Sequence record: PX880103.1
Reading direction: 5' to 3' (one strand)
Length of the DNA stretch: 64,000 nt
Origin: a phage
Part shown: positions 1 to 64,000 of the stretch, one piece after another
Numbering within the stretch: position 1 is the first letter of the stretch
Layout: every line of letters begins with the position of its first letter
The notes under the pieces: generated by a model
The model's input: the letters and a program-made list of their open reading frames with translations, nothing else
Databases searched by the model: none
What the model was told of the DNA's origin: nothing
Translations under genes and position numbers: made by a program

Positions 1-639
1 TAACACACCTTCTGGATGAATCTGGCGAGCTTCAGCAGTCATTTTGATTAATTCTTCCTTAAGAAGATCTAATCCTAGATATTCATTACCAGCTCGTGAT
101 AAAAGACGAACATCATCTAATTCATCACCTCTGACTTCAGCAAAGCACCGAGCCCCATCAGCTTTTAACTGGGCAAAGGCTGGAAATTTGATATTCTTAT
201 TAATGCCTTTTTCATCATAAGAACTTGCAAGCATTTGAGGTTGTTCAGGAATTAAACCTGGCCAAACTTTGTTTGCAATAGATACTGAAGCACCACATTC
301 AAGGTCTCGCATCATCACTCGACGCAAAACTTCAACATCATCTTTTTTACCATCGGTGATGTATCCAGTTAATTCCTCAATTGCCGCATTTCCAGTCAAT
401 TTCCGAGTAGCTAACGTGAATTCAATGAAGTCAAGCATATCGGTAAGAGTCAACATTCCAAAACTCTGGGTAGCAATACCAGGTTTAGGCCATTTCTTGA
501 TATAATACTGCAACCCACGAGAATAAGTCAGACGATATACTCGTTTAAGCAATTCATTATCTTTATTCTTTTCAAGAATTGCTTGCTTCTGCTTAGTTGA
601 ACCAATAGATGCTATTTCGTTCAGAATTTTAAGAATCAT
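1..639 (-). CDS. 30: DNA ligase gp30, N-terminal ~213 codons (remainder lies left of the window)
   Basis: Minus-strand ORF with ATG at 639 after AAGGA RBS, running off the left edge; hand translation MILKILNEIASIGST matches the T4 DNA ligase N-terminus as I recall it. Confidence 0.9.
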   Translation of the reverse strand, partial: MILKILNEIASIGSTKQKQAILEKNKDNELLKRVYRLTYSRGLQYYIKKWPKPGIATQSFGMLTLTDMLDFIEFTLATRKLTGNAAIEELTGYITDGKKDDVEVLRRVMMRDLECGASVSIANKVWPGLIPEQPQMLASSYDEKGINKNIKFPAFAQLKADGARCFAEVRGDELDDVRLLSRAGNEYLGLDLLKEELIKMTAEARQIHPEGVL

Positions 640-905
640 TGTTCATCCTTTAGAGTTTGGTTTACAGCTCTATTATAAATCAATTCATCATTAAGCTCAG
701 TCAAAGACCTATGGTACGTGGTTCTAACTTTATTTCCTTGCATCCAATGCTTGACGTAAATGAAACCTTGCTCTACACATTTTTTAAAAATTCGTTCGTC
801 TTTTTGAGCTCGGAATTCTGGATTGCATCTAAAAAATTGATTTACGTGACCATAATCACGTGTAGTATTACCTTCATTTTCATAAATAGTGTGAACGACA
901 AACAT
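636..905 (-). CDS. hypothetical protein (T4 30.1 position)
   Basis: 89-aa ORF; stop overlaps the gene 30 ATG (ATGA coupling). Confidence 0.55.
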   Translation of the reverse strand: MFVVHTIYENEGNTTRDYGHVNQFFRCNPEFRAQKDERIFKKCVEQGFIYVKHWMQGNKVRTTYHRSLTELNDELIYNRAVNQTLKDEQ

Positions 906-1768
906 TAGAATGCTCCTTGGAAAATATTATCACCACTAGTAATTCTATTAAAATACCCTGCGTCGCCAGGCTTAATATAACTCCACGTATGGAATGGATT
1001 CATATGATATAGATGTGTATAATATGGATTATATGGATGTGTATAATATGGATGATATGGATTTAATCCAGGAGTTCTCCATGTAGTATTTTGGCGAAAA
1101 GAATCGTTTTTAACCATCTTCTCAATTACATCTTTTATAGCTTTTTCACTATCAAAACTTTCTTTATTTTCCTTCGGCGAAAAAAGCTTATTTTCTACAT
1201 CATTCCATGTATAAACTCGCTGAGCAGTTTTTGGAATATTGTCACGCTCTCCTCGAGCCATCCAATAAACTGGAACATTTAATATTTCACTCGCATGATC
1301 GCAGTGGTGAGCGAGATCGTCAATATAACAAATTACGTTATATTTCTCTTTTGCCTTTTTGAACAACTCTTCTTTTGAAGAATCATGACCACACATCATT
1401 ACTTCTGAGAAGGCACCAGGAAAAAGAGCATTCAAATTAAATTGACGATTCAACAGAGCGTCAATAGAATCACCCAATGCTGTAACAGCTACAAAATTAT
1501 AATCTTCTTTTAATTTGTTAATTACACACAGGGCATCTTTATATGGAGACAAGTAACGAATAAAATCCGAACGATTGTATTTTTCAATTAACTTGACGCC
1601 AAGTTCTTCATCACAGTTAAAGAGTTTACCAGGAGAAATAAATTTCTCATCCTGGATCATTTTTAAAATATGTTCTAACGGAAGATTATATTTCTGAGCA
1701 AAATAAGGAAGGCCTGATTGCCAGCTTAAACATACTCCATCAATATCAGTTAAAATAGTAGGCTTCAT
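905..1768 (-). CDS. HAD-like hydrolase-family protein with C-terminal Tyr/His/Pro-rich repeat
   Basis: 287-aa ORF; N-terminal LTDIDGV resembles HAD motif I (DxDGx); C-terminus NPYHPYYTHPYNPYYTHLYHMNPFHTW is encoded by a DNA tandem repeat. Confidence 0.6.
   Translation of the reverse strand: MKPTILTDIDGVCLSWQSGLPYFAQKYNLPLEHILKMIQDEKFISPGKLFNCDEELGVKLIEKYNRSDFIRYLSPYKDALCVINKLKEDYNFVAVTALGDSIDALLNRQFNLNALFPGAFSEVMMCGHDSSKEELFKKAKEKYNVICYIDDLAHHCDHASEILNVPVYWMARGERDNIPKTAQRVYTWNDVENKLFSPKENKESFDSEKAIKDVIEKMVKNDSFRQNTTWRTPGLNPYHPYYTHPYNPYYTHLYHMNPFHTWSYIKPGDAGYFNRITSGDNIFQGAF
990..1075. repeat. in-frame tandem repeat (~18-21 nt unit, atgtgtataatatggatt-like) inside the 905..1768 ORF
   Basis: Read directly: repeated atatggat / atgtgtataatatgg units. 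Confidence 0.6.
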
Positions 1769-2229
1769 AAAGAGTCTCTTAATAGGTTTAACACATCAAT
1801 AAATTCAGCTTCGGTTAGTATTGTATCATCTTTTGTTAGACCACTAGCCATGCTGTGCTTCAAAACTTTTCCTTTCGAGGCTTGTAATGCATCACGAAAG
1901 CCCCTGTTTTGGAACGCTGCTTCAAAATATGCATTTGTGTATAATTCTTTCCACGCCGGGGAGTATCTTGAAAACGGAACTCCAAGCCAGAACAACGTGC
2001 CACGATCCTGAGCTCTAGCATAAGACCTTCCAGCTTGTTGGGCGGCAAGCCCGGATAACCCAAATATACGACGTTGCTGTTCAACATTTTTCACCTTACA
2101 CCCTTGGAGGAATCCTTCGAGACCTCCAAATTGAATGCCATCCATAACGAAAGGCCATTGGGCGAAATTACTTAATGCACATGATGGCCATTTAAAATTG
2201 CTTCTTATCTCTAGCTCAGACATTTTCAA
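1765..2229 (-). CDS. NADAR (YbiA-like) domain protein, putative ADP-ribose processing enzyme
   Basis: 154-aa ORF; motif ALSNFAQWPFVMDGIQF...EGFLQGCKV resembles the FSNF..WP..DG...EHYFQA.KF signature of E. coli YbiA as I recall it; size fits. Confidence 0.5.
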   Translation of the reverse strand: MKMSELEIRSNFKWPSCALSNFAQWPFVMDGIQFGGLEGFLQGCKVKNVEQQRRIFGLSGLAAQQAGRSYARAQDRGTLFWLGVPFSRYSPAWKELYTNAYFEAAFQNRGFRDALQASKGKVLKHSMASGLTKDDTILTEAEFIDVLNLLRDSL

Positions 2230-2422
2230 TACTTATAATTTCAACATCAGCCCAATGACCATAGCAAGGAAGACGAAATTCAACTGGCCAGTTAGGGTCC
2301 TTTTCTAATATAATAGACTGAACTTGTGGCTCTTCATATTCATCGGTATACGGACCTTTATACGTTACTTTATATGTGACCTTAATGTACTTAATTCCAA
2401 AAATCTTATTAATTATATTCAT
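2216..2422 (-). CDS. hypothetical protein
   Basis: 68-aa ORF, overlapping stop/start with neighbours. Confidence 0.5.
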   Translation of the reverse strand: MNIINKIFGIKYIKVTYKVTYKGPYTDEYEEPQVQSIILEKDPNWPVEFRLPCYGHWADVEIISIENV

Positions 2423-2616
2423 ACTAATTCCTTTAATCCGTAAATAGGAGATAATTCATCGCCCATACGAAGGTCTTCATTTCCATCTACCCAGGAAACA
2501 ATATAAGCCTCTTTTATTTGAATACCACTCCATTTAAATGGAGGTAGAACCTTAGAAATTAATCCAGGTATACCAACTCCCTTTAATTCAACAGTTTGAC
2601 CTAAAAAGAATTTCAT
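2419..2616 (-). CDS. hypothetical protein
   Basis: 65-aa ORF in translationally coupled chain. Confidence 0.5.
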   Translation of the reverse strand: MKFFLGQTVELKGVGIPGLISKVLPPFKWSGIQIKEAYIVSWVDGNEDLRMGDELSPIYGLKELV

Positions 2617-2903
2617 TAGAACCTCATCTGAAAGCCATGCGATTTAACATTACCGCCGCCAATATCAGAAATATTAATTTCACGCGCAATTGAAGGGTCA
2701 ATGTCAATTTCACGATTGAGTTTAGTGATAGCTAAAGTATCGCGCCCATTTACAGTACGGAACTCTAAAGGACATACTACATTAACGTAGTTTTTAATCG
2801 ATTCGCTGGTAGGTTGCAAATGAGCAGGAAGGTCTTTAGGCGCCTTAGAGAAAACCACTTCACAGAAATTTTTGCGGGTATCAAAATAAGTAGTCATAAA
2901 CAT
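2616..2903 (-). CDS. hypothetical protein
   Basis: 95-aa ORF. Confidence 0.55.
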   Translation of the reverse strand: MFMTTYFDTRKNFCEVVFSKAPKDLPAHLQPTSESIKNYVNVVCPLEFRTVNGRDTLAITKLNREIDIDPSIAREINISDIGGGNVKSHGFQMRF

Positions 2904-2944
2904 AGTATTTTCCTCAGTAAGGGGCCGAAGCCCCTCATTTTATT

Positions 2945-3310
2945 TTAAATATCAAATTCGTTAAGAACTACATCAAAGATTGCTTCAAGATGCTCAGGTT
3001 TAACTCTGTTACTCAGAATATGACGAATCCAAGTTTTAACCAGAAGCTTGCGATTAACGCCATTCCAGCAAGGATGAGTCCCTAAATCACGTTGACGAAA
3101 ATCATCATCCAAAGCGATTTTGAAGTTGGAACCTTTCATTGTGATTGAAACCGTGATGCCATTTTCAAATCGCATATAAACGTAGTTAGGAGTCATATAC
3201 TGTTCAATTTCGCATACTGATCCATTTTGATGTTTCCAAAGGCAAATAGTATCAATAGAACCTGCAATACCATTAGAAACATATTTACGTTCAAAGTTGA
3301 TGTAGTTCAT
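2945..3310 (-). CDS. hypothetical protein
   Basis: 121-aa ORF. Confidence 0.55.
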   Translation of the reverse strand: MNYINFERKYVSNGIAGSIDTICLWKHQNGSVCEIEQYMTPNYVYMRFENGITVSITMKGSNFKIALDDDFRQRDLGTHPCWNGVNRKLLVKTWIRHILSNRVKPEHLEAIFDVVLNEFDI

Positions 3311-3378
3311 TTTTATTCTCCGAGATGTTTAATTGCGGTACAGGTATATAATATCATATCCTGTACCAAAGTAAACAA

Positions 3379-3711
3379 TTATTTTACTACTTTCCAGTGC
3401 TGCATGTCAAGTTTACCAACTTTTTTCATCTTCTCAATTAAGCGTTCTGCGCGTTGGCGAGCTGTAACATAATGCCATTCACCTAATTCATTTTGTTCAA
3501 TTTTTCCAACGATTACTGTATTCAATTCATAAATCCAACCAGTAAAGAAATTATGAACTTGAATTGTAAAGGTGAAATCTGTTCCCATACCTTCTGTTGT
3601 TTCTACTTCAATAATATCACCTTCAACTGCCATTAAGAACCACATAGTTTCATCATATTTACCGTTGAAGCATTTAGTTTTAACTGCAGCGTTCAGATTA
3701 ATTGTTTTCAT
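3379..3711 (-). CDS. hypothetical protein
   Basis: 110-aa ORF preceded by AAGGAG RBS and an early promoter. Confidence 0.6.
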   Translation of the reverse strand: MKTINLNAAVKTKCFNGKYDETMWFLMAVEGDIIEVETTEGMGTDFTFTIQVHNFFTGWIYELNTVIVGKIEQNELGEWHYVTARQRAERLIEKMKKVGKLDMQHWKVVK

Positions 3712-3734
3712 TTTATTCTCCTTTGTTTGTGTAA

Positions 3735-3770
3735 GATAATACTATCACAAAGGAACTATACTGTAAACAA
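3735..3770 (-). promoter_or_regulatory. sigma70-type early promoter (GTTTAC -35, TAGTAT -10 on minus strand)
   Basis: Plus-strand gtaaac at 3763-3768 with a TAnnnT -10 about 17 bp downstream on the minus strand; same architecture recurs throughout the window. Confidence 0.5.
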
Positions 3771-3785
3771 CTTTGTGCAATCTTT

Positions 3786-3817
3786 GGAAAATAAAAAAGG
3801 ACTCCCGAAGGAGTCCT
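3786..3817 (-). terminator. rho-independent terminator (hairpin ggactccttcgggagtcc + T-run on minus strand)
   Basis: Perfect GC-rich stem with TTCG loop followed by TTTTTTATTTT on the minus strand, just downstream of the 3822..3998 ORF. Confidence 0.55.
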
Positions 3818-3821
3818 CAAC

Positions 3822-3998
3822 TTATGCTTTCTGCTTACCAAAACGAGAAGCATCATCTCGAAGAACCGCACGTGCTCGGCGCATGATCTTCTCAACAGTT
3901 TGATTGATACGAGAGTTCGACCCACGCTTGTAACCAGCGCGTTTAGAATCACCAACTTTCTTTTCAACTGCTTTCTTTGCTTTAGCTTGTTTTGCCAT
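3822..3998 (-). CDS. small lysine/arginine-rich protein (58 aa from internal ATG)
   Basis: Track ORF 3822..4040; internal start MAKQAKAKK preferred; terminator immediately downstream. Confidence 0.45.
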   Translation of the reverse strand: MAKQAKAKKAVEKKVGDSKRAGYKRGSNSRINQTVEKIMRRARAVLRDDASRFGKQKA

Positions 3999-4396
3999 TA
4001 TAAATTCTCTTTTAAATGAAAATGCAGGACTTATTGGCATTGCCTGCGCAAGCCCTCAAGGGGAACATAGGTTTTTGGATATTTAACGACCAGGATAACC
4101 ATAAACCCGTCATCATACCTTATAGCTCTTATCTGTTGCACACCGTTAGCTTAAAGGTTCCGGGTTCGATTTCTCGAGGATAAGATATATACTGATGGAT
4201 ATATAGGCCTTGAGGCGTACTCCCGATTGGCCATCACCTCGGGGTAGCATGCACTTGCCGCTATAAGAATAACATTCAAGAGGTACACCGTAAAACTGCC
4301 GGGGTCTTAAAACTATAATGATTCGCAAATCATTAATCAGACAGTTCGACGGCTCCTCGTTTTAACTTCACACTAAGGCAGTGACTCTCCAATAAA

Positions 4397-4645
4397 TTAC
4401 TTCAGTGTTACCACAAAGTGACGAACTGCTTTTCGTGCAGCAGAAGCCAGAGGCTTAGCATATTTAAGTTCATCTTTTTCCTGAAGCTCAGCAGCTAGTG
4501 CAGTTTGAGCAGGATTCAGATGTTTGAAATAACGCAGGATTTCAAGAGCTTCGGCTTCAACATCAATAGATGCGCCATAGTTTTCGTGACCATTATTCCA
4601 TGCGTTTCGTTGCAGTTCAAGAGCGTGTTGTAATTGTTTAATCAT
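4397..4645 (-). CDS. rIII: RIII lysis-inhibition accessory protein
   Basis: 82 aa, same length as T4 RIII; sequence MIKQLQHALELQRNAWNNGHENYG; position upstream of gene 31 as in T4. Confidence 0.85.
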   Translation of the reverse strand: MIKQLQHALELQRNAWNNGHENYGASIDVEAEALEILRYFKHLNPAQTALAAELQEKDELKYAKPLASAARKAVRHFVVTLK

Positions 4646-4792
4646 TTAAAAATTCTCATTAGAGATTAAAACTCAGTAGTCACGTTCTTCTGAATTTCAC
4701 TTCCTTTCGGCAAGTCTCTCAGTTGTAGACTACCACATAGAATTGTTCGGTTAACTTATTATTCCGACACCCAATTCATATTATTATTTATA

Positions 4793-5128
4793 TCACTTAT
4801 AAAGACACGGAATAGCTTTATAGTGACAGGTAACGAATTTTTGTTTAATTTCTTTTGGCTGCTTAAGACCCAGAGCTACAAAAGGATGCGGAACATTTCG
4901 AATTTGACCAACTGGAAGAGAAGTCAAATCGCCAACTTCGCAGAAACCTTTAGGAACATCAGGACCGACAGAGTGAACTACACACAGTTCAGGAACTTCA
5001 CCTTGGACACGTTTACCAATAATAAGTCCTGATTCTGTAACTTCTTCATCACCGGCTTGTGCAGGTTCAGAAACTAAAATAACATATTCACCGACAGCAC
5101 TAATTGGTAGCTGTTGTACTTCAGACAT
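4793..5128 (-). CDS. 31: gp31 co-chaperonin (GroES-like) for head assembly
   Basis: 111 aa, T4 gp31 length and position; flexible-loop-like region. Confidence 0.88.
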
Positions 5129-5184
5129 CGTTTTTCCTTTTTGTTAACAGATGAATTAATAATAACAAATAATTCTTAAAGCAT

Positions 5185-5493
5185 TTATTTACCAATAAAT
5201 TGGAGTAAATGCTCAACTTTCATACCATTAACGGAAATCAATTTGTCAATAGAAAAACCTCGCCATGCACCAAGCTCAACATCAAATACTGGAATCATGT
5301 CAGTAGATTCTTTCCGAGTAGATTCAGTCAATTTGCCAGTTTGCATGGTTGGCATAAAGTCTGCATCACGAGTACCTTTCATAGTACGAATAGTACCATC
5401 AGACTTTTCAAAAACTACGTTTGAAACACCCATGGACAATTTAGTTTTCAAAATTTCACGAATTGCTACTTTCTGCTCAGTTGTCAGTTTCAT
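5185..5493 (-). CDS. hypothetical protein (31.1 position)
   Basis: 102-aa ORF. Confidence 0.55.
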   Translation of the reverse strand: MKLTTEQKVAIREILKTKLSMGVSNVVFEKSDGTIRTMKGTRDADFMPTMQTGKLTESTRKESTDMIPVFDVELGAWRGFSIDKLISVNGMKVEHLLQFIGK

Positions 5494-5730
5494 TTATTTA
5501 CCTATTACAGTTTTAATATGAGTTGTTCCACGTTCTTTAAGGGTGGAAAGTAATTTTTGGCATTTTTCTAAATCAGATTTCCAACTATATGGTTTATCAA
5601 TACAAACCCAATTTGTCTTATAATACTGTTTCCATTTAGAGAAAAAATATTTCTTATACTCTACAGCAAATGAGATGTTCTCGTTAGAATAAGAACTAAT
5701 TGCTGTGAGCTTTACTAAACGAAATTTCAT
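5494..5730 (-). CDS. hypothetical protein (31.2 position)
   Basis: 78-aa ORF. Confidence 0.5.
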   Translation of the reverse strand: MKFRLVKLTAISSYSNENISFAVEYKKYFFSKWKQYYKTNWVCIDKPYSWKSDLEKCQKLLSTLKERGTTHIKTVIGK

Positions 5731-6311
5731 TATTCACCACAGAATTCGTTGATATTTTCCCAGTTTAACTTATTCAAGTTTTTCTTAGGAACATTAAACA
5801 CTTCAATACCTGCATTTCGCAGAATATCATCCCAGCCAGGTTTATTTTTATCGTATGTTTCGCAATAAACCAGCTTTTTAATACCAGATTGAGCTATCGC
5901 TTTTGCGCAATCTGGACAGGGAGAAAGTGTTACATACATAGTAGCACCTTCAATAGAAGAACCATTTCGTGCAGCAAACAAAATTGCATTTAGTTCAGCA
6001 TGAATTTCATTTTTAGATGACCATTCCGAGTGAGCACTACGATGTTCTTTCGCCAAAACAAAACGATCAGTTGAACCAAATGATACGCATTCAGGCTTAT
6101 GACCTTGAATGATAGTATGTTTAGGCTTATTCAACAACCAACCTTGCTCAGCAGCATAATCACAACAGTTCACACCCCCTGCGGGTGAACCGTTATATCC
6201 AGTAGAAATAATACGTCCATTCTTTTCAATTACTGCTCCTACCTTCCAGGAGCAACATTTTGATTCCTGCGATACTAAATATGCAATTTGAAGTACTGTA
6301 CTCGCTTTCAT
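5730..6311 (-). CDS. cd: dCMP deaminase
   Basis: 193 aa = T4 Cd length; cytidine/dCMP deaminase zinc motifs HAELNA and SPCPDCAKAI. Confidence 0.92.
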   Translation of the reverse strand: MKASTVLQIAYLVSQESKCCSWKVGAVIEKNGRIISTGYNGSPAGGVNCCDYAAEQGWLLNKPKHTIIQGHKPECVSFGSTDRFVLAKEHRSAHSEWSSKNEIHAELNAILFAARNGSSIEGATMYVTLSPCPDCAKAIAQSGIKKLVYCETYDKNKPGWDDILRNAGIEVFNVPKKNLNKLNWENINEFCGE

Positions 6312-6646
6312 TTCATAATCACCAGATAAGCAGATTTAGCAGTTTCAACACGATAAATTTCGTGACGAAGTTTAGTTATACTTTTAATAACAGAACTAAT
6401 TATATTCTGCCCATCTTTAAAGCGGTTTTTCTTATCAATAAAAACCGCGCCAGTCATCTTTTTGTGAAGCTCAACTGGATACTTCGTCACAATAATTGCA
6501 TCATACACAGAAGGATGAATACTATTCACCAGAATATCATTCATTAAAGTTATTCTAATGAACTGTGCTGTTTCAGAATCAAGCGCTCTATGATCGCCAG
6601 TATCATTTTCAAGACAATTATCAATTATATCAGTTAAATTCATCAT
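6308..6646 (-). CDS. hypothetical protein (cd.1 position)
   Basis: 112-aa ORF, ATGA overlap with cd. Confidence 0.55.
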   Translation of the reverse strand: MMNLTDIIDNCLENDTGDHRALDSETAQFIRITLMNDILVNSIHPSVYDAIIVTKYPVELHKKMTGAVFIDKKNRFKDGQNIISSVIKSITKLRHEIYRVETAKSAYLVIMK

Positions 6647-6882
6647 AGTACGCCATACACCCTTTGTGCTTCAACTAATCCATCAAAATCCAGTTTAAGA
6701 TGCGATATTTGATCGCCATCGCCTGGATTCACAATTACTAATACTGAACGAGGAGTTTCGGTAATAACACGAACCGATGTTTCAGGAAATCGTTCAGAAA
6801 CCTTATTTACTAATTCCTGTGCAAATAGTTTAACTTTTTCTTGAAATTCTTTAACAGTAATCGGTTTTTCACTTAGCAGCAT
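6643..6882 (-). CDS. hypothetical protein
   Basis: 79-aa ORF. Confidence 0.55.
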   Translation of the reverse strand: MLLSEKPITVKEFQEKVKLFAQELVNKVSERFPETSVRVITETPRSVLVIVNPGDGDQISHLKLDFDGLVEAQRVYGVL

Positions 6883-6907
6883 TTTGTTTTCCTCATTTGT
6901 TTGGTAG

Positions 6908-6943
6908 AGCTATAATATCACAACTCTACCGTAAAGTAAACTA
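6908..6943 (-). promoter_or_regulatory. sigma70-type early promoter
   Basis: Minus-strand GTTTAC at plus 6936-6941 and TATTAT -10 (plus 6912-6917). Confidence 0.5.
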
Positions 6944-7219
6944 TTAAATTGCTTTGAATTCTGCTGTCTGCGATTCAAAACGAATATCGCCTTTGATGAC
7001 TAGCTCAGCATCAAGACCGAATACAACAATGATATGCGCGGAACCTGGATACAACGTAATGGCAATAGAATCCACCTGGTCTGGAAGCAAAGTGTTCAAT
7101 ACATGAGTCACTTGAGCATGGATTCGAAGCTCAGCTGCGTTATCAAGTTTTTCAAACATATTATTAGCAATAATTTGGCTAAACACTACTTCTACGATTT
7201 TAGAATAAGTCGGAAACAT
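6944..7219 (-). CDS. hypothetical protein
   Basis: 91-aa ORF. Confidence 0.55.
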   Translation of the reverse strand: MFPTYSKIVEVVFSQIIANNMFEKLDNAAELRIHAQVTHVLNTLLPDQVDSIAITLYPGSAHIIVVFGLDAELVIKGDIRFESQTAEFKAI

Positions 7220-7283
7220 ATTTACCTCACATAATTTTCTTCAAGCCAATTAATAATATCCCAAGTTTCATGGTGCAAAGCCA

Positions 7284-8484
<1,201 letters not shown>

Positions 8485-8488
<4 letters not shown>

Positions 8489-8715
8489 TTATTTTTCTCA
8501 ACTAATGATTGAATATAATCATGTAGGTCTTTAGATGCTTTGCCCCACTTATTTTGGTATTCATTTTTAAGATTAGCACGTGATTGAGCTAATAAAACAT
8601 CATTAGTTGGAGGTAAAGATTCTAATCGCTGAATCTGGCGTCCATAAATCATTGCAGCCATCTCGGATTCATAAATCAATCCTTTGAGATGTTCAAATTG
8701 ATGCCATGAAATCAT
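8485..8715 (-). CDS. hypothetical protein
   Basis: 76-aa ORF. Confidence 0.5.
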
Positions 8716-9011
8716 TTACATTTATCCTCTTTTAACTCTTGACGATAATAGCATATCATAGTTTTCTGGTCGTGTACATATCGTTTTACATCATTAAGCC
8801 AAATACGAAATTCCTGGGAATCTTCAAATGGCATACCGACCCAAGCTTTACCATCAATAACTTTAACTTGCCAAGATAGTTTAGCTTCATCATATGACTT
8901 TATTTGCACAGGCCAATTAGGATGAACTGTTTCTTTCTTTACTTCTAGAGGCTTTGTCGAACAACCAACTAGAAGACCAATAGATAATATTACTGCTGAT
9001 AGTTTAATCAT
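8712..9011 (-). CDS. putative lipoprotein
   Basis: 99 aa; N-terminal signal peptide with lipobox LLVGC. Confidence 0.55.
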   Translation of the reverse strand: MIKLSAVILSIGLLVGCSTKPLEVKKETVHPNWPVQIKSYDEAKLSWQVKVIDGKAWVGMPFEDSQEFRIWLNDVKRYVHDQKTMICYYRQELKEDKCK

Positions 9012-9361
9012 TTAGAAAGGTCCTGGATGTCTTCTGCGAACTTGTTGAAGGAGTTGTTGATTTGTTTTTCAACCAATCCTGGCTTATGAGCCACCACATC
9101 CGCCTTCTTTGCGTCTTTGCGCAGTTTTTCATTTTCACGCTCAATAGCAGCAATTGCCTCACGATTTTTATTATTCATCGCATCAATATAATTATACTGA
9201 ATTCGTAAATTATTTAATGCTAAAGCGTTTTCATTGGCTGTTTTTGTAATTTCAGTAACTGATGTTTCTAATCTTTCTACCTTATGTTTTAAAATAATAG
9301 ATGTTCCGCCAAATGCTATTACGAGTAATAGCAAACCTGCTGTTGTATTACTTAATTGCAT
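9008..9361 (-). CDS. membrane-anchored coiled-coil protein
   Basis: 117 aa; N-terminal hydrophobic helix AGLLLLVIAFGG then charged helical region. Confidence 0.55.
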   Translation of the reverse strand: MQLSNTTAGLLLLVIAFGGTSIILKHKVERLETSVTEITKTANENALALNNLRIQYNYIDAMNNKNREAIAAIERENEKLRKDAKKADVVAHKPGLVEKQINNSFNKFAEDIQDLSK

Positions 9362-9855
9362 AAAGTTTTAATAACCTCTACAATATCGTCTTGAGAAAGA
9401 CCGTTAATTAAAATATGATGTTCAGCTGGAGATTTAGAAATTTTAAAGCATGCCTCAACATCTTCTGCCATATCCGATGCACTACGATTTGGATTACTAA
9501 TTCCAAGACGATGCTTTCCAGTCAAAGGATTAACGATGATATAGCATTTACAGCTATTGATATGAACATTAGGTTGAGTCTGATTAATGAACACTTCACA
9601 ATCATACTTAGCGAGTTGATTTTCTAAAAAGACTTTCATCTCTTCAACCGCATCAGGAAGCATATCACGGGCTTGCTCAAGACGACGATTTCGATATTCT
9701 TTAATGGTCGTTTTCCGCTTGACTTGCTTAGCTAAATCTTTCTTAAGATCGGTGATATATCCAACTCGACGATTTCCTTTAAATACAGAAATCCCATCTG
9801 TGGTATCACCATATGCTTCAACGACCATTTCAGTAGTAATAAGTTGTAAATCCAT
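9352..9855 (-). CDS. alc: Alc, inhibitor of host transcription on cytosine-containing DNA
   Basis: 167 aa from MDLQLITTEMVVEAYGD; length and position (pseT side of rnlA) match T4 Alc as recalled. Confidence 0.8.
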   Translation of the reverse strand: MDLQLITTEMVVEAYGDTTDGISVFKGNRRVGYITDLKKDLAKQVKRKTTIKEYRNRRLEQARDMLPDAVEEMKVFLENQLAKYDCEVFINQTQPNVHINSCKCYIIVNPLTGKHRLGISNPNRSASDMAEDVEACFKISKSPAEHHILINGLSQDDIVEVIKTLCN

Positions 9856-9919
9856 CATAAAGTCCTCATGTTATGTCAGTAAGACTACTATAACATAACA
9901 CGAGGGACTTGTAAACAGC

Positions 9920-11507
<1,588 letters not shown>

Positions 11508-11533
11508 AATAAATGGGCCTTGCGGCCCACTCC

Positions 11534-12712
11534 TTAAAAGTATTTTTTAAAACTCATCATAACTTTATCATCAACGTCATTATCAATCTGTGCTACAAGA
11601 TAAGATGACAGTTCTACTTCTTGCGGCGCGGATTGAACATTATCAGAATTAAGATATTCACGAATCCAAGGATATGGATGTTTAACCGGAGCATCGGTAA
11701 TTGGGCATGGAAGACCACACTGTTTCATACGAGATACAGTTAAGTAATCAATAAAGCTCCACATGCTATTTGTATTTAATCCAGGAACATCGCCATCTTT
11801 AAATAAATGAACTGCCCAATCTTTTTCTTGGCGGTTAACTTCCATGAAAATATCAACTGCTTCTTGTTCACACTCTTGAGCAATTTTAACCCATTCATCG
11901 CCATCAGTGCCAAGTTGAAGTTGACGAATAATATATTGAGTGCCTTTAAGGTGAAGCTGCTCATCACGTGCAATGAACTTCATAATCTTGGCATTACCTT
12001 CCATGATTTCCATATTCTTATGGAAGTTAAAAGTGCATGCGAAAGATACATAAAAACGAATAGCTTCTAAGGCATTAATAACGTGCAAACAGAGGTAAAG
12101 AGATTTCATTAAAGCACGTTTAGCTTCGACTTCATGTTTAATAGCTCGGTTTAAACGAAAGTCGGCATCAGGAGATTCTTTAGCTAGTTCTACAAATTCT
12201 TTAGCATTTTCCCATTCACGGGTTTTAATCAGAACATCATCATAATAGCGACCGATAGATTCAGCACGTTTCATAATAGCTTCATCTAATACAATCTCAT
12301 CAAATACCTTCGATGGATCAGTATAAAGATTTCGCATGATATGTGTATATGAACGACTGTGAATAGTTTCACTAAAAGTCCATGTAGCAACCCATGTATC
12401 AAGGCTTGGGTCTGAAATTAATGACATAAGTACAGCAGACGGCGCACGACCCTGAATGCTATCCAAAAGTGATTGATACTTCAAATTGTTAGTAAAAATA
12501 TTTTGCTGATACTGAGGAAGCTTATTAAACTGCGCAGCATCCATCATTAAGTTTACTTCTTCAGGCCGCCAGAAAAATGACAATTGCTTTTCGGTCAAAT
12601 CTTCAAAAACTTTATGGCGTTGAATATCATAACGCGCAATACCAAGACCTGAACCAAAAAACATGGGTTCTTTTAAAACATCAACTGGATTTGTATTAAA
12701 AACTGTGCTCAT
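11534..12712 (-). CDS. nrdB: ribonucleotide reductase small subunit, uninterrupted (no intron)
   Basis: 392-aa continuous ORF with class Ia R2 features; T4 nrdB carries a group I intron, none here. Confidence 0.92.
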   Translation of the reverse strand: MSTVFNTNPVDVLKEPMFFGSGLGIARYDIQRHKVFEDLTEKQLSFFWRPEEVNLMMDAAQFNKLPQYQQNIFTNNLKYQSLLDSIQGRAPSAVLMSLISDPSLDTWVATWTFSETIHSRSYTHIMRNLYTDPSKVFDEIVLDEAIMKRAESIGRYYDDVLIKTREWENAKEFVELAKESPDADFRLNRAIKHEVEAKRALMKSLYLCLHVINALEAIRFYVSFACTFNFHKNMEIMEGNAKIMKFIARDEQLHLKGTQYIIRQLQLGTDGDEWVKIAQECEQEAVDIFMEVNRQEKDWAVHLFKDGDVPGLNTNSMWSFIDYLTVSRMKQCGLPCPITDAPVKHPYPWIREYLNSDNVQSAPQEVELSSYLVAQIDNDVDDKVMMSFKKYF

Positions 12713-12763
12713 AAATTTTCCGCTTAGTTAATAGTTGGTGACTCGTCCATGAGTCAAATTATA

Positions 12764-15028
12764 TCATAATTTACAGGATGAACAATCTTCAGCTTTTGGA
12801 GTTTCTATTTCATAATCATCAGTACCAGAACCATCGCGGGTATTATGGTAATAGAAATTTTTTCCGCCAAAATACCAGAAATACAAAAGGTCATCAATCA
12901 TTATTGACATTGGAACCTTTCCTTTTGGAAAAATCTGCGGGTCATAGTATGTATTTGCTGAAGCTGATTGACATACCCATTTCAGCATAATAGCTACCTG
13001 CGTAAGATAAGGTTTATTACCTTTCTTAGCTAATTTCCACGTATAATCATAAAGGTCTATGTTATGCTCAATATTGGGCACGACTTGATTAAAGGAACCC
13101 TCTTTTGATTCTTTAACAGAGACTGGTCCACGTGGAGGCTCGATACCATTTGTACTGTTAGAAACTTGGGAAGATGACTCACACGGCATAAGTGCTGATA
13201 ATGTGCTATTACGGATGCCAAAAAGCTTAAGGTCTTCCCGCAGCGACGACCAGTCACAAACGTATTTTGGAGCTGCAATTTGGTCAATCTTTTTATTGTA
13301 CCAGTCGATAGGTAATTCGCCTCGAGACCAACGAGTGTCTGAATAATATTCGCAAGGTCCTTTTTCTTTGGCGAGCTTAATGGATGCTTTAATGAGTCCA
13401 TACTGTAATCTCTCAAATAGTTCATGTGTTAAATCGTTAGCATCTTCATAAGAAGCAAAGTTACTTGCCAGCCAAGCTGCATAGTTAGTAACACCTACAC
13501 CGAGGTTACGACGCTTTTTAGCTTTTTCTGCTTCAGGAACTGGATATCCTTGGTAATCCAAAAGATTATCAAGAGCACGAACTTGAACTTCTGCCAATTC
13601 ATTAATTTTATCTTGGTCTTGCCAATCGAAGTTATCCAACACAAATGCAGATAACGTGCACAAGCCAATTTCAGCATCAGGACTATTCACATCATTTGTT
13701 GGAATAGCAATTTCACAGCACAAGTTACTCTGACGGATAGGTGCCTTTTCACGAATAAACGGAGTATAGTTATTCGTATTATCAATGAACTGTACATAAA
13801 TCCTTGCTGTTCCTGAACGTTCAGTCATGAGCAATTCAAATAGTTCACGGGCTTTAATACGCTTTTTACGAATATTAGGGTCTTTTTCTGCTGCTTCGTA
13901 TAATTCACGGAAACGGTCTTGGTCTTTAAAATAAGAATAATAAAGCTCGCCACCCATTTCATGCGGACTGAATAAAGTAATGTAATCGTTCTTTCCAAAA
14001 CGTTCCATCATTAGGTCATTCAGTTGAACGCCATAATCCATATGACGAATACGGTTTTCTTCTACGCCTTTGTTATTTTTCAAAACGAGAAGATTTTCAA
14101 CTTCCAAATGCCAAATAGGATAATAAGCAGTAGCAGCGCCGCCACGAATTCCACCCTGTGAACATGATTTAACTGCAGTCTGAAAATGTTTCCAAAAAGG
14201 AATAACACCAGTATGGCGTACTTCACCCGTGCCAATCTTAGAACCTTCGGCACGAATCATACCAACGTTAATACCAATTCCAGCGCGTTTAGAGATATAT
14301 TCAACAATTGAAGCAGAAGCCTTATTGATAGACTTCAATGAATCTCCTGCCTCAATAACAACACATGAACTAAACTGTCGAGTCGGAGTACGACAACCAG
14401 CCATAATAGGAGTTGGCAGTGAAATTTGTCGAGTAGATACCGCTTCATAAAAACGGATAACATGTTTTAATCTATCAACAGGTTCATCTTGATGCAATGC
14501 CATTCCAATAGCCATAAATGCAAACTGTGGAGTTTCATAAATTTGACCTGTGGTTTTATCTTTAACTAGATATTTTTCTTTTAATTGCATCGCCCCGGAA
14601 TAAGTAAATTCCATATCCCGCTCGTGCTTAATTTTTGATTCTAAAAATGTAATTTCTTCTGCTGAATATTTTGACAATAATTCAGGGTCATATTTACCTT
14701 CATTTACACAGTAAGAAATATGGTCAATAAATGAACGTGGTTCATACTGCCCGTAAACATGCTTACGAAGAGCAAACATTAAACAGCGTGCAGCTACATA
14801 TTGATAATCAGGTTCTTCAACCGAAATAGAATTCGCAGCGGCCTTAATGACAATAGTCTGAATATCGTCAGTTGTCATTCCATCACGGAGATAAGATTTA
14901 ATATTTTCATATAATTCATAAGGATCTACTGATGTTCCTTCAGCTGCCCAAGATAAAACTTTAATAATTTTTTGTGGGTCAAAGCTCTGAGAAACACCAC
15001 TACTTTTGATAACATTAATTAATTGCAT
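12764..15028 (-). CDS. nrdA: ribonucleotide reductase large subunit
   Basis: 754 aa = T4 NrdA length; ATP-cone N-terminus, active-site NLCCEI motif, C-terminal CxxC tail. Confidence 0.95.
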   Translation of the reverse strand: MQLINVIKSSGVSQSFDPQKIIKVLSWAAEGTSVDPYELYENIKSYLRDGMTTDDIQTIVIKAAANSISVEEPDYQYVAARCLMFALRKHVYGQYEPRSFIDHISYCVNEGKYDPELLSKYSAEEITFLESKIKHERDMEFTYSGAMQLKEKYLVKDKTTGQIYETPQFAFMAIGMALHQDEPVDRLKHVIRFYEAVSTRQISLPTPIMAGCRTPTRQFSSCVVIEAGDSLKSINKASASIVEYISKRAGIGINVGMIRAEGSKIGTGEVRHTGVIPFWKHFQTAVKSCSQGGIRGGAATAYYPIWHLEVENLLVLKNNKGVEENRIRHMDYGVQLNDLMMERFGKNDYITLFSPHEMGGELYYSYFKDQDRFRELYEAAEKDPNIRKKRIKARELFELLMTERSGTARIYVQFIDNTNNYTPFIREKAPIRQSNLCCEIAIPTNDVNSPDAEIGLCTLSAFVLDNFDWQDQDKINELAEVQVRALDNLLDYQGYPVPEAEKAKKRRNLGVGVTNYAAWLASNFASYEDANDLTHELFERLQYGLIKASIKLAKEKGPCEYYSDTRWSRGELPIDWYNKKIDQIAAPKYVCDWSSLREDLKLFGIRNSTLSALMPCESSSQVSNSTNGIEPPRGPVSVKESKEGSFNQVVPNIEHNIDLYDYTWKLAKKGNKPYLTQVAIMLKWVCQSASANTYYDPQIFPKGKVPMSIMIDDLLYFWYFGGKNFYYHNTRDGSGTDDYEIETPKAEDCSSCKL

Positions 15029-15345
15029 AAGTCCTCAACTTGAAAATCGTCTTTAAACAATCGGTTAACTATATGAGCTATTATATCACCATGACACGGC
15101 TTTGGTTTACATGTGCATCCTAGCCTCATTCCACGTAAAGGCTCTAAATGTGCTTTAGTTATTTCTCCGGATTTAATTCGACGTATAAAATCTTTTTTGA
15201 ATAATTCAATGGCAGCCTCCCGGCTGCCAGCATCTTTACCGACGTAATTTCCCCAAAATGTACCGCGGTGAATATTAACATCAAAGTCGGATTTGTATTT
15301 ATTCACTACCCGGCATAGACGGCCCGGTTGGTAATAATTCTTCAT
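15019..15345 (-). CDS. hypothetical protein (nrdA.1 position)
   Basis: 108-aa ORF. Confidence 0.55.
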
Positions 15346-15562
15346 ATTGTTTTTCCGTTAAAACAGTAATATCGTAGTAACAGTCAGAAGAAGTTTTAAC
15401 TGTGGAAATTTTATTATCAAAATACTCACGAGTCATTTTATGAGTATAATATTTTTTACCATAAATGATAATAGGCTGTTCTGGTCCTGGAACTTCTAAC
15501 TCGCTTGGGTTAGGAAGTGTAAAAAGAACGGCACCAGAAGTATCTTTAAATCGTAAAATCAT
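15299..15562 (-). CDS. hypothetical protein (nrdA.2 position)
   Basis: 87-aa ORF. Confidence 0.5.
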
Positions 15563-16419
15563 ATTGCCATTTTCCCTTTAATTGCTGGATGCGATTCATA
15601 ATTTTCAAGGATAAAATCTTTCGGTTTCATGTATTCAGTTAACCAGTAAAGCTGTGTTTCGGTGTCACAATTTCCAAACTCTATAGGCCAATCAATTTTA
15701 AGTTCACACAGTTCTTTAGGCTCACGACGTAAAATTTCTTTACATTGCTCAGTATGATTCATATAGATGTGAGTATTACCACCAGAAAATATCAAATCTC
15801 CTGGGATAAGATTACACATCTTAGCCACAATATGCGTCAAGGCAGCATACGAGGCAATGTTGAATGGCAAGCCTAAGAAAACATCTACACTTCTTTGGTA
15901 CCATTGTAAATCAAGATAACCATTACGCACATTAAACTGATAGAACATATGACAGGGCGGTAATGCCATTTGATTGATTTCAGCTGGATTCCATGCTGAA
16001 ACGATTTGACGTCGATCAGTTGGTAATTTTTTAATACGATCAATAGTTTCAACTAATTGATCCACACCACCGAAATCACGCCATTGTTTACCGTATATAG
16101 GACCAAGTTCACCACTATGATATCCTAGGTCTTTAGCCTGGTTTTCATAGTTATCGTCCCAAATAGTTTTACCTTGAATAAGACTACCATGAGTGCGAAG
16201 ACGTAAATCATTAACATTGGTAGAACCGGAAATAAACCATAGAAGCTCAGCAATGCATGCATTCCAAGCGAGCTTCTTAGTTGTTACTGCAGGAAAACCT
16301 TTAGTTAAATCCCAGCGTAATTTAGTACCGAACAAAGCAATTGTTCCTGTGCCTGTTCGGTCATCGGTTTCATAACCATTTTCAAAAATGTCTTTAATTA
16401 AATCTTGGTATTGTTTCAT
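15559..16419 (-). CDS. td: thymidylate synthase, uninterrupted (no intron)
   Basis: 286 aa = T4 Td length; ThyA motifs incl. active-site PPCH; single continuous ORF. Confidence 0.95.
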
Positions 16420-16464
16420 TTAGTACCTTATATAAATTATAATACATTTTATGAAGCTAAATAA

Positions 16465-16812
16465 TCAATACGGTTTAGCATCAAATTTTCTCTCAATTTC
16501 AGGTGTGAAATATAATTCTTTACCACGTTTGGAAAAGCGACCAATAATATGATAATTATTCTCATCAAACGTGATATTACCAATATCCATAGCTTTCAAC
16601 CAAATATCGATATTTCTATCAAGCTTTATGTCAAAATTCCAATACAGAGAACTATTACCGAAAATACTACAAGCGGATTCAGTGAAACAACTGCTATAAA
16701 TCTTGTCTTTAGGAACTACTAATTGATAGACACCTTTAATAAACTGAGGACCCTGCCATTTTGGCTGTTTCACGTCTTTTTCTAATAGAATAGGGTAATA
16801 ATTAAAATTCAT
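16465..16812 (-). CDS. hypothetical protein inserted between frd and td
   Basis: 115-aa ORF with no recognisable motif; occupies an interval that I recall as a direct frd-td overlap in T4. Confidence 0.5.
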   Translation of the reverse strand: MNFNYYPILLEKDVKQPKWQGPQFIKGVYQLVVPKDKIYSSCFTESACSIFGNSSLYWNFDIKLDRNIDIWLKAMDIGNITFDENNYHIIGRFSKRGKELYFTPEIERKFDAKPY

Positions 16813-16831
16813 ATTTCCGCCACGCGTTATT

Positions 16832-17658
<827 letters not shown>

Positions 17659-17668
17659 ATTATTTTCC

Positions 17669-17911
17669 TTAAACAGACTTTTTCACAATTTTCCAATCAG
17701 CTTTAAACTGGTCGACGTCAGAATGGTAAATCCAGAATCCTGCGCTTTCTCCGTCTTCATAAAGAGGACATCCATCGCATTCATCTTCCCATCCCATATC
17801 ACGTAAAAGGTGTTCAGCTTTTTCAACAAGTTCAGAATCTTTACCGATGATATTAAAATACCATTTACCTCTAACTTCTGAATCTTTAATGCTCTGACGC
17901 TGTAATCTCAT
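17669..17911 (-). CDS. hypothetical protein (frd.2 position)
   Basis: 80-aa ORF. Confidence 0.55.
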   Translation of the reverse strand: MRLQRQSIKDSEVRGKWYFNIIGKDSELVEKAEHLLRDMGWEDECDGCPLYEDGESAGFWIYHSDVDQFKADWKIVKKSV

Positions 17912-17924
17912 TTTATTCTCCTCA

Positions 17925-17968
17925 AGTTGATAAGGCTATAGTATCATTACCATAGCCTGTTGTAAACA
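17925..17968 (-). promoter_or_regulatory. sigma70-type early promoter
   Basis: Minus-strand GTTTAC (plus 17962-17967) with TATAGT-like -10. Confidence 0.5.
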
Positions 17969-17969
17969 T

Positions 17970-18197
17970 TTATTTTTGGATTAATCCCATATAAAATTTA
18001 GCATCTTCAGGATACATGCCATCACAATACTCATTGGTCATAAAACTAATAAGGTCTTCAAGAGGACCTTGAACTTCAATTTGAATACTAAAGAATTGGG
18101 TATCTTTAATGTAAGCCATACTCAAAGAAGGATAACGATTGCGGATAACTTCGTAAGTGTATTCAAAATCAACAATATCAATATTAACCTTAGCCAT
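17970..18197 (-). CDS. small acidic protein, paralog A (starts [13 protein letters not shown])
   Basis: Internal ATG preferred over track start; clearly paralogous to 18663..18887. Confidence 0.55.
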
Positions 18198-18219
18198 TTT
18201 ATTTTCCTCATGTAGTTGA

Positions 18220-18258
18220 TAGGGCAATAGTATCACACTACTACCCTTCTGTAAACTA
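18220..18258 (-). promoter_or_regulatory. sigma70-type early promoter
   Basis: Minus-strand GTTTAC (plus 18251-18256) and TAnnnT -10 upstream of paralog A. Confidence 0.5.
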
Positions 18259-18615
18259 CTTTTTGAAAGTTTTTCGCAAAAGTTCAATGATTTCGTCTAC
18301 ATTGTTTTCATCTACAATGCAGTGAATTTTTGTTACGCCAGAAACTAGGTATTCGTCTTCTTCAGAAGTCGGTTCTTTATATTCACGAAAACAATGAAAT
18401 TCGTCTTCACAGACGTTAAAGTAAAAATGCTTTCCATTTGCGCATTCAATGTGTTTTATTACTCTAAATCCATCAACAAAGAAAGCTTCTTTAACTTCAA
18501 ACCATCCGCCATTTTCTTGAATAATTTTAACTATTGCTGAATTAGAACGTGGACGATAATTAATAAATGTATCAATAAGTCTTGGAACAAGTTCATACTT
18601 TTTACCGATATACAT
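18256..18615 (-). CDS. hypothetical protein
   Basis: 119-aa ORF. Confidence 0.5.
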
Positions 18616-18662
18616 TTTCTTTTCCTCATTTTAATAGGGGCTTGATAGCCCCTTGATAATTA

Positions 18663-18887
18663 CTATTCAATAAATCCTGTGTAAAATTCTACATCTTCAG
18701 CATCCATACCGTCGCAGTATTCATTAACCATAAACTGTTTAAGACGATTTAAAGGACCTTCAATAACAACTGAAACATTACAATTAGGATCATTTAGTGC
18801 GCTTATGATACTAAGTTCAGGATAACGATTACGAATAATTTCTTCAATATATTCAAAATCAACAACATCAATATCAATTTTAGCCAT
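18663..18887 (-). CDS. small acidic protein, paralog B (starts [13 protein letters not shown])
   Basis: Internal ATG preferred; shares RNRYP...EGPL...F..NEYCDGM with paralog A. Confidence 0.55.
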
Positions 18888-18917
18888 ATTATTTTCCTCT
18901 TTAATTATCAGCAGTAT

Positions 18918-18960
18918 TGCCGATAGTTGTATAGTACCATAAAGCTTTATGCTTGTAAAC
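18918..18960 (-). promoter_or_regulatory. sigma70-type early promoter
   Basis: Minus-strand GTTTAC (plus 18955-18960) plus -10. Confidence 0.5.
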
Positions 18961-18974
18961 AACTTTGTGAAAAA

Positions 18975-19008
18975 TTTTTAAAATAAAAAGGGGACCTCTA
19001 GGGTCCCC
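18975..19008 (-). terminator. rho-independent terminator downstream of gene 32
   Basis: Hairpin ggggaccctagaggtcccc followed by TTTTTATTTT on the minus strand. Confidence 0.55.
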
Positions 19009-19030
19009 AATTAATTAGTAATATAATCTG

Positions 19031-19939
19031 TTAAAGGTCATTCAAAAGGTCATCCAGGTCCGTGTCATCAGCACTAGATGAACTACCAGAGCTTGAGCTC
19101 ATAAAATCATCTTCAGTTTTTGTATTGAAGTCATCAACATTGAATGCATCCAAATCATCAGCAACTTTATCAGCTTTCTTAGCGGCAGTCGCTGCGGCAC
19201 CACCCATAGCAGCAGTTCCCATAACTTGACTGAACTTAGTGCTCAATTCTTCAAACGATTTGAATTTATCTTTAGAAGTCATTTCAGAAAGGTCAACCAT
19301 TTGTTCGAACAGTTCTTTCTGGAAAGATTCATCATCAATGTTTGGAATCGCAGATTGATTCAGGAATTTAGATTCGTCGTAGTTACTAAAACCAGAAACT
19401 TGTTTAACTTTCAGTACAAAGTTAGCACCTTCCCACGGACAAGTTACATCAACTGGAGTTTCACCCATTTCAACATCAACTGCAATCATTGCATTGATTT
19501 TATCCCAGATTTTCTTACCGAAACGGTATTTAAATACTTTACCTTCATTTTCTGGAGCAGCTGGGTCTTTTACTACAAGAATATTAGCCCAATAAGAAGT
19601 TTTACGTTTAACAAGGCTGTACTCTTTATTGTCAGTGTTGTACAGATCATTTTTACTGATGTATTGACATACTGGGCAAGAATCGTAATCACCGTGGGTA
19701 GATGAACAGTTTTCAATATACCATTTACCATTTTTCTTGAAACCGTGATTTACAAGAATTGCGAATGGTGCTTGTTCATCATTTTTAGACGGAAGAAAAC
19801 GAATTACTGCTTGACCATTACCCGCATTGTCGAGTTTCAGTTTCCACTCGCCTTTATCTTCAGAAGAAAAACCACCTTTGTTTCCAGCCAGTTTAGCCAT
19901 TTGTGCAGCGAGTTCAGCAGTAGATTTACGTTTAAACAT
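19031..19939 (-). CDS. 32: gp32 single-stranded DNA-binding protein
   Basis: 302 aa; [18 protein letters not shown]-terminus, zinc site, acidic Ser/Asp C-terminus as in T4 gp32. Confidence 0.95.
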
Positions 19940-20038
19940 TTTTATTTCCTTTTTAATTTAATTAACAGTTGGTGCTATGACGATGTATGACCTCATAGCT
20001 GGTCAGTGAGGTAATTATAATCTATTTATAATAAGCAA

Positions 20039-20692
20039 TTAATACTTACAAGATTTCACAGTTTCAATGAAAACATTTTTAGCTTTCTGTGAATCAATAT
20101 TTAAAATTTTTCTATAAGCCTTTAACTTTATAGAATAATTATTCCAGACTAAATTATCAGTCTGTTCATCATGTTTATCAATTATATTTAAAAATGAATC
20201 AAGCAAGATAAACGTCTCAAACGAAATTATGTTCGATTGCAGAAGTTTAAAAATATAACTTGACTGAACTTTTGGATTATACTCAAAGATTTCTTTAAAA
20301 GCAGAAACTTCAACTTTTTTACTAAAATAATAAATGTTGCGAATATCTTCTTCAAACTTAAACTTAATTTGCTTTAAGCGTCCGATATATTCACGATAAA
20401 ACACAAGTGCATCAGCGTCAGAGATGTCACCAATCCAAGCATCTTGGTTAGCAACCAAATTGCTTATAAAGATTAAAGCAAGTTCCTTTAATTTATATTT
20501 TTCTGATAACTTCTGGAAAAAATACTTATCCCTTCGCTTTTGATAAGCGGCATCAGACACCCGCATGCACCAATTATACTTAATTACATCATACTTTCCA
20601 TTCATATGTTGTTTTATCATTAAGTATAATTTATAAACTGATTTACCATCAATGTATCTTTCACCACCAGCAGGCATGCGGAGTTTAATCAT
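20039..20692 (-). CDS. 59: gp59 helicase loader
   Basis: 217 aa = T4 gp59 length; position downstream of gene 33. Confidence 0.9.
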   Translation of the reverse strand: MIKLRMPAGGERYIDGKSVYKLYLMIKQHMNGKYDVIKYNWCMRVSDAAYQKRRDKYFFQKLSEKYKLKELALIFISNLVANQDAWIGDISDADALVFYREYIGRLKQIKFKFEEDIRNIYYFSKKVEVSAFKEIFEYNPKVQSSYIFKLLQSNIISFETFILLDSFLNIIDKHDEQTDNLVWNNYSIKLKAYRKILNIDSQKAKNVFIETVKSCKY

Positions 20693-21027
20693 AGCAGAAA
20701 ATCTAATGTATTAGTTTTTTCACAACGAACAACAGAAGGACGTAAAAGATTTTCGTCAATAGCTTCTGACTGAATTTTTTCAATTATACCCGAAGGAATA
20801 AATTTAGCAAATTGAGTTTCAGGAATAGAGTTTTCTTCCAAGAATGCTGTCGTAGCTTCAAGATAACTCATTCCAAACTCTTCTACCATTTTTTCAATAA
20901 TAAATCCATTTTCTTGACGATCAAGAAGCTTTGCTATTTCATCCTTTTCTTTCTTAATTGAAAGTTCTTTTTCTGAAAGACCGGTCTCATCGACCGGACG
21001 AATATCATTTAGAGAAAACTGTGTCAT
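20689..21027 (-). CDS. 33: gp33 late-transcription co-activator
   Basis: 112 aa from MTQFSLNDIRPVD; position between dsbA and 59. Confidence 0.85.
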   Translation of the reverse strand: MTQFSLNDIRPVDETGLSEKELSIKKEKDEIAKLLDRQENGFIIEKMVEEFGMSYLEATTAFLEENSIPETQFAKFIPSGIIEKIQSEAIDENLLRPSVVRCEKTNTLDFLL

Positions 21028-21274
21028 AAAGTTCAACTACCTCTTCAGTTTCAGCTTCAAACACATCACGATTATCTTTATGATACAAAGCTAATAGACG
21101 ATTAAACATCTTACCATCAACGCCAAGTTCATCTTTAGCACGAATTCGAATATCTTTAATCAGTTCATTATAACCGGAAATTTTCAGTTTATGATCAGAT
21201 GCTTCTTTAATAAATTTAGCCAAATCTTCGCCATGGATAGCTTCATCAAATTCAACCATTTCTTTTTTAGCCAT
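21005..21274 (-). CDS. dsbA: DsbA double-stranded DNA-binding protein
   Basis: 89 aa = T4 DsbA length and position. Confidence 0.85.
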   Translation of the reverse strand: MAKKEMVEFDEAIHGEDLAKFIKEASDHKLKISGYNELIKDIRIRAKDELGVDGKMFNRLLALYHKDNRDVFEAETEEVVELYDTVFSK

Positions 21275-21282
21275 TATTCACC

Positions 21283-22200
21283 TCAAAATTCATTAATGCT
21301 ATTAGTTAATTTAGAAAGACCCGCTTTTACAAAATATGAATAAATTTTGCCACGCGGTGGTAATTTATATGAATTATAGTAATTCACAATGTTTGAAGCA
21401 ATATTATCAGGAATATAATCAAAATCAATTAGAACTAAATTTTCTTTATAACGATTATATTCAGATTCTGTGAGAAGCACCTTAGCTTGCTCACGGTCAT
21501 TAGCAATAGCTTCAACGATTGAAGTTTTCATTGAAGGAGTTCGTTCACCTTCAACTCTGGTAAACCAAAAGTCAGATCGTACTTTAACTGAAGCAACGTT
21601 ATCCTTTTTGTCGCCTTTAAGGATTTTAGTCATACAGTCAATTTCAGCAGAACCGCTTTTAATTTTAACCCATTTCTTGTGCATCGGTGACCATTGCTTA
21701 ACATTTGGATATTTGTGAAGTTGAGTAAAGTCACCATCCGACGAAATGATTAAAATCTTGTGTCCTTCTAAAGAGAACTTTTTAACAAGAACAGCAATAT
21801 GGTCATCTGCTTCATACTTATCAATATCCATAACAATGTATGGCATATAAGCTTTCAATTCATCTATAACTTTATGGCTGGATTCAAAATAACCTTCCCA
21901 GTCCCAAGTAGATTCTTCTCGTGCTTTTCCACGGTTTTTCTTATAATAATAAGCAAAATCACGACGCCAATATCCAGATTTCGCGTTATCAATACACAAC
22001 ACGATTTTAGTGTATCCAAGAGTTTTTGCTTTTTTGACATTAAACTTAATTGAGTTCAATATCAAATGACGAACCATTGATAAATTAATTTTTTCTTTAT
22101 CTGGGAAGTTTACCAAAGCAGTTGAAAGCGCAATTTGACTAAAGTCAATAAAGCAAATTCCTTCTTTGTAATCTTCATCCAGCATCATTTCTAAATCCAT
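21283..22200 (-). CDS. rnh: RNase H (5'-3' exonuclease / flap endonuclease)
   Basis: 305 aa from MDLEMMLDEDYKEG; FEN-family acidic residues; T4 Rnh position. Confidence 0.9.
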   Translation of the reverse strand: MDLEMMLDEDYKEGICFIDFSQIALSTALVNFPDKEKINLSMVRHLILNSIKFNVKKAKTLGYTKIVLCIDNAKSGYWRRDFAYYYKKNRGKAREESTWDWEGYFESSHKVIDELKAYMPYIVMDIDKYEADDHIAVLVKKFSLEGHKILIISSDGDFTQLHKYPNVKQWSPMHKKWVKIKSGSAEIDCMTKILKGDKKDNVASVKVRSDFWFTRVEGERTPSMKTSIVEAIANDREQAKVLLTESEYNRYKENLVLIDFDYIPDNIASNIVNYYNSYKLPPRGKIYSYFVKAGLSKLTNSINEF

Positions 22201-22224
22201 ATGAACCTCGTTCAATTAGTGAGA

Positions 22225-22260
22225 TTTCTATTATATACCATCCAAATCTTAAAGTAAACA
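22225..22260 (-). promoter_or_regulatory. sigma70-type early promoter for rnh
   Basis: Minus-strand GTTTAC (plus 22254-22259) and TATAAT-like -10. Confidence 0.45.
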
Positions 22261-22262
22261 AG

Positions 22263-22270
22263 TATAAATA
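22263..22270 (+). promoter_or_regulatory. late promoter TATAAATA for gene 34
   Basis: Exact TATAAATA ~35 nt upstream of the gene 34 ATG. Confidence 0.65.
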
Positions 22271-22304
22271 CTTATTATTGAAAACACAATAGGAGCCCGG
22301 GAGA

Positions 22305-25300
22305 ATGGCCGAGATTAAAAGAAAGTTCAGAGCAGAAGATGGTCTGGACGCAGGTGGTGATAAAATAATCAACGTAGCTTTAGCTGATCGTACCGTAGGA
22401 ACTGACGGTGTTAACGTTGATTACTTAATTCAAGAAAACACAGTTCAACAATATGATCCAACTCGTGGATATTTAAAAGATTTTGTAATCATTTATGATA
22501 ACCGTCTTTGGGCTGCTATAAATGATATTCCAAAACCAGCAGGAGCTTTTAATAGCGGACGCTGGAGAGCATTACGTACCGATGCTAACTGGATTACGGT
22601 TTCATCTGGTTCATATCAATTGAAATCCGGTGAAGCAATTTCGGTTAATACTGCAGCTGGAAATGACATCACGTTTACTTTACCGTCTTCTCCAATTGAT
22701 GGTGATACTATCGTTCTCCAAGATATTGGAGGAAAACCTGGAGTTAACCAAGTTTTAATTGTAGCTTCAGTGCAAAGTATTGTAAACTTTAGAGGTGAAC
22801 AAGTACGTTCAGTACTAATGACTCATCCAAAGTCACAGCTAGTTTTATTTTTTAGTAATCGTCTGTGGCAAATGTATGTTGCTGATTATAGTAGAGAAGC
22901 TATAGTTGTAACACCAGCGAATACCTATCAAGCACAATCCAACGATTTTATCGTACGTAGATTTACTTCCGCTGCACCAATTAATGTTAAACTTCCAAGA
23001 TTTGCTAATCATGGCGATATTATTAATTTCGTCGATTTAGATAAACTAAATCCGCTTTATCATACAATTGTTACTACATACGATGAAACGACTTCAGTAC
23101 AAGAAGTTGGAACTCATTCCATTGAAGGCCGTACAACAATTGACGGTTTCTTGATGTTTGATGATAATGAGAAATTGTGGAGATTGTTTGACGGGGATAG
23201 TAAAGCGCGTTTACGCATTATAACGACTAATTCTAATATTCGTCCAAATGAAGAAGTTATGGTATTTGGTGCGAATAACGGAACAGCTCAGACAATTGAA
23301 CTTCAGCTTCCAACTAATATTTCTGTTGGTGATACTGTTAAAATTTCCATGAATTACATGAGAAAAGGACAAACAGTTAAAATCAAAGCTGCCGGTGAAG
23401 ATAAAATTGCTTCTTCAGTTCAATTGCTGCAATTCCCAAAACGCTCAGAATATCCGCCTGAAGCTGAATGGGTTACAGTCCAAGAATTAGTTTTTAATGG
23501 TGAAACTAATTATGTTCCAGTTTTACAACTTGCTTATATAGAAGATTCTGACGGAAAATACTGGGTTGTACAGCAAAACGTTCCAACTGTAGAAAGAGTT
23601 GATTCTTTAAATGATTCTACCAGAGCAAGATTAGGCGTGATTGCTTTAGCTACACAAGCCCAAGCTAATGTCGATTTAGAAAATTCTCCACAAAAAGAAT
23701 TAGCAATTACTCCAGAAACGTTAGCTAATCGTACTGCTACAGAAACTCGCAGAGGTATTGCAAGAATAGCAACTACTGCTCAAGTGAATCAGAACACCAC
23801 ATTCTCTTTTGCTGATGATATTATCATCACTCCTAAAAAGCTGAATGAAAGAACTGCTACAGAAACTCGTAGAGGTGTCGCAGAAATTGCTACGCAACAG
23901 GAAACTAATGCAGGTACTGATGATACTACAATCATCACTCCTAAAAAGCTTCAAGCTCGTCAGGGTTCTGAATCATTATCTGGTATTGTAACTTTTGTAT
24001 CTACTGCAGGTGCTACTCCAGCTTCTAGCCGTGAATTAAATGGTACGAATGTTTATAATAAAAACACTAATAATTTAGTTGTTTCACCTAAAGCTTTAGA
24101 TCAGTATAAAGCTACTCCAACACAGCAAGGTGCAGTAATTTTAGCAGTTGAAAGTGAAGTAATTGCTGGACAAAGTCAGGAAGGATGGGCAAATGCTGTT
24201 GTAACGCCAGAAACGTTACATAAAAAGACATCAACTGATGGAAGAATTGGTTTAATTGAAATTGCTACGCAAAGTGAAGTTAATACAGGAACTGATTATA
24301 CTCGTGCAGTCACTCCTAAAACTTTAAATGGCCGTAAAGCAACTGAAAGTTTAAGTGGTATAGCTGAAATTGCTACGCAAGTTGAATTCGACGCAGGCGT
24401 CGACGATACTCGTATCTCTACACCATTAAAAATTAAAACTAGATTTAATAGTACTAATCGTACTTCTGTTGTTGCTCTATCTGGATTAGTTGAATCAGGA
24501 ACTCTCTGGGACCATTATACCCTCAATATTCTTGAAGCAAATGAGACACAACGTGGTACACTTCGTGTAGCCACGCAAGTTGAAGCTGCTGCAGGAACAT
24601 TAGATAATGTTTTAATAACTCCTAAAAAGCTTTTAGGTACTAAATCTACCGAATCGCAAGAAGGTGTTATTAAAGTTGCAACTCAGTCTGAAACTGTGAC
24701 TGGAACGTCAGCAAATACTGCTGTATCTCCAAAAAATTTAAAATGGATTGTGCAGAGTGAACCTACTTGGGCAGCTACTACTGCGATAAGAGGTTTTGTT
24801 AAAACTTCATCTGGTTCAATTACATTCGTTGGTAATGATACAGTCGGTTCTACCCAAGATTTAGAACTGTATGAGAAAAATAGCTATGCGGTATCACCAT
24901 ATGAATTAAACCGTGTATTATCAAATTATCTGCCGTTAAAAGCAAAGGCTGTAGATAGTAATTTATTGGATGGTTTAGATTCATCTCAGTTCATTCGTAG
25001 GGATATTGCACAGACGGTTAATGGTTCACTAACCTTAACCCAACAAACGAATCTGAGTGCCCCTCTTGTATCATCTAGTACTGCTACGTTTGGTGGTTCA
25101 GTTTCGGCAAATAGTACATTAACTATTTCTAATACTGGAACGGCAACTCGTTTGATTTTTGAGAAAGGACCTCAAACTGGAACTAACCCAGCACAGACGA
25201 TGACTATCAGAGTTTGGGGAAATCAGTTTGGCGGCGGTTCAGATACAACACGTTCTACTGTATTTGAAGTTGGTGATGAAACATCTAATCACTTTTATTC

Positions 25301-26174
25301 TCAACGTAATAAAGCTGGTAATATTACGTTTAGCATTAATGGTACTGTGATGCCAATAAATGTTAACGCTTCAGGCACGTTGAATGCGAATGGCGTTGCA
25401 ACATTCGGTCGTTCAGTTACAGCCAATGGTGAATTCATTAGCAAGTCTGCAAATGCTTTCAGAGCAATTAGTGGTGATTATGGATTCTTTATCAGGAATG
25501 ATGGCGGTAGCACATATTTTATGCTTACTGCATCTGGTGATCAGACTGGCGGATTTAATGGATTACGTCCTTTGGCTATTAATAATGCATCTGGCCAAGT
25601 AACGATTGGTGAAAGCTTAATCATTGCCAAAGGTGCTACTATAAATTCAGGCGGTTTGACTGTTAACTCGAGAATTCGTTCTCAGGGTACTAAAACATCT
25701 GATTTATATACCCGTGCGCCAACATCTGATACTGTAGGATTCTGGTCAATCGATATTAACGATTCAGCCACTTATAACCAGTTCCCGGGTTATTTTAAAA
25801 TGGTTGAAAAAACTAATGAAGTGACTGGGCTTCCATACTTAGAACGTGGCGAAGAAGTTAAATCTCCTGGTACATTGACTCAGTTTGGTAATACACTTGA
25901 TTCGCTTTACCAAGATTGGATTACTTATCCAACGACTCCAGAAGCACGTACCACTCGCTGGACACGTACATGGCAGAAAACCAAAAACTCTTGGTCAAGT
26001 TTTGTTCAGGTATTTGATGGAGGTAACCCTCCTCAACCATCTGATATCGGTGCTTTACCATCTGATAATGCTATAATGGGGAATCTTACTATTCGTGATT
26101 TCTTGCGAATTGGTAATGTTCGCATTGTTCCTGACCCAGTGAATAAATCTGTTAAATTTGAATGGGTTGAATAA
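22305..26174 (+). CDS. 34: gp34 long tail fibre proximal subunit
   Basis: 1289 aa = T4 gp34 length; first gene of the plus-strand LTF operon; internal ~40-aa repeats. Confidence 0.93.
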   Translation: MAEIKRKFRAEDGLDAGGDKIINVALADRTVGTDGVNVDYLIQENTVQQYDPTRGYLKDFVIIYDNRLWAAINDIPKPAGAFNSGRWRALRTDANWITVSSGSYQLKSGEAISVNTAAGNDITFTLPSSPIDGDTIVLQDIGGKPGVNQVLIVASVQSIVNFRGEQVRSVLMTHPKSQLVLFFSNRLWQMYVADYSREAIVVTPANTYQAQSNDFIVRRFTSAAPINVKLPRFANHGDIINFVDLDKLNPLYHTIVTTYDETTSVQEVGTHSIEGRTTIDGFLMFDDNEKLWRLFDGDSKARLRIITTNSNIRPNEEVMVFGANNGTAQTIELQLPTNISVGDTVKISMNYMRKGQTVKIKAAGEDKIASSVQLLQFPKRSEYPPEAEWVTVQELVFNGETNYVPVLQLAYIEDSDGKYWVVQQNVPTVERVDSLNDSTRARLGVIALATQAQANVDLENSPQKELAITPETLANRTATETRRGIARIATTAQVNQNTTFSFADDIIITPKKLNERTATETRRGVAEIATQQETNAGTDDTTIITPKKLQARQGSESLSGIVTFVSTAGATPASSRELNGTNVYNKNTNNLVVSPKALDQYKATPTQQGAVILAVESEVIAGQSQEGWANAVVTPETLHKKTSTDGRIGLIEIATQSEVNTGTDYTRAVTPKTLNGRKATESLSGIAEIATQVEFDAGVDDTRISTPLKIKTRFNSTNRTSVVALSGLVESGTLWDHYTLNILEANETQRGTLRVATQVEAAAGTLDNVLITPKKLLGTKSTESQEGVIKVATQSETVTGTSANTAVSPKNLKWIVQSEPTWAATTAIRGFVKTSSGSITFVGNDTVGSTQDLELYEKNSYAVSPYELNRVLSNYLPLKAKAVDSNLLDGLDSSQFIRRDIAQTVNGSLTLTQQTNLSAPLVSSSTATFGGSVSANSTLTISNTGTATRLIFEKGPQTGTNPAQTMTIRVWGNQFGGGSDTTRSTVFEVGDETSNHFYSQRNKAGNITFSINGTVMPINVNASGTLNANGVATFGRSVTANGEFISKSANAFRAISGDYGFFIRNDGGSTYFMLTASGDQTGGFNGLRPLAINNASGQVTIGESLIIAKGATINSGGLTVNSRIRSQGTKTSDLYTRAPTSDTVGFWSIDINDSATYNQFPGYFKMVEKTNEVTGLPYLERGEEVKSPGTLTQFGNTLDSLYQDWITYPTTPEARTTRWTRTWQKTKNSWSSFVQVFDGGNPPQPSDIGALPSDNAIMGNLTIRDFLRIGNVRIVPDPVNKSVKFEWVE
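23690..24740 (+). repeat. intragenic repeats in gp34 (ITPKKL/TPETL ... ATESxxG(I/V)xEIATQ units)
   Basis: At least five imperfect copies visible in the translation. Confidence 0.5.
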
Positions 26175-26182
26175 GAGGTATT

Positions 26183-27301
26183 ATGGAAAAATTTATGGCA
26201 GAGTTTGGACAAGGATATGTCCAAACGCCATTTTTATCGGAAAGTAATTCAGTAAGATATAAAATAAGTATAGCGGGTTCTTGCCCGCTTTCTACTGCAA
26301 AAGGACCATACGTTAAATTTCAGGATAATCCTGTCGGAAGTCAAACATTTAGCGCAGGACTTCATTTAAGAGTTTTTGATCCTTCCACCGGAGCATTAGT
26401 TGACAGTAAGTCATATGCTTTTTCGACTTCAAATGATACTACATCAGCTGCTTTTGTTAGTTTCATGAATTCTTTGACGAATAATAGACTTGTTGCTATA
26501 TTAACTAACGGAAAGGTTAATTTTCCTCCTGAAGTAGTATCTTGGCTAAGAGCTGCAGGAACGGCTGCTTTTCCATCTGATTCTATATTGTCAAGATTCG
26601 ACGTATCATATGCTGCTTTTTACACTTCTTCTAAAAGAGCTATTGCATTAGAGCATGTTAAACTAAGTAATAGAAAAAGCACAGATGATTATCAAACTAT
26701 TTTAGACGTTGTATTTGACAGTTTAGAAGATGTTGGAGCTACCGGGTTTCCAAGAAGAACGTATGAAAACGTTAAGCAATTTATGTCAGCTGTCGGTGGA
26801 ACTAATAACGAAATTGCACGTTTTCCAACTTCAGCTGCTATAAGCAAACTCTCTGATTATAATTTAGTTCCTGGTGATGTTCTTTATCTTAAAGCACAGT
26901 TATATGCTGATGCTGATTTACTTGCACTTGGAACTACAAATATATCCATCCGTTTTTATAATGCGTCGAATGGATATATTTCCTCGACACAAGCTGAGTT
27001 TACTGGACAAGCCGGGTCTTGGGAATTAAAAGAAGATTATGTAGTTGTTCCAGAAAACGCGGTGGGATTTACGATATACGCACAAAGAACTGCACAAGCT
27101 GGTCAAGGCGGAATGAGGAATTTAAGTTTTTCTGAAGTGTCAAGAAATGGTAGTATTTCGAAACCCGCTGAATTTGGCGTCAACGGTATTCGAGTTAATT
27201 ATGTCTGTGAATCCGCTTCACCTCCGGATATAATGGTACTTCCTACACAAGCATCGTCTAAAACTGGTAAAGTGTTTGGGCAAGAATTTAGAGAAGTATA
27301 A
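26183..27301 (+). CDS. 35: gp35 long tail fibre hinge connector
   Basis: 372 aa = T4 gp35 length; position. Confidence 0.9.
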   Translation: MEKFMAEFGQGYVQTPFLSESNSVRYKISIAGSCPLSTAKGPYVKFQDNPVGSQTFSAGLHLRVFDPSTGALVDSKSYAFSTSNDTTSAAFVSFMNSLTNNRLVAILTNGKVNFPPEVVSWLRAAGTAAFPSDSILSRFDVSYAAFYTSSKRAIALEHVKLSNRKSTDDYQTILDVVFDSLEDVGATGFPRRTYENVKQFMSAVGGTNNEIARFPTSAAISKLSDYNLVPGDVLYLKAQLYADADLLALGTTNISIRFYNASNGYISSTQAEFTGQAGSWELKEDYVVVPENAVGFTIYAQRTAQAGQGGMRNLSFSEVSRNGSISKPAEFGVNGIRVNYVCESASPPDIMVLPTQASSKTGKVFGQEFREV

Positions 27302-27306
27302 ATTGA

Positions 27307-27333
27307 GGGAGCCTTCGGGTTCCCTTTTTCTTT
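27307..27333 (+). terminator. rho-independent terminator after gene 35
   Basis: Hairpin gggagccttcgggttccc followed by TTTTTCTTT. Confidence 0.6.
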
Positions 27334-27340
27334 ATAAATA
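27333..27340 (+). promoter_or_regulatory. late promoter TATAAATA for gene 36
   Basis: Exact TATAAATA ~24 nt upstream of the gene 36 ATG. Confidence 0.6.
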
Positions 27341-27363
27341 CTATTAAAATAAAGGGGCATACA

Positions 27364-28029
27364 ATGGCTGATTTAAAAGTAGGTTCAACAACTGGAGGCT
27401 CTGTCATTTGGCATCAAGGAAATTTTCCATTGAATCCGGCCGGTGACGATGTACTCTATAAATCATATAAAATATATTCAGAATATAATAAACCGCAAGC
27501 AGCTGATAACGATTTCGTTTCTAAAGCTAATGGCGGTACTTATGCATCAAAAGTAACATTTAACGGCGGCGTCCAAGTCCCGTATGCTGCAAACATCATG
27601 AGCCCATGTGGTATTTATGGAGGTAACGGTGATGCAGCTACTTTTGATACAGCAAATATTGATATTGTTTCGTGGTATGGTATAGGATTTAAATCATCGT
27701 ACGGTTCAGTAGGCCGAACTGTTGTAATTAATACACGTAATGGTGATATTAATACAAAAGGTGTTGTGTCGGCAGTTGGCCAAGTAAGAAGTAATGCAGC
27801 TGCTCCTGTAGCAGTGAATGACCTTACTAGAAAGGACTACGTTGATGGAGCAATAAATACTGTTACAGCAAATGCAAACTCCAGGGTGCTACGGTCAGGT
27901 GATACCATGACAGGTAACTTAACAGCGCCAAACTTTTTCTCACAGAATCCTGCGTCTCAACCTTCACATGTTCCACGATTTGACCAAATCGTAATTAAGG
28001 ATTCTGTTCAAGATTTCGGCTATTATTAA
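27364..28029 (+). CDS. 36: gp36 long tail fibre distal connector
   Basis: 221 aa = T4 gp36 length; position. Confidence 0.9.
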   Translation: MADLKVGSTTGGSVIWHQGNFPLNPAGDDVLYKSYKIYSEYNKPQAADNDFVSKANGGTYASKVTFNGGVQVPYAANIMSPCGIYGGNGDAATFDTANIDIVSWYGIGFKSSYGSVGRTVVINTRNGDINTKGVVSAVGQVRSNAAAPVAVNDLTRKDYVDGAINTVTANANSRVLRSGDTMTGNLTAPNFFSQNPASQPSHVPRFDQIVIKDSVQDFGYY

Positions 28030-28037
28030 GAGGACTT

Positions 28038-31000
28038 ATGGCTACTTTAAAACAAATACAATTTAAAAGAAGCAAAACAGCAGGTGCACGTCCTGCTGCT
28101 TCAGTATTAGCCGAAGGTGAATTGGCTATAAACTTAAAAGATAGAACACTTTTTACTAAAAATGATACAGGTCAAATTATCGACCTTGGCTTCGCTAAAG
28201 GTGGACAAGTCGATGGTGATGTGACTATTAATGGTAAATTAACATTAAATGGTGCGTATGTTCAGACGCTGGCTGGTATTAATACCACGGGTGGTATTAA
28301 TGCTGGAGCCGCTATAAGTGCAACAACTTATTATGCTCGGTCTGGTTCTTATTATGCTCGTGCTCCAGATGCCGATACGAATACACATGTTTGGTTTGAA
28401 AATAGCAATGGTATAGAACGTGGCGTGATTTGGGCTATTCCGAACACTTCAGACCTTGGCCAGGTCAAAATTCGGGCGAAAACCACAGGTGGTGTTTTCG
28501 CCGGCGAGTACAGTTTCCGCTCTGATGGCCGATTTGATGTTCCTGTAGCAGTTAAAATCGGCGGAGCAGCGATGCTAACCAAAGACGGCAACATTACATC
28601 AGGTTCATTGTTTGGTGGTAACCTTAACAACTATTTGACTTCTATTAAAAATGACATTGTTGCTGGTGATAATAAGAAAGTAAGTAAAACCGGTGACACT
28701 ATGTCCGGTAACTTGACTATTAACGCTAACTTAAAAGTCGAAAACTCTAATGGAACGTATGTTGATTTAGGTTCAGAGAACTCTAGTAACTATAGCAGAT
28801 TAACTCTTGCTCGTAAAGTTGGAGATGGCGCTGGTGTAGCAATGCTTAAAGTTACTCCTGAAGGAAACGTGCAATTTGGTTATCAACCTACAGTTGCTAC
28901 TCCATCTCCTACCAAGTATATTCTAATTAAACCTAACGGTCTTGAAGTAGAAGGTGATTTAGTTTTTAAGCAAACTTATCGTGGTATTGAAGAAGCATTT
29001 GATATTACTGATCAGACTATTGACCTTAATAGCCTTATTATTAGAGGATCAGATTTAGGTACTCGTAAGCTGTATAAATGCAGATCATCTGGCGGTGGTT
29101 CTAATATATTGAACAAACCTACATCTGACGGCAACTTTACTCTTGAAGTTCTGTCTTTACGCAAGGTTTCTGATAGCGATTGGTCATGTAAGCAGACCTT
29201 TACTACAAAGAACAATAATGTTGTAGGCGTATATGTTCGCTACGGACAAGGCGGCTCATGGACCGCATGGCAAGAAGTTGTATCTGGTGTTCAGCCAATT
29301 AAATTAGGTGGTACTGGAGCAACTTCTGTAGCTGCTGCCCGTAATAACCTTGGTGTTGGTGAAGGCCAAACTGTAACATTCGGTAATTTAGTTACCAATG
29401 ATTTAACTGCAAACAAACAAGTTAAAATCGGCGGAGTCGGAATAGCTGATGCATTAAGAATTTGGAATGCCGAATACGGTGCTATTTTCCGTCGTTCAGA
29501 AACAGCATTACATATTATCCCGACTCCTAAAGATGCTGGTGAAAATGGTGGAATAAGTAATCTCCGCCCATTAAGTATTGCTCTTAATAATGGTATGGTA
29601 CAAATGCGCCATTCTGTTACGTTAGGCGATGACGGCAGAGGTGGCAATATGATTACCGTAGACAATGATAATAAACTTGTTGCTGTTACTAGTCATAGCC
29701 GCATTTCTCCTAATTACCGTATGCAGTTAGGTCAGGCTGCGTACATTGATGCAGAATGTACTGATGCTGTTCGCCCGGCTGGAGCTGGTTCTTTTGCTTC
29801 ACAGAATAATGAAAACGTCCGTGCTCCGTTCTATATGAATATTGATAGAGCTGATACTGGTACATATGTTCCGATTTTGAAACAACGTTATGTTCAAGGT
29901 AACGGCTGCTATTCATTAGGGACTTTAATTAATAATGGTAATTTCCGAGTTCATTACCATGGAGGCGGAGATAACGGTTCTACAGGTCCACAGACTGCTG
30001 ATTTTGGATGGGAATTTATTAAAAACGGTGATTTTATTTCACCTCGCGATTTAATAGCAGGTAAAGTCAGATTTGATAGAACTGGTAATATTACTGGAGG
30101 TTCAGGAAACTTTGCCAATTTAAATACCACGTTAAACCGTAAAGTTAATGTTGGCGGTTGGGCTGGTAGTTCTGATGGTGGATGGTACAAATTTGCTACG
30201 GTAACAATTCCTCAAGGTACTGGCACAGTAACTTTTAAAATTTCCGGTGGAGCTGGTTTTAATTTTAAAAGCTATAACCAAGCTTCTATTGCTGAGATAG
30301 TTCTTCGCACAGGTAATAATCCTAAAGGCATAAACGCTGTACTATGGAACAGGTCAGACCTGAGTTTTAATCAGATAGCTACTATGAATACATCTGGTGA
30401 TACTTATGATGTATACGTGTTCTGTGACGGTTATACAAATGCATTAGTGGTTGAATATTCTTGTAGTGAAAACTCTTCGGTAACCGTAGTCGGTCTTAAC
30501 GGAGGCATTCAGCCAGTTGTTGATGCATTGCCTGAGGGACATGTTGTAGGTAAAACAGTTCGTCTGTTAAATAATATTGGCGGAACTTTCGCAGCTGGCG
30601 AATCTGACGTTGTTACTCGTGGTGAATACGTTGCTGATAATCAAAAAGGCATGCGTATTAAATCTAACGGTAATAATATCGGTTCTAATGCTGCTATACT
30701 TCGAAATGACGGCGGAAGTTTTTATATTTTAGCTACAGATAAAAATACAGCAGAAAAAGCCGATGCGGCTAATGGTGATTGGAACTCATTGCGTCCTTTT
30801 ACAATAAGCATGACTACCGGTGAAGTATCAATGAATAACGGCATAACTGTTCGTAACTATGCCACATTCTATAATGATATTGTTCTCAAAGATAATGGTT
30901 ATATTCACTTTAATAAGTCTGGCGCTAATCCAAGAAGCATGAGTATATTCCATGCCGGAGATGCCACACGTGGTAACCGTATTGAAATTGCTGATGATTC

Positions 31001-31580
31001 AAGTTATTTGGTTTATTTCCAACGTTTACCGGGCGGCGCTAACCAGTGTACATTTAACTCTGCTGCTCTTTCGGGTATAACACAGACTAACTCTTTTGGT
31101 GTCAATACATCAAACGCACTTGGTGGAAATAGTATAACGTTTGGTGATAATGACACCGGTATTAAGCAAAATGGCGATGGATTATTAGACATATATGCGA
31201 ACAGCGCGCAAGTGTTCCGTTTCCAAAATGGTGATTTGTACTCATACAAAAATATAAATGCTCCAAACGTTTATATTCGTTCTGATATTCGTTTAAAATC
31301 CAACTTCAAACCTATCGAAAATGCACTTGATAAAGTTGAAAAACTTAACGGTGTCATTTACGATAAAGCTGAATACATCGGTGGAGAGGCAATTGAAACT
31401 GAAGCGGGTATTGTGGCTCAAACGTTACAAGACGTTTTACCAGAAGCTGTCCGTGAAACAGAAGACAGCAAGGGTAATAAAATACTCACTGTTTCTTCTC
31501 AAGCCCAGATTGCTCTTCTGGTTGAAGCTGTGAAAACACTTTCTTCTCGCGTAAAAGAACTCGAATCTAAACTTATGTAA
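28038..31580 (+). CDS. 37: gp37 long tail fibre distal subunit with C-terminal intramolecular-chaperone-like domain
   Basis: 1180 aa; conserved N-terminus MATLKQIQFKRSKTAGARP; C-terminal ~110 aa (SDIRLKSNF...coiled coil) resembles auto-processing chaperone domains of T2/S16-type fibres. Confidence 0.92.
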   Translation: MATLKQIQFKRSKTAGARPAASVLAEGELAINLKDRTLFTKNDTGQIIDLGFAKGGQVDGDVTINGKLTLNGAYVQTLAGINTTGGINAGAAISATTYYARSGSYYARAPDADTNTHVWFENSNGIERGVIWAIPNTSDLGQVKIRAKTTGGVFAGEYSFRSDGRFDVPVAVKIGGAAMLTKDGNITSGSLFGGNLNNYLTSIKNDIVAGDNKKVSKTGDTMSGNLTINANLKVENSNGTYVDLGSENSSNYSRLTLARKVGDGAGVAMLKVTPEGNVQFGYQPTVATPSPTKYILIKPNGLEVEGDLVFKQTYRGIEEAFDITDQTIDLNSLIIRGSDLGTRKLYKCRSSGGGSNILNKPTSDGNFTLEVLSLRKVSDSDWSCKQTFTTKNNNVVGVYVRYGQGGSWTAWQEVVSGVQPIKLGGTGATSVAAARNNLGVGEGQTVTFGNLVTNDLTANKQVKIGGVGIADALRIWNAEYGAIFRRSETALHIIPTPKDAGENGGISNLRPLSIALNNGMVQMRHSVTLGDDGRGGNMITVDNDNKLVAVTSHSRISPNYRMQLGQAAYIDAECTDAVRPAGAGSFASQNNENVRAPFYMNIDRADTGTYVPILKQRYVQGNGCYSLGTLINNGNFRVHYHGGGDNGSTGPQTADFGWEFIKNGDFISPRDLIAGKVRFDRTGNITGGSGNFANLNTTLNRKVNVGGWAGSSDGGWYKFATVTIPQGTGTVTFKISGGAGFNFKSYNQASIAEIVLRTGNNPKGINAVLWNRSDLSFNQIATMNTSGDTYDVYVFCDGYTNALVVEYSCSENSSVTVVGLNGGIQPVVDALPEGHVVGKTVRLLNNIGGTFAAGESDVVTRGEYVADNQKGMRIKSNGNNIGSNAAILRNDGGSFYILATDKNTAEKADAANGDWNSLRPFTISMTTGEVSMNNGITVRNYATFYNDIVLKDNGYIHFNKSGANPRSMSIFHAGDATRGNRIEIADDSSYLVYFQRLPGGANQCTFNSAALSGITQTNSFGVNTSNALGGNSITFGDNDTGIKQNGDGLLDIYANSAQVFRFQNGDLYSYKNINAPNVYIRSDIRLKSNFKPIENALDKVEKLNGVIYDKAEYIGGEAIETEAGIVAQTLQDVLPEAVRETEDSKGNKILTVSSQAQIALLVEAVKTLSSRVKELESKLM

Positions 31581-31581
31581 A

Positions 31582-31605
31582 AGAGGGCTTCGGCCCTCTA
31601 AGGAT
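31582..31605 (+). terminator. hairpin (agagggcttcggccctct) after gene 37; weak terminator or RNA stability element
   Basis: GC-rich stem with TTCG loop followed by a T-poor tail. Confidence 0.4.
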
Positions 31606-31610
31606 TTTTA

Positions 31611-32390
31611 ATGGCAATTGTAGGTGTTCCTGGCTGGATTGGTGAATCTGCCGTGAATGAAACTGGACAACGTTGGATGGATGCTGCGATGAGAGCAGTT
31701 CGTGTTTCAGTTCCTGGTTGGATGAGCTCAATGGCTGGACAATCTAAAGAAATTATTCACACGCTTGGAGCAGACCATAACTTCAATGGTCAATGGTTCC
31801 GAGATAGGTGTTTTGAGGCAGGTAGTACACCTATAGTGTTTAATATTACAGGTGATTTAGTATCATATTCTAAAGATGTTCCTTTATTTTTCATGTATGG
31901 AGATACACCGAATGAATATGTTCAGTTGAATATACACGGCGTAACGATGTATGGACGTGGCGGTAATGGCGGTAGCAATAGTCCTGGCTCAGCTGGAGGT
32001 CATTGTATTCAAAACGATATTGGTGGGAGACTAAGAATTAATAATGGTGGAGCTATTGCAGGCGGCGGTGGCGGCGGTGGCGGCGGTAACAGGGGTAGAC
32101 TATCATTTGGTGGTGGCGGTGGTCGCCCATTCGGTGCTGGCGGGTCTTCCTCTCATATGAGTTCCGGTGCAACTGCTGGCACCATTTCCGCTCCGGGTAA
32201 AGGATCTGTTGGTGAGGGGTCTCTTAGTGCATATACAGGCGGTGCTGGCGGTAACGTTGGTGCTGCTGGAGGAAGATGTAATACTCAAGGTACCGGTACA
32301 GAATATAACGGAGGAGCTGCTGGTTATGCCGTCATAGGGTCCGCTCCAACGTGGATAAATGTTGGAGCAATATATGGTCCAAGAGTATAA
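31611..32390 (+). CDS. 38: gp38 receptor-binding adhesin (T2/S16 type, glycine-rich motifs)
   Basis: 259 aa; conserved N-terminus then poly-Gly blocks ([23 protein letters not shown]) separated by variable segments. Confidence 0.85.
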
Positions 32391-32420
32391 TTTGAATAAA
32401 TATCCTTAAAAGGAGGGTCT

Positions 32421-33077
32421 ATGGCAGCACCTAGAATATCATTTTCGCCCTCTGATATTCTGTTTGGTGTTCTAGATCGCTTGTTCAAAGATAACGCTAC
32501 CGGGAAAGTTCTTGCTTCCCGGGTAGCTGTCGTAATTCTTTTGTTTATAATGGCGATTGTTTGGTATAGGGGAGATAGTTTCTTTGAGTACTATAAGCAA
32601 TCAAAGTATGAAACATACAGTGAAATTATTGAAAAGGAAAGAACTGCACGCTTTGAATCTGTCGCCCTGGAACAACTCCAGATAGTTCATATATCATCTG
32701 AGGCAGACTTTAGTGCGGTGTATTCTTTCCGCCCTAAAAACTTAAACTATTTTGTTGATATTATAGCATACGAAGGAAAATTACCTTCAACAATAAGTGA
32801 AAAATCACTTGGAGGATATCCTGTTGATAAAACTATGGATGAATATACAGTTCATTTAAATGGACGTCATTATTATTCCAACTCAAAATTTGCTTTTTTA
32901 CCAACTAAAAAGCCTACTCCCGAAATAAACTACATGTACAGTTGTCCATATTTTAATTTGGATAATATCTATGCTGGAACGATAACCATGTACTGGTATA
33001 GAAATGATCATATAAGTAATGACCGCCTTGAATCAATATGTGCTCAGGCGGCCAGAATATTAGGAAGGGCTAAATAA
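32421..33077 (+). CDS. t: holin T
   Basis: 218 aa = T4 T length; single N-proximal TM segment and large periplasmic domain; position after gene 38. Confidence 0.9.
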   Translation: MAAPRISFSPSDILFGVLDRLFKDNATGKVLASRVAVVILLFIMAIVWYRGDSFFEYYKQSKYETYSEIIEKERTARFESVALEQLQIVHISSEADFSAVYSFRPKNLNYFVDIIAYEGKLPSTISEKSLGGYPVDKTMDEYTVHLNGRHYYSNSKFAFLPTKKPTPEINYMYSCPYFNLDNIYAGTITMYWYRNDHISNDRLESICAQAARILGRAK

Positions 33078-33350
33078 TTATTTGTTCGTATACATCTCTA
33101 GATATCGATATACACCCTCAAAACCCTCGTTGAATTCGTCGATGAGGGTTTTCTTATCTTCTTGGGTTAATTCAGAAACAATTTTACGGAATGAATTCTG
33201 ATTCAACTTTCTACCTTCATGCATTACTCCAATCTCATTTAGAAATGCAATAAAATTAGCACGATTCTCAACAATATCTTCTCTGGAAAATTTAATCAAA
33301 ATAGACGCAACAGTAATAATTTCACGAACTGTATCAATGTTTTTATTCAT
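33078..33350 (-). CDS. asiA: AsiA anti-sigma70 factor
   Basis: 90 aa; MNKNIDTVREIITVASILIKFSREDIVENRANFIAFLNEIGV matches T4 AsiA nearly residue-for-residue as recalled. Confidence 0.95.
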   Translation of the reverse strand: MNKNIDTVREIITVASILIKFSREDIVENRANFIAFLNEIGVMHEGRKLNQNSFRKIVSELTQEDKKTLIDEFNEGFEGVYRYLEMYTNK

Positions 33351-33362
33351 TAACTATACCAC

Positions 33363-33515
33363 TCAATTAGCTGACTTTGTTATAATATCATCAGACGCTT
33401 GATTTGTAAACTGGTCTGTGTTATTTTCTTCAAAAATTTTTTCTACGAATTCCTTGAACGATTCACGTTCCTGAGCTACATTATGCTCGATTACTTTTTC
33501 AAGATTATGACTCAT
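33363..33515 (-). CDS. small ORF (~50 aa) translationally coupled to arn
   Basis: Hand-translated MSHNLEKVIEHNVAQERESFKEF...; ATGA overlap with the arn stop; below track size cut-off. Confidence 0.35.
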   Translation of the reverse strand: MSHNLEKVIEHNVAQERESFKEFVEKIFEENNTDQFTNQASDDIITKSAN

Positions 33516-33790
33516 TCGAAATAATCTTCAATTTCATAATCAAGGACATAAATCATTATAGTTTTTAATACATCATCAATACTTTTTCCTGGAGCTGGAA
33601 TTACGTAAAAATATCCTGCTTTTGAGAGGTCTTTATAAGTTCCAATCAAGAAATCATTATTCTCAAGATGTAGTTCTTCAACTAATTCATTGACAATTGA
33701 ATGGTATAAATTTGGTAGAAACTTATATAGCTTTTCTAGAATATCAATTTTGATTGTGTATTGAACCACGGACTGAGAATCAATAATCAT
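33512..33790 (-). CDS. arn: Arn anti-restriction nuclease (McrBC inhibitor)
   Basis: 92 aa; MIIDSQSVVQYTIKIDILEKLYKFLPNLYHSIVNELVEELHLENNDF matches T4 Arn as recalled. Confidence 0.9.
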   Translation of the reverse strand: MIIDSQSVVQYTIKIDILEKLYKFLPNLYHSIVNELVEELHLENNDFLIGTYKDLSKAGYFYVIPAPGKSIDDVLKTIMIYVLDYEIEDYFE

Positions 33791-33873
33791 AGACCTTCCC
33801 CTTATGTTTCTGTTTGCGATTAGATTCTTTAAACGCTTTCTTCTTATCCTTATGAACAGAAGCTTTATTAAAA

Positions 33874-34092
33874 TTATGTTTTGCGACTAAATTGTTCATA
33901 GTGCTGAATTACCTCTCTTAAACATTTGCATGTGAATGAAAACTTTTTAGCTACACCACATTCAAATATATGTTCTCTTAAATCACGTGTATCGGTATAT
34001 CCCATCTCAACAATAAAATGCCGTATTAGATTTTTATCTTTATCATTGAGAGAATTAAAATAATCAGATTTTGAATTAATTTCCCTGGCCAA
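33874..34092 (-). CDS. hypothetical protein
   Basis: 72-aa ORF with CxxC-like cysteines. Confidence 0.5.
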   Translation of the reverse strand: MAREINSKSDYFNSLNDKDKNLIRHFIVEMGYTDTRDLREHIFECGVAKKFSFTCKCLREVIQHYEQFSRKT

Positions 34093-34372
34093 ATTGAATC
34101 ACCTTCAGTTGACGTTTTAATTCTTTTATCATTTCTTCGTTCATCGCAATATAAAGATCGCGTAAAGCAGGTTTTAGCATTCCATTTACTGGAGAACTAA
34201 ATGGGCACACATAATCTTTTCCTACGAGCTTTTTAGTGAATTCCATATTACAGAACTGAAATGCCGGTTCATTGGCATAAATTCCCCATTTGGTTGACAT
34301 CATTTTATTAGCATATTCCAGCGCCTGGATTTGATTCATAATTCCATCAATTTGAAACTGTTTAATATTCAT
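34076..34372 (-). CDS. hypothetical protein
   Basis: 98-aa ORF. Confidence 0.5.
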   Translation of the reverse strand: MNIKQFQIDGIMNQIQALEYANKMMSTKWGIYANEPAFQFCNMEFTKKLVGKDYVCPFSSPVNGMLKPALRDLYIAMNEEMIKELKRQLKVIQFGQGN

Positions 34373-34833
34373 TAGTAAAGGTCCTCAGAGTAAAGTTCTT
34401 TTTCACTACCACCACGTTCAATACGTACTTGTCCAGCGTAAGTTGCAATAATCATTGCTTCTTCACGTGTCCAATAATTACTATATTGGTCAATAAACCC
34501 TTGGTCATCATCACAAACTTGCTGAGTAACTAATTGAGATTTAACTACATCTAAAACTTCTGCCATATCTTTAGAATAATGACGAGCACCTGGAATAATA
34601 AGAGTTCGTCCATCTTTTAATTTAAAACGGTTGGCTGCACAGACAATTCGTCGTTGATACTTTTGGTTTTCATCCCAGTACGCAGTCTGCCAACAAATTT
34701 CAGGAACTTCATCTAAAACATTTTGTTCTGTATATTCACCACCGTGAGAAGCTAATTTAGCAGCCAGACTTTCCGGAGTCTCACGCGACAAAGCTTTATC
34801 TAACAGAGCTAAACGTTCTTTAAAAGTTTTCAT
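34372..34833 (-). CDS. hypothetical protein
   Basis: 153-aa ORF. Confidence 0.55.
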
Positions 34834-35159
34834 TTAAACCATCCTTTAATACGTTGCCACAAAGTTTTCTGTTGAGCTTTGTTAACACCAATTGAGCGAA
34901 TAACTGGTTGAGATTCCTGGAATTCTTTATAATCAGCAAGGTAAATTTCGTAAGCTGCATCCGTAAAGGAACTTATCGCTGCCATAAAATTATTGCGAAT
35001 ACCTACTGGAGCATCTTTACTTTCACGAATAATCATGTATTTACCAGTCTTAATCTTTACAATAGTTCCAAGATAAGCTCCATGGTACCAAATATCCCAA
35101 CCCTCTTGAGTAGGTTCTGCGCAACGACGAAGTTCATTAACAATTTCTAACTTGTTCAT
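34830..35159 (-). CDS. hypothetical protein
   Basis: 109-aa ORF. Confidence 0.55.
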
Positions 35160-35169
35160 TATTTATTCC

Positions 35170-35805
35170 TCACAGTTCAGATGCTACAGTGATTACAGCT
35201 TCAATGTTTTCTGCCGAGCGTTTAATATCAAGATACACATTACCGTTTTTAGCGATTTTACATGACATTCCGATATCAGTAAATTTCTGAATATGATGTT
35301 CCATCATTTTGTATCCAAAAATTCGCATATTTCCATTATTGTTAATTTCAAAATTACGAATTCCGTGAGTGCGTTTTTCTAAAATAGCAAGATAGTTACT
35401 GCGATAAGTTTCAACCTTTTTAAGAACAAATCCATTTTCATCTAAAAGTTTTAACATGAGGTCTTTATCTTCTTCCATATCGGAAGTAATCTCACGAGCT
35501 TTACGAGTTGCTCGTTTTTTCAGCAGTTCCGGAGCATTTTCCTGTGCATATAAAGTTGCTGCATTTGAAATAATATCTTGAGCTTCACCAGTAATGATTA
35601 ATCCATCACCAGATTTCTCCACTAGGCCTTTTTTAATCAATACCCCAATATTACTATTAACTACCGCGTTACCTAAATCTGGATGCACCTCACGAACTTC
35701 TGCGGCTGTAATGAAATCTTTCTTAGCAATGGTAATTAAAATCGCAGCAGTTTTTTCATTCAGAACATCGTTAGAAGCTTTGATGATGTAAGTTACTTTA
35801 GACAT
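35170..35805 (-). CDS. motA: MotA middle-transcription activator
   Basis: 211 aa = T4 MotA length; MSKVTYIIKASNDVLNEKTAAILITIAKKDFITAAEVREVHPDLG matches T4 MotA as recalled. Confidence 0.92.
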   Translation of the reverse strand: MSKVTYIIKASNDVLNEKTAAILITIAKKDFITAAEVREVHPDLGNAVVNSNIGVLIKKGLVEKSGDGLIITGEAQDIISNAATLYAQENAPELLKKRATRKAREITSDMEEDKDLMLKLLDENGFVLKKVETYRSNYLAILEKRTHGIRNFEINNNGNMRIFGYKMMEHHIQKFTDIGMSCKIAKNGNVYLDIKRSAENIEAVITVASEL

Positions 35806-35837
35806 TTTCTAATCTCCGTAATTCTGTATCAGTAGTT

Positions 35838-35876
35838 GATAGTTGTATAGTACCACAGTATGCTTTGGTTGTAAAC
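35838..35876 (-). promoter_or_regulatory. sigma70-type early promoter for motA
   Basis: Minus-strand GTTTAC (plus 35871-35876) and TAnnnT -10. Confidence 0.5.
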
Positions 35877-35894
35877 CGTTTTGTGAAAAAAAAA

Positions 35895-35930
35895 ATTTTA
35901 AAATAAAAAAGGGAGAGCCTCGGCTCTCCC
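35895..35930 (-). terminator. rho-independent terminator
   Basis: Hairpin gggagagccgaggctctccc followed by TTTTTTATTTT on the minus strand. Confidence 0.55.
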
Positions 35931-35935
35931 TAAAA

Positions 35936-36085
35936 TTACTGCATGACTGTGATAACTGTCATGATAACACGTTGAATTCCAAACGCAAGAAGACCTCCTG
36001 CTACGGCTGGAACAACACCTAACCCTGCCAGTAAAATGCTACCAGATACTAATGCAGCGCTTGTAATACCAATGAATGGACTCAT
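35936..36085 (-). CDS. small hydrophobic membrane peptide (49 aa)
   Basis: Hand-translated MSPFIGITSAALVSGSILLAGLGVVPAVAGGLLAFGIQRVIMTVITVMQ; ATGA overlap with gene 52 stop. Confidence 0.4.
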   Translation of the reverse strand: MSPFIGITSAALVSGSILLAGLGVVPAVAGGLLAFGIQRVIMTVITVMQ

Positions 36086-37410
36086 TTGATTTCCTCTAAA
36101 TCTTTGGTGTATTCAGTAACTACATCAGTAGTTTTCCAATATTCGTTTTCTTCTTTTTTAGCTTTAGCTTCTTCAGCAAGTTTCTTTGCTTCATCGGAAG
36201 TCATATGAAAAATATTCATTCCAACTAGTTTATCAACATAAGAAGAATACATATCGATTTTCGAAAGTTCTTCGGTCAGTTCTTTACGAGTTTTACCCTG
36301 TACAACAATTTCACCTGAAATTACTTTCTTAATGAAATGTGCCTTGGCAAAGGCTAAACGAAAAGCTGACTCAGTTTCTTTAATTTTGTTATCAATTCGT
36401 TTTTGGACATAAGTTTTACGAACTTCAACAAAGTCTTTAATTAAATCAACTACGTTATCGTAAACTTGTAGTTTTCCTTTCTCATTAATAACCGTAATAT
36501 TCTGAGAACGACGCTCAATCAACCCGAAGTCTTTCATAATTTTTGCATGGCGTTCTTCTTCGTTATCGCTCAAAGAGTATTCTTTGCGGAATTTAACTTT
36601 GAAGCCAAAACCATGCTCACCACAAGCATCATCCCATGTAATGAAGCCTTTATCTTCAAGTGGGTCTAAGATTTTACTCACATAAGTTTCACGATCATAC
36701 TTGTACGGAATCTCAGTGATATGCATTTGAGTTCGTGAAGTAAACTTATATGTTCCACGAATTTCATATTGCCCATCAATTTCAACGACTTCACCGCGAA
36801 ATTCTGGGAATTCTACCTTCGGTTTAGTTACTTTCTTTCCTTGAAGAGCTTGCAGTACAGCTTTCTTGACAGAAGAAACACTATGAGGAAGAATGTAAGT
36901 TGCATAACCAGTTGCAATACCGGAAACGCCATTAAGAAGAACAGTAGGAATAATAGGCAAATAGAAAGCAGGCGGAATGTGTTCTTTATCTTGATGTACC
37001 GGAGCATATTCAGTATCTTTATATACGTTATAGAAATTTTTACTTACACGAGCAAAAATATAACGACTTGCTGCTGCTTTTTGAACGGTACGAGAACCAA
37101 AGTTTCCTTGACCATCTAACAGAGGAAAGTTATTATTCCAGGTGTTAGCCATCAAAGCGCCCGCATCTTGTGCAGAGTTTTCGCCATGGTGATATCCAAG
37201 GTCCGCTACACCACCTGCGATAGAAGCGAGTTTGTGAAACTTATCTTTATTTCCTCGCGCCAAATCAAGAGCTCGAGCAATAACAAATCGTTGAACTGGC
37301 TTAAATCCATCAATCATATTTGGAATAGCACGATTTTCAACCGTGTACATAGCATAAGCCAATGCTTCATTATCAATGATACTTTTTAAATCGCGATTAT
37401 TCAGTTGCAT
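36082..37410 (-). CDS. 52: gp52 DNA topoisomerase II medium subunit (GyrA-like)
   Basis: 442 aa = T4 gp52 length; topoisomerase breakage-reunion-type motifs; adjacent to motA. Confidence 0.93.
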   Translation of the reverse strand: MQLNNRDLKSIIDNEALAYAMYTVENRAIPNMIDGFKPVQRFVIARALDLARGNKDKFHKLASIAGGVADLGYHHGENSAQDAGALMANTWNNNFPLLDGQGNFGSRTVQKAAASRYIFARVSKNFYNVYKDTEYAPVHQDKEHIPPAFYLPIIPTVLLNGVSGIATGYATYILPHSVSSVKKAVLQALQGKKVTKPKVEFPEFRGEVVEIDGQYEIRGTYKFTSRTQMHITEIPYKYDRETYVSKILDPLEDKGFITWDDACGEHGFGFKVKFRKEYSLSDNEEERHAKIMKDFGLIERRSQNITVINEKGKLQVYDNVVDLIKDFVEVRKTYVQKRIDNKIKETESAFRLAFAKAHFIKKVISGEIVVQGKTRKELTEELSKIDMYSSYVDKLVGMNIFHMTSDEAKKLAEEAKAKKEENEYWKTTDVVTEYTKDLEEIK

Positions 37411-37414
37411 AAAT

Positions 37415-37555
37415 TTACCATACTAGTGAATGTAGTGCCATAATAACATCAGAAATGAAAAGCACGACTTGAATTAATCCGAACATTACTCCATAATATA
37501 GTGCTACCAATAAAGTAGCAAGGGCTAATGAATAGCCCAAGATTTTCTTAATCAT
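37415..37555 (-). CDS. small hydrophobic membrane peptide (46 aa)
   Basis: Hand-translated MIKKILGYSLALATLLVALYYGVMFGLIQVVLFISDVIMALHSLVW. Confidence 0.4.
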   Translation of the reverse strand: MIKKILGYSLALATLLVALYYGVMFGLIQVVLFISDVIMALHSLVW

Positions 37556-37706
37556 TAGTGGATAACAACACAAATGTTAAATATGCACACATACCCTGGG
37601 CTAAAGCTTGTGAAAACACACTGCTAGCATCGATACAGATAGTTAAAACACATGCTACTATCCAACAAATAAATGAAATAACTCCTAATAATTTTGCGAT
37701 ATTCAT
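37548..37706 (-). CDS. ac: small membrane protein (52 aa), candidate Ac (acridine sensitivity) equivalent
   Basis: Hand-translated MNIAKLLGVISFICWIVACVLTICIDASSVFSQALAQGMCAYLTFVLLSTND; size and position between 52 and stp fit T4 ac (from memory). Confidence 0.4.
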   Translation of the reverse strand: MNIAKLLGVISFICWIVACVLTICIDASSVFSQALAQGMCAYLTFVLLSTND

Positions 37707-37713
37707 ATTTTCC

Positions 37714-37794
37714 TCACTGACGTCCGAATACGCCTTTGGTTTTAAGATTGTTACGATAGAACTGCATCACATGTTCGTTATGGAAATTACTCAT
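37714..37794 (-). CDS. stp: Stp peptide (activator of host PrrC anticodon nuclease)
   Basis: 26-codon [29 protein letters not shown], identical to the T4 Stp peptide as I recall it; TAATG overlap with the ndd stop. Confidence 0.8.
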
Positions 37795-38249
37795 TAATAT
37801 GCCTGTAAAACAAATTTAAAGTTATCAGCCAACATACGATTCATTTCTTCAAGTGTTTGATACTCAGAATGATGATTACGAGTAAACGCCAAAGCTAACT
37901 GACCTTTTCCAAATCCCGTCGTTAGAGGTTTCATCTTAGAAGCAGGCAAATAAAACACTGTGTATGGAACATTGTTATTTGCAATAGTACGCGCAAGTTG
38001 AGACCGGCGTTGACGAATATGACTTAAAACCGCACTGAATCCTTGCTTAGAACGCTGATTACCTACATAAAATCGTGCAGATACGCATGGATTACTAAAT
38101 GGACCACCGAGTTTACTCACTAAAAAGTAAAATCCAGGTTTAGACAAAATGTCTTTGTGCGGAGTTCCCAAAAACCACTCACCACCCTTGATTGTACCAA
38201 TAACAGTAGCGCCTGCATTATTCAGATCAATAACAGTCATATATTTCAT
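37794..38249 (-). CDS. ndd: Ndd nucleoid disruption protein
   Basis: 151 aa from [26 protein letters not shown] (internal ATG; track start is further upstream); matches T4 Ndd as recalled. Confidence 0.88.
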
Positions 38250-38309
38250 ATTAATTTCCTCTAAATTATTTTCTACTCCAAGGCCGCATGAATACACACG
38301 GCCATTAAA

Positions 38310-38525
38310 TTAATCGTCGCAGTCGACGCTCAATTCCCAAAACTCTTCTACAGTATAAGTTTCAGTATCATTTTCAATACAGAAACGTTCATTACTATTG
38401 TTTGCTAAAGTAGCATTAACTGTCATTTTCTCGCTAGTGCTCTTAAGAGGTGAAATACGAATTAACTGATCACCGTTATCTAAACAGAAAATTTCACCAA
38501 CTTTTACATCTTTAAAGATTTTCAT
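38310..38525 (-). CDS. hypothetical protein (ndd.1 position)
   Basis: 71-aa ORF. Confidence 0.5.
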   Translation of the reverse strand: MKIFKDVKVGEIFCLDNGDQLIRISPLKSTSEKMTVNATLANNSNERFCIENDTETYTVEEFWELSVDCDD

Positions 38526-38640
38526 AATTCACCTCAAGGAGTATAAAATCCAAATGCAGTTGTTGACCATCCCATCCAATACGGAAAATTTGCACCGATG
38601 TAAAACACGAGAATATAAAACCAAATACCCAGTAAATTCA

Positions 38641-38838
38641 TCATTTTACACCATTCCAAATTGTTTCAACTACTGATTTTAAACCATTTTGATGAATATC
38701 CATTCCGACTACTGCCATCAAATAGATTCCAACTACAACTGAACCTAGCGCAAAAATCAGCATGAAAATGAATAAAGCCGGAAAAATATTATCGAAAAAC
38801 CATTCCATAAATGTAAAAGCACTGCGTTTACGCTTCAT
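38641..38838 (-). CDS. small membrane protein
   Basis: Track ORF begins with TTG; internal ATG MKRKRSAFTFMEWFF... preferred; hydrophobic core. Confidence 0.45.
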   Translation of the reverse strand: MKRKRSAFTFMEWFFDNIFPALFIFMLIFALGSVVVGIYLMAVVGMDIHQNGLKSVVETIWNGVK

Positions 38839-38845
38839 ATTTTCC

Positions 38846-38959
38846 TCACATAAATCCAAAGTAAACGTTTAACACATCAATCATTAAAACGATTGGGAAT
38901 ATACTCAAAACTATTAGTATTATAACTACATTCCATATAGCTTTAATAATCTTTTTCAT
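38846..38959 (-). CDS. small membrane peptide (37 aa)
   Basis: MKKIIKAIWNVVIILIVLSIFPIVLMIDVLNVYFGFM downstream of an early promoter at ~38965-39010. Confidence 0.4.
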   Translation of the reverse strand: MKKIIKAIWNVVIILIVLSIFPIVLMIDVLNVYFGFM

Positions 38960-38964
38960 TTTCT

Positions 38965-39010
38965 GTTCCTCCGTAGTTGATAGGGTAATAGTACCACGGA
39001 AGAACAGTCT
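38965..39010 (-). promoter_or_regulatory. sigma70-type early promoter
   Basis: Minus-strand GTTTAC and TAnnnT elements (plus: gtagttgatagggtaatagtaccac ... tgtaaacaac). Confidence 0.45.
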
Positions 39011-39308
39011 TGTAAACAACTTTTTTAAAAATATTCGTAATAAATGTGAATACCAACTACTACCGCTGAAACCTGTGCAACCCACCACGCACAAGCAATA
39101 AGTACAGAATTCATAATTTTCATAATAACCTCATTACAAAAGTAAATATTAAACAAATTACTGGAATACTAATTAACCAAACAAAACACCACCACAATGA
39201 ACTCATAGCTCAATCTCAGCGATTTTCATTTCATTCTCCAAATCCGTATCAGTTGATAGTTGTATAGTACCACGGTCCTTGTGGTATGTAAACTGTTTTG
39301 TGAATTTT

Positions 39309-39866
39309 TTAAATGAAAAGATACCATCCATTGTAGTTGCTTTTTCTTACAACCTTACGAAGGTCTTCTCTGTCACCGATGAACTTCGGAGTGTACTGGA
39401 TGACACCTGGATGAATTTCTTTAGTGTTGAATATAATTATACAGTCAGCGACTTGATGATTTAGAATGGGCCCTAGATTTATTCCAGAACCGTATGGATA
39501 CTCTCCGCTGCATCCTGTTGTTACAGAAATCCAACGTGAGTCAGTTTGGTGTGTCTTAACTTCTACACGAAGCCCGCAGTATTTTGGATGTGCTAAAACA
39601 TCCCATGCATATGTGTACGGATCATCGACATCTTCTTGGCCTTTATTGACATACCCGCTTAGCCAATCTGCTACAAAAAATTCTGCGTACACAGCGATAC
39701 GGCATCTTTCGATAACTTCTGCCTTATCCTGATTTGGGTTTTGTTTTAAAGAGTATCTTGCAGTATCAGCAATTTTGGCCTTCATTTCACTAGTCAAGTC
39801 ACTGTTCGATAGGGTAAATGACGGAATCTGAAATAGTCTCTGCAAACCCGGATTCGTTTTCTGCAT
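39309..39866 (-). CDS. denB: endonuclease IV
   Basis: 185 aa = T4 DenB length; position between ndd cluster and rIIB. Confidence 0.85.
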   Translation of the reverse strand: MQKTNPGLQRLFQIPSFTLSNSDLTSEMKAKIADTARYSLKQNPNQDKAEVIERCRIAVYAEFFVADWLSGYVNKGQEDVDDPYTYAWDVLAHPKYCGLRVEVKTHQTDSRWISVTTGCSGEYPYGSGINLGPILNHQVADCIIIFNTKEIHPGVIQYTPKFIGDREDLRKVVRKSNYNGWYLFI

Positions 39867-39953
39867 TTAAACTTTCCTTTTATGTCGGAATCACTGGTAT
39901 TCATATAATAAATCATAATTTCTCTTAAAACAAAAGGGCCGAAGCCCTTTATT

Positions 39954-40148
39954 TTACTTGAATTGTGCAATTCTTTTCTCTAGACATTCAGCATAAGATT
40001 TCATTGAGATAAACTGCGAAAGCAGCAGTTCTTGCTCAACTGCACTAACTGTTAGAAACTTTGCGCTTTCTAAAAATTTACTCAGTGCATTAATTTTGAG
40101 CATTAATTGATCGTATTCTTCTTTTACTCGTGCTTGATAACCTAACAT
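39954..40148 (-). CDS. hypothetical helical protein flanked by near-identical hairpins
   Basis: 64-aa ORF; hairpins aagggccgaagccctt at ~39934-39951 and ~40161-40176. Confidence 0.5.
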   Translation of the reverse strand: MLGYQARVKEEYDQLMLKINALSKFLESAKFLTVSAVEQELLLSQFISMKSYAECLEKRIAQFK

Positions 40149-40176
40149 AATTTTCCTTAGTTAAGGGCCGAAGCCC

Positions 40177-41115
40177 TTATTTAAATTGTTCAGTAACGTC
40201 TTCAACTACTTCATATTGGCAGGTACGCATTTTAGCATCGTTGTAATCAATCGGAATTGATACTACATCGCGAGGATGAACTTTAACTTTTACAACTCGG
40301 CTGGTTGAACTACCAAAGTGACGAATATAAGATTTAGAACACACATGCAGACCACGAGAACAAGTCTGTGTATCATCGTCATTCACACGAGTACGCGGCA
40401 TTTTAACTACTTTACCCGGACTGTTATCAAAGGTATTTGAGTGACAGTCAAAGTAATTGCTACGAACTACTTTCCAAGCATAGAAGTAACCATCTTCTGT
40501 AATTTCAATATCGTTTGCTACCAAGAAATCAAAGAGTCGAGATACCGCTTTTTGGCTTGGGTTTTCCAACAGATTTTCCAAGAACGGAAAATAAAATTCA
40601 AAGTTTTCGCCTTTTTCCATCGAGTCAAGAATACGATCAACCAAACCAGACCGCAATTCAATATTTTGATAGAACAAGCTTCCACCTTCAATTCGAACAT
40701 CGCCGGAAATATATTTTTCAACAGCACGACGAACATTAATTTTTTGTGCCGCTTCTTCCAACTTATCCGCTACAAGCAGATTAAGAATTTCCTGGAAGTT
40801 TGAATGAGTATTAGGAGTTGCGTTATAAGTTACGCCATCAACAGTAATTGAAATGAATTTTTTAGATGCATTCCAAATAATGTCAGATTTAGCAACTGGA
40901 GCAATAACTGCATCGCTATTAACTTTAACTGTAATATCACCGCTAATAGTAACTTTAGGGTGTTTAGCTTCTTCAGCATTTTTCAAAACACGGCGGATTG
41001 TGTCAACCGATACACCTTGCCAATCAGCCAATTCCTGTTGGGTATAATTACCACTTGAATACAGCTTAACAATTTCAGCTTGTTCGTTTTTGGTCAGGCA
41101 TTTAATATTGTACAT
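40177..41115 (-). CDS. rIIB: RIIB
   Basis: 312 aa = T4 RIIB length; directly downstream of rIIA. Confidence 0.92.
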   Translation of the reverse strand: MYNIKCLTKNEQAEIVKLYSSGNYTQQELADWQGVSVDTIRRVLKNAEEAKHPKVTISGDITVKVNSDAVIAPVAKSDIIWNASKKFISITVDGVTYNATPNTHSNFQEILNLLVADKLEEAAQKINVRRAVEKYISGDVRIEGGSLFYQNIELRSGLVDRILDSMEKGENFEFYFPFLENLLENPSQKAVSRLFDFLVANDIEITEDGYFYAWKVVRSNYFDCHSNTFDNSPGKVVKMPRTRVNDDDTQTCSRGLHVCSKSYIRHFGSSTSRVVKVKVHPRDVVSIPIDYNDAKMRTCQYEVVEDVTEQFK

Positions 41116-41126
41116 AATTTTCCTTA

Positions 41127-43304
41127 TTAGGCCGCAAGGGCCTTCATAGTTTTAGCGATTTGGGAAACTTCATCATCACTTAAAGAGTTGCGATAACCGA
41201 TGAAGTCGGAAACAATACGGAATTTCTTGGTAAACTCAGCAACCATTTTATCACTGTTTTTTGAAGCATTATTTGATAATACATCAAAAAGATTAGTTAC
41301 TGTCCAGATGTCATGACCGATGGTATCTTTTCCACCATTGAAATATACGCCACGTAATGAACTAACTATATTAGCGAGTCGTGTATATTCTTCAGAAACT
41401 TCATCTGTACTGAAGTACTTCATCATAAAATCTAGTTCAGGATACTTGATAATTTTATCAATATATCGTTGAGCTGAACTTGAATAACCTACATACTTAT
41501 CATAATCTACATCATCAAAAGCATCTACATATAAATCACGCAGAGTTTCAAAAATACATTGGCACTGACCGAGTTCTTTTACCTTTTTCTGTAAAAGCGG
41601 ACGAATAACATAAAATTCATTAATGCCAATAAGATTAGCCATACGAATCAAAATATTCATAGATGGATGACAAAGAGATGTAGTACCATCCATAGAGAAA
41701 ATATCAGAACGATGCATATACGCTACATAACCAGTAATTTCATCTGCTTCTGATGTGAGCGTAAATAATTCCTCTTTTTCCCAGCGCCCGTCTTTAATTT
41801 CAAACTTAAATGCTGTAGCAGCTTTAGGACGAGGAGCTTTACTTTTAACTACCTTTGGAATATAACTTTTTACTAAAGCTTCAATTTCTGACAAATAATG
41901 AATGTTAACTTCATCACTTTCAAACATCGCCATAATATCAGGAAGTAAATCAATCTGCGATTCTACTTCTGGATTAATAAACAGAAGGCGTTCGTTATGA
42001 TGAATATTCAAAGTGTTATTAAATTCACTATCATCTAACGCTCGTGCTAATCCACGAACAATATTAACACGATTTTTAATATTATCAATAACGATATTAA
42101 TTTTTGTTGTATTAATACCAAACAGACGATAACTTGATGCAACGGCTGAAGTTTCATGACTTTGCTTAATGCGCTTCAGTCGAGGGTCAAGATTTACTTC
42201 ATACACAACTCCTGCATTGCATAACTTACTGTCAGGTTCAAACATGCTCTGCATCTTTTTATATGACAGATTTTTAGTCGTGAATTTGACTGAATTACTA
42301 ATCATATAATCTCGAGCAGAATACCCCATCTTCATCAATTCACGATATGTGTGACGAGGAGATGTAGATTCTTTAAATCGTTTTACATCTTCATTAAATG
42401 CTTTCTCACTAAGTTCTTTAACTCGTTCAATAATATTTTTACGAGTACGATCATCCAGTGAAAGAGCCTCACGAGATGGAGCAATATCAAGTGAACCCAT
42501 TGGAAACTTAATGTAATTCACTTCATTGCGGATGCTTAACCAGTTACGATCTCTAATAACACCATCGATAGGATAAACAATACCGCCATAGATAGCATAT
42601 AATCCACCGCGATCAGGCCAGTATCTTTCTGGATTTACGCCGTAATAATCATCGAAATCCGGAAAATAATCAATTTCGCGGTCAAGACCATTAATGATAG
42701 CCAAATCTTTGAATGGTCGCATGATATAAGAAACTTCATAAGCAAAGTTTCTAAAGTCTTTTTCTTCAACTGGAACTACGATTTCAATACCAGTTTTATC
42801 ATCTGGACCCATTTCTTTTACGAATGTAGGTTTAATCTGTGGACCATCACCATCCATGTAAGCTACATAACCACGAATTTCACCTTTATGATACGAAGTA
42901 ATACTAAATGTATCAGTATAACTAAACGGAGATTTAGAACCTAAACCAAATCCGCCAATGAAATCGTTAGATTCAGCCTTAGATGAACTGAAGTATGAAT
43001 TATACAGTCCAGGAGAATTATCATCACCCTGAATATCAAAATCACTCATACCCGGACCAAAATCTCGACAAACAAATCGTGGATCTAAACGTCCAGGAAC
43101 TTGTATGATAAATTTTTCAGGATTTCCATTGAGAGCATGGGCATCAATCATGTTAGTAATCAATTCACGAACTACTGCGCGAATCTTGTTTGTATACAAA
43201 TCAGATGACAGAATTTTAAATACTTTAGGAGATGCTGTGATGCTAAATGCTTTTGATTTAGAACCATTACCAAGAATTGTTTCTTTTTCAGTGGTGATAA
43301 TCAT
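41127..43304 (-). CDS. rIIA: RIIA
   Basis: 725 aa = T4 RIIA length; GHKL-ATPase-like N-terminal region. Confidence 0.93.
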
Positions 43305-43314
43305 AATTTCCTCA

Positions 43315-43518
43315 TTAATTCATATTACGTTTAATAACTTCGGCAACTTCTAGTAGTTCATCTTTAGTTGCAGTGTCGGATTGAATTTTATCTCTAATAT
43401 CTTTAAAGCGGTTTTTAAATTCTTCGGCTTCTCCCATATCGAAAAAGCGTTGAATGATTCTATATTCTCGATGAACTGCTTTATCAAAAAGCTCTAAATT
43501 TACTTTATATGATTTCAT
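43315..43518 (-). CDS. hypothetical protein (rIIA.1 position)
   Basis: 67-aa ORF. Confidence 0.6.
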
Positions 43519-43534
43519 TTCAATATCCTCATTT

Positions 43535-43575
43535 GCCCAATTAATTATACCACATCCTTGTGGTAAAGTAAACTA
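43535..43575 (-). promoter_or_regulatory. sigma70-type early promoter upstream of rIIA.1/rIIA
   Basis: Minus-strand GTTTAC and TATAAT-like elements (plus: ttaattataccacatccttgtggtaaagtaaac). Confidence 0.45.
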
Positions 43576-45393
43576 CTGGCTCATCCATTCTTTACGAAGG
43601 TCAGCATTATCTCCCATGAGCATTTCAAAAAGCTCTTTCCAGTTCTCAGGAAGTTTAACAACATCATATACTGGGTTTTGAATCATCTCACGATATTCAG
43701 ATTTTTCCAAAGAGCCAAGTCCTTTAATATAACGGATGCTATGTTTAGGTAGAGCATCTTTGGCACTCTCATATTCAGCGACTGTATAAAACCATTCTTG
43801 TTTTTTACCGACCTGAGCGATGATTACAGGAGTTTTGACAAAGCGAATTCTTCCTTGTTCAAACAGTTCTGGCCAATTACTAAAAAATCCGAGCAGAGAA
43901 GGATAAATGCTTCCTAGACCATCATGGTCAGCATCAGTCATAATAGCAATATTATGATAATTCAAGTTTTCAGCTTTTTCACCGAGAACTAATCCAGTGA
44001 TTGCGCAAATATCAAATAGTTCTTTGTTTTTAAGCATATCGGCATATGACATACCCCAGCTATTAAGAACTTTACCGCGTAATGGATAACCACCGTGAAG
44101 TTCTTTATCACGAACATCAATAAGATATCCGATAGCAGAATCACCCTCGGTTAAGAACAATGTAGTGTCAGCATCTTTACCGCAAAGATTCGCTTTAATA
44201 TGTTTATGAACCTTAGCTTTAGAAGCCTTTTTAGCTGCTTTAGTTTCTGCTGCTTTTTCTGCTGCCAATTTACGAGCTAATGCTGCTTCAATAATTGGCA
44301 TTAGAATTGCTTCATTATTTAGAATAGCGCGTGAAATCTTTTTAGCATCAAGTTGAATATGACTACGAATTTCACCAAATGGAGAAGTCAAACGCTCTTT
44401 AGTTTGAGAGTCAAATCGCATGTTTTTCATATCGCGAACAAACATAACGATAGTCAAACATTCTTTAACACGTGCTTTAGTCACATCAATTTTGAACTTA
44501 CGTTTGATTTGTGGAATAAGGTCTTCACAAATATCATCCATAACACAGTCAATGTGATGGCCACCATTCTTAGTATGAATGTTATTGACGTATGTTAATT
44601 GACGAAAACCATCCGGTGAACGACCAACCGCAATAGAACAATTTTCTTGTTCTTGAACGATAGCATGTTCATCATATTGGCGTGCGTATTTCTTAAAATT
44701 ACCCTGAACCTTTTTACCATTAAAGGTAAATTGAATATCAGGATAAACAACAGCAAGTGTTTGGAGACGATCTAGTGTAATGTCAAGATAAACTTGGGAC
44801 AGCTCATTAGTTTCAAATGACATAAAATCAGGAATGAAAGTAACACGGGTTCCTTTCCATTTTCCAGGAATATCTTCCCATGATTTATTTTCCATGCCGT
44901 TTGAACAACGAACTACAATATTATTTTGACCATCGCCAGTTTCACCAACAAACATCACAGAAAAAATGTTTGTCAAACTAGAACCAACACCATTCATACC
45001 GCCAGTGACGCGTTCTTTATCATCACCAAAGTTACCACCTGCTTTTGGAATAGTCCATGCAGCAACAGGACCAGGAATTTCTTCACCGGTAGGTGTTTTA
45101 ACCATTGCCTGCGGAATACCACGACCGTTATCTTCAACTGTTACTTGATTGTTTTTAATAGTAACATTAATTTTATTTGCGAATTTAAACTTAGTACGAA
45201 TACCTTCATCTACTGAGTTATCGATAATTTCATCAATAAGCTTAACAAGACCAGGTACATACTGAACACTTTCCCATTTACCAAACAGAAAGCGCTCATG
45301 CATTTCATTAGCAGAAGAGCCAATGTACATGCCGCTACGCTTTTTGATATGTTCAATATCGCTCAGAATTTTAATTTCATTCTTAATCATCAC
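43573..45393 (-). CDS. 39: gp39 DNA topoisomerase II large subunit (GyrB-like), unsplit
   Basis: 606 aa continuous; GHKL ATPase and TOPRIM motifs; in T4 this protein is split into genes 39 and 60. Confidence 0.9.
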   Translation of the reverse strand: MMIKNEIKILSDIEHIKKRSGMYIGSSANEMHERFLFGKWESVQYVPGLVKLIDEIIDNSVDEGIRTKFKFANKINVTIKNNQVTVEDNGRGIPQAMVKTPTGEEIPGPVAAWTIPKAGGNFGDDKERVTGGMNGVGSSLTNIFSVMFVGETGDGQNNIVVRCSNGMENKSWEDIPGKWKGTRVTFIPDFMSFETNELSQVYLDITLDRLQTLAVVYPDIQFTFNGKKVQGNFKKYARQYDEHAIVQEQENCSIAVGRSPDGFRQLTYVNNIHTKNGGHHIDCVMDDICEDLIPQIKRKFKIDVTKARVKECLTIVMFVRDMKNMRFDSQTKERLTSPFGEIRSHIQLDAKKISRAILNNEAILMPIIEAALARKLAAEKAAETKAAKKASKAKVHKHIKANLCGKDADTTLFLTEGDSAIGYLIDVRDKELHGGYPLRGKVLNSWGMSYADMLKNKELFDICAITGLVLGEKAENLNYHNIAIMTDADHDGLGSIYPSLLGFFSNWPELFEQGRIRFVKTPVIIAQVGKKQEWFYTVAEYESAKDALPKHSIRYIKGLGSLEKSEYREMIQNPVYDVVKLPENWKELFEMLMGDNADLRKEWMSQ

Positions 45394-45459
45394 TTATCCT
45401 CGTTTGGTTTCGGGAATATTATACTCCAGTAATCATAAAGCTAAAGGCCCGAAGGCCTT

Positions 45460-45729
45460 TTATTTAAAACGAATAGTCGAATCCTTGAAGAATAGTCCAG
45501 AACATACTGTTCCTTCTACTTTCTGCCCGGTAGGTCCAATAGCACGAAATCCAGTATGTTGGAAATCATTTTCAGAGCAACCGAACCAGTTATATCCAGT
45601 GATTTCAATATTAGTAAAACCACTTGAAGACAAAACTTTGGTTGCATTATCAGCATCAGTACATCCTACTAAAGACACTACTAATACTAATGCTGCGATA
45701 GAACGATTAATATATTTCATAATTTTCAC
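45460..45729 (-). CDS. putative lipoprotein
   Basis: 89 aa; signal peptide with lipobox SLVGC. Confidence 0.55.
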   Translation of the reverse strand: MKIMKYINRSIAALVLVVSLVGCTDADNATKVLSSSGFTNIEITGYNWFGCSENDFQHTGFRAIGPTGQKVEGTVCSGLFFKDSTIRFK

Positions 45730-46103
45730 TTAAATTTAATGGCTTGAAGAAGACTAATAACTCTCAAGCGGCTTCTTTCATCTTTAACTGTAAAGGAAAG
45801 AGGGTCACCAGATTTCATAGTGATAGTGCATCCAAAATCAAAATTTTCGGGAACTTCTTCGAAGAAGTCAAATTCTTCAGCATAAATTAGAACATTACTC
45901 TGCATACTGTGAAGAATTTTTCCATTATTTCCAGACGCTGTACTAATCATCGTAACATTATGACCTTTCATATCTTCAACGATAAATTCGCTTGTAGATA
46001 TTACAGCATTAATAGAACCATTCCTATAAATAGCAGACATTAGATATTTCTTTTCTTCGCCTTCGCGAATACGATATTTCTTACCGATTTTAAACATAAT
46101 CAC
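45726..46103 (-). CDS. hypothetical protein
   Basis: 125-aa ORF (track start is GTG; ATG two codons in). Confidence 0.5.
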   Translation of the reverse strand: MIMFKIGKKYRIREGEEKKYLMSAIYRNGSINAVISTSEFIVEDMKGHNVTMISTASGNNGKILHSMQSNVLIYAEEFDFFEEVPENFDFGCTITMKSGDPLSFTVKDERSRLRVISLLQAIKFK

Positions 46104-46276
46104 CCTTTAAGTAAGTCGTAAAAACCACCATTCACATGCTTAGGAGCAGAAGGCCGACGAGTAGACAAACGATGACATTTAGGGCAAACATCATTTTCTC
46201 GTTCAGAAATCTTTTTAATTTTTTCATATTCATGCCCGCAATCTTCGGATTGGCATTTATAATCATACATTGGCAT
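46099..46276 (-). CDS. small zinc-ribbon protein (CxxC...CxxC, FmdB-like)
   Basis: Hand-translated MPMYDYKCQSEDCGHEYEKIKKISERENDVCPKCHRL...; ~58 aa, below track cut-off; coordinates +/-2 nt. Confidence 0.4.
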
Positions 46277-46278
46277 AA

Positions 46279-46698
46279 TTATTCCTTAAAGTGAGCTTTC
46301 AACATCTGATACAAGGACCATGCTTGTTCATTATTTTCAATAGTAACTTTCATTACCGGGAATTCTGTGAAATCTTCTATTTGTTCTTGCTCTTCCTGCT
46401 CTTGTTCTTCAGCAGCCTGATATGGATTTTCAACTTCATCAAAGAACCCAGCTTCGTTAGTAGAGAGCCAGATAAAGTTTTCGTCAAGGATATCACCGCC
46501 GGCACAGCGTTTGAGTACACCTATGGATGTCATAATTTTAGTAGGACGCCCAAGATAATCAGCATCTAAAATTTTAAAAGGCTCCATACCTAAACGTCGT
46601 GCATAGATTCCGTTATCAGTATGGTCTTTAATAAAATTTTCTTGAGCTTGTTTATTTTTAAATTGATACCATTTATTAACTTCAAATTTAATAGCCAT
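46279..46698 (-). CDS. hypothetical acidic protein
   Basis: 139-aa ORF with [10 protein letters not shown] acidic stretch. Confidence 0.5.
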
Positions 46699-46913
46699 TA
46701 ATAAATTTCCTTCCAGTAAGTTGTGCCGTCTTCAGTAATTTCACGAAATACACCGTAAATTGGCTGTTTATCACCGACTTTCTCATACACATAAACAGAA
46801 GTCAAGTGAGTAAACTTGCTAGTATGTTCCTTTTGAACTACTACCAAGTCTGGATCGAATAATACATCTTCAAATTCGTCATTAGTGCAGTTTTGAACAA
46901 TTTTACGTTTCAT
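46698..46913 (-). CDS. hypothetical protein
   Basis: 71-aa ORF. Confidence 0.5.
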
Positions 46914-47085
46914 TACAATTTCCTCATTAATTGAACATTGGAGCGATGCGTTTCAGAAGAGTATCAACACCTTTAGCGAATTTTCCATTTTATTCTCCGA
47001 GTTGTTTTCTGTATCAGTAGTTGATATTGATATAGTACCATAATCAACTACTGATGTATATAGTTTTATGAAAAAATTTTAAACT

Positions 47086-47574
47086 TTATGCATAGAGAGC
47101 ATTGCTATAGTGTTTAATCCAACTTTCAGGAATGACTTTGTATGTTCCTAAAAATACCACGTTGTACAACTTAACGCCATCTTCTACCCATTGATCGGTA
47201 ATGTATCCACACATAGCGCGAGTATAAGCAGCCTTTCCATCATCTTTGATAAATTTAAATTCGCAAGGAGCAATGAACTTAATAGCTTGACCGAGTTTCC
47301 ACTTAAAGTCTACACCTACATGCGAAGTATCAATCGTTTCAATTCCTTTAGCGGGAACAGCTTTCAAAAACGCAGATTCAAGAAATTTCGCGCGAACATA
47401 ACCAAACTGGGGTTTAGACTTTCCATCTTTAGGAATGATACGAACTTTTACTTCAGAATCTTCATCTTTAACGCCATGCTTAAGCTGAATGCTTACAATT
47501 TCGACCAATTTTCCTGCTGCTTTAGAACGGGATTTATCAGATACACGAGCAATTTCACCAATATTAATAATCAT
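47086..47574 (-). CDS. motB: MotB-like DNA-binding protein
   Basis: 162 aa = T4 MotB length; position between gene 39 region and dexA. Confidence 0.6.
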   Translation of the reverse strand: MIINIGEIARVSDKSRSKAAGKLVEIVSIQLKHGVKDEDSEVKVRIIPKDGKSKPQFGYVRAKFLESAFLKAVPAKGIETIDTSHVGVDFKWKLGQAIKFIAPCEFKFIKDDGKAAYTRAMCGYITDQWVEDGVKLYNVVFLGTYKVIPESWIKHYSNALYA

Positions 47575-47614
47575 AGTTATCTCTCACTTGTTAAAAAGAT
47601 TTTATACTCCACAG

Positions 47615-47650
47615 GACCATTATACTCTGGTCCCAAGAGTTTGTAAACTA
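47615..47650 (-). promoter_or_regulatory. sigma70-type early promoter for motB
   Basis: Minus-strand GTTTAC (plus 47643-47648) and TATAAT (plus attata 47619-47624). Confidence 0.5.
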
Positions 47651-48190
47651 TTAATTCAAAATAGCTACCACTGCACTACGAGGTACTACGCTAAAATCAC
47701 CCGCATGAACAACGTTCAGAAGTTCAACACCATCTTCAATCCATTGGTCTGTTACCCAACCACAGACCGAAATAAATGGAGTCTTGATAGCTACCGCATG
47801 AGTTAGAAGGTCAGTAGGATCAACTTCTTTGAAGAGGATAAGCTCTGCTTCAAAGACTATAGTTTTAATTACTTCATCATTATCTAAGCGATGTACTCGA
47901 ATCACGTAAGCTTTATTCTTATCATGCCAGTTACTTTTTGAAAAACTTTTAACCACAAACTCGCCTTCACCAAAAGCATTAGTCAATGCTTTATAACCCA
48001 AATTTAGTTCAGTAGTTTTAATTTCAGTTTCAACCAGTTTGTAGGTTTTGCCGATTTCAATAGCGGTAGCCATAGTAGGTTCCTTAATTTCCAGTGGTTT
48101 AACAGGGCATACATAAGTGCTTACAACATCAAAATCAATCAGTTTAGCTACCGGATTTGGTATGTATTCAGGATTATAATTAAATTTCAT
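47651..48190 (-). CDS. MotB paralog (shared C-terminal domain)
   Basis: 179-aa ORF; C-terminus GWVTDQWIEDGVELLNVVHAGDFSVVP parallels MotB GYITDQWVEDGVKLYNVVFLGTYKVIP. Confidence 0.55.
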   Translation of the reverse strand: MKFNYNPEYIPNPVAKLIDFDVVSTYVCPVKPLEIKEPTMATAIEIGKTYKLVETEIKTTELNLGYKALTNAFGEGEFVVKSFSKSNWHDKNKAYVIRVHRLDNDEVIKTIVFEAELILFKEVDPTDLLTHAVAIKTPFISVCGWVTDQWIEDGVELLNVVHAGDFSVVPRSAVVAILN

Positions 48191-48192
48191 AA

Positions 48193-48693
48193 TTATCTCA
48201 TTTCAATAAAATCTACGAGTTCAGCATGCGATTTGCGGAACATTACTTGATGCCCACCAATGATAACTTCATCTTCAGGAACTTCGTATACAGCGAGATA
48301 AAATCCTTTAGAAGATAATTCTTCCCGCTCTTCTCGTGTGAACCATCTCATCATATCATATTCGCTAGCGAAAGCAAAATGATAAAGAGCTATAAACCAT
48401 CCTGGAATATGATATTCTACTCCAACATAATCTTTCTTGAACTTAGTATTAATTACTATATTAGCGTTTTTAACTAATAGTTTATCTTCGTGTGGTAAAG
48501 GAATTCTTTTATTATTATCGCTATGATGCATAAAATTAGGTCTGTCATAACCTACGTGTAATAGCCACTCTTCGCTCCATGAATCTATTATACTCCTGTA
48601 TGGCGTTATTTGAACACAAAGATTTCGACGTATTGTTATAGCATCTTCACAATTAAGAATACTAAACGATGATTCAACACGATAAATTTTCAT
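48193..48693 (-). CDS. hypothetical protein
   Basis: Internal start MKIYRV preferred because an early promoter (48715-48760) overlaps the track start. Confidence 0.5.
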   Translation of the reverse strand: MKIYRVESSFSILNCEDAITIRRNLCVQITPYRSIIDSWSEEWLLHVGYDRPNFMHHSDNNKRIPLPHEDKLLVKNANIVINTKFKKDYVGVEYHIPGWFIALYHFAFASEYDMMRWFTREEREELSSKGFYLAVYEVPEDEVIIGGHQVMFRKSHAELVDFIEMR

Positions 48694-48756
48694 TTTATTA
48701 TCCTCAGTAGCTATGGTGTTATAATACCACAACTAACCGAGGAAGTAAACAACTTT

Positions 48757-49440
48757 TTATCGTTTTGTTGGAAGAGATAGAGGATCGCATTCTTCCTCTG
48801 ATGGAGCATCTTCGAGACCCATAGCATATCGCAAAGCATACTTCATCATCAGAATATCTTTCGCACAGTCATGAATAGAATCATGCGCAACAAATCCATC
48901 TAAGGTTCCTTTTGGAAGAGGGCACGTGGTCATATCACGAACAAGCAGAAGTGCTTCAATTCTGGTACGAATATCACGCTGATTCCAGAATTTACATGGT
49001 TCTAACTTAAATGTGTCAAGCTCATTCTCAGAAACGCCGTTAAGACGTTGAATATCGCGAATGAGATCGACTAAAATTGGAAAATCAAACGACATTCCAC
49101 GGCACCAACCTTGAGATTTCCAAGGATCGATATTATGCGCATTGATGTAATCATTAAATTTTGCAATACCATCGATAGTACTTACATCTTCATCGGATGG
49201 TGCAATATTTTTTCGAGCTTCAGGAGATTGATTTTTCCACCATTCGATAGTGCTTTTAGTAAAAAGACGATGTCCTTTTTGGCTTTTTAAATCAAATTTG
49301 ATTTTAATGCCACGTGAAACTAATTCATCGAATGTTTCAACGACTTCTGGATTAGGGTCAAAAGCAATTACAGCCAAATCAATAACAGCTGCTTTTTCAC
49401 CACTTCCCATTGTTTCAAAATCTATAATAAAATCAAACAT
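48757..49440 (-). CDS. dexA: exonuclease A (DEDDh 3'-5' exonuclease)
   Basis: 227 aa = T4 DexA length; DnaQ-like IIDFETMG motif. Confidence 0.85.
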   Translation of the reverse strand: MFDFIIDFETMGSGEKAAVIDLAVIAFDPNPEVVETFDELVSRGIKIKFDLKSQKGHRLFTKSTIEWWKNQSPEARKNIAPSDEDVSTIDGIAKFNDYINAHNIDPWKSQGWCRGMSFDFPILVDLIRDIQRLNGVSENELDTFKLEPCKFWNQRDIRTRIEALLLVRDMTTCPLPKGTLDGFVAHDSIHDCAKDILMMKYALRYAMGLEDAPSEEECDPLSLPTKR

Positions 49441-49715
49441 TAAACTTTCCTCGCTAAATCGCGAATTTGACCTACAGTATAGTCTTGAATATAAACTTTA
49501 TTAATAGGTTCATCAATAAATTTTGCCATAGATTCAATATCTTTTTGCATCTCTTCAAGACTGTATATTATCTTTAAAGCTTTTTCGCGAATAGTAATAT
49601 TTTCAGGACCAGAATTTTTCTCAATGACAGCTTTAACATTTGTCATAAGAGATTTAAACTGACACCAACTTAATTCAATCATTAATAACCGCCTTATAAA
49701 GATGGCTAATTTCAC
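49440..49715 (-). CDS. hypothetical protein
   Basis: 91-aa ORF. Confidence 0.5.
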   Translation of the reverse strand: MKLAIFIRRLLMIELSWCQFKSLMTNVKAVIEKNSGPENITIREKALKIIYSLEEMQKDIESMAKFIDEPINKVYIQDYTVGQIRDLARKV

Positions 49716-49935
49716 CTAAAACATAATCACTGATTGTAACAGTTTTTACTTCACCACAAAAGAATTCTAACGCAATTAAATCTCGTTCAATTTCTTCTAA
49801 TTGAAGCATTAACTTGCCTGATTCAGTTTTCACGTTTTTGCGATTTTTACTATAAGCTAATTCATAAATTTCATTTACTTTATCTTGAAGAAGATAAAAC
49901 TGATCTTTAGTTATTTCCACGAATAGCTTCCTCAA
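49675..49935 (-). CDS. hypothetical protein
   Basis: 86-aa ORF. Confidence 0.45.
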   Translation of the reverse strand: MRKLFVEITKDQFYLLQDKVNEIYELAYSKNRKNVKTESGKLMLQLEEIERDLIALEFFCGEVKTVTISDYVLGEISHLYKAVIND

Positions 49936-50167
49936 ATTTAATTAGTAATTTACAGACACTTTCATCTAGTGTAATTACCGTATCTGTATTACTGTGATAT
50001 GATTGTTTTTCAATTCGTTTAATTGCTAATATAGTATCACTTATAAGATAAAGCTTATGAAGGAGCTCAGCTCCTGTTACCATAACATCGAGATTATCTT
50101 GCTTATTAGTATGCTTCCTTATACCATCTATTAGACGATTTAAATATTTTGAATTGATGTTAATCAT
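49907..50167 (-). CDS. hypothetical protein
   Basis: 86-aa ORF. Confidence 0.45.
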   Translation of the reverse strand: MININSKYLNRLIDGIRKHTNKQDNLDVMVTGAELLHKLYLISDTILAIKRIEKQSYHSNTDTVITLDESVCKLLIKFEEAIRGNN

Positions 50168-50173
50168 ATAGCC

Positions 50174-51493
50174 TCACACATAAAACACATCATAACGACC
50201 ACGGGTAACACCAACATAAAGAAGTTGTTGAGCTAATTCAGCATCTGCATAATGAATACAAGGCGTATAAATGAAAGCACGGTCTACAGACATACCCTGA
50301 GCTTTATGGAATGTTGATGCAGGAAGTGCTTTCACTTTACTAAACTGTGATTTAGCATCCCAAAAATCACTCCACGGAGCTTTTCCGCCTTTGTTCCAAT
50401 TTTTATAAGTTTCTGCCGTTTTACCTAAAAATAAGTTAAACTTATACAGCTCTTCATCAGATGAAATTATTTTAATCTTTTCACGATAATATTCATCATC
50501 GCCGTAAGTTTCTACTGTTAAATCCCAATGACGAATTAAGTATTCTCCAGAAACACCACGAGCTTTAACAAAGGTTGATGTATACTCTGCTTCTATAATA
50601 CGAACTAATTGTCCGTTATTAAAAATAATTTCTGACACAGGCTTTCCATCAATTTTATATGTTTTAATTAATGGTTCCTGCATTACAATAATTTCACCGA
50701 CAATAAAATCTTTATCAGTTTCAAAAATCTTTTTACGAATAATGCTATTTAACTTATCAACAGATTTATTCGTAAATGCCATTACACGATTTTCAAACAA
50801 ATCATCTAGTGATTTTACGATTGAAAAATAATTTACCATAAAATCACGTAAAGCGGTATCACCAGTAAATCCACGTACTCCATGCCCGTCAACAACTTTA
50901 TCATAAATCCACTTACCGTTGCGAACATCAGTAGCTACATCAATAATAGGAGCATTACTGCGTTTAACTTCAGTGAGTTCACACTGATAAAAATCTTTAT
51001 GTGTAAAGAATGGACTGATATAAGCAGTGTTTTCTCCTGGGTCAACAGGTCTGATTTGCTTATTATCACCTATTCCAATTATAGTACACCACGGCGGGAT
51101 AGTTGAAAGCAGAATTTTAAATAGCTTTCTATCATACATTGACACTTCATCGCAGATTAATACCCTGCATTTAGCTAAATCTGGTACTTCCTTCTGCTCA
51201 AAGAGGACATTTTCTTCATATGTTACCGGGTTAATTTTAAGAATACTATGAATAGTACTTGCTTCTTTCCCTGATAGTTTTGAAAGAATCTTTTTAGCCG
51301 CATGAGTAGGAGCTGCTAAAATAATACCAGTTTCACCCGTAGATATTAAAGCTTCAATGATGAACTTAGTAAGAGTAGTCTTACCAGTACCAGCAGGTCC
51401 ATTAATAGTTACATGATGTTTCTTTTCTTTAATAGCCTTCATAACAATGTTAAAGGCATTTTTCTGGCCTTCGGTCAAATCATCAAATGTCAT
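50174..51493 (-). CDS. dda: Dda DNA helicase (SF1B)
   Basis: 439 aa = T4 Dda length; Walker A GPAGTGKT, DEVSM motif. Confidence 0.93.
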   Translation of the reverse strand: MTFDDLTEGQKNAFNIVMKAIKEKKHHVTINGPAGTGKTTLTKFIIEALISTGETGIILAAPTHAAKKILSKLSGKEASTIHSILKINPVTYEENVLFEQKEVPDLAKCRVLICDEVSMYDRKLFKILLSTIPPWCTIIGIGDNKQIRPVDPGENTAYISPFFTHKDFYQCELTEVKRSNAPIIDVATDVRNGKWIYDKVVDGHGVRGFTGDTALRDFMVNYFSIVKSLDDLFENRVMAFTNKSVDKLNSIIRKKIFETDKDFIVGEIIVMQEPLIKTYKIDGKPVSEIIFNNGQLVRIIEAEYTSTFVKARGVSGEYLIRHWDLTVETYGDDEYYREKIKIISSDEELYKFNLFLGKTAETYKNWNKGGKAPWSDFWDAKSQFSKVKALPASTFHKAQGMSVDRAFIYTPCIHYADAELAQQLLYVGVTRGRYDVFYV

Positions 51494-51801
51494 CGTAAAT
51501 TCCCTGCAATTGGTATACTAACAATACGCCCAGTATCTAAAATTCGCTGATATAATCTTTGTGTGTCTACGTCAGGCTTAACATGTTTAACTTCTATTTT
51601 ATTAAACCAAAACTTGCGTGGAGTCTCAACTAATCTTGGAATTCCCTTACCTAAAGCTAATTGATACTGCTCTTTAAGAGTGGTAAATACTTTATCAGCA
51701 ATCTTCCATTCAAAAAATACAGCAGGACGATGTTCATCAAGCGGAACTGGCGCTGTAAATCCGTCTTTGTCTCGGTAAACTATCGCATATACATAAACCA
51801 T
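51490..51801 (-). CDS. hypothetical protein (dda.1 position)
   Basis: 103-aa ORF. Confidence 0.55.
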   Translation of the reverse strand: MVYVYAIVYRDKDGFTAPVPLDEHRPAVFFEWKIADKVFTTLKEQYQLALGKGIPRLVETPRKFWFNKIEVKHVKPDVDTQRLYQRILDTGRIVSIPIAGNLR

Positions 51802-51802
51802 A

Positions 51803-52549
51803 TTATCCTCGGATAAGTTTAAAAATTGAACAATTTAGCGGGTATCCTCTTTTCAGTTTAAGTTTATCAATAAAAGACAAATTTTGATACCGCTCTACAC
51901 CTTGAATAATTTTATCACACATATCATATTGCATTTCTGCTTCTGACAACTTTTTCACAATTTTCCAATCCGAGCCTTTAAGAAGAACGTTCAATTTAAC
52001 AACTTCAGCACCTTCAGCTATGCGAGAACCATCAATACGTGCTTTAAGTGCTATAATTCTTAGCTTAATGTCAGAGGTCTGTTTTGATTTAGAAAGCTGA
52101 GAAATGTGCTCAATTCGGTTTTCACGTTTTTTCTGTATAGCTTTAATTTGATTATAAGTCTTTTTGATTTTAGCCCATTTCTTTTCATCTAAATTTAGTT
52201 TATGAACTTTTTTCGCAGATGAACGACCAATTCGCAAAGCAAACAAATCACGCTTTTCGATCAACTCTTCTAAAGTATAATCAGAACGAAATGTATTATA
52301 CTTTTTCTTTACTGCAATAACATTCCCTTTAATGTATCCAACGTTATTATCAAAACGTTCTAATGATAATTTCTCTCCTTCAATACGATTATCAAAAGGT
52401 TCTCCTGAATAGGCACAAACTTTTTGATCTAAAATGTTCTTAATGTAATTGAAGTCTAAGTTAAAATCTTTAGAACGTCTTTTTGCAGATGCCTGAGTAT
52501 GCTCTAAACGACGTTTAATTTTACGAATTTGATTATTAGACAGCTTCAT
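51803..52549 (-). CDS. srd: Srd-like protein (similarity-to-rpoD family), tentative
   Basis: 248-aa basic ORF in the dda-modA interval where T4 srd lies; assignment by position and size only. Confidence 0.45.
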   Translation of the reverse strand: MKLSNNQIRKIKRRLEHTQASAKRRSKDFNLDFNYIKNILDQKVCAYSGEPFDNRIEGEKLSLERFDNNVGYIKGNVIAVKKKYNTFRSDYTLEELIEKRDLFALRIGRSSAKKVHKLNLDEKKWAKIKKTYNQIKAIQKKRENRIEHISQLSKSKQTSDIKLRIIALKARIDGSRIAEGAEVVKLNVLLKGSDWKIVKKLSEAEMQYDMCDKIIQGVERYQNLSFIDKLKLKRGYPLNCSIFKLIRG

Positions 52550-52579
52550 ATTTTTCTCACATCTTACGGACGGTTAACT

Positions 52580-52616
52580 ACTTATACTATAACATTTTTA
52601 CTTTAACTTGTAAACA
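52580..52616 (-). promoter_or_regulatory. sigma70-type early promoter
   Basis: Minus-strand GTTTAC (plus 52610-52615) and TATAGTAT -10. Confidence 0.5.
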
Positions 52617-52671
52617 ACTTTATGAAAAATGCTTTAAAACTTTCATGGTATAATGAATCTAAGTCCTTCCA

Positions 52672-53274
52672 TTATAGATTAAATCCTTCAAAATCAAGAG
52701 TATAGATAGTGTATGTTGAATACTTTTTGTACTCATATCTGTCTGCAATTCTAAATACACTTCCAGCTGGTATCATTACTTCTTGTTCATCTGAAACTAA
52801 TTCCATATTACGATAACGATGGCTATCCGGAAACTTAAAGTTTGGATTGTATTCTTTACAGCGTAGAGCTTTTATAGCATACTCCTGGAAATTGAATACC
52901 ATAGGAGCTTTGAATTCAAAAATAACTTGTGTGTTATACTCTAAACCGGAAGCAAAATGTAGAGCTATATTTTTATCATATGAAGCTGATACTACTTTAT
53001 CAAATGTAATAATATCAATTCCTTGATTTAATACTTGTTTAGTCTCAGCTGGAACACCTCTCCAAAGAGGTTTATCGTTTGGAACCAAACGAGATTTGAT
53101 TATTTCATTTAACCAAGAATGATCGTCTGGTTTATTAGTAATACAATGAATTAAAAGTTCAATTTCAGATAAATTAAACCCTTCAGAAAGTAATTCTTCA
53201 CGAATAGAAGCACGCACCGATGCATCCATTGATTTTATTTTAAAATCTTTTAGTTGCATTACTGAGTATTTCAT
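52672..53274 (-). CDS. modA: ModA ADP-ribosyltransferase
   Basis: 200 aa = T4 ModA length; R-S-E ART motifs (LWRG, SAS, EQEVMIP). Confidence 0.85.
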   Translation of the reverse strand: MKYSVMQLKDFKIKSMDASVRASIREELLSEGFNLSEIELLIHCITNKPDDHSWLNEIIKSRLVPNDKPLWRGVPAETKQVLNQGIDIITFDKVVSASYDKNIALHFASGLEYNTQVIFEFKAPMVFNFQEYAIKALRCKEYNPNFKFPDSHRYRNMELVSDEQEVMIPAGSVFRIADRYEYKKYSTYTIYTLDFEGFNL

Positions 53275-53894
53275 TCAACTACCTCAATATCATAAACTTT
53301 AAATGTTCCAAATGAATCGTGTAATTTTTCTTTTGAAATAGAAGTTATTCTATACTTTCCAATTGGAATCATCCATTCTTGTTCACGCACAATCATCATT
53401 AAGTTATCAGTACGCTCTGAATCTAGCCCATCAGTATCTTCATATGTGTACTTAAACTCAGTATTAGGAGAAGAAAGTATAATATCGCTGATATGGTCAG
53501 AATAATTAAAAGCTTTATTAGTTTTTAAGCGAAGTATTATTTTAGTAAAATATTCAGCATAAGAAAAAGAACATGCTGTGAGCAAACTAGTAGTAAATGA
53601 ATCTACTCTATTCGTTGAAAACACTTCTCCAACTTGTAAATCTTTAATAAGTTCTTCTGTTGATTTTGATATACCACGATATAACTGATAAGGCGATTTA
53701 GTTAAATGCTTTTTAATGATTTTATTCAACTGCCTATGAAGAGCTTCATTCTTTTTGGCTTCCATACATTGCCAAAGAATGGATTGTTCAAAGTCGGTAA
53801 ATTTTTCACAGACCTTTTTATACATATCATATTGAAAATCGACGCTTTCAGCTTTTATAGATAACTGTTCAACATCTGTAAGATTAATAATCAT
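53271..53894 (-). CDS. modB: ModB ADP-ribosyltransferase
   Basis: 207 aa = T4 ModB length; R-S-E motifs (LYRG, STN, EQEWMIP); ATGA-coupled to modA. Confidence 0.85.
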   Translation of the reverse strand: MIINLTDVEQLSIKAESVDFQYDMYKKVCEKFTDFEQSILWQCMEAKKNEALHRQLNKIIKKHLTKSPYQLYRGISKSTEELIKDLQVGEVFSTNRVDSFTTSLLTACSFSYAEYFTKIILRLKTNKAFNYSDHISDIILSSPNTEFKYTYEDTDGLDSERTDNLMMIVREQEWMIPIGKYRITSISKEKLHDSFGTFKVYDIEVVE

Positions 53895-53961
53895 GATAGC
53901 CTCCGTATACTTCAGAAGCTATCATATCATCGTTAGAAAGGAAAGTAAACAACTTTTTGAA

Positions 53962-54144
53962 TTATTTTGCCCAGGGAGCCCAGGGCGGAGGGTCAAGATG
54001 GTATGAAGCTAGTTCTTCTAGAAGAGCATCTGGGGCTTCAATTCCATAATTCTGTAATACTATACGGTACTCTTTCTTATAATCACTAGAATCATTCTGG
54101 ATATTCGTAGTATGATTATCTTCTAACATCTCAAATAAATCCAT
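53962..54144 (-). CDS. hypothetical protein
   Basis: 60-aa ORF. Confidence 0.4.
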   Translation of the reverse strand: MDLFEMLEDNHTTNIQNDSSDYKKEYRIVLQNYGIEAPDALLEELASYHLDPPPWAPWAK

Positions 54145-54152
54145 ATTAATTC

Positions 54153-54623
54153 CTAGCGATAAAAACCAAAATGACGATTAGCTTCAATAATCTTTCTTTC
54201 TTCTTCGGACATTCTCCAGCGTAGTCCAACATCAAAATGAGCCCAGACCATCTTAACAAATGCGTGTATGTCTTTAATATCTTCAATAATGAATGTTTTA
54301 CTTTTCGAAGGTTGACTCGCTAATTTAACTTTATCATCTTCAAACAGGTCAAAAAGACCATATTCATGAGCTCTTTTATAGCCTTTAATAATTAAAGCTT
54401 CAGAAGAAGAAAACGGTGAATCAGTATTCTGCAAAATATCTTCAGTATGCTTTATAATTAGAATAACATTTTCTGGATATTTTCTTTCTTTTATATCTTT
54501 AATTAAAATATCCGGATTTTCTGCTAAAGGAATAATTAATGAACAATTTTTATCAAGCGTATTTACTGATTTACCTTCTTTAGACATAAATTCTATTGAA
54601 TAATGTTTTGCTACTTCAATCAT
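54153..54623 (-). CDS. hypothetical protein
   Basis: 156-aa ORF. Confidence 0.55.
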
Positions 54624-54776
54624 GTGATTTCCTTTTGCCTACTAATGGACCGTCAGGAATTTTGTTTTCCTGGATATATTTCTCATTTTCTTCCATCATT
54701 TTACTGCCAATTTTAAGAAGCAAATCCATTGCTTCATTTGCTTTAGCTTTAGCCTCTTCTAACGTCATATCTCTGT

Positions 54777-54980
54777 TCACGATTTATCCCCATAGATGTC
54801 TCTCATTAATTTAAGCGCTGAGCGTTCTAATTTCTTTTCTTTCTCAGCACTAATCATTGATTTCATCCATTCTTCTGATTCGTTCTGCATTTCTTTATTT
54901 GCTTGTTCAATCCAACCATCATCAATATACATTGAGTTTGGTCTATTGAACCATTCAAGAATCTTCTTGAGAGCTTTCAT
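54777..54980 (-). CDS. hypothetical protein
   Basis: 67-aa ORF. Confidence 0.45.
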
Positions 54981-55473
54981 TTGTTTTACCTAAAACGATA
55001 GTATGGACACCGTCAAATTCATGAATTTTTAGCAAATTTGGATTTAAATTATTCCATAAAGAGGTAATAAAATATGATAGCGCACTTTCGTCCGTAATTA
55101 TAAATTTATTTCCTTTATCTATTTTCCAATCATATATTGAATCGTATGAATAGAAGGATAACGGTTTATTATTATAGTATGCTTCAGCAACATCAATATA
55201 GTTAGATTTAGTAAATGCTTGAATTGCCATAAATGGAGAATTTTGTACAGTTTCAATAATTCCGATCTTTTTAAGTTTTATTTCAACATCTTCTGGAACT
55301 GGCATTGAAATAAAATCTTCTACTAGATACATGTCATTGTCATATCTTTTATCAATCATTACTGCTACTGTAATTGGAACATCCTTGACAAACGCCATAC
55401 TAATACTATTGATAGACATTTCAAACAAAATCGCTTCCATAATTTTCCTCAATCGCAAGATGTAGATGAACAA
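54955..55473 (-). CDS. hypothetical protein
   Basis: 172-aa ORF. Confidence 0.55.
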
Positions 55474-55787
55474 CTAGAATCACAAGAACTTCCACATGAA
55501 TCGCCCGTCCATACATGAACAGGAACATTAGTATCATATGAATCAGAACTAGACTGTGTATTCTGCGTATTAGATGATGTAGGTGTTGACCAGCGCCAAG
55601 GATTTTTATAATATTCTTGGGCTTCTTCATAAGTCATAGTAACTGCTTCTACTGTTCCATCTCCCATATAAACATATTCAACTACAGTTAAAGGAAGATA
55701 GTCATTTGAAATAGGAACTACACCTTCCCCAGGAGTCGTAGAGAAAAAATCCGTAAAGAAACTTTTAAACCAATTAAAGATAAACAT
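55449..55787 (-). CDS. hypothetical protein with Ser/Cys-rich C-terminal tail
   Basis: 112 aa; C-terminus [19 protein letters not shown]. Confidence 0.5.
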
Positions 55788-55993
55788 TACAAAAAGCCTC
55801 TTTTGAATTCGACTTGCTTCTCACCATAATCATACCGAATCTCTGCATTAAACTCAACAGAACCATCTGCGTACATCATAAATGAATGCACGACAACTTC
55901 TGTAGACCATGGTTGCAATTCATATTTCTTCATTACATGCCGTGAAATGATAATATCTAAATCTTCATTTGGTTTAATCCAACGATTTAACAT
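55787..55993 (-). CDS. hypothetical protein
   Basis: 68-aa ORF. Confidence 0.5.
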   Translation of the reverse strand: MLNRWIKPNEDLDIIISRHVMKKYELQPWSTEVVVHSFMMYADGSVEFNAEIRYDYGEKQVEFKRGFL

Positions 55994-56054
55994 AGTGCTC
56001 TCCTCTATAAGATAATTCTATTATACCATACTCATTTTGGAAAGTAAACCAGTA

Positions 56055-56084
56055 AAATGAAAAAAGGACTCCCGAAGGAGTCCT
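56055..56084 (-). terminator. rho-independent terminator downstream of soc (same hairpin as at 3798-3817)
   Basis: ggactccttcgggagtcc + TTTTTTCATTTT on the minus strand. Confidence 0.55.
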
Positions 56085-56091
56085 TAAATTA

Positions 56092-56328
56092 TTAACCACC
56101 TATTTCTGTAGGGGTAAACATTGCAGCATTCTTAGTTTTCCAATCAGCTGCATCAGAAACTACGGTAGAATATGCTGCCTTTTCAGAAGGAAAGATCTGA
56201 TAATGAGAATCTGCGATACGATGCTCGTTAGAATAAATTTCAAACGGAACAGAAACTTCCATACCTTTAACTTCTTTGCCTTCACCTGCTGGATGAGTAA
56301 AGGTCTTGATGTTAACGAAACCACCCAT
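56092..56328 (-). CDS. soc: Soc small outer capsid protein
   Basis: 78 aa; GFVNIKTF...HYQIFPSEKAAYSTV resembles T4 Soc as recalled; late promoter upstream. Confidence 0.8.
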   Translation of the reverse strand: MGGFVNIKTFTHPAGEGKEVKGMEVSVPFEIYSNEHRIADSHYQIFPSEKAAYSTVVSDAADWKTKNAAMFTPTEIGG

Positions 56329-56361
56329 AATAAACTCCTTTATTGTTTAATTACAGGTGTA

Positions 56362-56369
56362 TTTATATC
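56362..56369 (-). promoter_or_regulatory. late promoter TATAAATA for soc
   Basis: Plus-strand tatttata = minus-strand TATAAATA ~35 nt upstream of the soc ATG. Confidence 0.5.
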
Positions 56370-56370
56370 A

Positions 56371-56889
56371 TCAATAACCTCGGTCTTGACGAGCGAAGTT
56401 TTCAGCATTTTTCAGATAATAAAGTTTAAAGATTTCTTCAGCCGTAAGACCGAGACCTTGGAACATGTTCAGAACGAAATGAAGAATATCAATCATTTCG
56501 AATTTAATTTCCAACTGGTCTTGTGGAGATAAGTCAGTAATCAGAGTTTCACGACGTTCACCGTGTTGCGACTTCCAAGGCTTCCATACAGCAGATGCAT
56601 CTTTTTCGCCATTGCTCATACCACCAAGAGAAGTCAGAAGTTCGCGGAATTCATCATCAATATAATCTTTCTGATTACGCAGCCAATCAACAACTTCACC
56701 TGCAGTAGCCAAATCATCAGGATGACGGTTATATTCAGGTTTATCTTTAGCTAAACGAACCTGCAGAGATTTCTGCATATCAAGCATAACTTGCAACGGA
56801 TCTTTTTCATCACCGAGAATATCCCAGTATTCATTTTGAGCTTTATCAGCGCCTTCGATCAGTTGACTACATTCGTTGAAATGTGGCAT
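56371..56889 (-). CDS. 56: gp56 dCTPase/dUTPase (MazG-like)
   Basis: 172 aa ~ T4 gp56; MazG-like EMIDILHFVLNMF helix; adjacent to soc. Confidence 0.85.
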   Translation of the reverse strand: MPHFNECSQLIEGADKAQNEYWDILGDEKDPLQVMLDMQKSLQVRLAKDKPEYNRHPDDLATAGEVVDWLRNQKDYIDDEFRELLTSLGGMSNGEKDASAVWKPWKSQHGERRETLITDLSPQDQLEIKFEMIDILHFVLNMFQGLGLTAEEIFKLYYLKNAENFARQDRGY

Positions 56890-56890
56890 G

Positions 56891-57541
56891 TTATTTTTCC
56901 TTTCTTATGAAGTTTTCTATCATATGTCTATAGCAGATATTAGGATAACCTGCCTTGACAGCTATTTTATTAAATTTTGTGCGCTTAGGTCTATTATTAT
57001 AAACCCATAATTCATAAAGCGCATCATAACTATTCCATATTTCTCCTCGCCTAGGATTTGGTAAACCATATCGAGGTGAATTTTTACCGCTAAATCTTCC
57101 TTTTCGGGCTTTACTCATATTAGCCTTGGCTTCATCGGATATAATTTTACCTTTATGAGCTAGACGCATTTTGGCTTTAGTTTCTTCTGGGGTCTTTTTG
57201 CCTTTAATCCATGACGGCTTGCCATATCTAGGATTATTTTCACCCGAGAAAAGAACAGAGTTTTGGATTTTAAGGGTTTCTATTAATCTACTTGTTAATT
57301 TAACACCTTTATTATATCGCATTAAATTTACAGCATAATGCAATCCTCTCACATCTGGATATATTTTAGTTAATAATCTATGAGCTATAAAATGCTCACG
57401 CGCAGTTAACTCAACAAGATTGTTTTTGTCATCTGCTCCTCCTATACATCTAGGAATTATATGATGGCGTTCTTTATATCCGCCAAGATGCCGGCATTTA
57501 GCTTTTGTAATTAAAGCCGAGTAAATTTTTTGGTAATTCAC
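56891..57541 (-). CDS. HNH homing endonuclease with NUMOD3-like DNA-binding repeats
   Basis: 216 aa; HNH core ERHHIIPRCIGGADDKNNLVELTAREHFIAH; repeats TPEETKAKMRLAHKGK and SDEAKANMSKARKGR; starts with GTG. Confidence 0.75.
   Translation of the reverse strand: MNYQKIYSALITKAKCRHLGGYKERHHIIPRCIGGADDKNNLVELTAREHFIAHRLLTKIYPDVRGLHYAVNLMRYNKGVKLTSRLIETLKIQNSVLFSGENNPRYGKPSWIKGKKTPEETKAKMRLAHKGKIISDEAKANMSKARKGRFSGKNSPRYGLPNPRRGEIWNSYDALYELWVYNNRPKRTKFNKIAVKAGYPNICYRHMIENFIRKEK
56891..57541 (-). mobile_element. freestanding homing-endonuclease gene inserted between genes 56 and 61
   Basis: HNH/NUMOD3 architecture typical of T-even mob/seg elements; intergenic position between conserved core genes. 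Confidence 0.5.
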
Positions 57542-57611
57542 ATATATCCTTTCAATTCATGGGTTAGTAGATTAATTATACAATAAATATATAAAGCAAT
57601 AAGGAGGACAT

Positions 57612-57812
57612 ATGGTACAAAAATTAATGGCACTTGTTAATGCCATCAAAGGTAATAAGAAACGTATAGCTTTTACTATTTCTGCTATGGTAGGAATTTT
57701 ACTCTGGAATTTTGTTTTATCGCCAATTGCTATTGCTCATGGCGTTAATATTCCAGTAATTACTCTTGATACATTCGTAGATTTAGCATTTGCTTTAGTT
57801 GGGTTAATTTAA
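57612..57812 (+). CDS. small membrane protein, opposite strand to all neighbours
   Basis: 66 aa with two hydrophobic segments; strong AAGGAGG RBS 4 nt before the ATG; 3' end overlaps the gene 61 stop. Confidence 0.5.
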   Translation: MVQKLMALVNAIKGNKKRIAFTISAMVGILLWNFVLSPIAIAHGVNIPVITLDTFVDLAFALVGLI

Positions 57813-58837
57813 ATCTTAGCATATTTAGATAGCCGCATTTTAGCCATCAACCCTTGAGCAATATTATTTTTCATATATTCCATAATTTGTTCAGGGGTTG
57901 CACCTTCCTTTCTAATCATATCATTAACATCTTTTGATTTCCAGGGAGATTTGTCCCAAAACATAACCCTTTCTCCTGCATCAACTAATTTAGTCATTCG
58001 TTTAATAGTGTCAGGGTGACGAGGTTCATTATCTAAAACCCATACACGTCTATCTTTAAATGGAACAATTTCTAGGTCTAATTGACCACCCGTAATAGCT
58101 ATACCATTTTCAATAAAAAGTGAATCTATAGGTCCTTCTAGAACATATACATCACCATCTTTAACTCGTTCGACTCCATATATTTTTGTTGCCTCAGGAT
58201 AAGCTTTAATGGTGATATATTTTTGGGGAGCATCTTTCTTTAATGCACGTCCTTGAAAAGACTCAGCTTTTCCATTAGCATTATAAATTGGAATAACAAG
58301 ACGAGGCTCAGAAATTTCCTTTTTATATGTTCCCGGTGCTATGCTATTAACCAATTTAGGCCATTCGGTTGTAAACCAAAGATATTTCCATTTATCCTTT
58401 GGAATACAACGAGCTTTTACATATTTTATAATTGGATGGTCTTCCGTCAGTTTATCTAATCTAACACATGACGGAAGAGATTTAATTATTTTCTTCTCAG
58501 GTTGTTTAGGAAGTTCTTTAGGTTTTTCTACTGGACGACTTTTACCTTTTTCTTTTCTTATTTCAAAGATATACTCACGATATAAATCAGGTTCAAACTC
58601 CTTTAAATATATTCCGATTGGTGCATGATAGTTGCAGTTATAACAATGAATATTTCCTTCATTATTATCACCATAATACCATCCACGAGCTTTATTCTGG
58701 TCGGTTTTTGAATCTCCACAAACAGGGCATCTAAACCGTAATTTAAAAGTTGAACTATTATTTACTTGTGTGAATTTAGGTAAATGAGCTAATGCACGAT
58801 ACGCAAACTCATTATCAATCCAAGGTATTGATGACAT
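57809..58837 (-). CDS. 61: gp61 DNA primase
   Basis: 342 aa = T4 gp61 length; zinc ribbon CPVCGD...CYNC and TOPRIM domain. Confidence 0.93.
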   Translation of the reverse strand: MSSIPWIDNEFAYRALAHLPKFTQVNNSSTFKLRFRCPVCGDSKTDQNKARGWYYGDNNEGNIHCYNCNYHAPIGIYLKEFEPDLYREYIFEIRKEKGKSRPVEKPKELPKQPEKKIIKSLPSCVRLDKLTEDHPIIKYVKARCIPKDKWKYLWFTTEWPKLVNSIAPGTYKKEISEPRLVIPIYNANGKAESFQGRALKKDAPQKYITIKAYPEATKIYGVERVKDGDVYVLEGPIDSLFIENGIAITGGQLDLEIVPFKDRRVWVLDNEPRHPDTIKRMTKLVDAGERVMFWDKSPWKSKDVNDMIRKEGATPEQIMEYMKNNIAQGLMAKMRLSKYAKI

Positions 58838-58839
58838 TT

Positions 58840-59004
58840 TTACTCTTCTTTTTCTTTAGATTCCTCTTTTTTCTTTTTAGGAATCTGTTCAGGACCTTTA
58901 TTTACTACAGCGCCTGATGTTGTTCCAGTAGAGATATTTTCAGGATTACCACCTGAATCTCCAGCGACCATATCTTCTTTGATAAATTCTTTATATGTTT
59001 TCAT
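58840..59004 (-). CDS. small lysine-rich ORF (61.1 position)
   Basis: Hand-translated 54 aa MKTYKEFIKEDMVAGDSGG...; below track cut-off. Confidence 0.35.
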   Translation of the reverse strand: MKTYKEFIKEDMVAGDSGGNPENISTGTTSGAVVNKGPEQIPKKKKEESKEKEE

Positions 59005-59005
59005 A

Positions 59006-59632
59006 TTAACCTCTATTCATAAAAGCATTAAAAATTTGGTCATCAATAGAAACATTTACTTTAGACTGTTTTTCTGATGGTAATTCATATCCACATATTA
59101 CAATTTTGTGATCAATATCAAAATACACAGAAGCAATATGATTAATGATGTTTTCAGTAAAGTCTAAATCAACATCAATATCTTTTTGACCACAGCCCAA
59201 AGGATAAATAATGCGAGTAATTCGATTATCTTTAACAAAGATTCCACCGACATACTCTGTGCTGCGTTTAAAGTCTACACGCCGACGAAATGAAAAATAT
59301 TCAGGCTCTTTATGAGCTCGGCTCATAGGGCACAACGAATAACTAGAATAAGAGATGTCAAATCCTACGCCTTCAATATGAACTAAATTGTCATGATTAA
59401 ACCAATTATAATCATATGCCAAGTCCATTAGATTGTCATATGTGAAAGGCACCGGATTAACATCATTGGTCACAAGCATATAATTAGCAACTGCTATAAT
59501 TTCATTATTTTTAACGAATACAAACCGTGATTGATGCGAATGACCTGGACCTGCGTTTTCACGATTAATGATATAACACTGGGCACCTTTATATTTGTAC
59601 GTGTCTTTACACTTGTGCATTTGATAAAGCAT
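59006..59632 (-). CDS. 61.2-position protein, possible AdfA (anti-DarT factor) homolog
   Basis: 208-aa ORF between 61.1 and sp; T4 gene 61.2 at this position is, as I recall, the locus where DarTG escape (adfA) maps. Confidence 0.5.
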   Translation of the reverse strand: MLYQMHKCKDTYKYKGAQCYIINRENAGPGHSHQSRFVFVKNNEIIAVANYMLVTNDVNPVPFTYDNLMDLAYDYNWFNHDNLVHIEGVGFDISYSSYSLCPMSRAHKEPEYFSFRRRVDFKRSTEYVGGIFVKDNRITRIIYPLGCGQKDIDVDLDFTENIINHIASVYFDIDHKIVICGYELPSEKQSKVNVSIDDQIFNAFMNRG

Positions 59633-59925
59633 TATTCACCTACCACTTCAGCGATGATATTTTTATTATTAAAGTTTTTATCGCAATACAGAACATAATT
59701 ATACTGCATTACACCACCAGACTTAAGCTGTTTTTGCACTTCAGCTTTCATTTCAGGACGATCGCGCTCAACGATATTCATAATATCTGCTTCAATTTGG
59801 GTTTCAACTTCAATCTGATCTGCAGACATAGACCATTCACACAAATCTTTATCATAACCTGCCATAGCAGGCTGAGCAGCACAAGAAGCTAAAGCAAAAA
59901 TTGTAGCAAAGATAAATTTTTTCAT
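59632..59925 (-). CDS. sp: Spackle (periplasmic inhibitor of gp5 lysozyme; superinfection exclusion)
   Basis: 97 aa with cleavable signal peptide MKKFIFATIFALASCAAQPAMA; T4 61.3 position and length. Confidence 0.6.
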   Translation of the reverse strand: MKKFIFATIFALASCAAQPAMAGYDKDLCEWSMSADQIEVETQIEADIMNIVERDRPEMKAEVQKQLKSGGVMQYNYVLYCDKNFNNKNIIAEVVGE

Positions 59926-59944
59926 GATAATCTCCTCAGTAGTT

Positions 59945-59985
59945 TATGTTTATATAGTATCTCAATTTCCAACAAAAGTAAACAG
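59945..59985 (-). promoter_or_regulatory. sigma70-type early promoter upstream of sp
   Basis: Minus-strand GTTTAC (plus: caaaagtaaacag) and TATAtAaaC-like -10. Confidence 0.4.
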
Positions 59986-60243
59986 TTATTTTAAAACTTC
60001 TGCGTAATCACATGTTACAAACTGTTTCTCTAGCTTGACGATTTTACGAAAGTATCTTTTGCATTGACGAATCTGTCGCTTCGTAGGGCGAACAGCAAAC
60101 TTAATAAATTCCACTCGACCAAATGGAGGACTTTCTTCTGCTGGAATATCTAGCACCAATTCCCACGTATCTGCAATAAGTGCTTTGAATTGCGTATTTT
60201 TCCTGACGTTATACGGAGTAGGTTTAAATAAAACAATATGCAT
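59986..60243 (-). CDS. basic protein at 61.4 position (possible ToxN-inhibitor TifA equivalent)
   Basis: 86 aa from internal ATG MHIVLFKPTPYNVRK; Lys/Arg-rich; adjacent to dmd. Confidence 0.45.
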   Translation of the reverse strand: MHIVLFKPTPYNVRKNTQFKALIADTWELVLDIPAEESPPFGRVEFIKFAVRPTKRQIRQCKRYFRKIVKLEKQFVTCDYAEVLK

Positions 60244-60244
60244 A

Positions 60245-60427
60245 TTATCCTCGGCAATCCACTTCACACACTTTCTTGTCATCAATGAAAGCTTTAACTA
60301 ATGCTTTATTAACTTCAGCATATTGAGTAGTAGCCCATTGAACGTCATCTTTCATCATTGTGGTTTCTTTAGTAAACATACTTTCATTCTTAAACCACCC
60401 CATAAAAACTACCTTTACCAATTCCAT
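60245..60427 (-). CDS. dmd: Dmd (antitoxin against host RnlA/LsoA)
   Basis: 60 aa MELVKVVFMGWFKNESMFTKETTMMKDDVQWATTQYAEVNKALVKAFIDDKKVCEVDCRG, matching T4 Dmd (61.5) as recalled. Confidence 0.88.
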   Translation of the reverse strand: MELVKVVFMGWFKNESMFTKETTMMKDDVQWATTQYAEVNKALVKAFIDDKKVCEVDCRG

Positions 60428-60485
60428 AACAATCTCCTCATTTAACCAACAAGACTACTATACCATAGTCTTGTCAGCTTGTAAA

Positions 60486-61913
60486 CTAAAATTTTAATTC
60501 ATTTGCCAAAGCATCTAACTGAGCTCGAGCTGATTCGTTTCTTTGATAGCGATTCTGCTCAGCCTGAATCTGCTGTGAACCTGCTACCTCACTCACTTCA
60601 GTTGGAGTAGAATCTTGTTCAATTTCTACCCATTTCTGATTTCCTTTTTGAACACCCATCAAAAACTTATTCCATTTGTTCTTATCGCCATATCGTGATT
60701 TGATTTGCTTAATGAGTTGTTGCTCAGCAGCTGCCAACTCCTCGGTTTCAATGACCGCAAGCATAAAATCGGCTGTTGCTGGAAGACCGGCAGATTCTGC
60801 AATATCGCTCATGTTAACATCAGAAGAGTCCCAAGCTTGCTTACCAACCTGTGCTGCAGTCCAAAGAACAGTTTCGGTTTCAACAGCAAGAGCACGCAAT
60901 TCCTCTGCAATAGCTTTAACAGTTGTGTAACTATTTTCTGAATAAACTCTGATGCGGCAAGATTTACAAATACCTAGATAGTCGACAATAATGATTGTTG
61001 GAACAAAATTCTTTTTGAGCTTCAATTCGTTTAAAAGTGATCGAAATGTATTAGCATCTGCTCCGCCAGTAGGATACTGTTTAACGATTAAACGACCGAG
61101 AGTAGATTTCTCACGCCATTTTTCCATTTTTCCTTTATACTCAGCGTAAGAAATATGCCCATCATCAATGTCATCAAGAGAAACATCAAGCATATTAGCA
61201 TCAATACGTTTAGCACAGACTTCTTCTGCCATTTCCATGGAAATGTAAAGAACATTATGTCCGAGCTGCAAATAATCTGCTGCCAATGAACACAGACCTA
61301 ATGACTTACCAACGTTAACGCCAGCCATTAAAACGTTCAGTGTTCCAGTCTCAGCTCCGCCTTTAGTAATTTTGTTTAGAATTCTGAGTTTAAATGGAAC
61401 CTTACGAGCTTTATTCATATAAGATAGCCAACGTGCTTCGTAGTCATCCATCCAATCATGACCAACGTAGCTATCAAATGAAATAGATAATGCTTGGCGC
61501 ATGATGTCAGGAATAGCACCAACGTCCGGCATTTTCTTATTTCGTTTTTCCGGAGGAAGCTCAGCATTAGTTTGAATTTCGATTATTTTAGACGTAGCAT
61601 TAAACATCGCCCTTTGCTGAACATATTTTTCTGTTTCTTTTATTAACCAGCTGTGGTCTTCCGGAGAATCAGCTAGTTTTGAAATAAGTGTTTTTACACC
61701 AGAATATTCTGTTTCAGTAAATGAACTATTTTCTAATGCAACATTTAACGCATTAATAGATGGAACGCTATGATACTCATTGACATGAGATTTAATTAAT
61801 TTGAATGTATTTTTAGCTGGACCACTTTCAAAATATTCTGAATCCATATATGGCCAAACTTTTGAAAAATAAGCTTGATCAAATATGAGATGAGAAAGAA
61901 TAATTTCTACCAC
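60486..61913 (-). CDS. 41: gp41 replicative DNA helicase (DnaB-like)
   Basis: 475 aa = T4 gp41 length; Walker A GVNVGKS, helicase motifs. Confidence 0.95.
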   Translation of the reverse strand: MVEIILSHLIFDQAYFSKVWPYMDSEYFESGPAKNTFKLIKSHVNEYHSVPSINALNVALENSSFTETEYSGVKTLISKLADSPEDHSWLIKETEKYVQQRAMFNATSKIIEIQTNAELPPEKRNKKMPDVGAIPDIMRQALSISFDSYVGHDWMDDYEARWLSYMNKARKVPFKLRILNKITKGGAETGTLNVLMAGVNVGKSLGLCSLAADYLQLGHNVLYISMEMAEEVCAKRIDANMLDVSLDDIDDGHISYAEYKGKMEKWREKSTLGRLIVKQYPTGGADANTFRSLLNELKLKKNFVPTIIIVDYLGICKSCRIRVYSENSYTTVKAIAEELRALAVETETVLWTAAQVGKQAWDSSDVNMSDIAESAGLPATADFMLAVIETEELAAAEQQLIKQIKSRYGDKNKWNKFLMGVQKGNQKWVEIEQDSTPTEVSEVAGSQQIQAEQNRYQRNESARAQLDALANELKF

Positions 61914-61922
61914 ACTTACTCC

Positions 61923-62285
61923 TTAAAAGAATTTAAATTTTTTCTTTGACCTTTTATTAAATGCATCTTGCAGTTGCATTGTAATACATTTTTCTACATG
62001 AGGAGCTAACTCAGCTTTTCTTTCTTGGTCAAGAACAGCAAAGTCCATTACAACCTTTCCATCAACCCAATCCAGTTTAGTTACATACACTATATGTGTA
62101 GAACCATCTTCTAGTTTAATGACAATCTCCTGGATAACATTTTCCATAGCGGATTTAATTATCTTAAGAGACTCATTAAAAAGACGTTCTTTTCTTTCTT
62201 CTTCCCCCTCCGAAGAGGGGGATTCATCGATAATTTCTAGATCTAAATCTAAATCATCTTTATTCATTAAATTCTTCCATATCAC
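61923..62285 (-). CDS. 40: gp40 head vertex assembly chaperone
   Basis: 120-aa ORF between 41 and uvsX as in T4. Confidence 0.65.
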   Translation of the reverse strand: MIWKNLMNKDDLDLDLEIIDESPSSEGEEERKERLFNESLKIIKSAMENVIQEIVIKLEDGSTHIVYVTKLDWVDGKVVMDFAVLDQERKAELAPHVEKCITMQLQDAFNKRSKKKFKFF

Positions 62286-63441
62286 TTAACTGTTCGAGGT
62301 CAGTTTCTAAATCAGCTGCTGATTTACTTTTACTTTCTGGAGATTTAAATTTTTCAACCTTTGAGTTAATCAATTCATCAACTTCAGCTTCAACAATTTC
62401 ATTACTATCAATAGCACCTAACTGATAAGCACGTTTAATAGCATCTCGGAATGGTTGATGTTTAAATAAAGGACCCCAGAATGTAGTGCAGTTGGTATCT
62501 TTTGCACGCCAAGATTTTTCTTCACGAATCATCTCGCCGGTTTCTTCATCAAGAAATTCACGAGCATACCAACCGTTCTTAGGTTTTACCACAAATCCTA
62601 ATTCTAGAGCCATATCTAACAATCCAGAATAAGGATCGATACCACCGTCAAATTTAACATCAATAAAGAATTTACTTTTTTCTTTAACGGTACGAGATTT
62701 TTCTACATTTAGAACAAATTGATACCCTTGAAGATCGGAACCATCTTTAATCTGGCGCTTACCGATAATGAATACAGTATCAGCCGAATACATTACGCCT
62801 GTACCACCTGTCATCACGGTTTTACTAAACATTTCAATTGTTTCAATTGTATGGTTAACCGCAACACATGGAATATTTTTAATGCTAAAATAAGGAGTAA
62901 CAATACGGAATAATGACTTCAGTGATTTAGCACGAGTCATATCTGCCACAGATTTTTCATTCAAGGCATCTTCCGTTTCTTTCTTAGAAGCCATATTACC
63001 GATTGAGTCGATGAATACAATAACCTTTTCACCACGCTCAATAGCTTCAAGCTGGTTCACCATATCAATTTTCAGCTGTTCAACTGACTGGATTGGCGTA
63101 TGAATTACTCGTTCCGGGTCAACTCCCATGGATCGCAAATAAGCTGGAGTAATACCAAATTCGCTATCATAGAATAGACAAACCGCGTCAGGATATTTGT
63201 TCAAATATGCCGCAACCATAGTCAAAGACATATTTGATTTAAAGTGTTTAGAAGGTCCTGCGAAAATAGTTAAACCAGACTGCATACCGCCATCAATCGC
63301 GCCAGAAATAGCGATATTAAGCATTGGGATTTTTGTACGGATTACATCCTTTTCATTAAAGAATTTAGACGTAGTCAGTTCAGCAGTCATTTTAGAAGTG
63401 GAAGCTTTAATCAAACGGGATTTTAAATCTGCAATAGACAT
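62260..63441 (-). CDS. uvsX: UvsX recombinase (RecA-like)
   Basis: 393 aa; N-terminus SIADLKSRLIKASTSK, Walker A GPSKHFKSN, acidic C-terminus as in T4 UvsX. Confidence 0.93.
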   Translation of the reverse strand: MSIADLKSRLIKASTSKMTAELTTSKFFNEKDVIRTKIPMLNIAISGAIDGGMQSGLTIFAGPSKHFKSNMSLTMVAAYLNKYPDAVCLFYDSEFGITPAYLRSMGVDPERVIHTPIQSVEQLKIDMVNQLEAIERGEKVIVFIDSIGNMASKKETEDALNEKSVADMTRAKSLKSLFRIVTPYFSIKNIPCVAVNHTIETIEMFSKTVMTGGTGVMYSADTVFIIGKRQIKDGSDLQGYQFVLNVEKSRTVKEKSKFFIDVKFDGGIDPYSGLLDMALELGFVVKPKNGWYAREFLDEETGEMIREEKSWRAKDTNCTTFWGPLFKHQPFRDAIKRAYQLGAIDSNEIVEAEVDELINSKVEKFKSPESKSKSAADLETDLEQLSDMEEFNE

Positions 63442-63518
63442 TCATTTTTTCCATAGGCATCATTATATTTTCCTCACTGGTTAAAGATAGAGTAATTATA
63501 ACACAATAAATTTAGGCA

Positions 63519-64000
63519 TTAATCAACTGCTATTGGATGAATAGCATTAAACTTATGAAATGCTTCTGATTTTTCTTTACGCGAAACACACATGCGAAGA
63601 ACCTTTAGTGGTTCATCTTCTTCACCCAACGATTTTCGTTTTTCAATATTCGATGTTTTCCAACGAGCTTGCTCTGGAAACTCTCTATTGATTTGCTCAA
63701 GCGCTCTATTATGTTTAGAATTACTACGAATTGAACTGCACCCGCCAGGAGCTTGTGCTTTTCCAGATACAACCAGATATTTGAACAAGGCCAAATGCGG
63801 ATAACCTTGATTAATTAAATTGAGAAATGCATACATATCTTCGCATAAATCAATTTTTCCATACCCAATTTGTTCTGTCGTAAGTTTTCCGAGGTCATAC
63901 CATGTATTCGTGAATCCATATGAATTTTCACGATAATTACCCCAAGATGAAGTAATTTTAAAAATTGGTAAACGAGCATGACCATGATAATACCCGCAAT
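63519..64000 (-). CDS. C-terminal part of an ORF continuing beyond the right edge (T4 beta-gt locus equivalent), unassigned
   Basis: Minus-strand frame open from 63998 to stop at 63519 (track shows only the last 105 aa); does not match T4 beta-gt or gp42 as I recall them. Confidence 0.55.
   Translation of the reverse strand, partial: CGYYHGHARLPIFKITSSWGNYRENSYGFTNTWYDLGKLTTEQIGYGKIDLCEDMYAFLNLINQGYPHLALFKYLVVSGKAQAPGGCSSIRSNSKHNRALEQINREFPEQARWKTSNIEKRKSLGEEDEPLKVLRMCVSRKEKSEAFHKFNAIHPIAVD

Follow-up and report, generated by a model that had tools for sequence, protein, structure and literature searches.

Imm and Sp, the superinfection exclusion proteins, are small envelope proteins of the T-even phages, and in T4 the corresponding genes imm and sp are early genes, with imm on the minus strand. 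Holin T of T4 is a class III holin with a single membrane span, oriented with its N-terminus inside and its C-terminus outside (N-in/C-out), and T4 t mutants do not lyse. The gene t belongs with soc, 34 and 36 to the late genes, which are served by gp55/gp33/gp45 at promoters with the consensus TATAAATA. Among 50 listed T4 late promoters, 32 are perfect and nine carry A at -13, the commonest variant (Geiduschek & Kassavetis, PMC2988020), and across the T4-like phages position -13 is A or T (Nolan et al., PMC1524935). The early and middle transcripts of T4 all run counter-clockwise (PMC2988020).

The closest described relative of the gene analysed here is dam.1, so annotated in the record of phage T4T, and its product Dam.1 (ADJ39749.1) is the counterpart of RB69ORF029w and RB32ORF030w. 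We found its homologue in a 64,000-nucleotide stretch of phage DNA (PX880103.1; hereafter the window), as a short plus-strand open reading frame (ORF) whose product is 95% identical in amino acid sequence to T4T Dam.1. The two genes share their position, their strand and the same 4-nt overlap with the stop codon of gene 61; on the opposite flank the window phage has an HNH endonuclease gene and T4T has dam, and otherwise nothing material differs. In keeping with the T4 late genes, the ORF has a late-promoter-like 8-mer, identical to the one before t in the window, a short leader, a strong Shine-Dalgarno sequence and clockwise polarity, but unlike them it stands alone within an early/middle minus-strand region and converges on an early gene, and its promoter is putative. 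With Imm and Sp the ORF product shares the character of a small, in this case predicted, envelope protein of T-even phages; sp itself belongs to the same region, at a distance of about 2 kb, but is on the minus strand, whereas the ORF has the opposite, late polarity. The ORF product was set apart from Imm and Sp by way of the family libraries, where only phrog_2024 matched.

Results

Position of the ORF and its signals

The DNA of the window derives from a T4-like phage of the genus Tequatrovirus, and the closest records are about 98-99% identical to it across positions 56800-58000. The features of the locus are collected in Table 1, and the ORF translates as MVQKLMALVNAIKGNKKRIAFTISAMVGILLWNFVLSPIAIAHGVNIPVITLDTFVDLAFALVGLI.

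Table 1. Features at and around the ORF, in window coordinates
Feature	Coordinates	Strand	Remarks
66-aa ORF (homologue of T4T dam.1 and RB69ORF029w; phrog_2024)	57612..57812	+	ATG start
Shine-Dalgarno sequence AAGGAGG	57601..57607	+	4 nt 5' of the ORF ATG
Late-promoter-like 8-mer AATAAATA	57582..57589	+	22 nt 5' of the ATG; putative activity
TTAA palindrome	57809..57812		overlapping stops of the ORF (+) and gene 61 (-)
Gene 61, DNA primase	57809..58837	-	invariant convergent neighbour of the ORF
Terminator-like hairpin and U-run	hairpin 57649..57624 (11 bp), U-run 57623..57619	-	within ORF codons 3-13, the hairpin proper in codons 5-13
MotA-type middle promoter	57575..57599	-	from sequence; 'predicted middle promoter' in fPS-2 at the same place
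Free-standing HNH/NUMOD3 homing endonuclease gene	56891..57541	-	mobile insertion between gene 56 and its RBS; context, outside the ORF unit
Gene 56, dCTPase	56371..56889	-	

On the minus strand, the gene order near the ORF is 41, dmd, sp, 61.2, 61.1, 61, HNH/NUMOD3, 56 and soc, and the HNH gene and the ORF are divergent, with 70 bp between them. The earlier note on this DNA had described the ORF as the only one on the plus strand amid a run of minus-strand genes, provided with a strong Shine-Dalgarno sequence and converging on gene 61 with overlapping 3' ends, and all three points hold. In phage G4498, which is 98.7% identical, the ORF is the sole plus-strand CDS of the 42 in the first 23 kb. 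In the window itself, all ORFs of at least 90 amino acids from about 33 kb to 64 kb lie on the minus strand, except for one of 136 amino acids (45323-45733, plus strand), and its remaining plus-strand genes are those of the late tail-fibre/holin block (22.3-33.1 kb). We considered whether the 136-aa ORF, embedded in the early region of the minus strand, might be a further opposite-strand gene, and rejected this; since it is unannotated in G4498 and overlaps minus-strand genes annotated there, it is probably a shadow ORF.

The Shine-Dalgarno sequence stands at a short distance from the ATG, and (A)GGAG(G) precedes the ATG in all genera examined, the exception being the second, apparently co-transcribed copy in phage VR25, which has GGTGG. 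At the other end, the TAA stop of the ORF occupies 57810-57812 on the plus strand and the stop of gene 61 is the complement of 57809-57811, so that the two genes share 4 nt because both stops overlap in TTAA. The identical 4-nt overlap is also found in Mosigvirus, Moonvirus, Gelderlandvirus, Marfavirus and Gaprivervirus.

Evidence that the ORF is a gene

Taken by itself, an ORF of 66 codons is not above chance in the AT-rich DNA of the window, for which many spurious ORFs are listed. The present one rises above chance because it is the sole stop-free frame of its interval, shows an excess of synonymous changes and stays open in many genera. Indeed, only frame +1 of the interval is free of stops, and it also has the largest share of variable codons with synonymous changes only, with ratios of 15:10 in Tequatrovirus and 14:6 in Mosigvirus, as against 1-7 : 16-19 in most other frames; the antisense frame -2, which shares the third positions, comes nearest (11:12 and 12:7). 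The pairwise dN/dS of the ORF is 0.09-0.29.

Furthermore, each of the 22 copies retrieved from collections of phages, viral contigs and metagenomes was intact, and tblastn located the ORF in 693 phage records, in every one of them at the 3' end of the primase gene. The frame is thus conserved in related phages, being intact in at least ten T4-like genera, and it is open in every genus despite a stop frequency of about 7% per random codon. In the T4 reference (NC_000866) the ORF is intact at 17738-17938, without annotation, and the copy in Dhakavirus JS10 (1465-1665 of the fetched locus) is likewise unannotated, while the annotation of fD1 begins the homologue at the second in-frame ATG, giving 61 amino acids. 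Judged by these comparisons of sequence, the ORF is a real protein-coding gene.

The dam.1 family

The ORF product matched phrog_2024, a family of unknown function, with an E-value of 5.4e-31 over residues 2-66 of 66, aligned to positions 1-65 of the 65-position profile, whereas searches of Pfam and NCBIfam gave no meaningful match. An exhaustive HMMER search with subfamily A alone recovered just six representative clusters, and the wider family was reached by synteny, followed by tblastn and a profile search. As a result, homologues of 63-69 amino acids were found in Tequatro-, Mosig-, Gapriver-, Dhaka-, Jiaoda-, Moon-, Gelderland-, Kanagawa-, Mosuguk- and Marfavirus, and in all ten genera they lie on the plus strand and converge on the primase gene. 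They fall into three subfamilies whose mutual identity is just 17-30%, and subfamilies B and C also match phrog_2024 (E-values of 1e-24 to 1e-27). W32, N33, P38 and G44 are invariant across the subfamilies, A40 and P48 are at least 90% conserved, and an acidic residue occurs near position 53. The resulting family core, W-N-x4-P-x-A-x3-G-x3-P with an acidic residue about five positions on, is present in the ORF product, D53 included. The profile search returned 86 clusters at 90% identity, mostly of 63-69 amino acids with a few shorter or longer, and these came from phages of T4-like size wherever the contig was long enough to judge; no informative name or Pfam domain occurred among the 86 clusters.

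In RB49 (Krischvirus), outside the Tevenvirinae, genes 56 and 61 abut and the ORF is absent. The ORF protein evolves faster than its neighbours, with identities of 25-54% compared with 59-74% for gp61 and 69-90% for gp56, and therefore it is probably accessory. We found no paper on the gene under the names dam.1, ORF029w, ORF030w or T4Tp032, and nothing relevant in the literature on T4 Ribo-seq or small-ORF studies. By its family membership and synteny, the ORF is an already catalogued but uncharacterised backbone gene of the Tevenvirinae.

Gaprivervirus VR25 carries tandem paralogues before the primase gene (1495-1692 and 1701-1901 of the fetched locus), namely a subfamily A copy followed 8 nt on by a subfamily B copy. 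The pair looks co-transcribed, since a late-promoter motif stands only before the first.

Relation to the HNH endonuclease gene

The earlier note had proposed that the ORF could be cargo of the endonuclease cassette, for example a superinfection-exclusion or membrane-acting factor. The HNH gene is indeed the adjacent, divergent gene in the window, and about 30 phage records have the same contiguous 56-HNH-ORF-61 arrangement. These records are, however, the only ones with it, and nearly all of the 693 records with the ORF lack an adjacent HNH gene, so that on a presence/absence comparison the ORF occurs independently of the endonuclease. The ORF adjoins gene 61 whatever lies on its other side, be it dam (T4), gene 56 directly (ime09) or the HNH gene (window); in IME537, which likewise retains the ORF beside gene 61, dam and another gene stand between the HNH gene and the ORF.

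The ends of the insertion also speak against the proposal. Compared with ime09, the HNH gene is a clean insertion of about 651 bp between the ATG of gene 56 and its RBS region, and its right boundary (about 57547-57560) lies about 50 bp before the start of the ORF, upstream of the promoter-like motif. Moreover, an HNH cassette of at least 91% nucleotide identity occupies the identical site in Tequatrovirus, in Mosigvirus SSE1 and in Jiaodavirus KEN25_1 (about 56890-57546 in the window; 1501-2264 and 2501-3222 of the fetched loci of SSE1 and KEN25_1, respectively). In SSE1 and KEN25_1 the homology to the window ends at TCCTTTCAATT(CA), and what follows is each phage's own upstream region and its own, divergent version of the ORF, with 54% (Mosigvirus) and about 26-30% (Jiaodavirus) amino acid identity to that of the window. 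Because the same cassette precedes each genus's own version of the ORF, the endonuclease moves between genera without it. On these grounds the cargo reading is refuted, and we accord it virtually no probability.

RBS-like sequences that resemble each other border the cassette on both sides (..TTTTTCCTTTC and ..ATATATCCTTTC). The first 50 nt or so of gene 56 in the window are nearer to the Jiaodavirus copy than to that of ime09, which lacks the HNH gene, a likeness that suggests co-conversion. Window gp56 is just 73.8% identical to T4T gp56, compared with 99.1% for the neighbouring gp61, and is nearer to the versions of Dhakavirus (90%), Gaprivervirus (84%) and Mosigvirus (83%). These values suggest that gene 56 is a mosaic, which is consistent with endonuclease-driven exchange, since T4 has segF beside gene 56. 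In Mosigvirus SSE1, the HNH gene and gene 56 are annotated as one 'homing endonuclease' CDS of 390 amino acids (1029-2201 of the fetched locus), which may reflect a genuine fusion, a frameshift from sequencing or an error of annotation.

Late promoter motif and expected time of expression

The 8-mer upstream of the ORF, AATAAATA, matches the T4 consensus TATAAATA at seven of eight positions, with A at -13. The identical 8-mer lies 18 nt 5' of the holin gene t in the same window, and TATAAATA itself lies 23-34 nt 5' of genes 34, 36 and soc. Across the family, nATAAATA is found 12-22 nt 5' of the ATG in eight of ten genera, in upstream sequences that are otherwise unrelated. The homologues of Marfa- and Kanagawavirus are preceded by a perfect TATAAATA, and those of Tequatro-, Mosig-, Dhaka-, Gapriver-, Jiaoda- and Mosugukvirus by AATAAATA, GATAAATA or CATAAATA, the T4 version being GATAAATA (7/8), while Moon- and Gelderlandvirus have only ATTAAATA (6/8). 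A chance occurrence of the motif is unlikely because ATAAATA is depleted in the window, with 15 copies (nine on the plus strand) compared with 36.6 +/- 5.5 in dinucleotide shuffles; the probability of a chance copy within 40 nt of the ORF ATG is roughly 0.006. As a design only, the promoter-knockout form of AATAAATA would be AAGCAATA.

Plus-strand copies of ATAAATA stand 18-34 nt before 34, 36, t and the ORF, and a minus-strand copy stands 31 nt before soc. Other perfect copies of TATAAATA in the window (for example at 10457 and 46026 on the plus strand and at 20029 and 4791 on the minus strand) have no ORF of at least 40 amino acids within 60 nt.

No plus-strand sigma-70-type promoter above chance was detected upstream of the ORF, and plus-strand terminators near or after the ORF in the window were at chance level, none of them convincing. 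Since the early and middle transcripts of T4 all run the opposite way, the ORF is most likely expressed late. In the absence of a convincing plus-strand terminator after the ORF, the late transcript would probably continue antisense into gene 61.

Minus-strand signals in the same DNA

The ORF shares its DNA with signals of the opposite strand. The hairpin within its 5' end follows the stop of gene 61 by about 160 nt, has a dG of -12.4 kcal/mol (z of -4.06) on the minus strand and is weaker on the plus strand, the minus strand folding better because of G-U pairs. The annotation of fPS-2 marks the same hairpin as a terminator, and it most likely ends the transcript of gene 61. As the hairpin lies within ORF codons, the same DNA would encode a peptide on the plus strand and a probable terminator on the minus strand. 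In Mosigvirus no equivalent hairpin folds at that position. Jiaodavirus has instead a GC-rich hairpin between the ORF and the primase gene. We also considered translational control by an RNA hairpin formed on the plus strand where the coding region begins, and rejected it, as the palindrome folds well only on the minus strand.

The middle promoter upstream of the ORF has its MotA box TTGCTTTA complementary to 57592-57599 and its -10 element TATAAT complementary to 57575-57580. These two elements are 11 nt apart, and the late 8-mer of the plus strand, AATAAATA, falls within that spacer, so that the two promoters overlap back to back. This predicted minus-strand promoter would drive the HNH gene and gene 56.

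Architecture of the predicted protein

Lysine and arginine are confined to positions 4-18 of the ORF product, and its sole acidic residues are those at 53 and 57. A near-zero insertion energy was obtained for just one segment, a 19-residue stretch (19-37), within a membrane span at about 19-42. A second hydrophobic segment (48-66) carries D53 and D57 and is modelled as a 12-residue helix (52-63); the C-terminus reads ...DLAFALVGLI, and no basic residue follows position 18. For the last 19 residues the insertion energy is +6 kcal/mol in the ORF product and +9 to +12 kcal/mol in the other subfamilies; in these, moreover, the stretch that follows the LPP turn is not long enough to cross a membrane. 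An AlphaFold2 model built from a 36-sequence alignment has a mean pLDDT of 81, with helices at 2-13, 16-42 and 52-63.

The coding signal, the hydropathy and the AlphaFold2 model together bear out the small hydrophobic, membrane-protein gene that the earlier note had seen on the opposite strand. Its two hydrophobic helices are present as two hydrophobic segments, but only the one at about 19-42 scores as a membrane span, and the topology derived from the positive-inside rule and a simple hydropathy sum is that of a membrane protein with one span, N-in/C-out, instead of two. The ORF product is thus, on these models, most likely a single-pass inner-membrane protein, and the C-terminal segment of subfamily A may be hydrophobic enough to form a helical hairpin. 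The best-conserved block of the family coincides with the outer half of the transmembrane helix and the juxtamembrane turn, from which we infer a helix-helix contact. Foldseek searches of viral models and of the PDB yielded nothing beyond members of the family and noise.

Discussion

We consider it likely that the ORF is a backbone gene expressed late in infection and that its product is a single-pass inner-membrane microprotein acting by helix-helix contact. The gene would encode a microprotein of 63-69 amino acids throughout the Tevenvirinae (phrog_2024; 'Dam.1' in T4T) and would be transcribed only late, from a gp55-type late promoter just upstream of the Shine-Dalgarno sequence, on a transcript that converges on primase gene 61 and probably runs antisense into it. 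The protein would place a basic amphipathic N-terminal helix in the cytoplasm, cross the membrane with one helix bearing the invariant W32-N33...P38...G44 and the near-invariant P48, and end at the periplasmic face in a short helix of acidic or hydrophobic character. In the late phase it would pair, by helix-helix contact, with another copy of itself or with a membrane protein of the phage or the host, on the periplasmic side of the inner membrane; the most plausible targets would be lysis timing, envelope integrity or late exclusion. What the sequence analysis itself establishes is the gene, its conservation, its independence of the HNH gene, the promoter motif and the hydrophobic architecture; the late timing, the topology and the mode of action are deductions. 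Points against this reading are the imperfect promoter motif (7/8 in the window phage and in T4, 6/8 in Moon- and Gelderlandvirus) and the short spacing of 4 nt between the Shine-Dalgarno sequence and the ATG.

Two other accounts would leave the protein without a function. The ORF could be spurious, the interval being only the 3'-UTR and terminator of gene 61 together with the promoter region of the downstream minus-strand genes: a terminator hairpin and a MotA-type middle promoter of that strand fill the 5' end of the ORF and the spacer upstream of it, and the interval is blank in the T4 reference annotation. Yet the hairpin spans just 26 nt of the 201-nt ORF and has no Mosigvirus equivalent, and the reading frame is open across genera with a frame-specific synonymous bias, which leaves this account hardly any credence. 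The other is that selection acts on a late antisense RNA that covers the 3' end of gene 61 and would turn off primase expression late in infection, the peptide being incidental. The late promoter does aim into gene 61, without a convincing plus-strand terminator downstream in the window, and the convergent arrangement is conserved; however, the low dN/dS, the residues that stay invariant at 17-30% identity and the conserved length and Shine-Dalgarno sequence all indicate constraint at the level of the protein, and the GC-rich hairpin of Jiaodavirus would limit read-through. We regard an antisense function as quite unlikely.

Other accounts accept the protein and give it a more specific task. 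It could be a small holin or pinholin-like protein, a holin accessory or an antiholin that forms or gates the terminal membrane lesion. With holin T it shares a late-type promoter, down to the identical 8-mer before t, and a probable single N-in/C-out span, as modelled here; with small holins and pinholins it shares its small size, its hydrophobicity and a polar residue, in this case an Asn, in the span. The C-terminal helix is amphipathic, the predicted span at about 19-42 provides the transmembrane domain, of which holins have at least one, and two database records name homologues 'holin' and 'putative holin', with no stated basis and, we assume, automatically. On the other hand, the charged C-terminal tail typical of holins is missing, and the protein also lacks the large periplasmic domain of holin T, which it does not resemble in sequence or profile. 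Nor does the gene belong to a lysis cassette, its neighbours being primase and HNH/dCTPase (or dam) with no endolysin or lysis gene adjoining, and these phages already have t (32421-33077 in the window). There was no significant fold match, the two holin-named matches outside the family having E-values above 8. None of the classical r (rapid-lysis) loci is known to map to the interval from gene 56 to gene 61. A holin-like role is accordingly unlikely. A late-type promoter and a small hydrophobic product would also suit a virion- or injection-associated peptide that is synthesised late, packaged and used to help bring the genome across the inner membrane, but the ORF lies far from the structural gene clusters and no structural homologue was found. 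The homologue g032 was, in addition, not detected among the particle-associated proteins in the proteome of an fD1 virion preparation, where detection is inherently poor; this absence is weak evidence, because the protein has only one usable tryptic peptide. We hold a packaged peptide to be very unlikely.

Among the conceivable functions of a late single-pass microprotein, no homology (Pfam, NCBIfam) or fold match supports any particular one. An inner-membrane role late in infection is our best guess and is offered with low confidence. A more specific and rather doubtful idea is that the protein is an overlooked part of late envelope control, a helix partner of holin T, RI, the spanins or a host complex that would tune lysis timing, lysis inhibition or late exclusion.

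Although T4 serves as the reference organism for the group, NC_000866 leaves the interval empty, so that genome-wide studies relying on the T4 reference annotation would miss the gene. The main value of the finding is therefore a conserved gene that is missing from the T4 reference annotation and is easy to test. Conserved in every Tevenvirinae genus examined, it is a cheap and well-defined target for a knockout, which might add a component to the late envelope or lysis biology of the T-even phages.

Follow-up and report, generated by a model that had tools for sequence, protein, structure and literature searches.

The four small genes on the minus strand at positions 59006-60427 of the window (the whole 64,000-nucleotide stretch of phage sequence record PX880103.1) were identified as adfA, sp, tifA and dmd, all intact and in the same order as in T4. 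Taken as a whole, the islet is very probably the orthologue of the accessory block between the primase and helicase genes of T4, carried here by a Tequatrovirus (T4-like) phage. The 1646-bp interval between gene 61 and gene 41 aligned end to end as a single piece without indels with 332 phage records (at least 80% coverage), and the region is no product of chance. Against T4 (AF158101.6, positions 18966-20611) the interval was 98.1% identical in one ungapped piece, and over the islet DNA the identity to Tequatrovirus phages including T4 was 98.1-98.7%. Gene order, gene lengths, overlaps and spacers are those of T4; the differences are point substitutions only and change one to three residues per protein. 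Across the four genes, 20 codon differences from T4 were synonymous and 8 non-synonymous, and protein identity to T4 was 98.6% for AdfA, 96.9% for Sp, 98.8% for TifA and 98.4% for Dmd, with all proteins scoring far above the curated family thresholds. The functions of all four genes have been demonstrated experimentally in T4, and the activities of the products here are predicted from 97-99% identity to those proteins. Each product would act on its own, as a small inhibitor bound to a single target protein. Because it is about 98% identical to T4, the islet is correctly identified yet ordinary. It adds nothing new to biology, since the functions have been shown in T4 and Srikant et al. 2022 (eLife 11:e79549; PMC9391042) already proposed that this T4 region 'may be an anti-TA island'; papers from 2012 to 2025 cover the T4 genes, the way they act and the notion of an island.

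The islet is flanked upstream by gene 41, the replicative helicase (60486-61913, minus strand; a 475-aa ORF with 3 amino acid differences from T4 gp41), and downstream by gene 61, the primase (57809-58837, minus strand; a 342-aa ORF with 4 amino acid differences from T4 gp61). The four ORFs were found on the minus strand exactly at the limits given in the preliminary description, and comparison with T4 61.2, sp, 61.4/tifA and dmd bore out all four of its identifications. It had named a lack of similarity of the 208-aa and 86-aa ORFs to AdfA and TifA as grounds for abandoning them; both were 98.6-98.8% identical to the T4 proteins. Its gene list was right for the four named genes and left out a fifth small gene of the interval, 61.1 (58840-59004, minus strand; 54 aa; phrog_1823 at 7e-34). 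PADLOC and NCBIfam scans of the five interval proteins returned no matches; phage counter-defence proteins are not covered by these libraries.

Relative to T4 the surroundings are mosaic: dam is missing between genes 56 and 61, where an HNH/NUMOD3 endonuclease is found instead, and gene 56 is only 76% identical to that of T4 at the DNA level. No match was obtained when the window was searched with T4 Dam, T4 SegF and RB69 Imm as queries, or with a partial T4 SegA query. The best DNA matches over the islet (98.5-98.7%) were the Tequatrovirus phages Escherichia phage vB_EcoM_G50, VEc74 and Yersinia phage PST, the first of which shares the homing endonuclease between genes 56 and 61. In these three records the islet genes are mostly annotated as 'hypothetical protein', and the adfA and tifA homologues have no assigned function. 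The names AdfA, TifA, Spackle and Dmd can take the place of the 'hypothetical protein' labels on most related records, and predictions at the level of the allele become possible (AdfA His165, TifA Phe41 and intact AdfN).

dmd (61.5; 60245-60427, minus strand; 60 aa) encodes a protein that matched Pfam PF17587 over residues 1-60 of 60 (153.5 bits, cut-off 27; 1.8e-45) and PDB 5hy3_B, 'Antitoxin Dmd' (9.6e-37). It is identical to T4 Dmd at 59 of 60 residues (I22T only), and with both the T4 protein and the crystal structure matching, its earlier identification stands. Its exact sequence occurs on 290 public contigs and is the allele of a UniRef entry with the suffix _BPT2 (phage T2). Dmd is predicted to act like an antitoxin and to inhibit RnlA and LsoA, two HEPN RNase toxins. 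It would fill the groove that lies between their N-repeated and HEPN domains (mechanism: PMC8266594) and replace the labile host antitoxin, so that late phage mRNAs would survive. Dmd is strictly required on rnlAB hosts (PMC9391042, PMC8266594), and growth of this phage on rnlAB or lsoAB hosts is predicted to be dmd-dependent.

tifA (61.4; 59986-60243, minus strand) lies directly downstream of dmd, with its ATG 1 nt past the dmd stop and GAGGA upstream; the two genes share one operon (PMC9391042). The product from this ATG has 85 aa (the 86 aa given previously included the stop codon) and differs from T4 gp61.4 by the sole substitution I83V. It matched Pfam DUF7279 (PF23945; 72.7 bits, cut-off 24.5; 2.3e-20) and phrog_2375 (2.4e-38) and is basic (pI 9.8, 17 K+R), and the basic ORF beside dmd is indeed TifA, as its position had suggested. 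Identical copies of the sequence are public on 207 contigs, and a PDB sequence search returned no solved-structure relative. A mechanical ORF list contains a 99-aa version that starts at an upstream TTG (59986-60285) and overlaps the end of dmd. This form was rejected and is very unlikely to be the product: the ATG at 60243 is the one placed next to dmd with a Shine-Dalgarno sequence, the 85-aa form is used in the T4 annotation and in all experiments, 85 aa is the most frequent length among those members of the TifA protein cluster that were listed, and the RB69 TifA alignment begins at the same Met.

Residues K55, R56 and R59 of the 85-aa TifA are all present, within a block invariant with RB69; the K55A R56A R59A mutant is defective in RNA binding (PMC10853763). 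Residue 41 is Phe, as in T4, and not the Ser or His of strong inhibitors, a distinction that concerns allele strength and not family membership; strong ToxN inhibition by TifA requires F41S or F41H (PMC10853763). RB69 TifA, which is 57% identical and lacks the C-terminal 15 residues, has the strong-allele His41, whereas TifA here has Phe41. TifA would bind RNA and the endoribonuclease ToxN and so sequester ToxN within a large ribonucleoprotein assembly, for the most part on 16S rRNA (mechanism: PMC10853763, PMC9391042). With F41, it is the weak allele known from T4, and one copy of this allele does not suffice against plasmid-borne toxIN. Wild-type T4, T2 and T6, with one tifA copy each, are still restricted by plasmid-borne toxIN, and native tifA is required against chromosomal toxIN, where tifA mutants plate less efficiently (PMC9391042). 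The phage is predicted to be resistant to toxIN at the chromosomal level and, because its TifA has F41, sensitive at the plasmid level.

adfA (61.2; 59006-59632, minus strand; 208 aa) has sp and 61.1 as its neighbours within the primase-helicase interval, and its start codon shares bases with the stop codon of sp (ATAATG). The protein matched Pfam PF23813, 'Anti-DarT factor A' (452.9 bits, cut-off 27; E=1.5e-136; residues 1-208 on model positions 1-211), and differs from T4 gp61.2 by L62P, F147C and P190S, so that the 208-aa ORF is the 61.2/AdfA protein that had been presumed there. Its sequence is 100% identical to that of the protein of phages VEc74 and FL23, and a PDB sequence search returned no relative among solved structures. 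AdfA was discovered in RB69 (Mosigvirus), as cited in PMC11257639 and PMC9391042. RB69 AdfA is 69% identical and has Arg164, the allele that does not neutralize DarT1, whereas the islet AdfA has His: His165 aligns opposite Arg164, the position of the DarT1-binding allele, and R164H in RB69 AdfA switches on DarT1 binding (PMC11257639). The AdfA encoded here is predicted to bind and neutralize the DNA ADP-ribosyltransferase DarT1, which would prevent modification of the phage DNA; T4 AdfA shows such activity only in trans, where it rescues RB69 on DarTG1 (PMC11257639). T4 delta-adfA is still DarTG1-resistant and has no phenotype, comparison of delta-adfA delta-adfN with delta-adfN in T4 gives no AdfA-dependent DarTG1 phenotype, and neither presence nor allele of adfA correlates with DarTG1 sensitivity among 17 Tevenvirinae (PMC11257639). 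In T4 itself, no contribution of AdfA was detectable against the DarTG1 that was tested.

Distant from the islet, adfN (gene 30.3; 1765-2223, minus strand) was located by tblastn with T4 gp30.3, to which its product is 97.4% identical over all 152 aa. The gene is intact, and the protein matched Pfam Phage_30_3 at 3e-69 and retains E36 and K43. AdfN (gp30.3) is a NADAR-type DNA ADP-ribosylglycohydrolase and the principal anti-DarTG1 factor of T-even phages (PMC11257639). DarTG1 resistance of this phage is predicted to be conferred mainly by AdfN and not by AdfA, and AdfN would thus decide the DarTG1 phenotype that the preliminary description ascribed to adfA.

The further claim of that description, that the exact repertoire of the islet predicts host range, is too simple and runs against the published genetics of adfA (DarTG1) and tifA (plasmid toxIN). 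Presence of the islet genes alone does not predict plating on DarTG and ToxIN hosts, which is decided by the allele, by dosage and by redundant factors encoded at other loci. An alternative, to which we give slightly less than an even chance, holds that the genes are T4 orthologues but as a set are not host-range determinants on canonical systems: AdfA and TifA would be alleles tuned to other toxin homologues or would need another dosage, and the phenotypes would be set at other places in the genome, by AdfN for DarTG1 and by gene copy number for ToxIN. This agrees with the lack of an AdfA-dependent DarTG1 phenotype in T4 deletions and of an adfA correlation in the 17 Tevenvirinae (PMC11257639), with the strong restriction of T2, T4 and T6 by plasmid toxIN although all carry tifA (PMC9391042), with F41 in the TifA found here (strong inhibition takes F41S or F41H), and with the intact AdfN in the window. 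It is harder to reconcile with the rescue of RB69 on DarTG1 by T4 AdfA in trans, with the loss of plating efficiency of tifA mutants against chromosomal toxIN, and with the strict requirement for Dmd on rnlAB hosts. These three results identify the genes as functional inhibitors, and the alternative therefore qualifies the explanation of the islet as the T4 accessory block and does not replace it.

sp (61.3; 59632-59925, minus strand; 97 aa) encodes Spackle, which matched Pfam PF25676 (148.2 bits, cut-off 27; 1.1e-43) and the crystal structures PDB 6x6o (2.3e-60) and 7cn6 (3.9e-45). A signal peptide of 22 residues, MKKFIFATIFALASCAAQPAMA, precedes GYD, with the cut between AMA and GYD; the mature protein has 75 residues, and Cys29 and Cys81 are present. 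Spackle is recognized by its secretion signal, 75-residue mature form and Cys29-Cys81 disulfide (PMC7650644, PMC7677548), and matches to the T4 protein and to the crystal structures, together with the signal peptide, agree with the earlier naming of the signal-peptide protein. Three substitutions separate it from T4 Spackle (T34S, T38I and K53E), a combination not seen elsewhere; the exact sequence was absent from a collection of 15 billion proteins, in which the best phage match was 97.9%. Spackle contacts the gp5 lysozyme through Gln37, Asn76 and the main chain of residues 32-35 (PMC7677548, PMC7650644). Gln37 and Asn76 are retained; residue 34 is Ser for Thr, but it is the main chain that makes the contact there. 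Exported to the periplasm via its signal peptide, Spackle would clamp the gp5 lysozyme domain on incoming T-even tails, and superinfection would be blocked (mechanism: PMC7677548, PMC7650644).

The core order 61.1, adfA, sp, tifA, dmd between genes 61 and 41 is shared by RB69, whose interval also holds imm, imm.1 and six extra ORFs. In T2, dmd, 61.4, sp and 61.1 are colinear with the islet, and the 61.2 slot contains a protein of 118 aa whose match to AdfA is confined to the C-terminal half of the latter (35% identity, E=4e-9; Pfam AdfA 32.5 bits). Clustering of these genes could be incidental, the primase-helicase gap being a slot in which small, dispensable early genes of mixed function are tolerated, and not a dedicated counter-defence island; we consider this unlikely. 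The different gene in the T2 61.2 slot and the content of the RB69 gap (imm and imm.1, for superinfection immunity, and six ORFs without assigned function) are in line with such a slot, as are the action of Spackle on other phages and not on host defence, and the gp61.1 family, which is kept beside the primase in distant T4-like phages and resembles a segment of a capsid protein. However, three of the five genes (dmd, tifA and adfA) code for inhibitors of toxins, each toxin from a different type of TA system, and in T2, T4, T6 and RB69 dmd and tifA lie side by side within one operon. The preferred description as a block of anti-TA and anti-superinfection functions, made previously from the sequence, holds as an idea already in print, with Spackle, as was acknowledged then, being a superinfection-exclusion factor and not a counter-defence protein.

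The islet genes would be early minus-strand genes and are probably transcribed in two units. dmd and tifA would be expressed from a putative early-type sigma-70 promoter just past the gene 41 stop (60457-60485, minus strand; TTTACA-17-TATAGT with extended TG), which gave 10 of 12 consensus matches in a consensus scan. The 58-nt spacer between gene 41 and dmd differs from that of T4 by one base, and in T4 an early promoter upstream of dmd drives dmd and 61.4 (Srikant 2022, PMC9391042). The probable second unit comprises sp, adfA and 61.1, possibly with 61, and would start at a second promoter-like site (59954-59982, minus strand; TTTACT-17-TACTAT) in the 60-nt tifA-sp spacer. This spacer is 100% identical to that of T4 and contains the Shine-Dalgarno sequence GAGGAG at 59932-59937; the presumed promoter has 8 of 12 matches, under the threshold of the scanner. 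A promoter downstream of tifA is mentioned by Srikant 2022 (PMC9391042). Both sites are consensus matches only, from which we infer promoter function. Intrinsic terminator-like sites were not found in 58700-60600, and the T4 late-promoter box TATAAATA is absent from the islet, its 7 matches in the window being not above chance.

Separately from the four islet genes, the product of 61.1 showed similarity to capsid components. Its N-terminus, MKTYKEFIKE, was identical at 8 of 10 positions to the capsid targeting sequence of IPII/IPIII (MKTYQEFIAE), with Y4, F7, I8 and E10 all identical to the T4 internal-protein targeting sequence; within these ten residues, positions 4 and 7 are key to targeting and positions 8 and 10 to processing by gp21 (PMC9026906). 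gp61.1 also aligned with the cleavage site and N-arm of the major capsid protein gp23 (BLASTP E=1e-8; hhalign 93%), a link drawn from pairwise BLASTP, a shuffle test and profile-against-sequence comparison only. The similarity to gp23 stops just before the region of the Gol segment, which activates the Lit protease. gp61.1 had no Pfam match even at E<=10, and an HMM of 13 short gp61.1 homologues, searched against 1.84 billion representatives, retrieved 50 proteins, all of them small (50-251 aa), and not one full-length capsid protein (E<=1e-3). A recent partial duplication of gene 23 was rejected as the origin of 61.1 because the two genes have no similarity at the DNA level. We found no paper on the likeness of gp61.1 to the targeting sequence or gp23, or proposing a capsid role; some NCBI and UniRef records already label gp61.1 homologues 'major capsid domain-containing protein'. 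As a tentative and somewhat doubtful reading of these alignments, gp61.1 might be a capsid-directed or capsid-mimicking peptide: its ten N-terminal residues would target the capsid, and cleavage by gp21 after Glu10 would leave a 44-residue copy of the gp23* N-arm ending in a Lys/Glu-rich tail. This product might enter the capsid and be injected along with the DNA, or, as it is made early, might serve as a decoy of the gp23 N-terminus for a host sensor or partner of that N-terminus. If it proved to be such a protease-processed mimic of the capsid N-arm, gp61.1 would represent a novel type of small phage effector, encoded at a locus that has been studied intensively.

Every long ORF from 57.8 to 61.9 kb of the window was found on the minus strand, in the order 41 (helicase, 60486-61913, 475 aa), dmd (60245-60427, 60 aa), 61.4/tifA (59986-60243, 85 aa counted from the ATG), sp (59632-59925, 97 aa), 61.2/adfA (59006-59632, 208 aa), 61.1 (58840-59004, 54 aa) and 61 (primase, 57809-58837, 342 aa); tifA started 1 nt past the dmd stop, and the sp stop was overlapped by the adfA start. 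The islet limits proposed in the preliminary description, 59006-60427, coincided exactly with the adfA end and the dmd start, and its 86-aa ORF was real, with a length of 85 residues once the stop codon that had been counted was removed. Interval 58840-60485 was searched by megablast against 50,697 phage records and was matched in 631, with at least 80% query coverage in 332; top matches were Tequatrovirus G50, VEc74 and PST (98.5-98.7%). T4 gave a single ungapped alignment (98.1-98.2%), over which its reference annotation holds 61.1, 61.2, sp, 61.4 and dmd with the same lengths and overlaps.

The assignment of the four genes to AdfA, Spackle, TifA and Dmd was backed by Pfam and by 96.9-98.8% identity to T4. 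AdfA (98.6% identity; T4-to-window changes L62P, F147C, P190S) matched PF23813 over its full length (1.5e-136), Spackle (96.9%; T34S, T38I, K53E) matched T4_Spackle (1.1e-43), TifA (98.8%; I83V) matched DUF7279 (2.3e-20) and Dmd (98.4%; I22T) matched Dmd (1.8e-45), with PHROGs in agreement for each; gp61.1 was 96.4% identical (F4Y, I26T). Codon differences from T4 in adfA, sp, tifA and dmd were mostly synonymous (20 versus 8 non-synonymous), which fits purifying selection. In the PDB, Spackle matched 6x6o and 7cn6 and Dmd matched 5hy3, and no solved-structure relative of AdfA or TifA was found. AdfA, TifA, Dmd and gp61.1 are already present in public databases in exactly the window's form; Spackle is the sole one of the five islet proteins without an exact copy in a 15-billion-protein collection and, as its best phage match is 97.9% identical, is a trivial new allele combination. 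The reading of the islet as a possible anti-TA block is already in print, the view of Srikant et al. (PMC9391042) having been correctly restated for a close T4 relative.

Mechanisms were taken from the T4 literature and transferred to the window phage on the basis of near-identity. Dmd is a direct inhibitor of RnlA and LsoA, two HEPN RNases, and binds in the groove that separates their N-repeated and HEPN domains (PMC8266594), and dmd mutants fail on rnlAB+ cells (PMC9391042, PMC8266594) because late mRNAs are degraded; window Dmd would likewise inhibit RnlA/LsoA. TifA, which binds RNA as well as ToxN, sequesters the toxin, for the most part on 16S rRNA, in a large ribonucleoprotein complex, and inhibition is markedly stronger with F41S or F41H (PMC10853763). 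The basic cluster K55/R56/R59 was kept in the window, and residue 41 was Phe as in T4 (His41 in RB69 TifA), so that ToxN may be sequestered in an RNA complex here as well. AdfA was seen to associate with DarT1 by bacterial two-hybrid and blocks it, and R164H turned RB69 AdfA from a non-binder into a DarT1 binder and neutraliser (PMC11257639); window AdfA, with His165 aligned opposite RB69 position 164, is predicted to bind and block DarT1. Exported Spackle binds the lysozyme domain of gp5 in 1:1 stoichiometry and inhibits it, so that superinfecting T-even phages are excluded (PMC7677548, PMC7650644). Window Spackle, with a 22-residue signal peptide ending AMA|G and with Cys29, Cys81, Gln37 and Asn76 retained, is probably a periplasm-exported gp5 lysozyme inhibitor acting in superinfection exclusion. 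T34S should be tolerated because it is the main chain at position 34 that contacts gp5 (PMC7677548). With K53E, a protein whose gp5 target site is a basic patch gains a negative charge.

The further claim that the exact repertoire predicts host range fails, by published T4 genetics, for the best-studied cases, DarTG1 and ToxIN. T4 without adfA was unchanged on DarTG1, even when adfN was also absent, and in 17 Tevenvirinae DarTG1 sensitivity did not follow whether adfA was present or which allele was carried; the effective factor, and main DarTG1-resistance determinant in T-even phages, is not AdfA but the ADP-ribosylglycohydrolase AdfN (gp30.3) (PMC11257639). The NADAR-type adfN (gene 30.3) was intact in the window (1765-2223, minus strand, 97.4% T4 identity), with catalytic E36 and K43 present. 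T4, T2 and T6 carry one tifA copy each and are all restricted by plasmid-borne toxIN, native tifA being sufficient against chromosomal toxIN only (PMC9391042); escape from plasmid toxIN requires dmd-tifA amplification or F41S (PMC9391042, PMC10853763).

Gene 61.1 (58840-59004, minus strand) adjoins the islet just outside its limits. The gp61.1 N-terminus MKTYKEFIKE shared 8/10 residues with MKTYQEFIAE, the IPII/IPIII capsid targeting sequence in T4, among them the targeting residues 4 and 7 and the gp21-processing residues 8 and 10 (PMC9026906), and no other ORF of the 64-kb window carried such a motif. Residues 2-38 aligned with gp23 residues 57-93, which take in the L-T-E65|A66 maturation (gp21 cleavage) site and the gp23* N-arm (pairwise BLASTP E = 1e-8; Smith-Waterman score 80 versus 29 ± 4.5, maximum 53, over 2000 shuffles, none of which reached it; hhalign of the family profile, 93% probability, E = 2.6e-7); with RB69 gp61.1 (92 aa) the alignment reached gp23 residues 36-93. 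In the prohead this N-terminal part of gp23 is turned towards the scaffold, and after expansion it forms the external N-arm and N-fist. This wide family has short members in T-even phages, window gp61.1 being the truncated T-even form, and longer ones (phrog_2086, 130-165 aa), to which the 'gp61.1' annotated in Aeromonas phage Aeh1 belongs. The longer members were present in 609 phage records, chiefly from T4-like phages that infect enterobacteria, Acinetobacter, Vibrio or Aeromonas. A hydrophobic-x-Glu preceded the conserved M-V-A-G-D core in 31/44 representatives and was shifted by one residue in 7 more. The family HMM retrieved no full-length capsid proteins at library-wide significance, gp61.1 had no Pfam match, and no literature on the capsid similarity was found; some homologues are already labelled 'major capsid domain-containing protein' in NCBI/UniRef records. 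Two hypotheses are put forward for gp61.1: a peptide targeted to the head and processed by gp21, or a decoy of the capsid N-arm that acts early.

In place of the T4 dam gene, the window carries a 216-aa HNH/NUMOD3 homing-endonuclease-like ORF (56891-57541, minus strand) between 56 (dCTPase) and 61, as does G50; searches of the whole window gave no homologue of Dam, SegF or Imm. Gene 56 was only about 76% identical to T4 DNA, and the flank is therefore mosaic. A hydrophobic 66-aa ORF (57612-57812, plus strand), reaching 4 nt into the primase gene 3' end, was 52% identical to RB69ORF029w and is present, unannotated, in T4 AF158101.6. In T2 the adfA slot is filled by a 118-aa 'gp61.2' (2807-3163 of L005, the T2 locus in MH751506.1; MH751506.1 18028-18384). 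It was homologous to the AdfA C-terminal half only (35% identity, E=4e-9), scored 32.5 bits against Pfam AdfA (cut-off 27) and shared the identical ending SIDDQIFNAFMNRG; published work holds that T2 has no adfA homologue.

Immediately past the gene 41 stop came a strong match to an early-type promoter (TTTACA-17-TATAGT with extended TG, 60485-60457), and Srikant et al. placed the dmd-tifA promoter upstream of dmd (PMC9391042). A promoter-like TTTACT-17-TACTAT (59982-59954) lay inside the 60-nt tifA-sp spacer, which was identical in T4 and the window; a promoter downstream of tifA is mentioned by the same authors (PMC9391042). Judged by consensus matches throughout, these sites are predicted to act as promoters; no terminator-like sites or late-promoter boxes were found within the islet block. 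An 8-bp inverted repeat, CAAGACTA...TAGTCTTG (60440-60470, minus strand, gene 41-dmd spacer), flanked the dmd promoter's -10 element and is conserved in T4.

Follow-up and report, generated by a model that had tools for sequence, protein, structure and literature searches.

A truncated frame upstream of uvsX in a T6-like phage, very probably the 3' part of a T6-type beta-glucosyl-HMC-alpha-glucosyltransferase gene

The window considered here is a stretch of 64,000 nucleotides of phage DNA (sequence record PX880103.1). At its far end an open frame occupies 63519-63998 on the minus strand. The frame ends in a TAA stop at 63519-63521 and is translated without interruption into 159 amino acids (CGYYHGHARLPIFKITSSWGNYREN...KFNAIHPIAVD), while the remaining two minus-strand frames of the same interval are full of stops. 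Because the frame runs on through the last full codon without a stop, the truncation is due to the window and is not biological. A program-made list of open reading frames, which omits frames running off the end, contains a nested ATG-initiated frame of 105 amino acids (63519-63836). An earlier, sequence-only reading had described a truncated ORF of which the C-terminal part is visible here, and that description is accurate; the length of 160 residues given for the visible part is corrected to 159. The frame corresponds to codons 122-280 of 280, plus the stop, of the gene variously called ggt or ba-gt (TAGT family). The visible part, residues 122-280, makes up 57% of the protein, and the 5' 121 codons lie past position 64000.

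The locus is fixed by the neighboring gene. The RecA-like recombinase gene uvsX, a 393-amino acid ORF at 62260-63441 (minus strand) which every matching record labels uvsX or recombinase, starts at 63441, 77 nucleotides downstream of the ggt stop and on the same strand. Next come 40, 41, dmd, 61.4, sp, 61.2, 61.1 and the primase gene 61, the canonical T-even order. Phage T6 (MH550421.1) has its genes arranged as 43 - imm.1 - imm - 42 - ggt - uvsX - 40 - 41. Gene 42 is next to ggt in both T6 and T2; in the window only the uvsX flank is visible. In IMG/VR relatives, both T2 records and a second T6 record, the full-length gene has 279-280 codons, starts MIQFVIPSYQRVGAVSALDMFP..., and at its own start either adjoins the end of gene 42 or overlaps it. 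An intact 5' part of T6 type would read MIQFVIPSYQRVGAV...IWMIDDDTT.

The 77-nucleotide spacer between ggt and uvsX (63442-63518, minus strand) was compared among four sequences: the window, one IMG/VR contig, T2 and T6. They are 100% identical there, so that the spacer is more conserved than the synonymous sites of ggt, which vary. The spacer contains AATGCCTAA and, 12 nucleotides further on, a TATAAT preceded by TG. The arrangement AATGCCTAA-N12-TATAAT with its TG resembles what we take to be the MotA box and minus-10 element of a T4 middle promoter, and the spacer may hold a candidate middle-type (MotA-dependent) promoter for uvsX-40-41. A generic sigma-70 scan did not call the TATAAT site, and it found no more promoter or terminator sites than in shuffled sequence. 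In a search of 62200-64000 against Rfam the only match was a sub-threshold one attributable to chance (SCARNA7, 17.5 bits where 65 are required).

Two other frames elsewhere in the window were noted. A 216-amino acid ORF at 56891-57541 (minus strand) combines an HNH motif (HHIIPR...N...H) with repeats of the segment GxNxPRYG, and resembles homing endonucleases of the mob or seg type; it is weakly similar to the C-terminus of T4 SegA (E 4e-7). This ORF lies between primase gene 61 and the ORF at 56371-56889, which is presumably the dCTPase gene 56. A 287-amino acid ORF at 905-1768 (minus strand) carries near its N-terminus a DIDG motif of the kind usual in HAD-type phosphatases, and its C-terminal tail is rich in Tyr, Pro and His. 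When the 64-kb window was searched by tblastn with T4 alpha-gt, none was found, and the best match (1130-1558, E 0.012) falls in this unrelated HAD-type-hydrolase-like ORF, where it was rejected as chance or generic Rossmann-like similarity. In T4 the alpha-gt gene is about 13 kb beyond the locus described here, so the corresponding position is outside the window.

The identity of the truncated frame is given by its close relatives. The C-terminus of T6 ggt agrees with the fragment at all 159 residues, and nucleotide identity with T6 across uvsX-ggt is 98.8%. The fragment matches PHROG 842 ("beta-glucosyl-HMC-alpha-glucosyltransferase") at E 1.4e-42. In tblastn against phage records the best E value is 3e-107; 396 records are at least 99% identical to the fragment, and about 200 T4-like phages of Klebsiella, Enterobacter, Citrobacter and Salmonella are 60-80% identical. 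A megablast of 62800-64000 matched 740 phage records, about 470 of them at 95-99% identity, and with few exceptions these last are members of Tequatrovirus from the hosts Escherichia, Shigella and Yersinia. The annotation under the matches is repeatedly beta-glucosyl-HMC-alpha-glucosyltransferase, including ggt of phage T6. An identical genome was not found among the phage records: the best match reaches 99.0% across 1.2 kb, and across 24 kb the figure is about 96%.

The truncated ORF is thus very probably (roughly 95%) the C-terminal 57% of a T6-type beta-glucosyl-HMC-alpha-glucosyltransferase, with the role in forming gentiobiosyl-5-hydroxymethylcytosine (gentiobiosyl-hmC) that is proposed below. 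The remaining doubt about identity comes only from the 121 N-terminal codons beyond the window. The sequence-only reading had named as one option the alternative, beta-alpha glucosyltransferase of T2/T6-like phages, and this option is borne out by the complete identity to T6 ggt, the shared locus and the family assignment (PF20691) of the full-length protein. Its fallback, that the frame encodes some other DNA-modification enzyme, becomes superfluous since the beta-alpha type holds. The beta-alpha glucosyltransferase genes of T2 and T6 were reportedly cloned and sequenced by Winkler and Rueger in 1993 (Nucleic Acids Res 21:1500). The gene is the known T2/T6 enzyme, ordinary in this phage group, and represents no new biology.

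Family membership is best seen in the full-length protein. T6 ggt scores 35.8 bits against PF20691 (TET-associated glycosyltransferase), for which the gathering cut-off is 27.5 bits. The fragment alone has no match in either Pfam or NCBIfam because the PF20691 profile mostly covers the N-terminal part. A search of PDB sequences with full-length T6 ggt gave no meaningful match (best E 1.4). With no solved structure of a sequence relative to draw on, the fold was taken from a structure model of a close homologue, in which a GT-A fold is seen. A search for homologous proteins returned 8 proteins only, 0 of them identical. Family depth was therefore taken from an exhaustive search of representatives with an 81%-identical full-length homologue (P0001), which gave 392 clusters at E <= 1e-3.

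Conservation was counted in an alignment of 76 of the 392 representatives. In the numbering of P0001, the residues invariant in all 76 members are R11, D80, D174 and G206. Conserved in at least 90% are I6, P7, D79, D81, G185, G205 and R211, and in 70-90% E35, T62, R63, N145, E173, C207, N217 and P228. Seven residues of the fragment (E53, D54, G65, G85, G86, C87 and R91) match sites that are 80-100% conserved in the family. Two motifs stand out in the visible part. The first is a Glu-Asp pair encoded at 63837-63842 (minus strand), fragment E53-D54, equivalent to E174-D175 of 280; its Asp is invariant in the 76 members, its Glu is present in 84%, and in the homologue model it opens a helix after the central sheet. 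The second is GGC...R (PGGCSSIR; G85-G86-C87...R91), encoded at 63726-63746 (minus strand), with conservation in the 76 sequences of 99% and 100% for the two Gly, 80% for Cys and 96% for Arg. The DDD (DxD) motif, residues 79-81 of 280, is 97-100% conserved in the same 76 members and lies upstream of the window edge. Inverting GT-A enzymes use DDD to bind the metal together with the UDP-glucose diphosphate. An acidic residue further towards the C-terminus, which in GT2 belongs to the (T)ED motif, is the base activating the hydroxyl of the acceptor. By analogy with GT2, we infer that the Glu-Asp pair at 63837-63842 is the probable catalytic base of an inverting GT-A enzyme.

The position of the gene raises the question of T4 beta-gt, the product of which adds beta-glucose directly to hmC. 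The slot between gene 42 and uvsX is syntenic with T4 b-gt, and a study of phages in the Durham collection has likewise described TAGT as syntenic with T4 beta-GT (PMC13390438). One could then see the frame as a diverged T4-type beta-glucosyltransferase of GT-B fold (CAZy GT63), a reading to which we give next to no probability in view of the sequence comparisons. BLASTP of full-length T6 ggt against the 351-amino acid T4 beta-gt yields chance segments only, the best having E 0.27 over 10 residues. In Pfam, T4 beta-gt is assigned to PF09198 at 9.4e-98; full-length T6 ggt is assigned to PF20691 only. T4 beta-gt is also not found by tblastn in the 64-kb window (best E 1.4), and the homologue model has a GT-A fold. 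The view in the sequence-only reading that the peptide is unlike T4 beta-gt therefore stands. The full-length check that it called for could be made with the T6 protein, which carries the identical fragment, and BLASTP shows no significant similarity to T4 beta-gt there. A further remark, that beta-gt is found immediately beyond uvsX in T4, needs correction: the homing endonuclease gene segA intervenes between b-gt and uvsX. When the spacer of the window was compared with 4563-5400 of the T4 locus (L002), segA was seen at this place in T4, and it is missing from the window as well as from T2 and T6.

Compared with eight alleles (two from T6, one from T2 and five from IMG/VR), the window ggt shows 4-17 substitutions each over 480 nucleotides. 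Summed over the eight, 88 of 89 codon differences are synonymous, and the exception is the Pro/Ser difference in T2. From these codon comparisons, ggt is under strong purifying selection. Together with the PHROG 842 and tblastn E values given above (1.4e-42 and 3e-107), the 88/89 ratio also shows the frame to be a real gene.

Lesions in the 5' part do occur in deposited T6 sequences. T6 record MH550421.1 has an in-frame TAG at codon 10 (MIQFVIPSY, stop, RVG...; 5533-5535 of its locus, L001, minus strand), as a result of which ggt is annotated there from Met20 as 261 amino acids. The 31-mer centred on that T is unique to MH550421.1 among 50,697 phage records, and the version with CAG occurs in 31. 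In the second T6 record, NC_054907.1 (ggt at 2220-3059 of locus L008, minus strand), Gln10 is present, and a 3-nucleotide deletion turns DDD into DD (IWMIDDTTI). Each of these lesions may be a laboratory-stock mutation or a sequencing error. They nevertheless suggest how the gene in the window could be inactive, through a lesion beyond position 64000 that would leave DNA with alpha-glucosyl-hmC only: in both T6 GenBank records the damage falls within codons 1-81 (the amber codon 10 and the missing Asp of DDD), and T2 has a substitution, R11H, at an Arg invariant in the family. Such inactivation is very unlikely, because the visible part has no non-synonymous change from T6 and its synonymous substitutions are as expected under selection, the 31-mer with the amber codon is confined to a single one of the 50,697 records, and the 280-codon frame is intact in 5 of 5 IMG/VR relatives.

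Identity, locus, homologue fold, conservation and selection were computed; activity, deletion phenotype and DNA composition come from the literature; the roles of residues we infer. T2 and T6 have no beta-gt, and in these phages a second transferase adds a beta-linked glucose to alpha-glucosyl-5hmC to form gentiobiosyl-5hmC; the gentiobiosyl share of hmC is about 5% in T2 and 72% in T6 (PMC11078745; bioRxiv 10.64898/2026.02.25.707755). When the gene is deleted from T6, the DNA has alpha-glucosyl-hmC only, and on this DNA both the Brig1 glycosylase and BapA, an enzyme that removes glucose, can act; the T6 deletion mutant is also more sensitive to Brig1 (PMC11078745; bioRxiv 10.64898/2026.02.25.707755). 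Composition has also been determined for phages whose enzyme has an identical fragment. The protein encoded by EH2 and QOTSP, of the Durham collection, is 100% identical to the window fragment by tblastn, and LC-MS of their DNA has shown about two-thirds alpha-gentiobiosyl-mdC and one-third 5-hmdC, with alpha-glucosyl-mdC in traces only (PMC13390438).

These observations suggest a pathway in three steps. The ggt product would be a single-domain GT-A glycosyltransferase of about 280 amino acids, expressed with the DNA-metabolism cluster 43-42-ggt-uvsX-40-41. First, gp42 and the replisome would place 5-hydroxymethylcytosine in the DNA. An alpha-glucosyltransferase, which would be encoded elsewhere in the genome, would then add an alpha-linked glucose. 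Finally, ggt would transfer a second glucose from UDP-glucose onto the first in beta-1,6 linkage, giving gentiobiosyl-hmC. An inverting mechanism fits this last step, since the glucose of the UDP-glucose donor is alpha-linked and the product is beta-1,6. The N-terminal half beyond the window would bind the nucleotide sugar (IPxxxR, TR and DDD motifs). In the visible C-terminal half, the Glu-Asp pair would probably serve as the base, as in the GT2 analogy, and GGC...R is likely to shape the site for the acceptor or the DNA. Once in place, the second sugar would shield alpha-glucosyl-hmC from host enzymes that recognise it, e.g., the Brig1 glycosylase.

Specificity does vary within the TAGT family: some homologues accompany alpha-GT, some beta-GT, and others are solitary (PMC13216743). 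With the donor-binding half beyond the window, the gene might encode a TAGT enzyme with a different donor, or with beta-glucosyl-hmC or bare hmC as acceptor, as has been proposed for solitary or beta-GT-associated homologues. This is very improbable here, given that over its 159 visible residues the protein matches without exception both the characterised enzyme of T6 and the enzymes of phages with measured gentiobiosyl-mdC; with 98.8% nucleotide identity to T6 across uvsX-ggt, a switch would need to sit wholly in the other 121 residues. The preferred reading remains a T6-type enzyme that would act on alpha-glucosyl-hmC.

The difference between T2 and T6 in gentiobiosyl content may have a basis in the protein. 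The R11H substitution in T2 ggt (AP018813.1, MH751506.1) affects the Arg that is invariant in 76 family members and lies in the N-terminus, where the nucleotide would be bound. A second substitution, P251S, affects a Pro that is invariant among close homologues; the site corresponds to 63609-63611 of the window, where Pro is encoded. R11H and P251S are found together in all seven T2 records and in SV76, and T2-specific 31-mers are confined to those records. From the conservation of the two sites, and the confinement of the substitutions to T2 and SV76 records, it could be suggested that R11H and P251S, and not differences in expression or in alpha-gt, account for the value of ~5% in T2 compared with ~72% in T6. 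We regard this as a tentative and rather doubtful explanation; if it holds, the window would be predicted to have a high, T6-like level.

For the phage itself, the result is mainly a gain in annotation. It places the window as a T6-like Tequatrovirus, grouped with T2 and T6 and apart from T4. If the 5' part and an alpha-gt are intact, the DNA should carry gentiobiosyl-hmC and no beta-glucosyl-hmC. The modification has implications for which host defences act on the phage (Brig1-type glycosylases, GmrSD/BrxU type IV enzymes) and for the restriction and sequencing enzymes used on its DNA.

Among known systems, T6 ggt (AXN58083.1, YP_010067197.1) is the closest. It differs from the window fragment at 4 synonymous nucleotides in 480, with no amino-acid difference in the visible part, and has the same orientation and position directly upstream of uvsX with an identical 77-nucleotide spacer. 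The T2 enzyme (AYD82639.1), encoded at the same locus, is identical at 158 of 159 residues. Its single difference is Ser (EDESLK) in place of the Pro (EDEPLK) shared by the window and T6. Pro 251 is the only diagnostic residue in view, and there the window allele is of T6 type. In a wider sense these enzymes belong with the PF20691 TAGT group, a GT-A family close to GT2, and full-length ggt relatives score above its gathering threshold. The T-even enzymes differ from the TET-associated TAGT in that hmC already carries the sugar on which they act, and no TET/JBP oxygenase gene lies next to theirs. T4 beta-gt (GT-B, PF09198, PDB 1JG7) occupies the same slot between gene 42 and uvsX and shares with ggt the UDP-glucose donor and a beta-linked product on hmC DNA. 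In contrast, its fold is GT-B where that of the ggt family is GT-A, there is no sequence similarity between them, and its acceptor is hmC itself rather than the alpha-glucosyl-hmC used by the T6-type enzyme.
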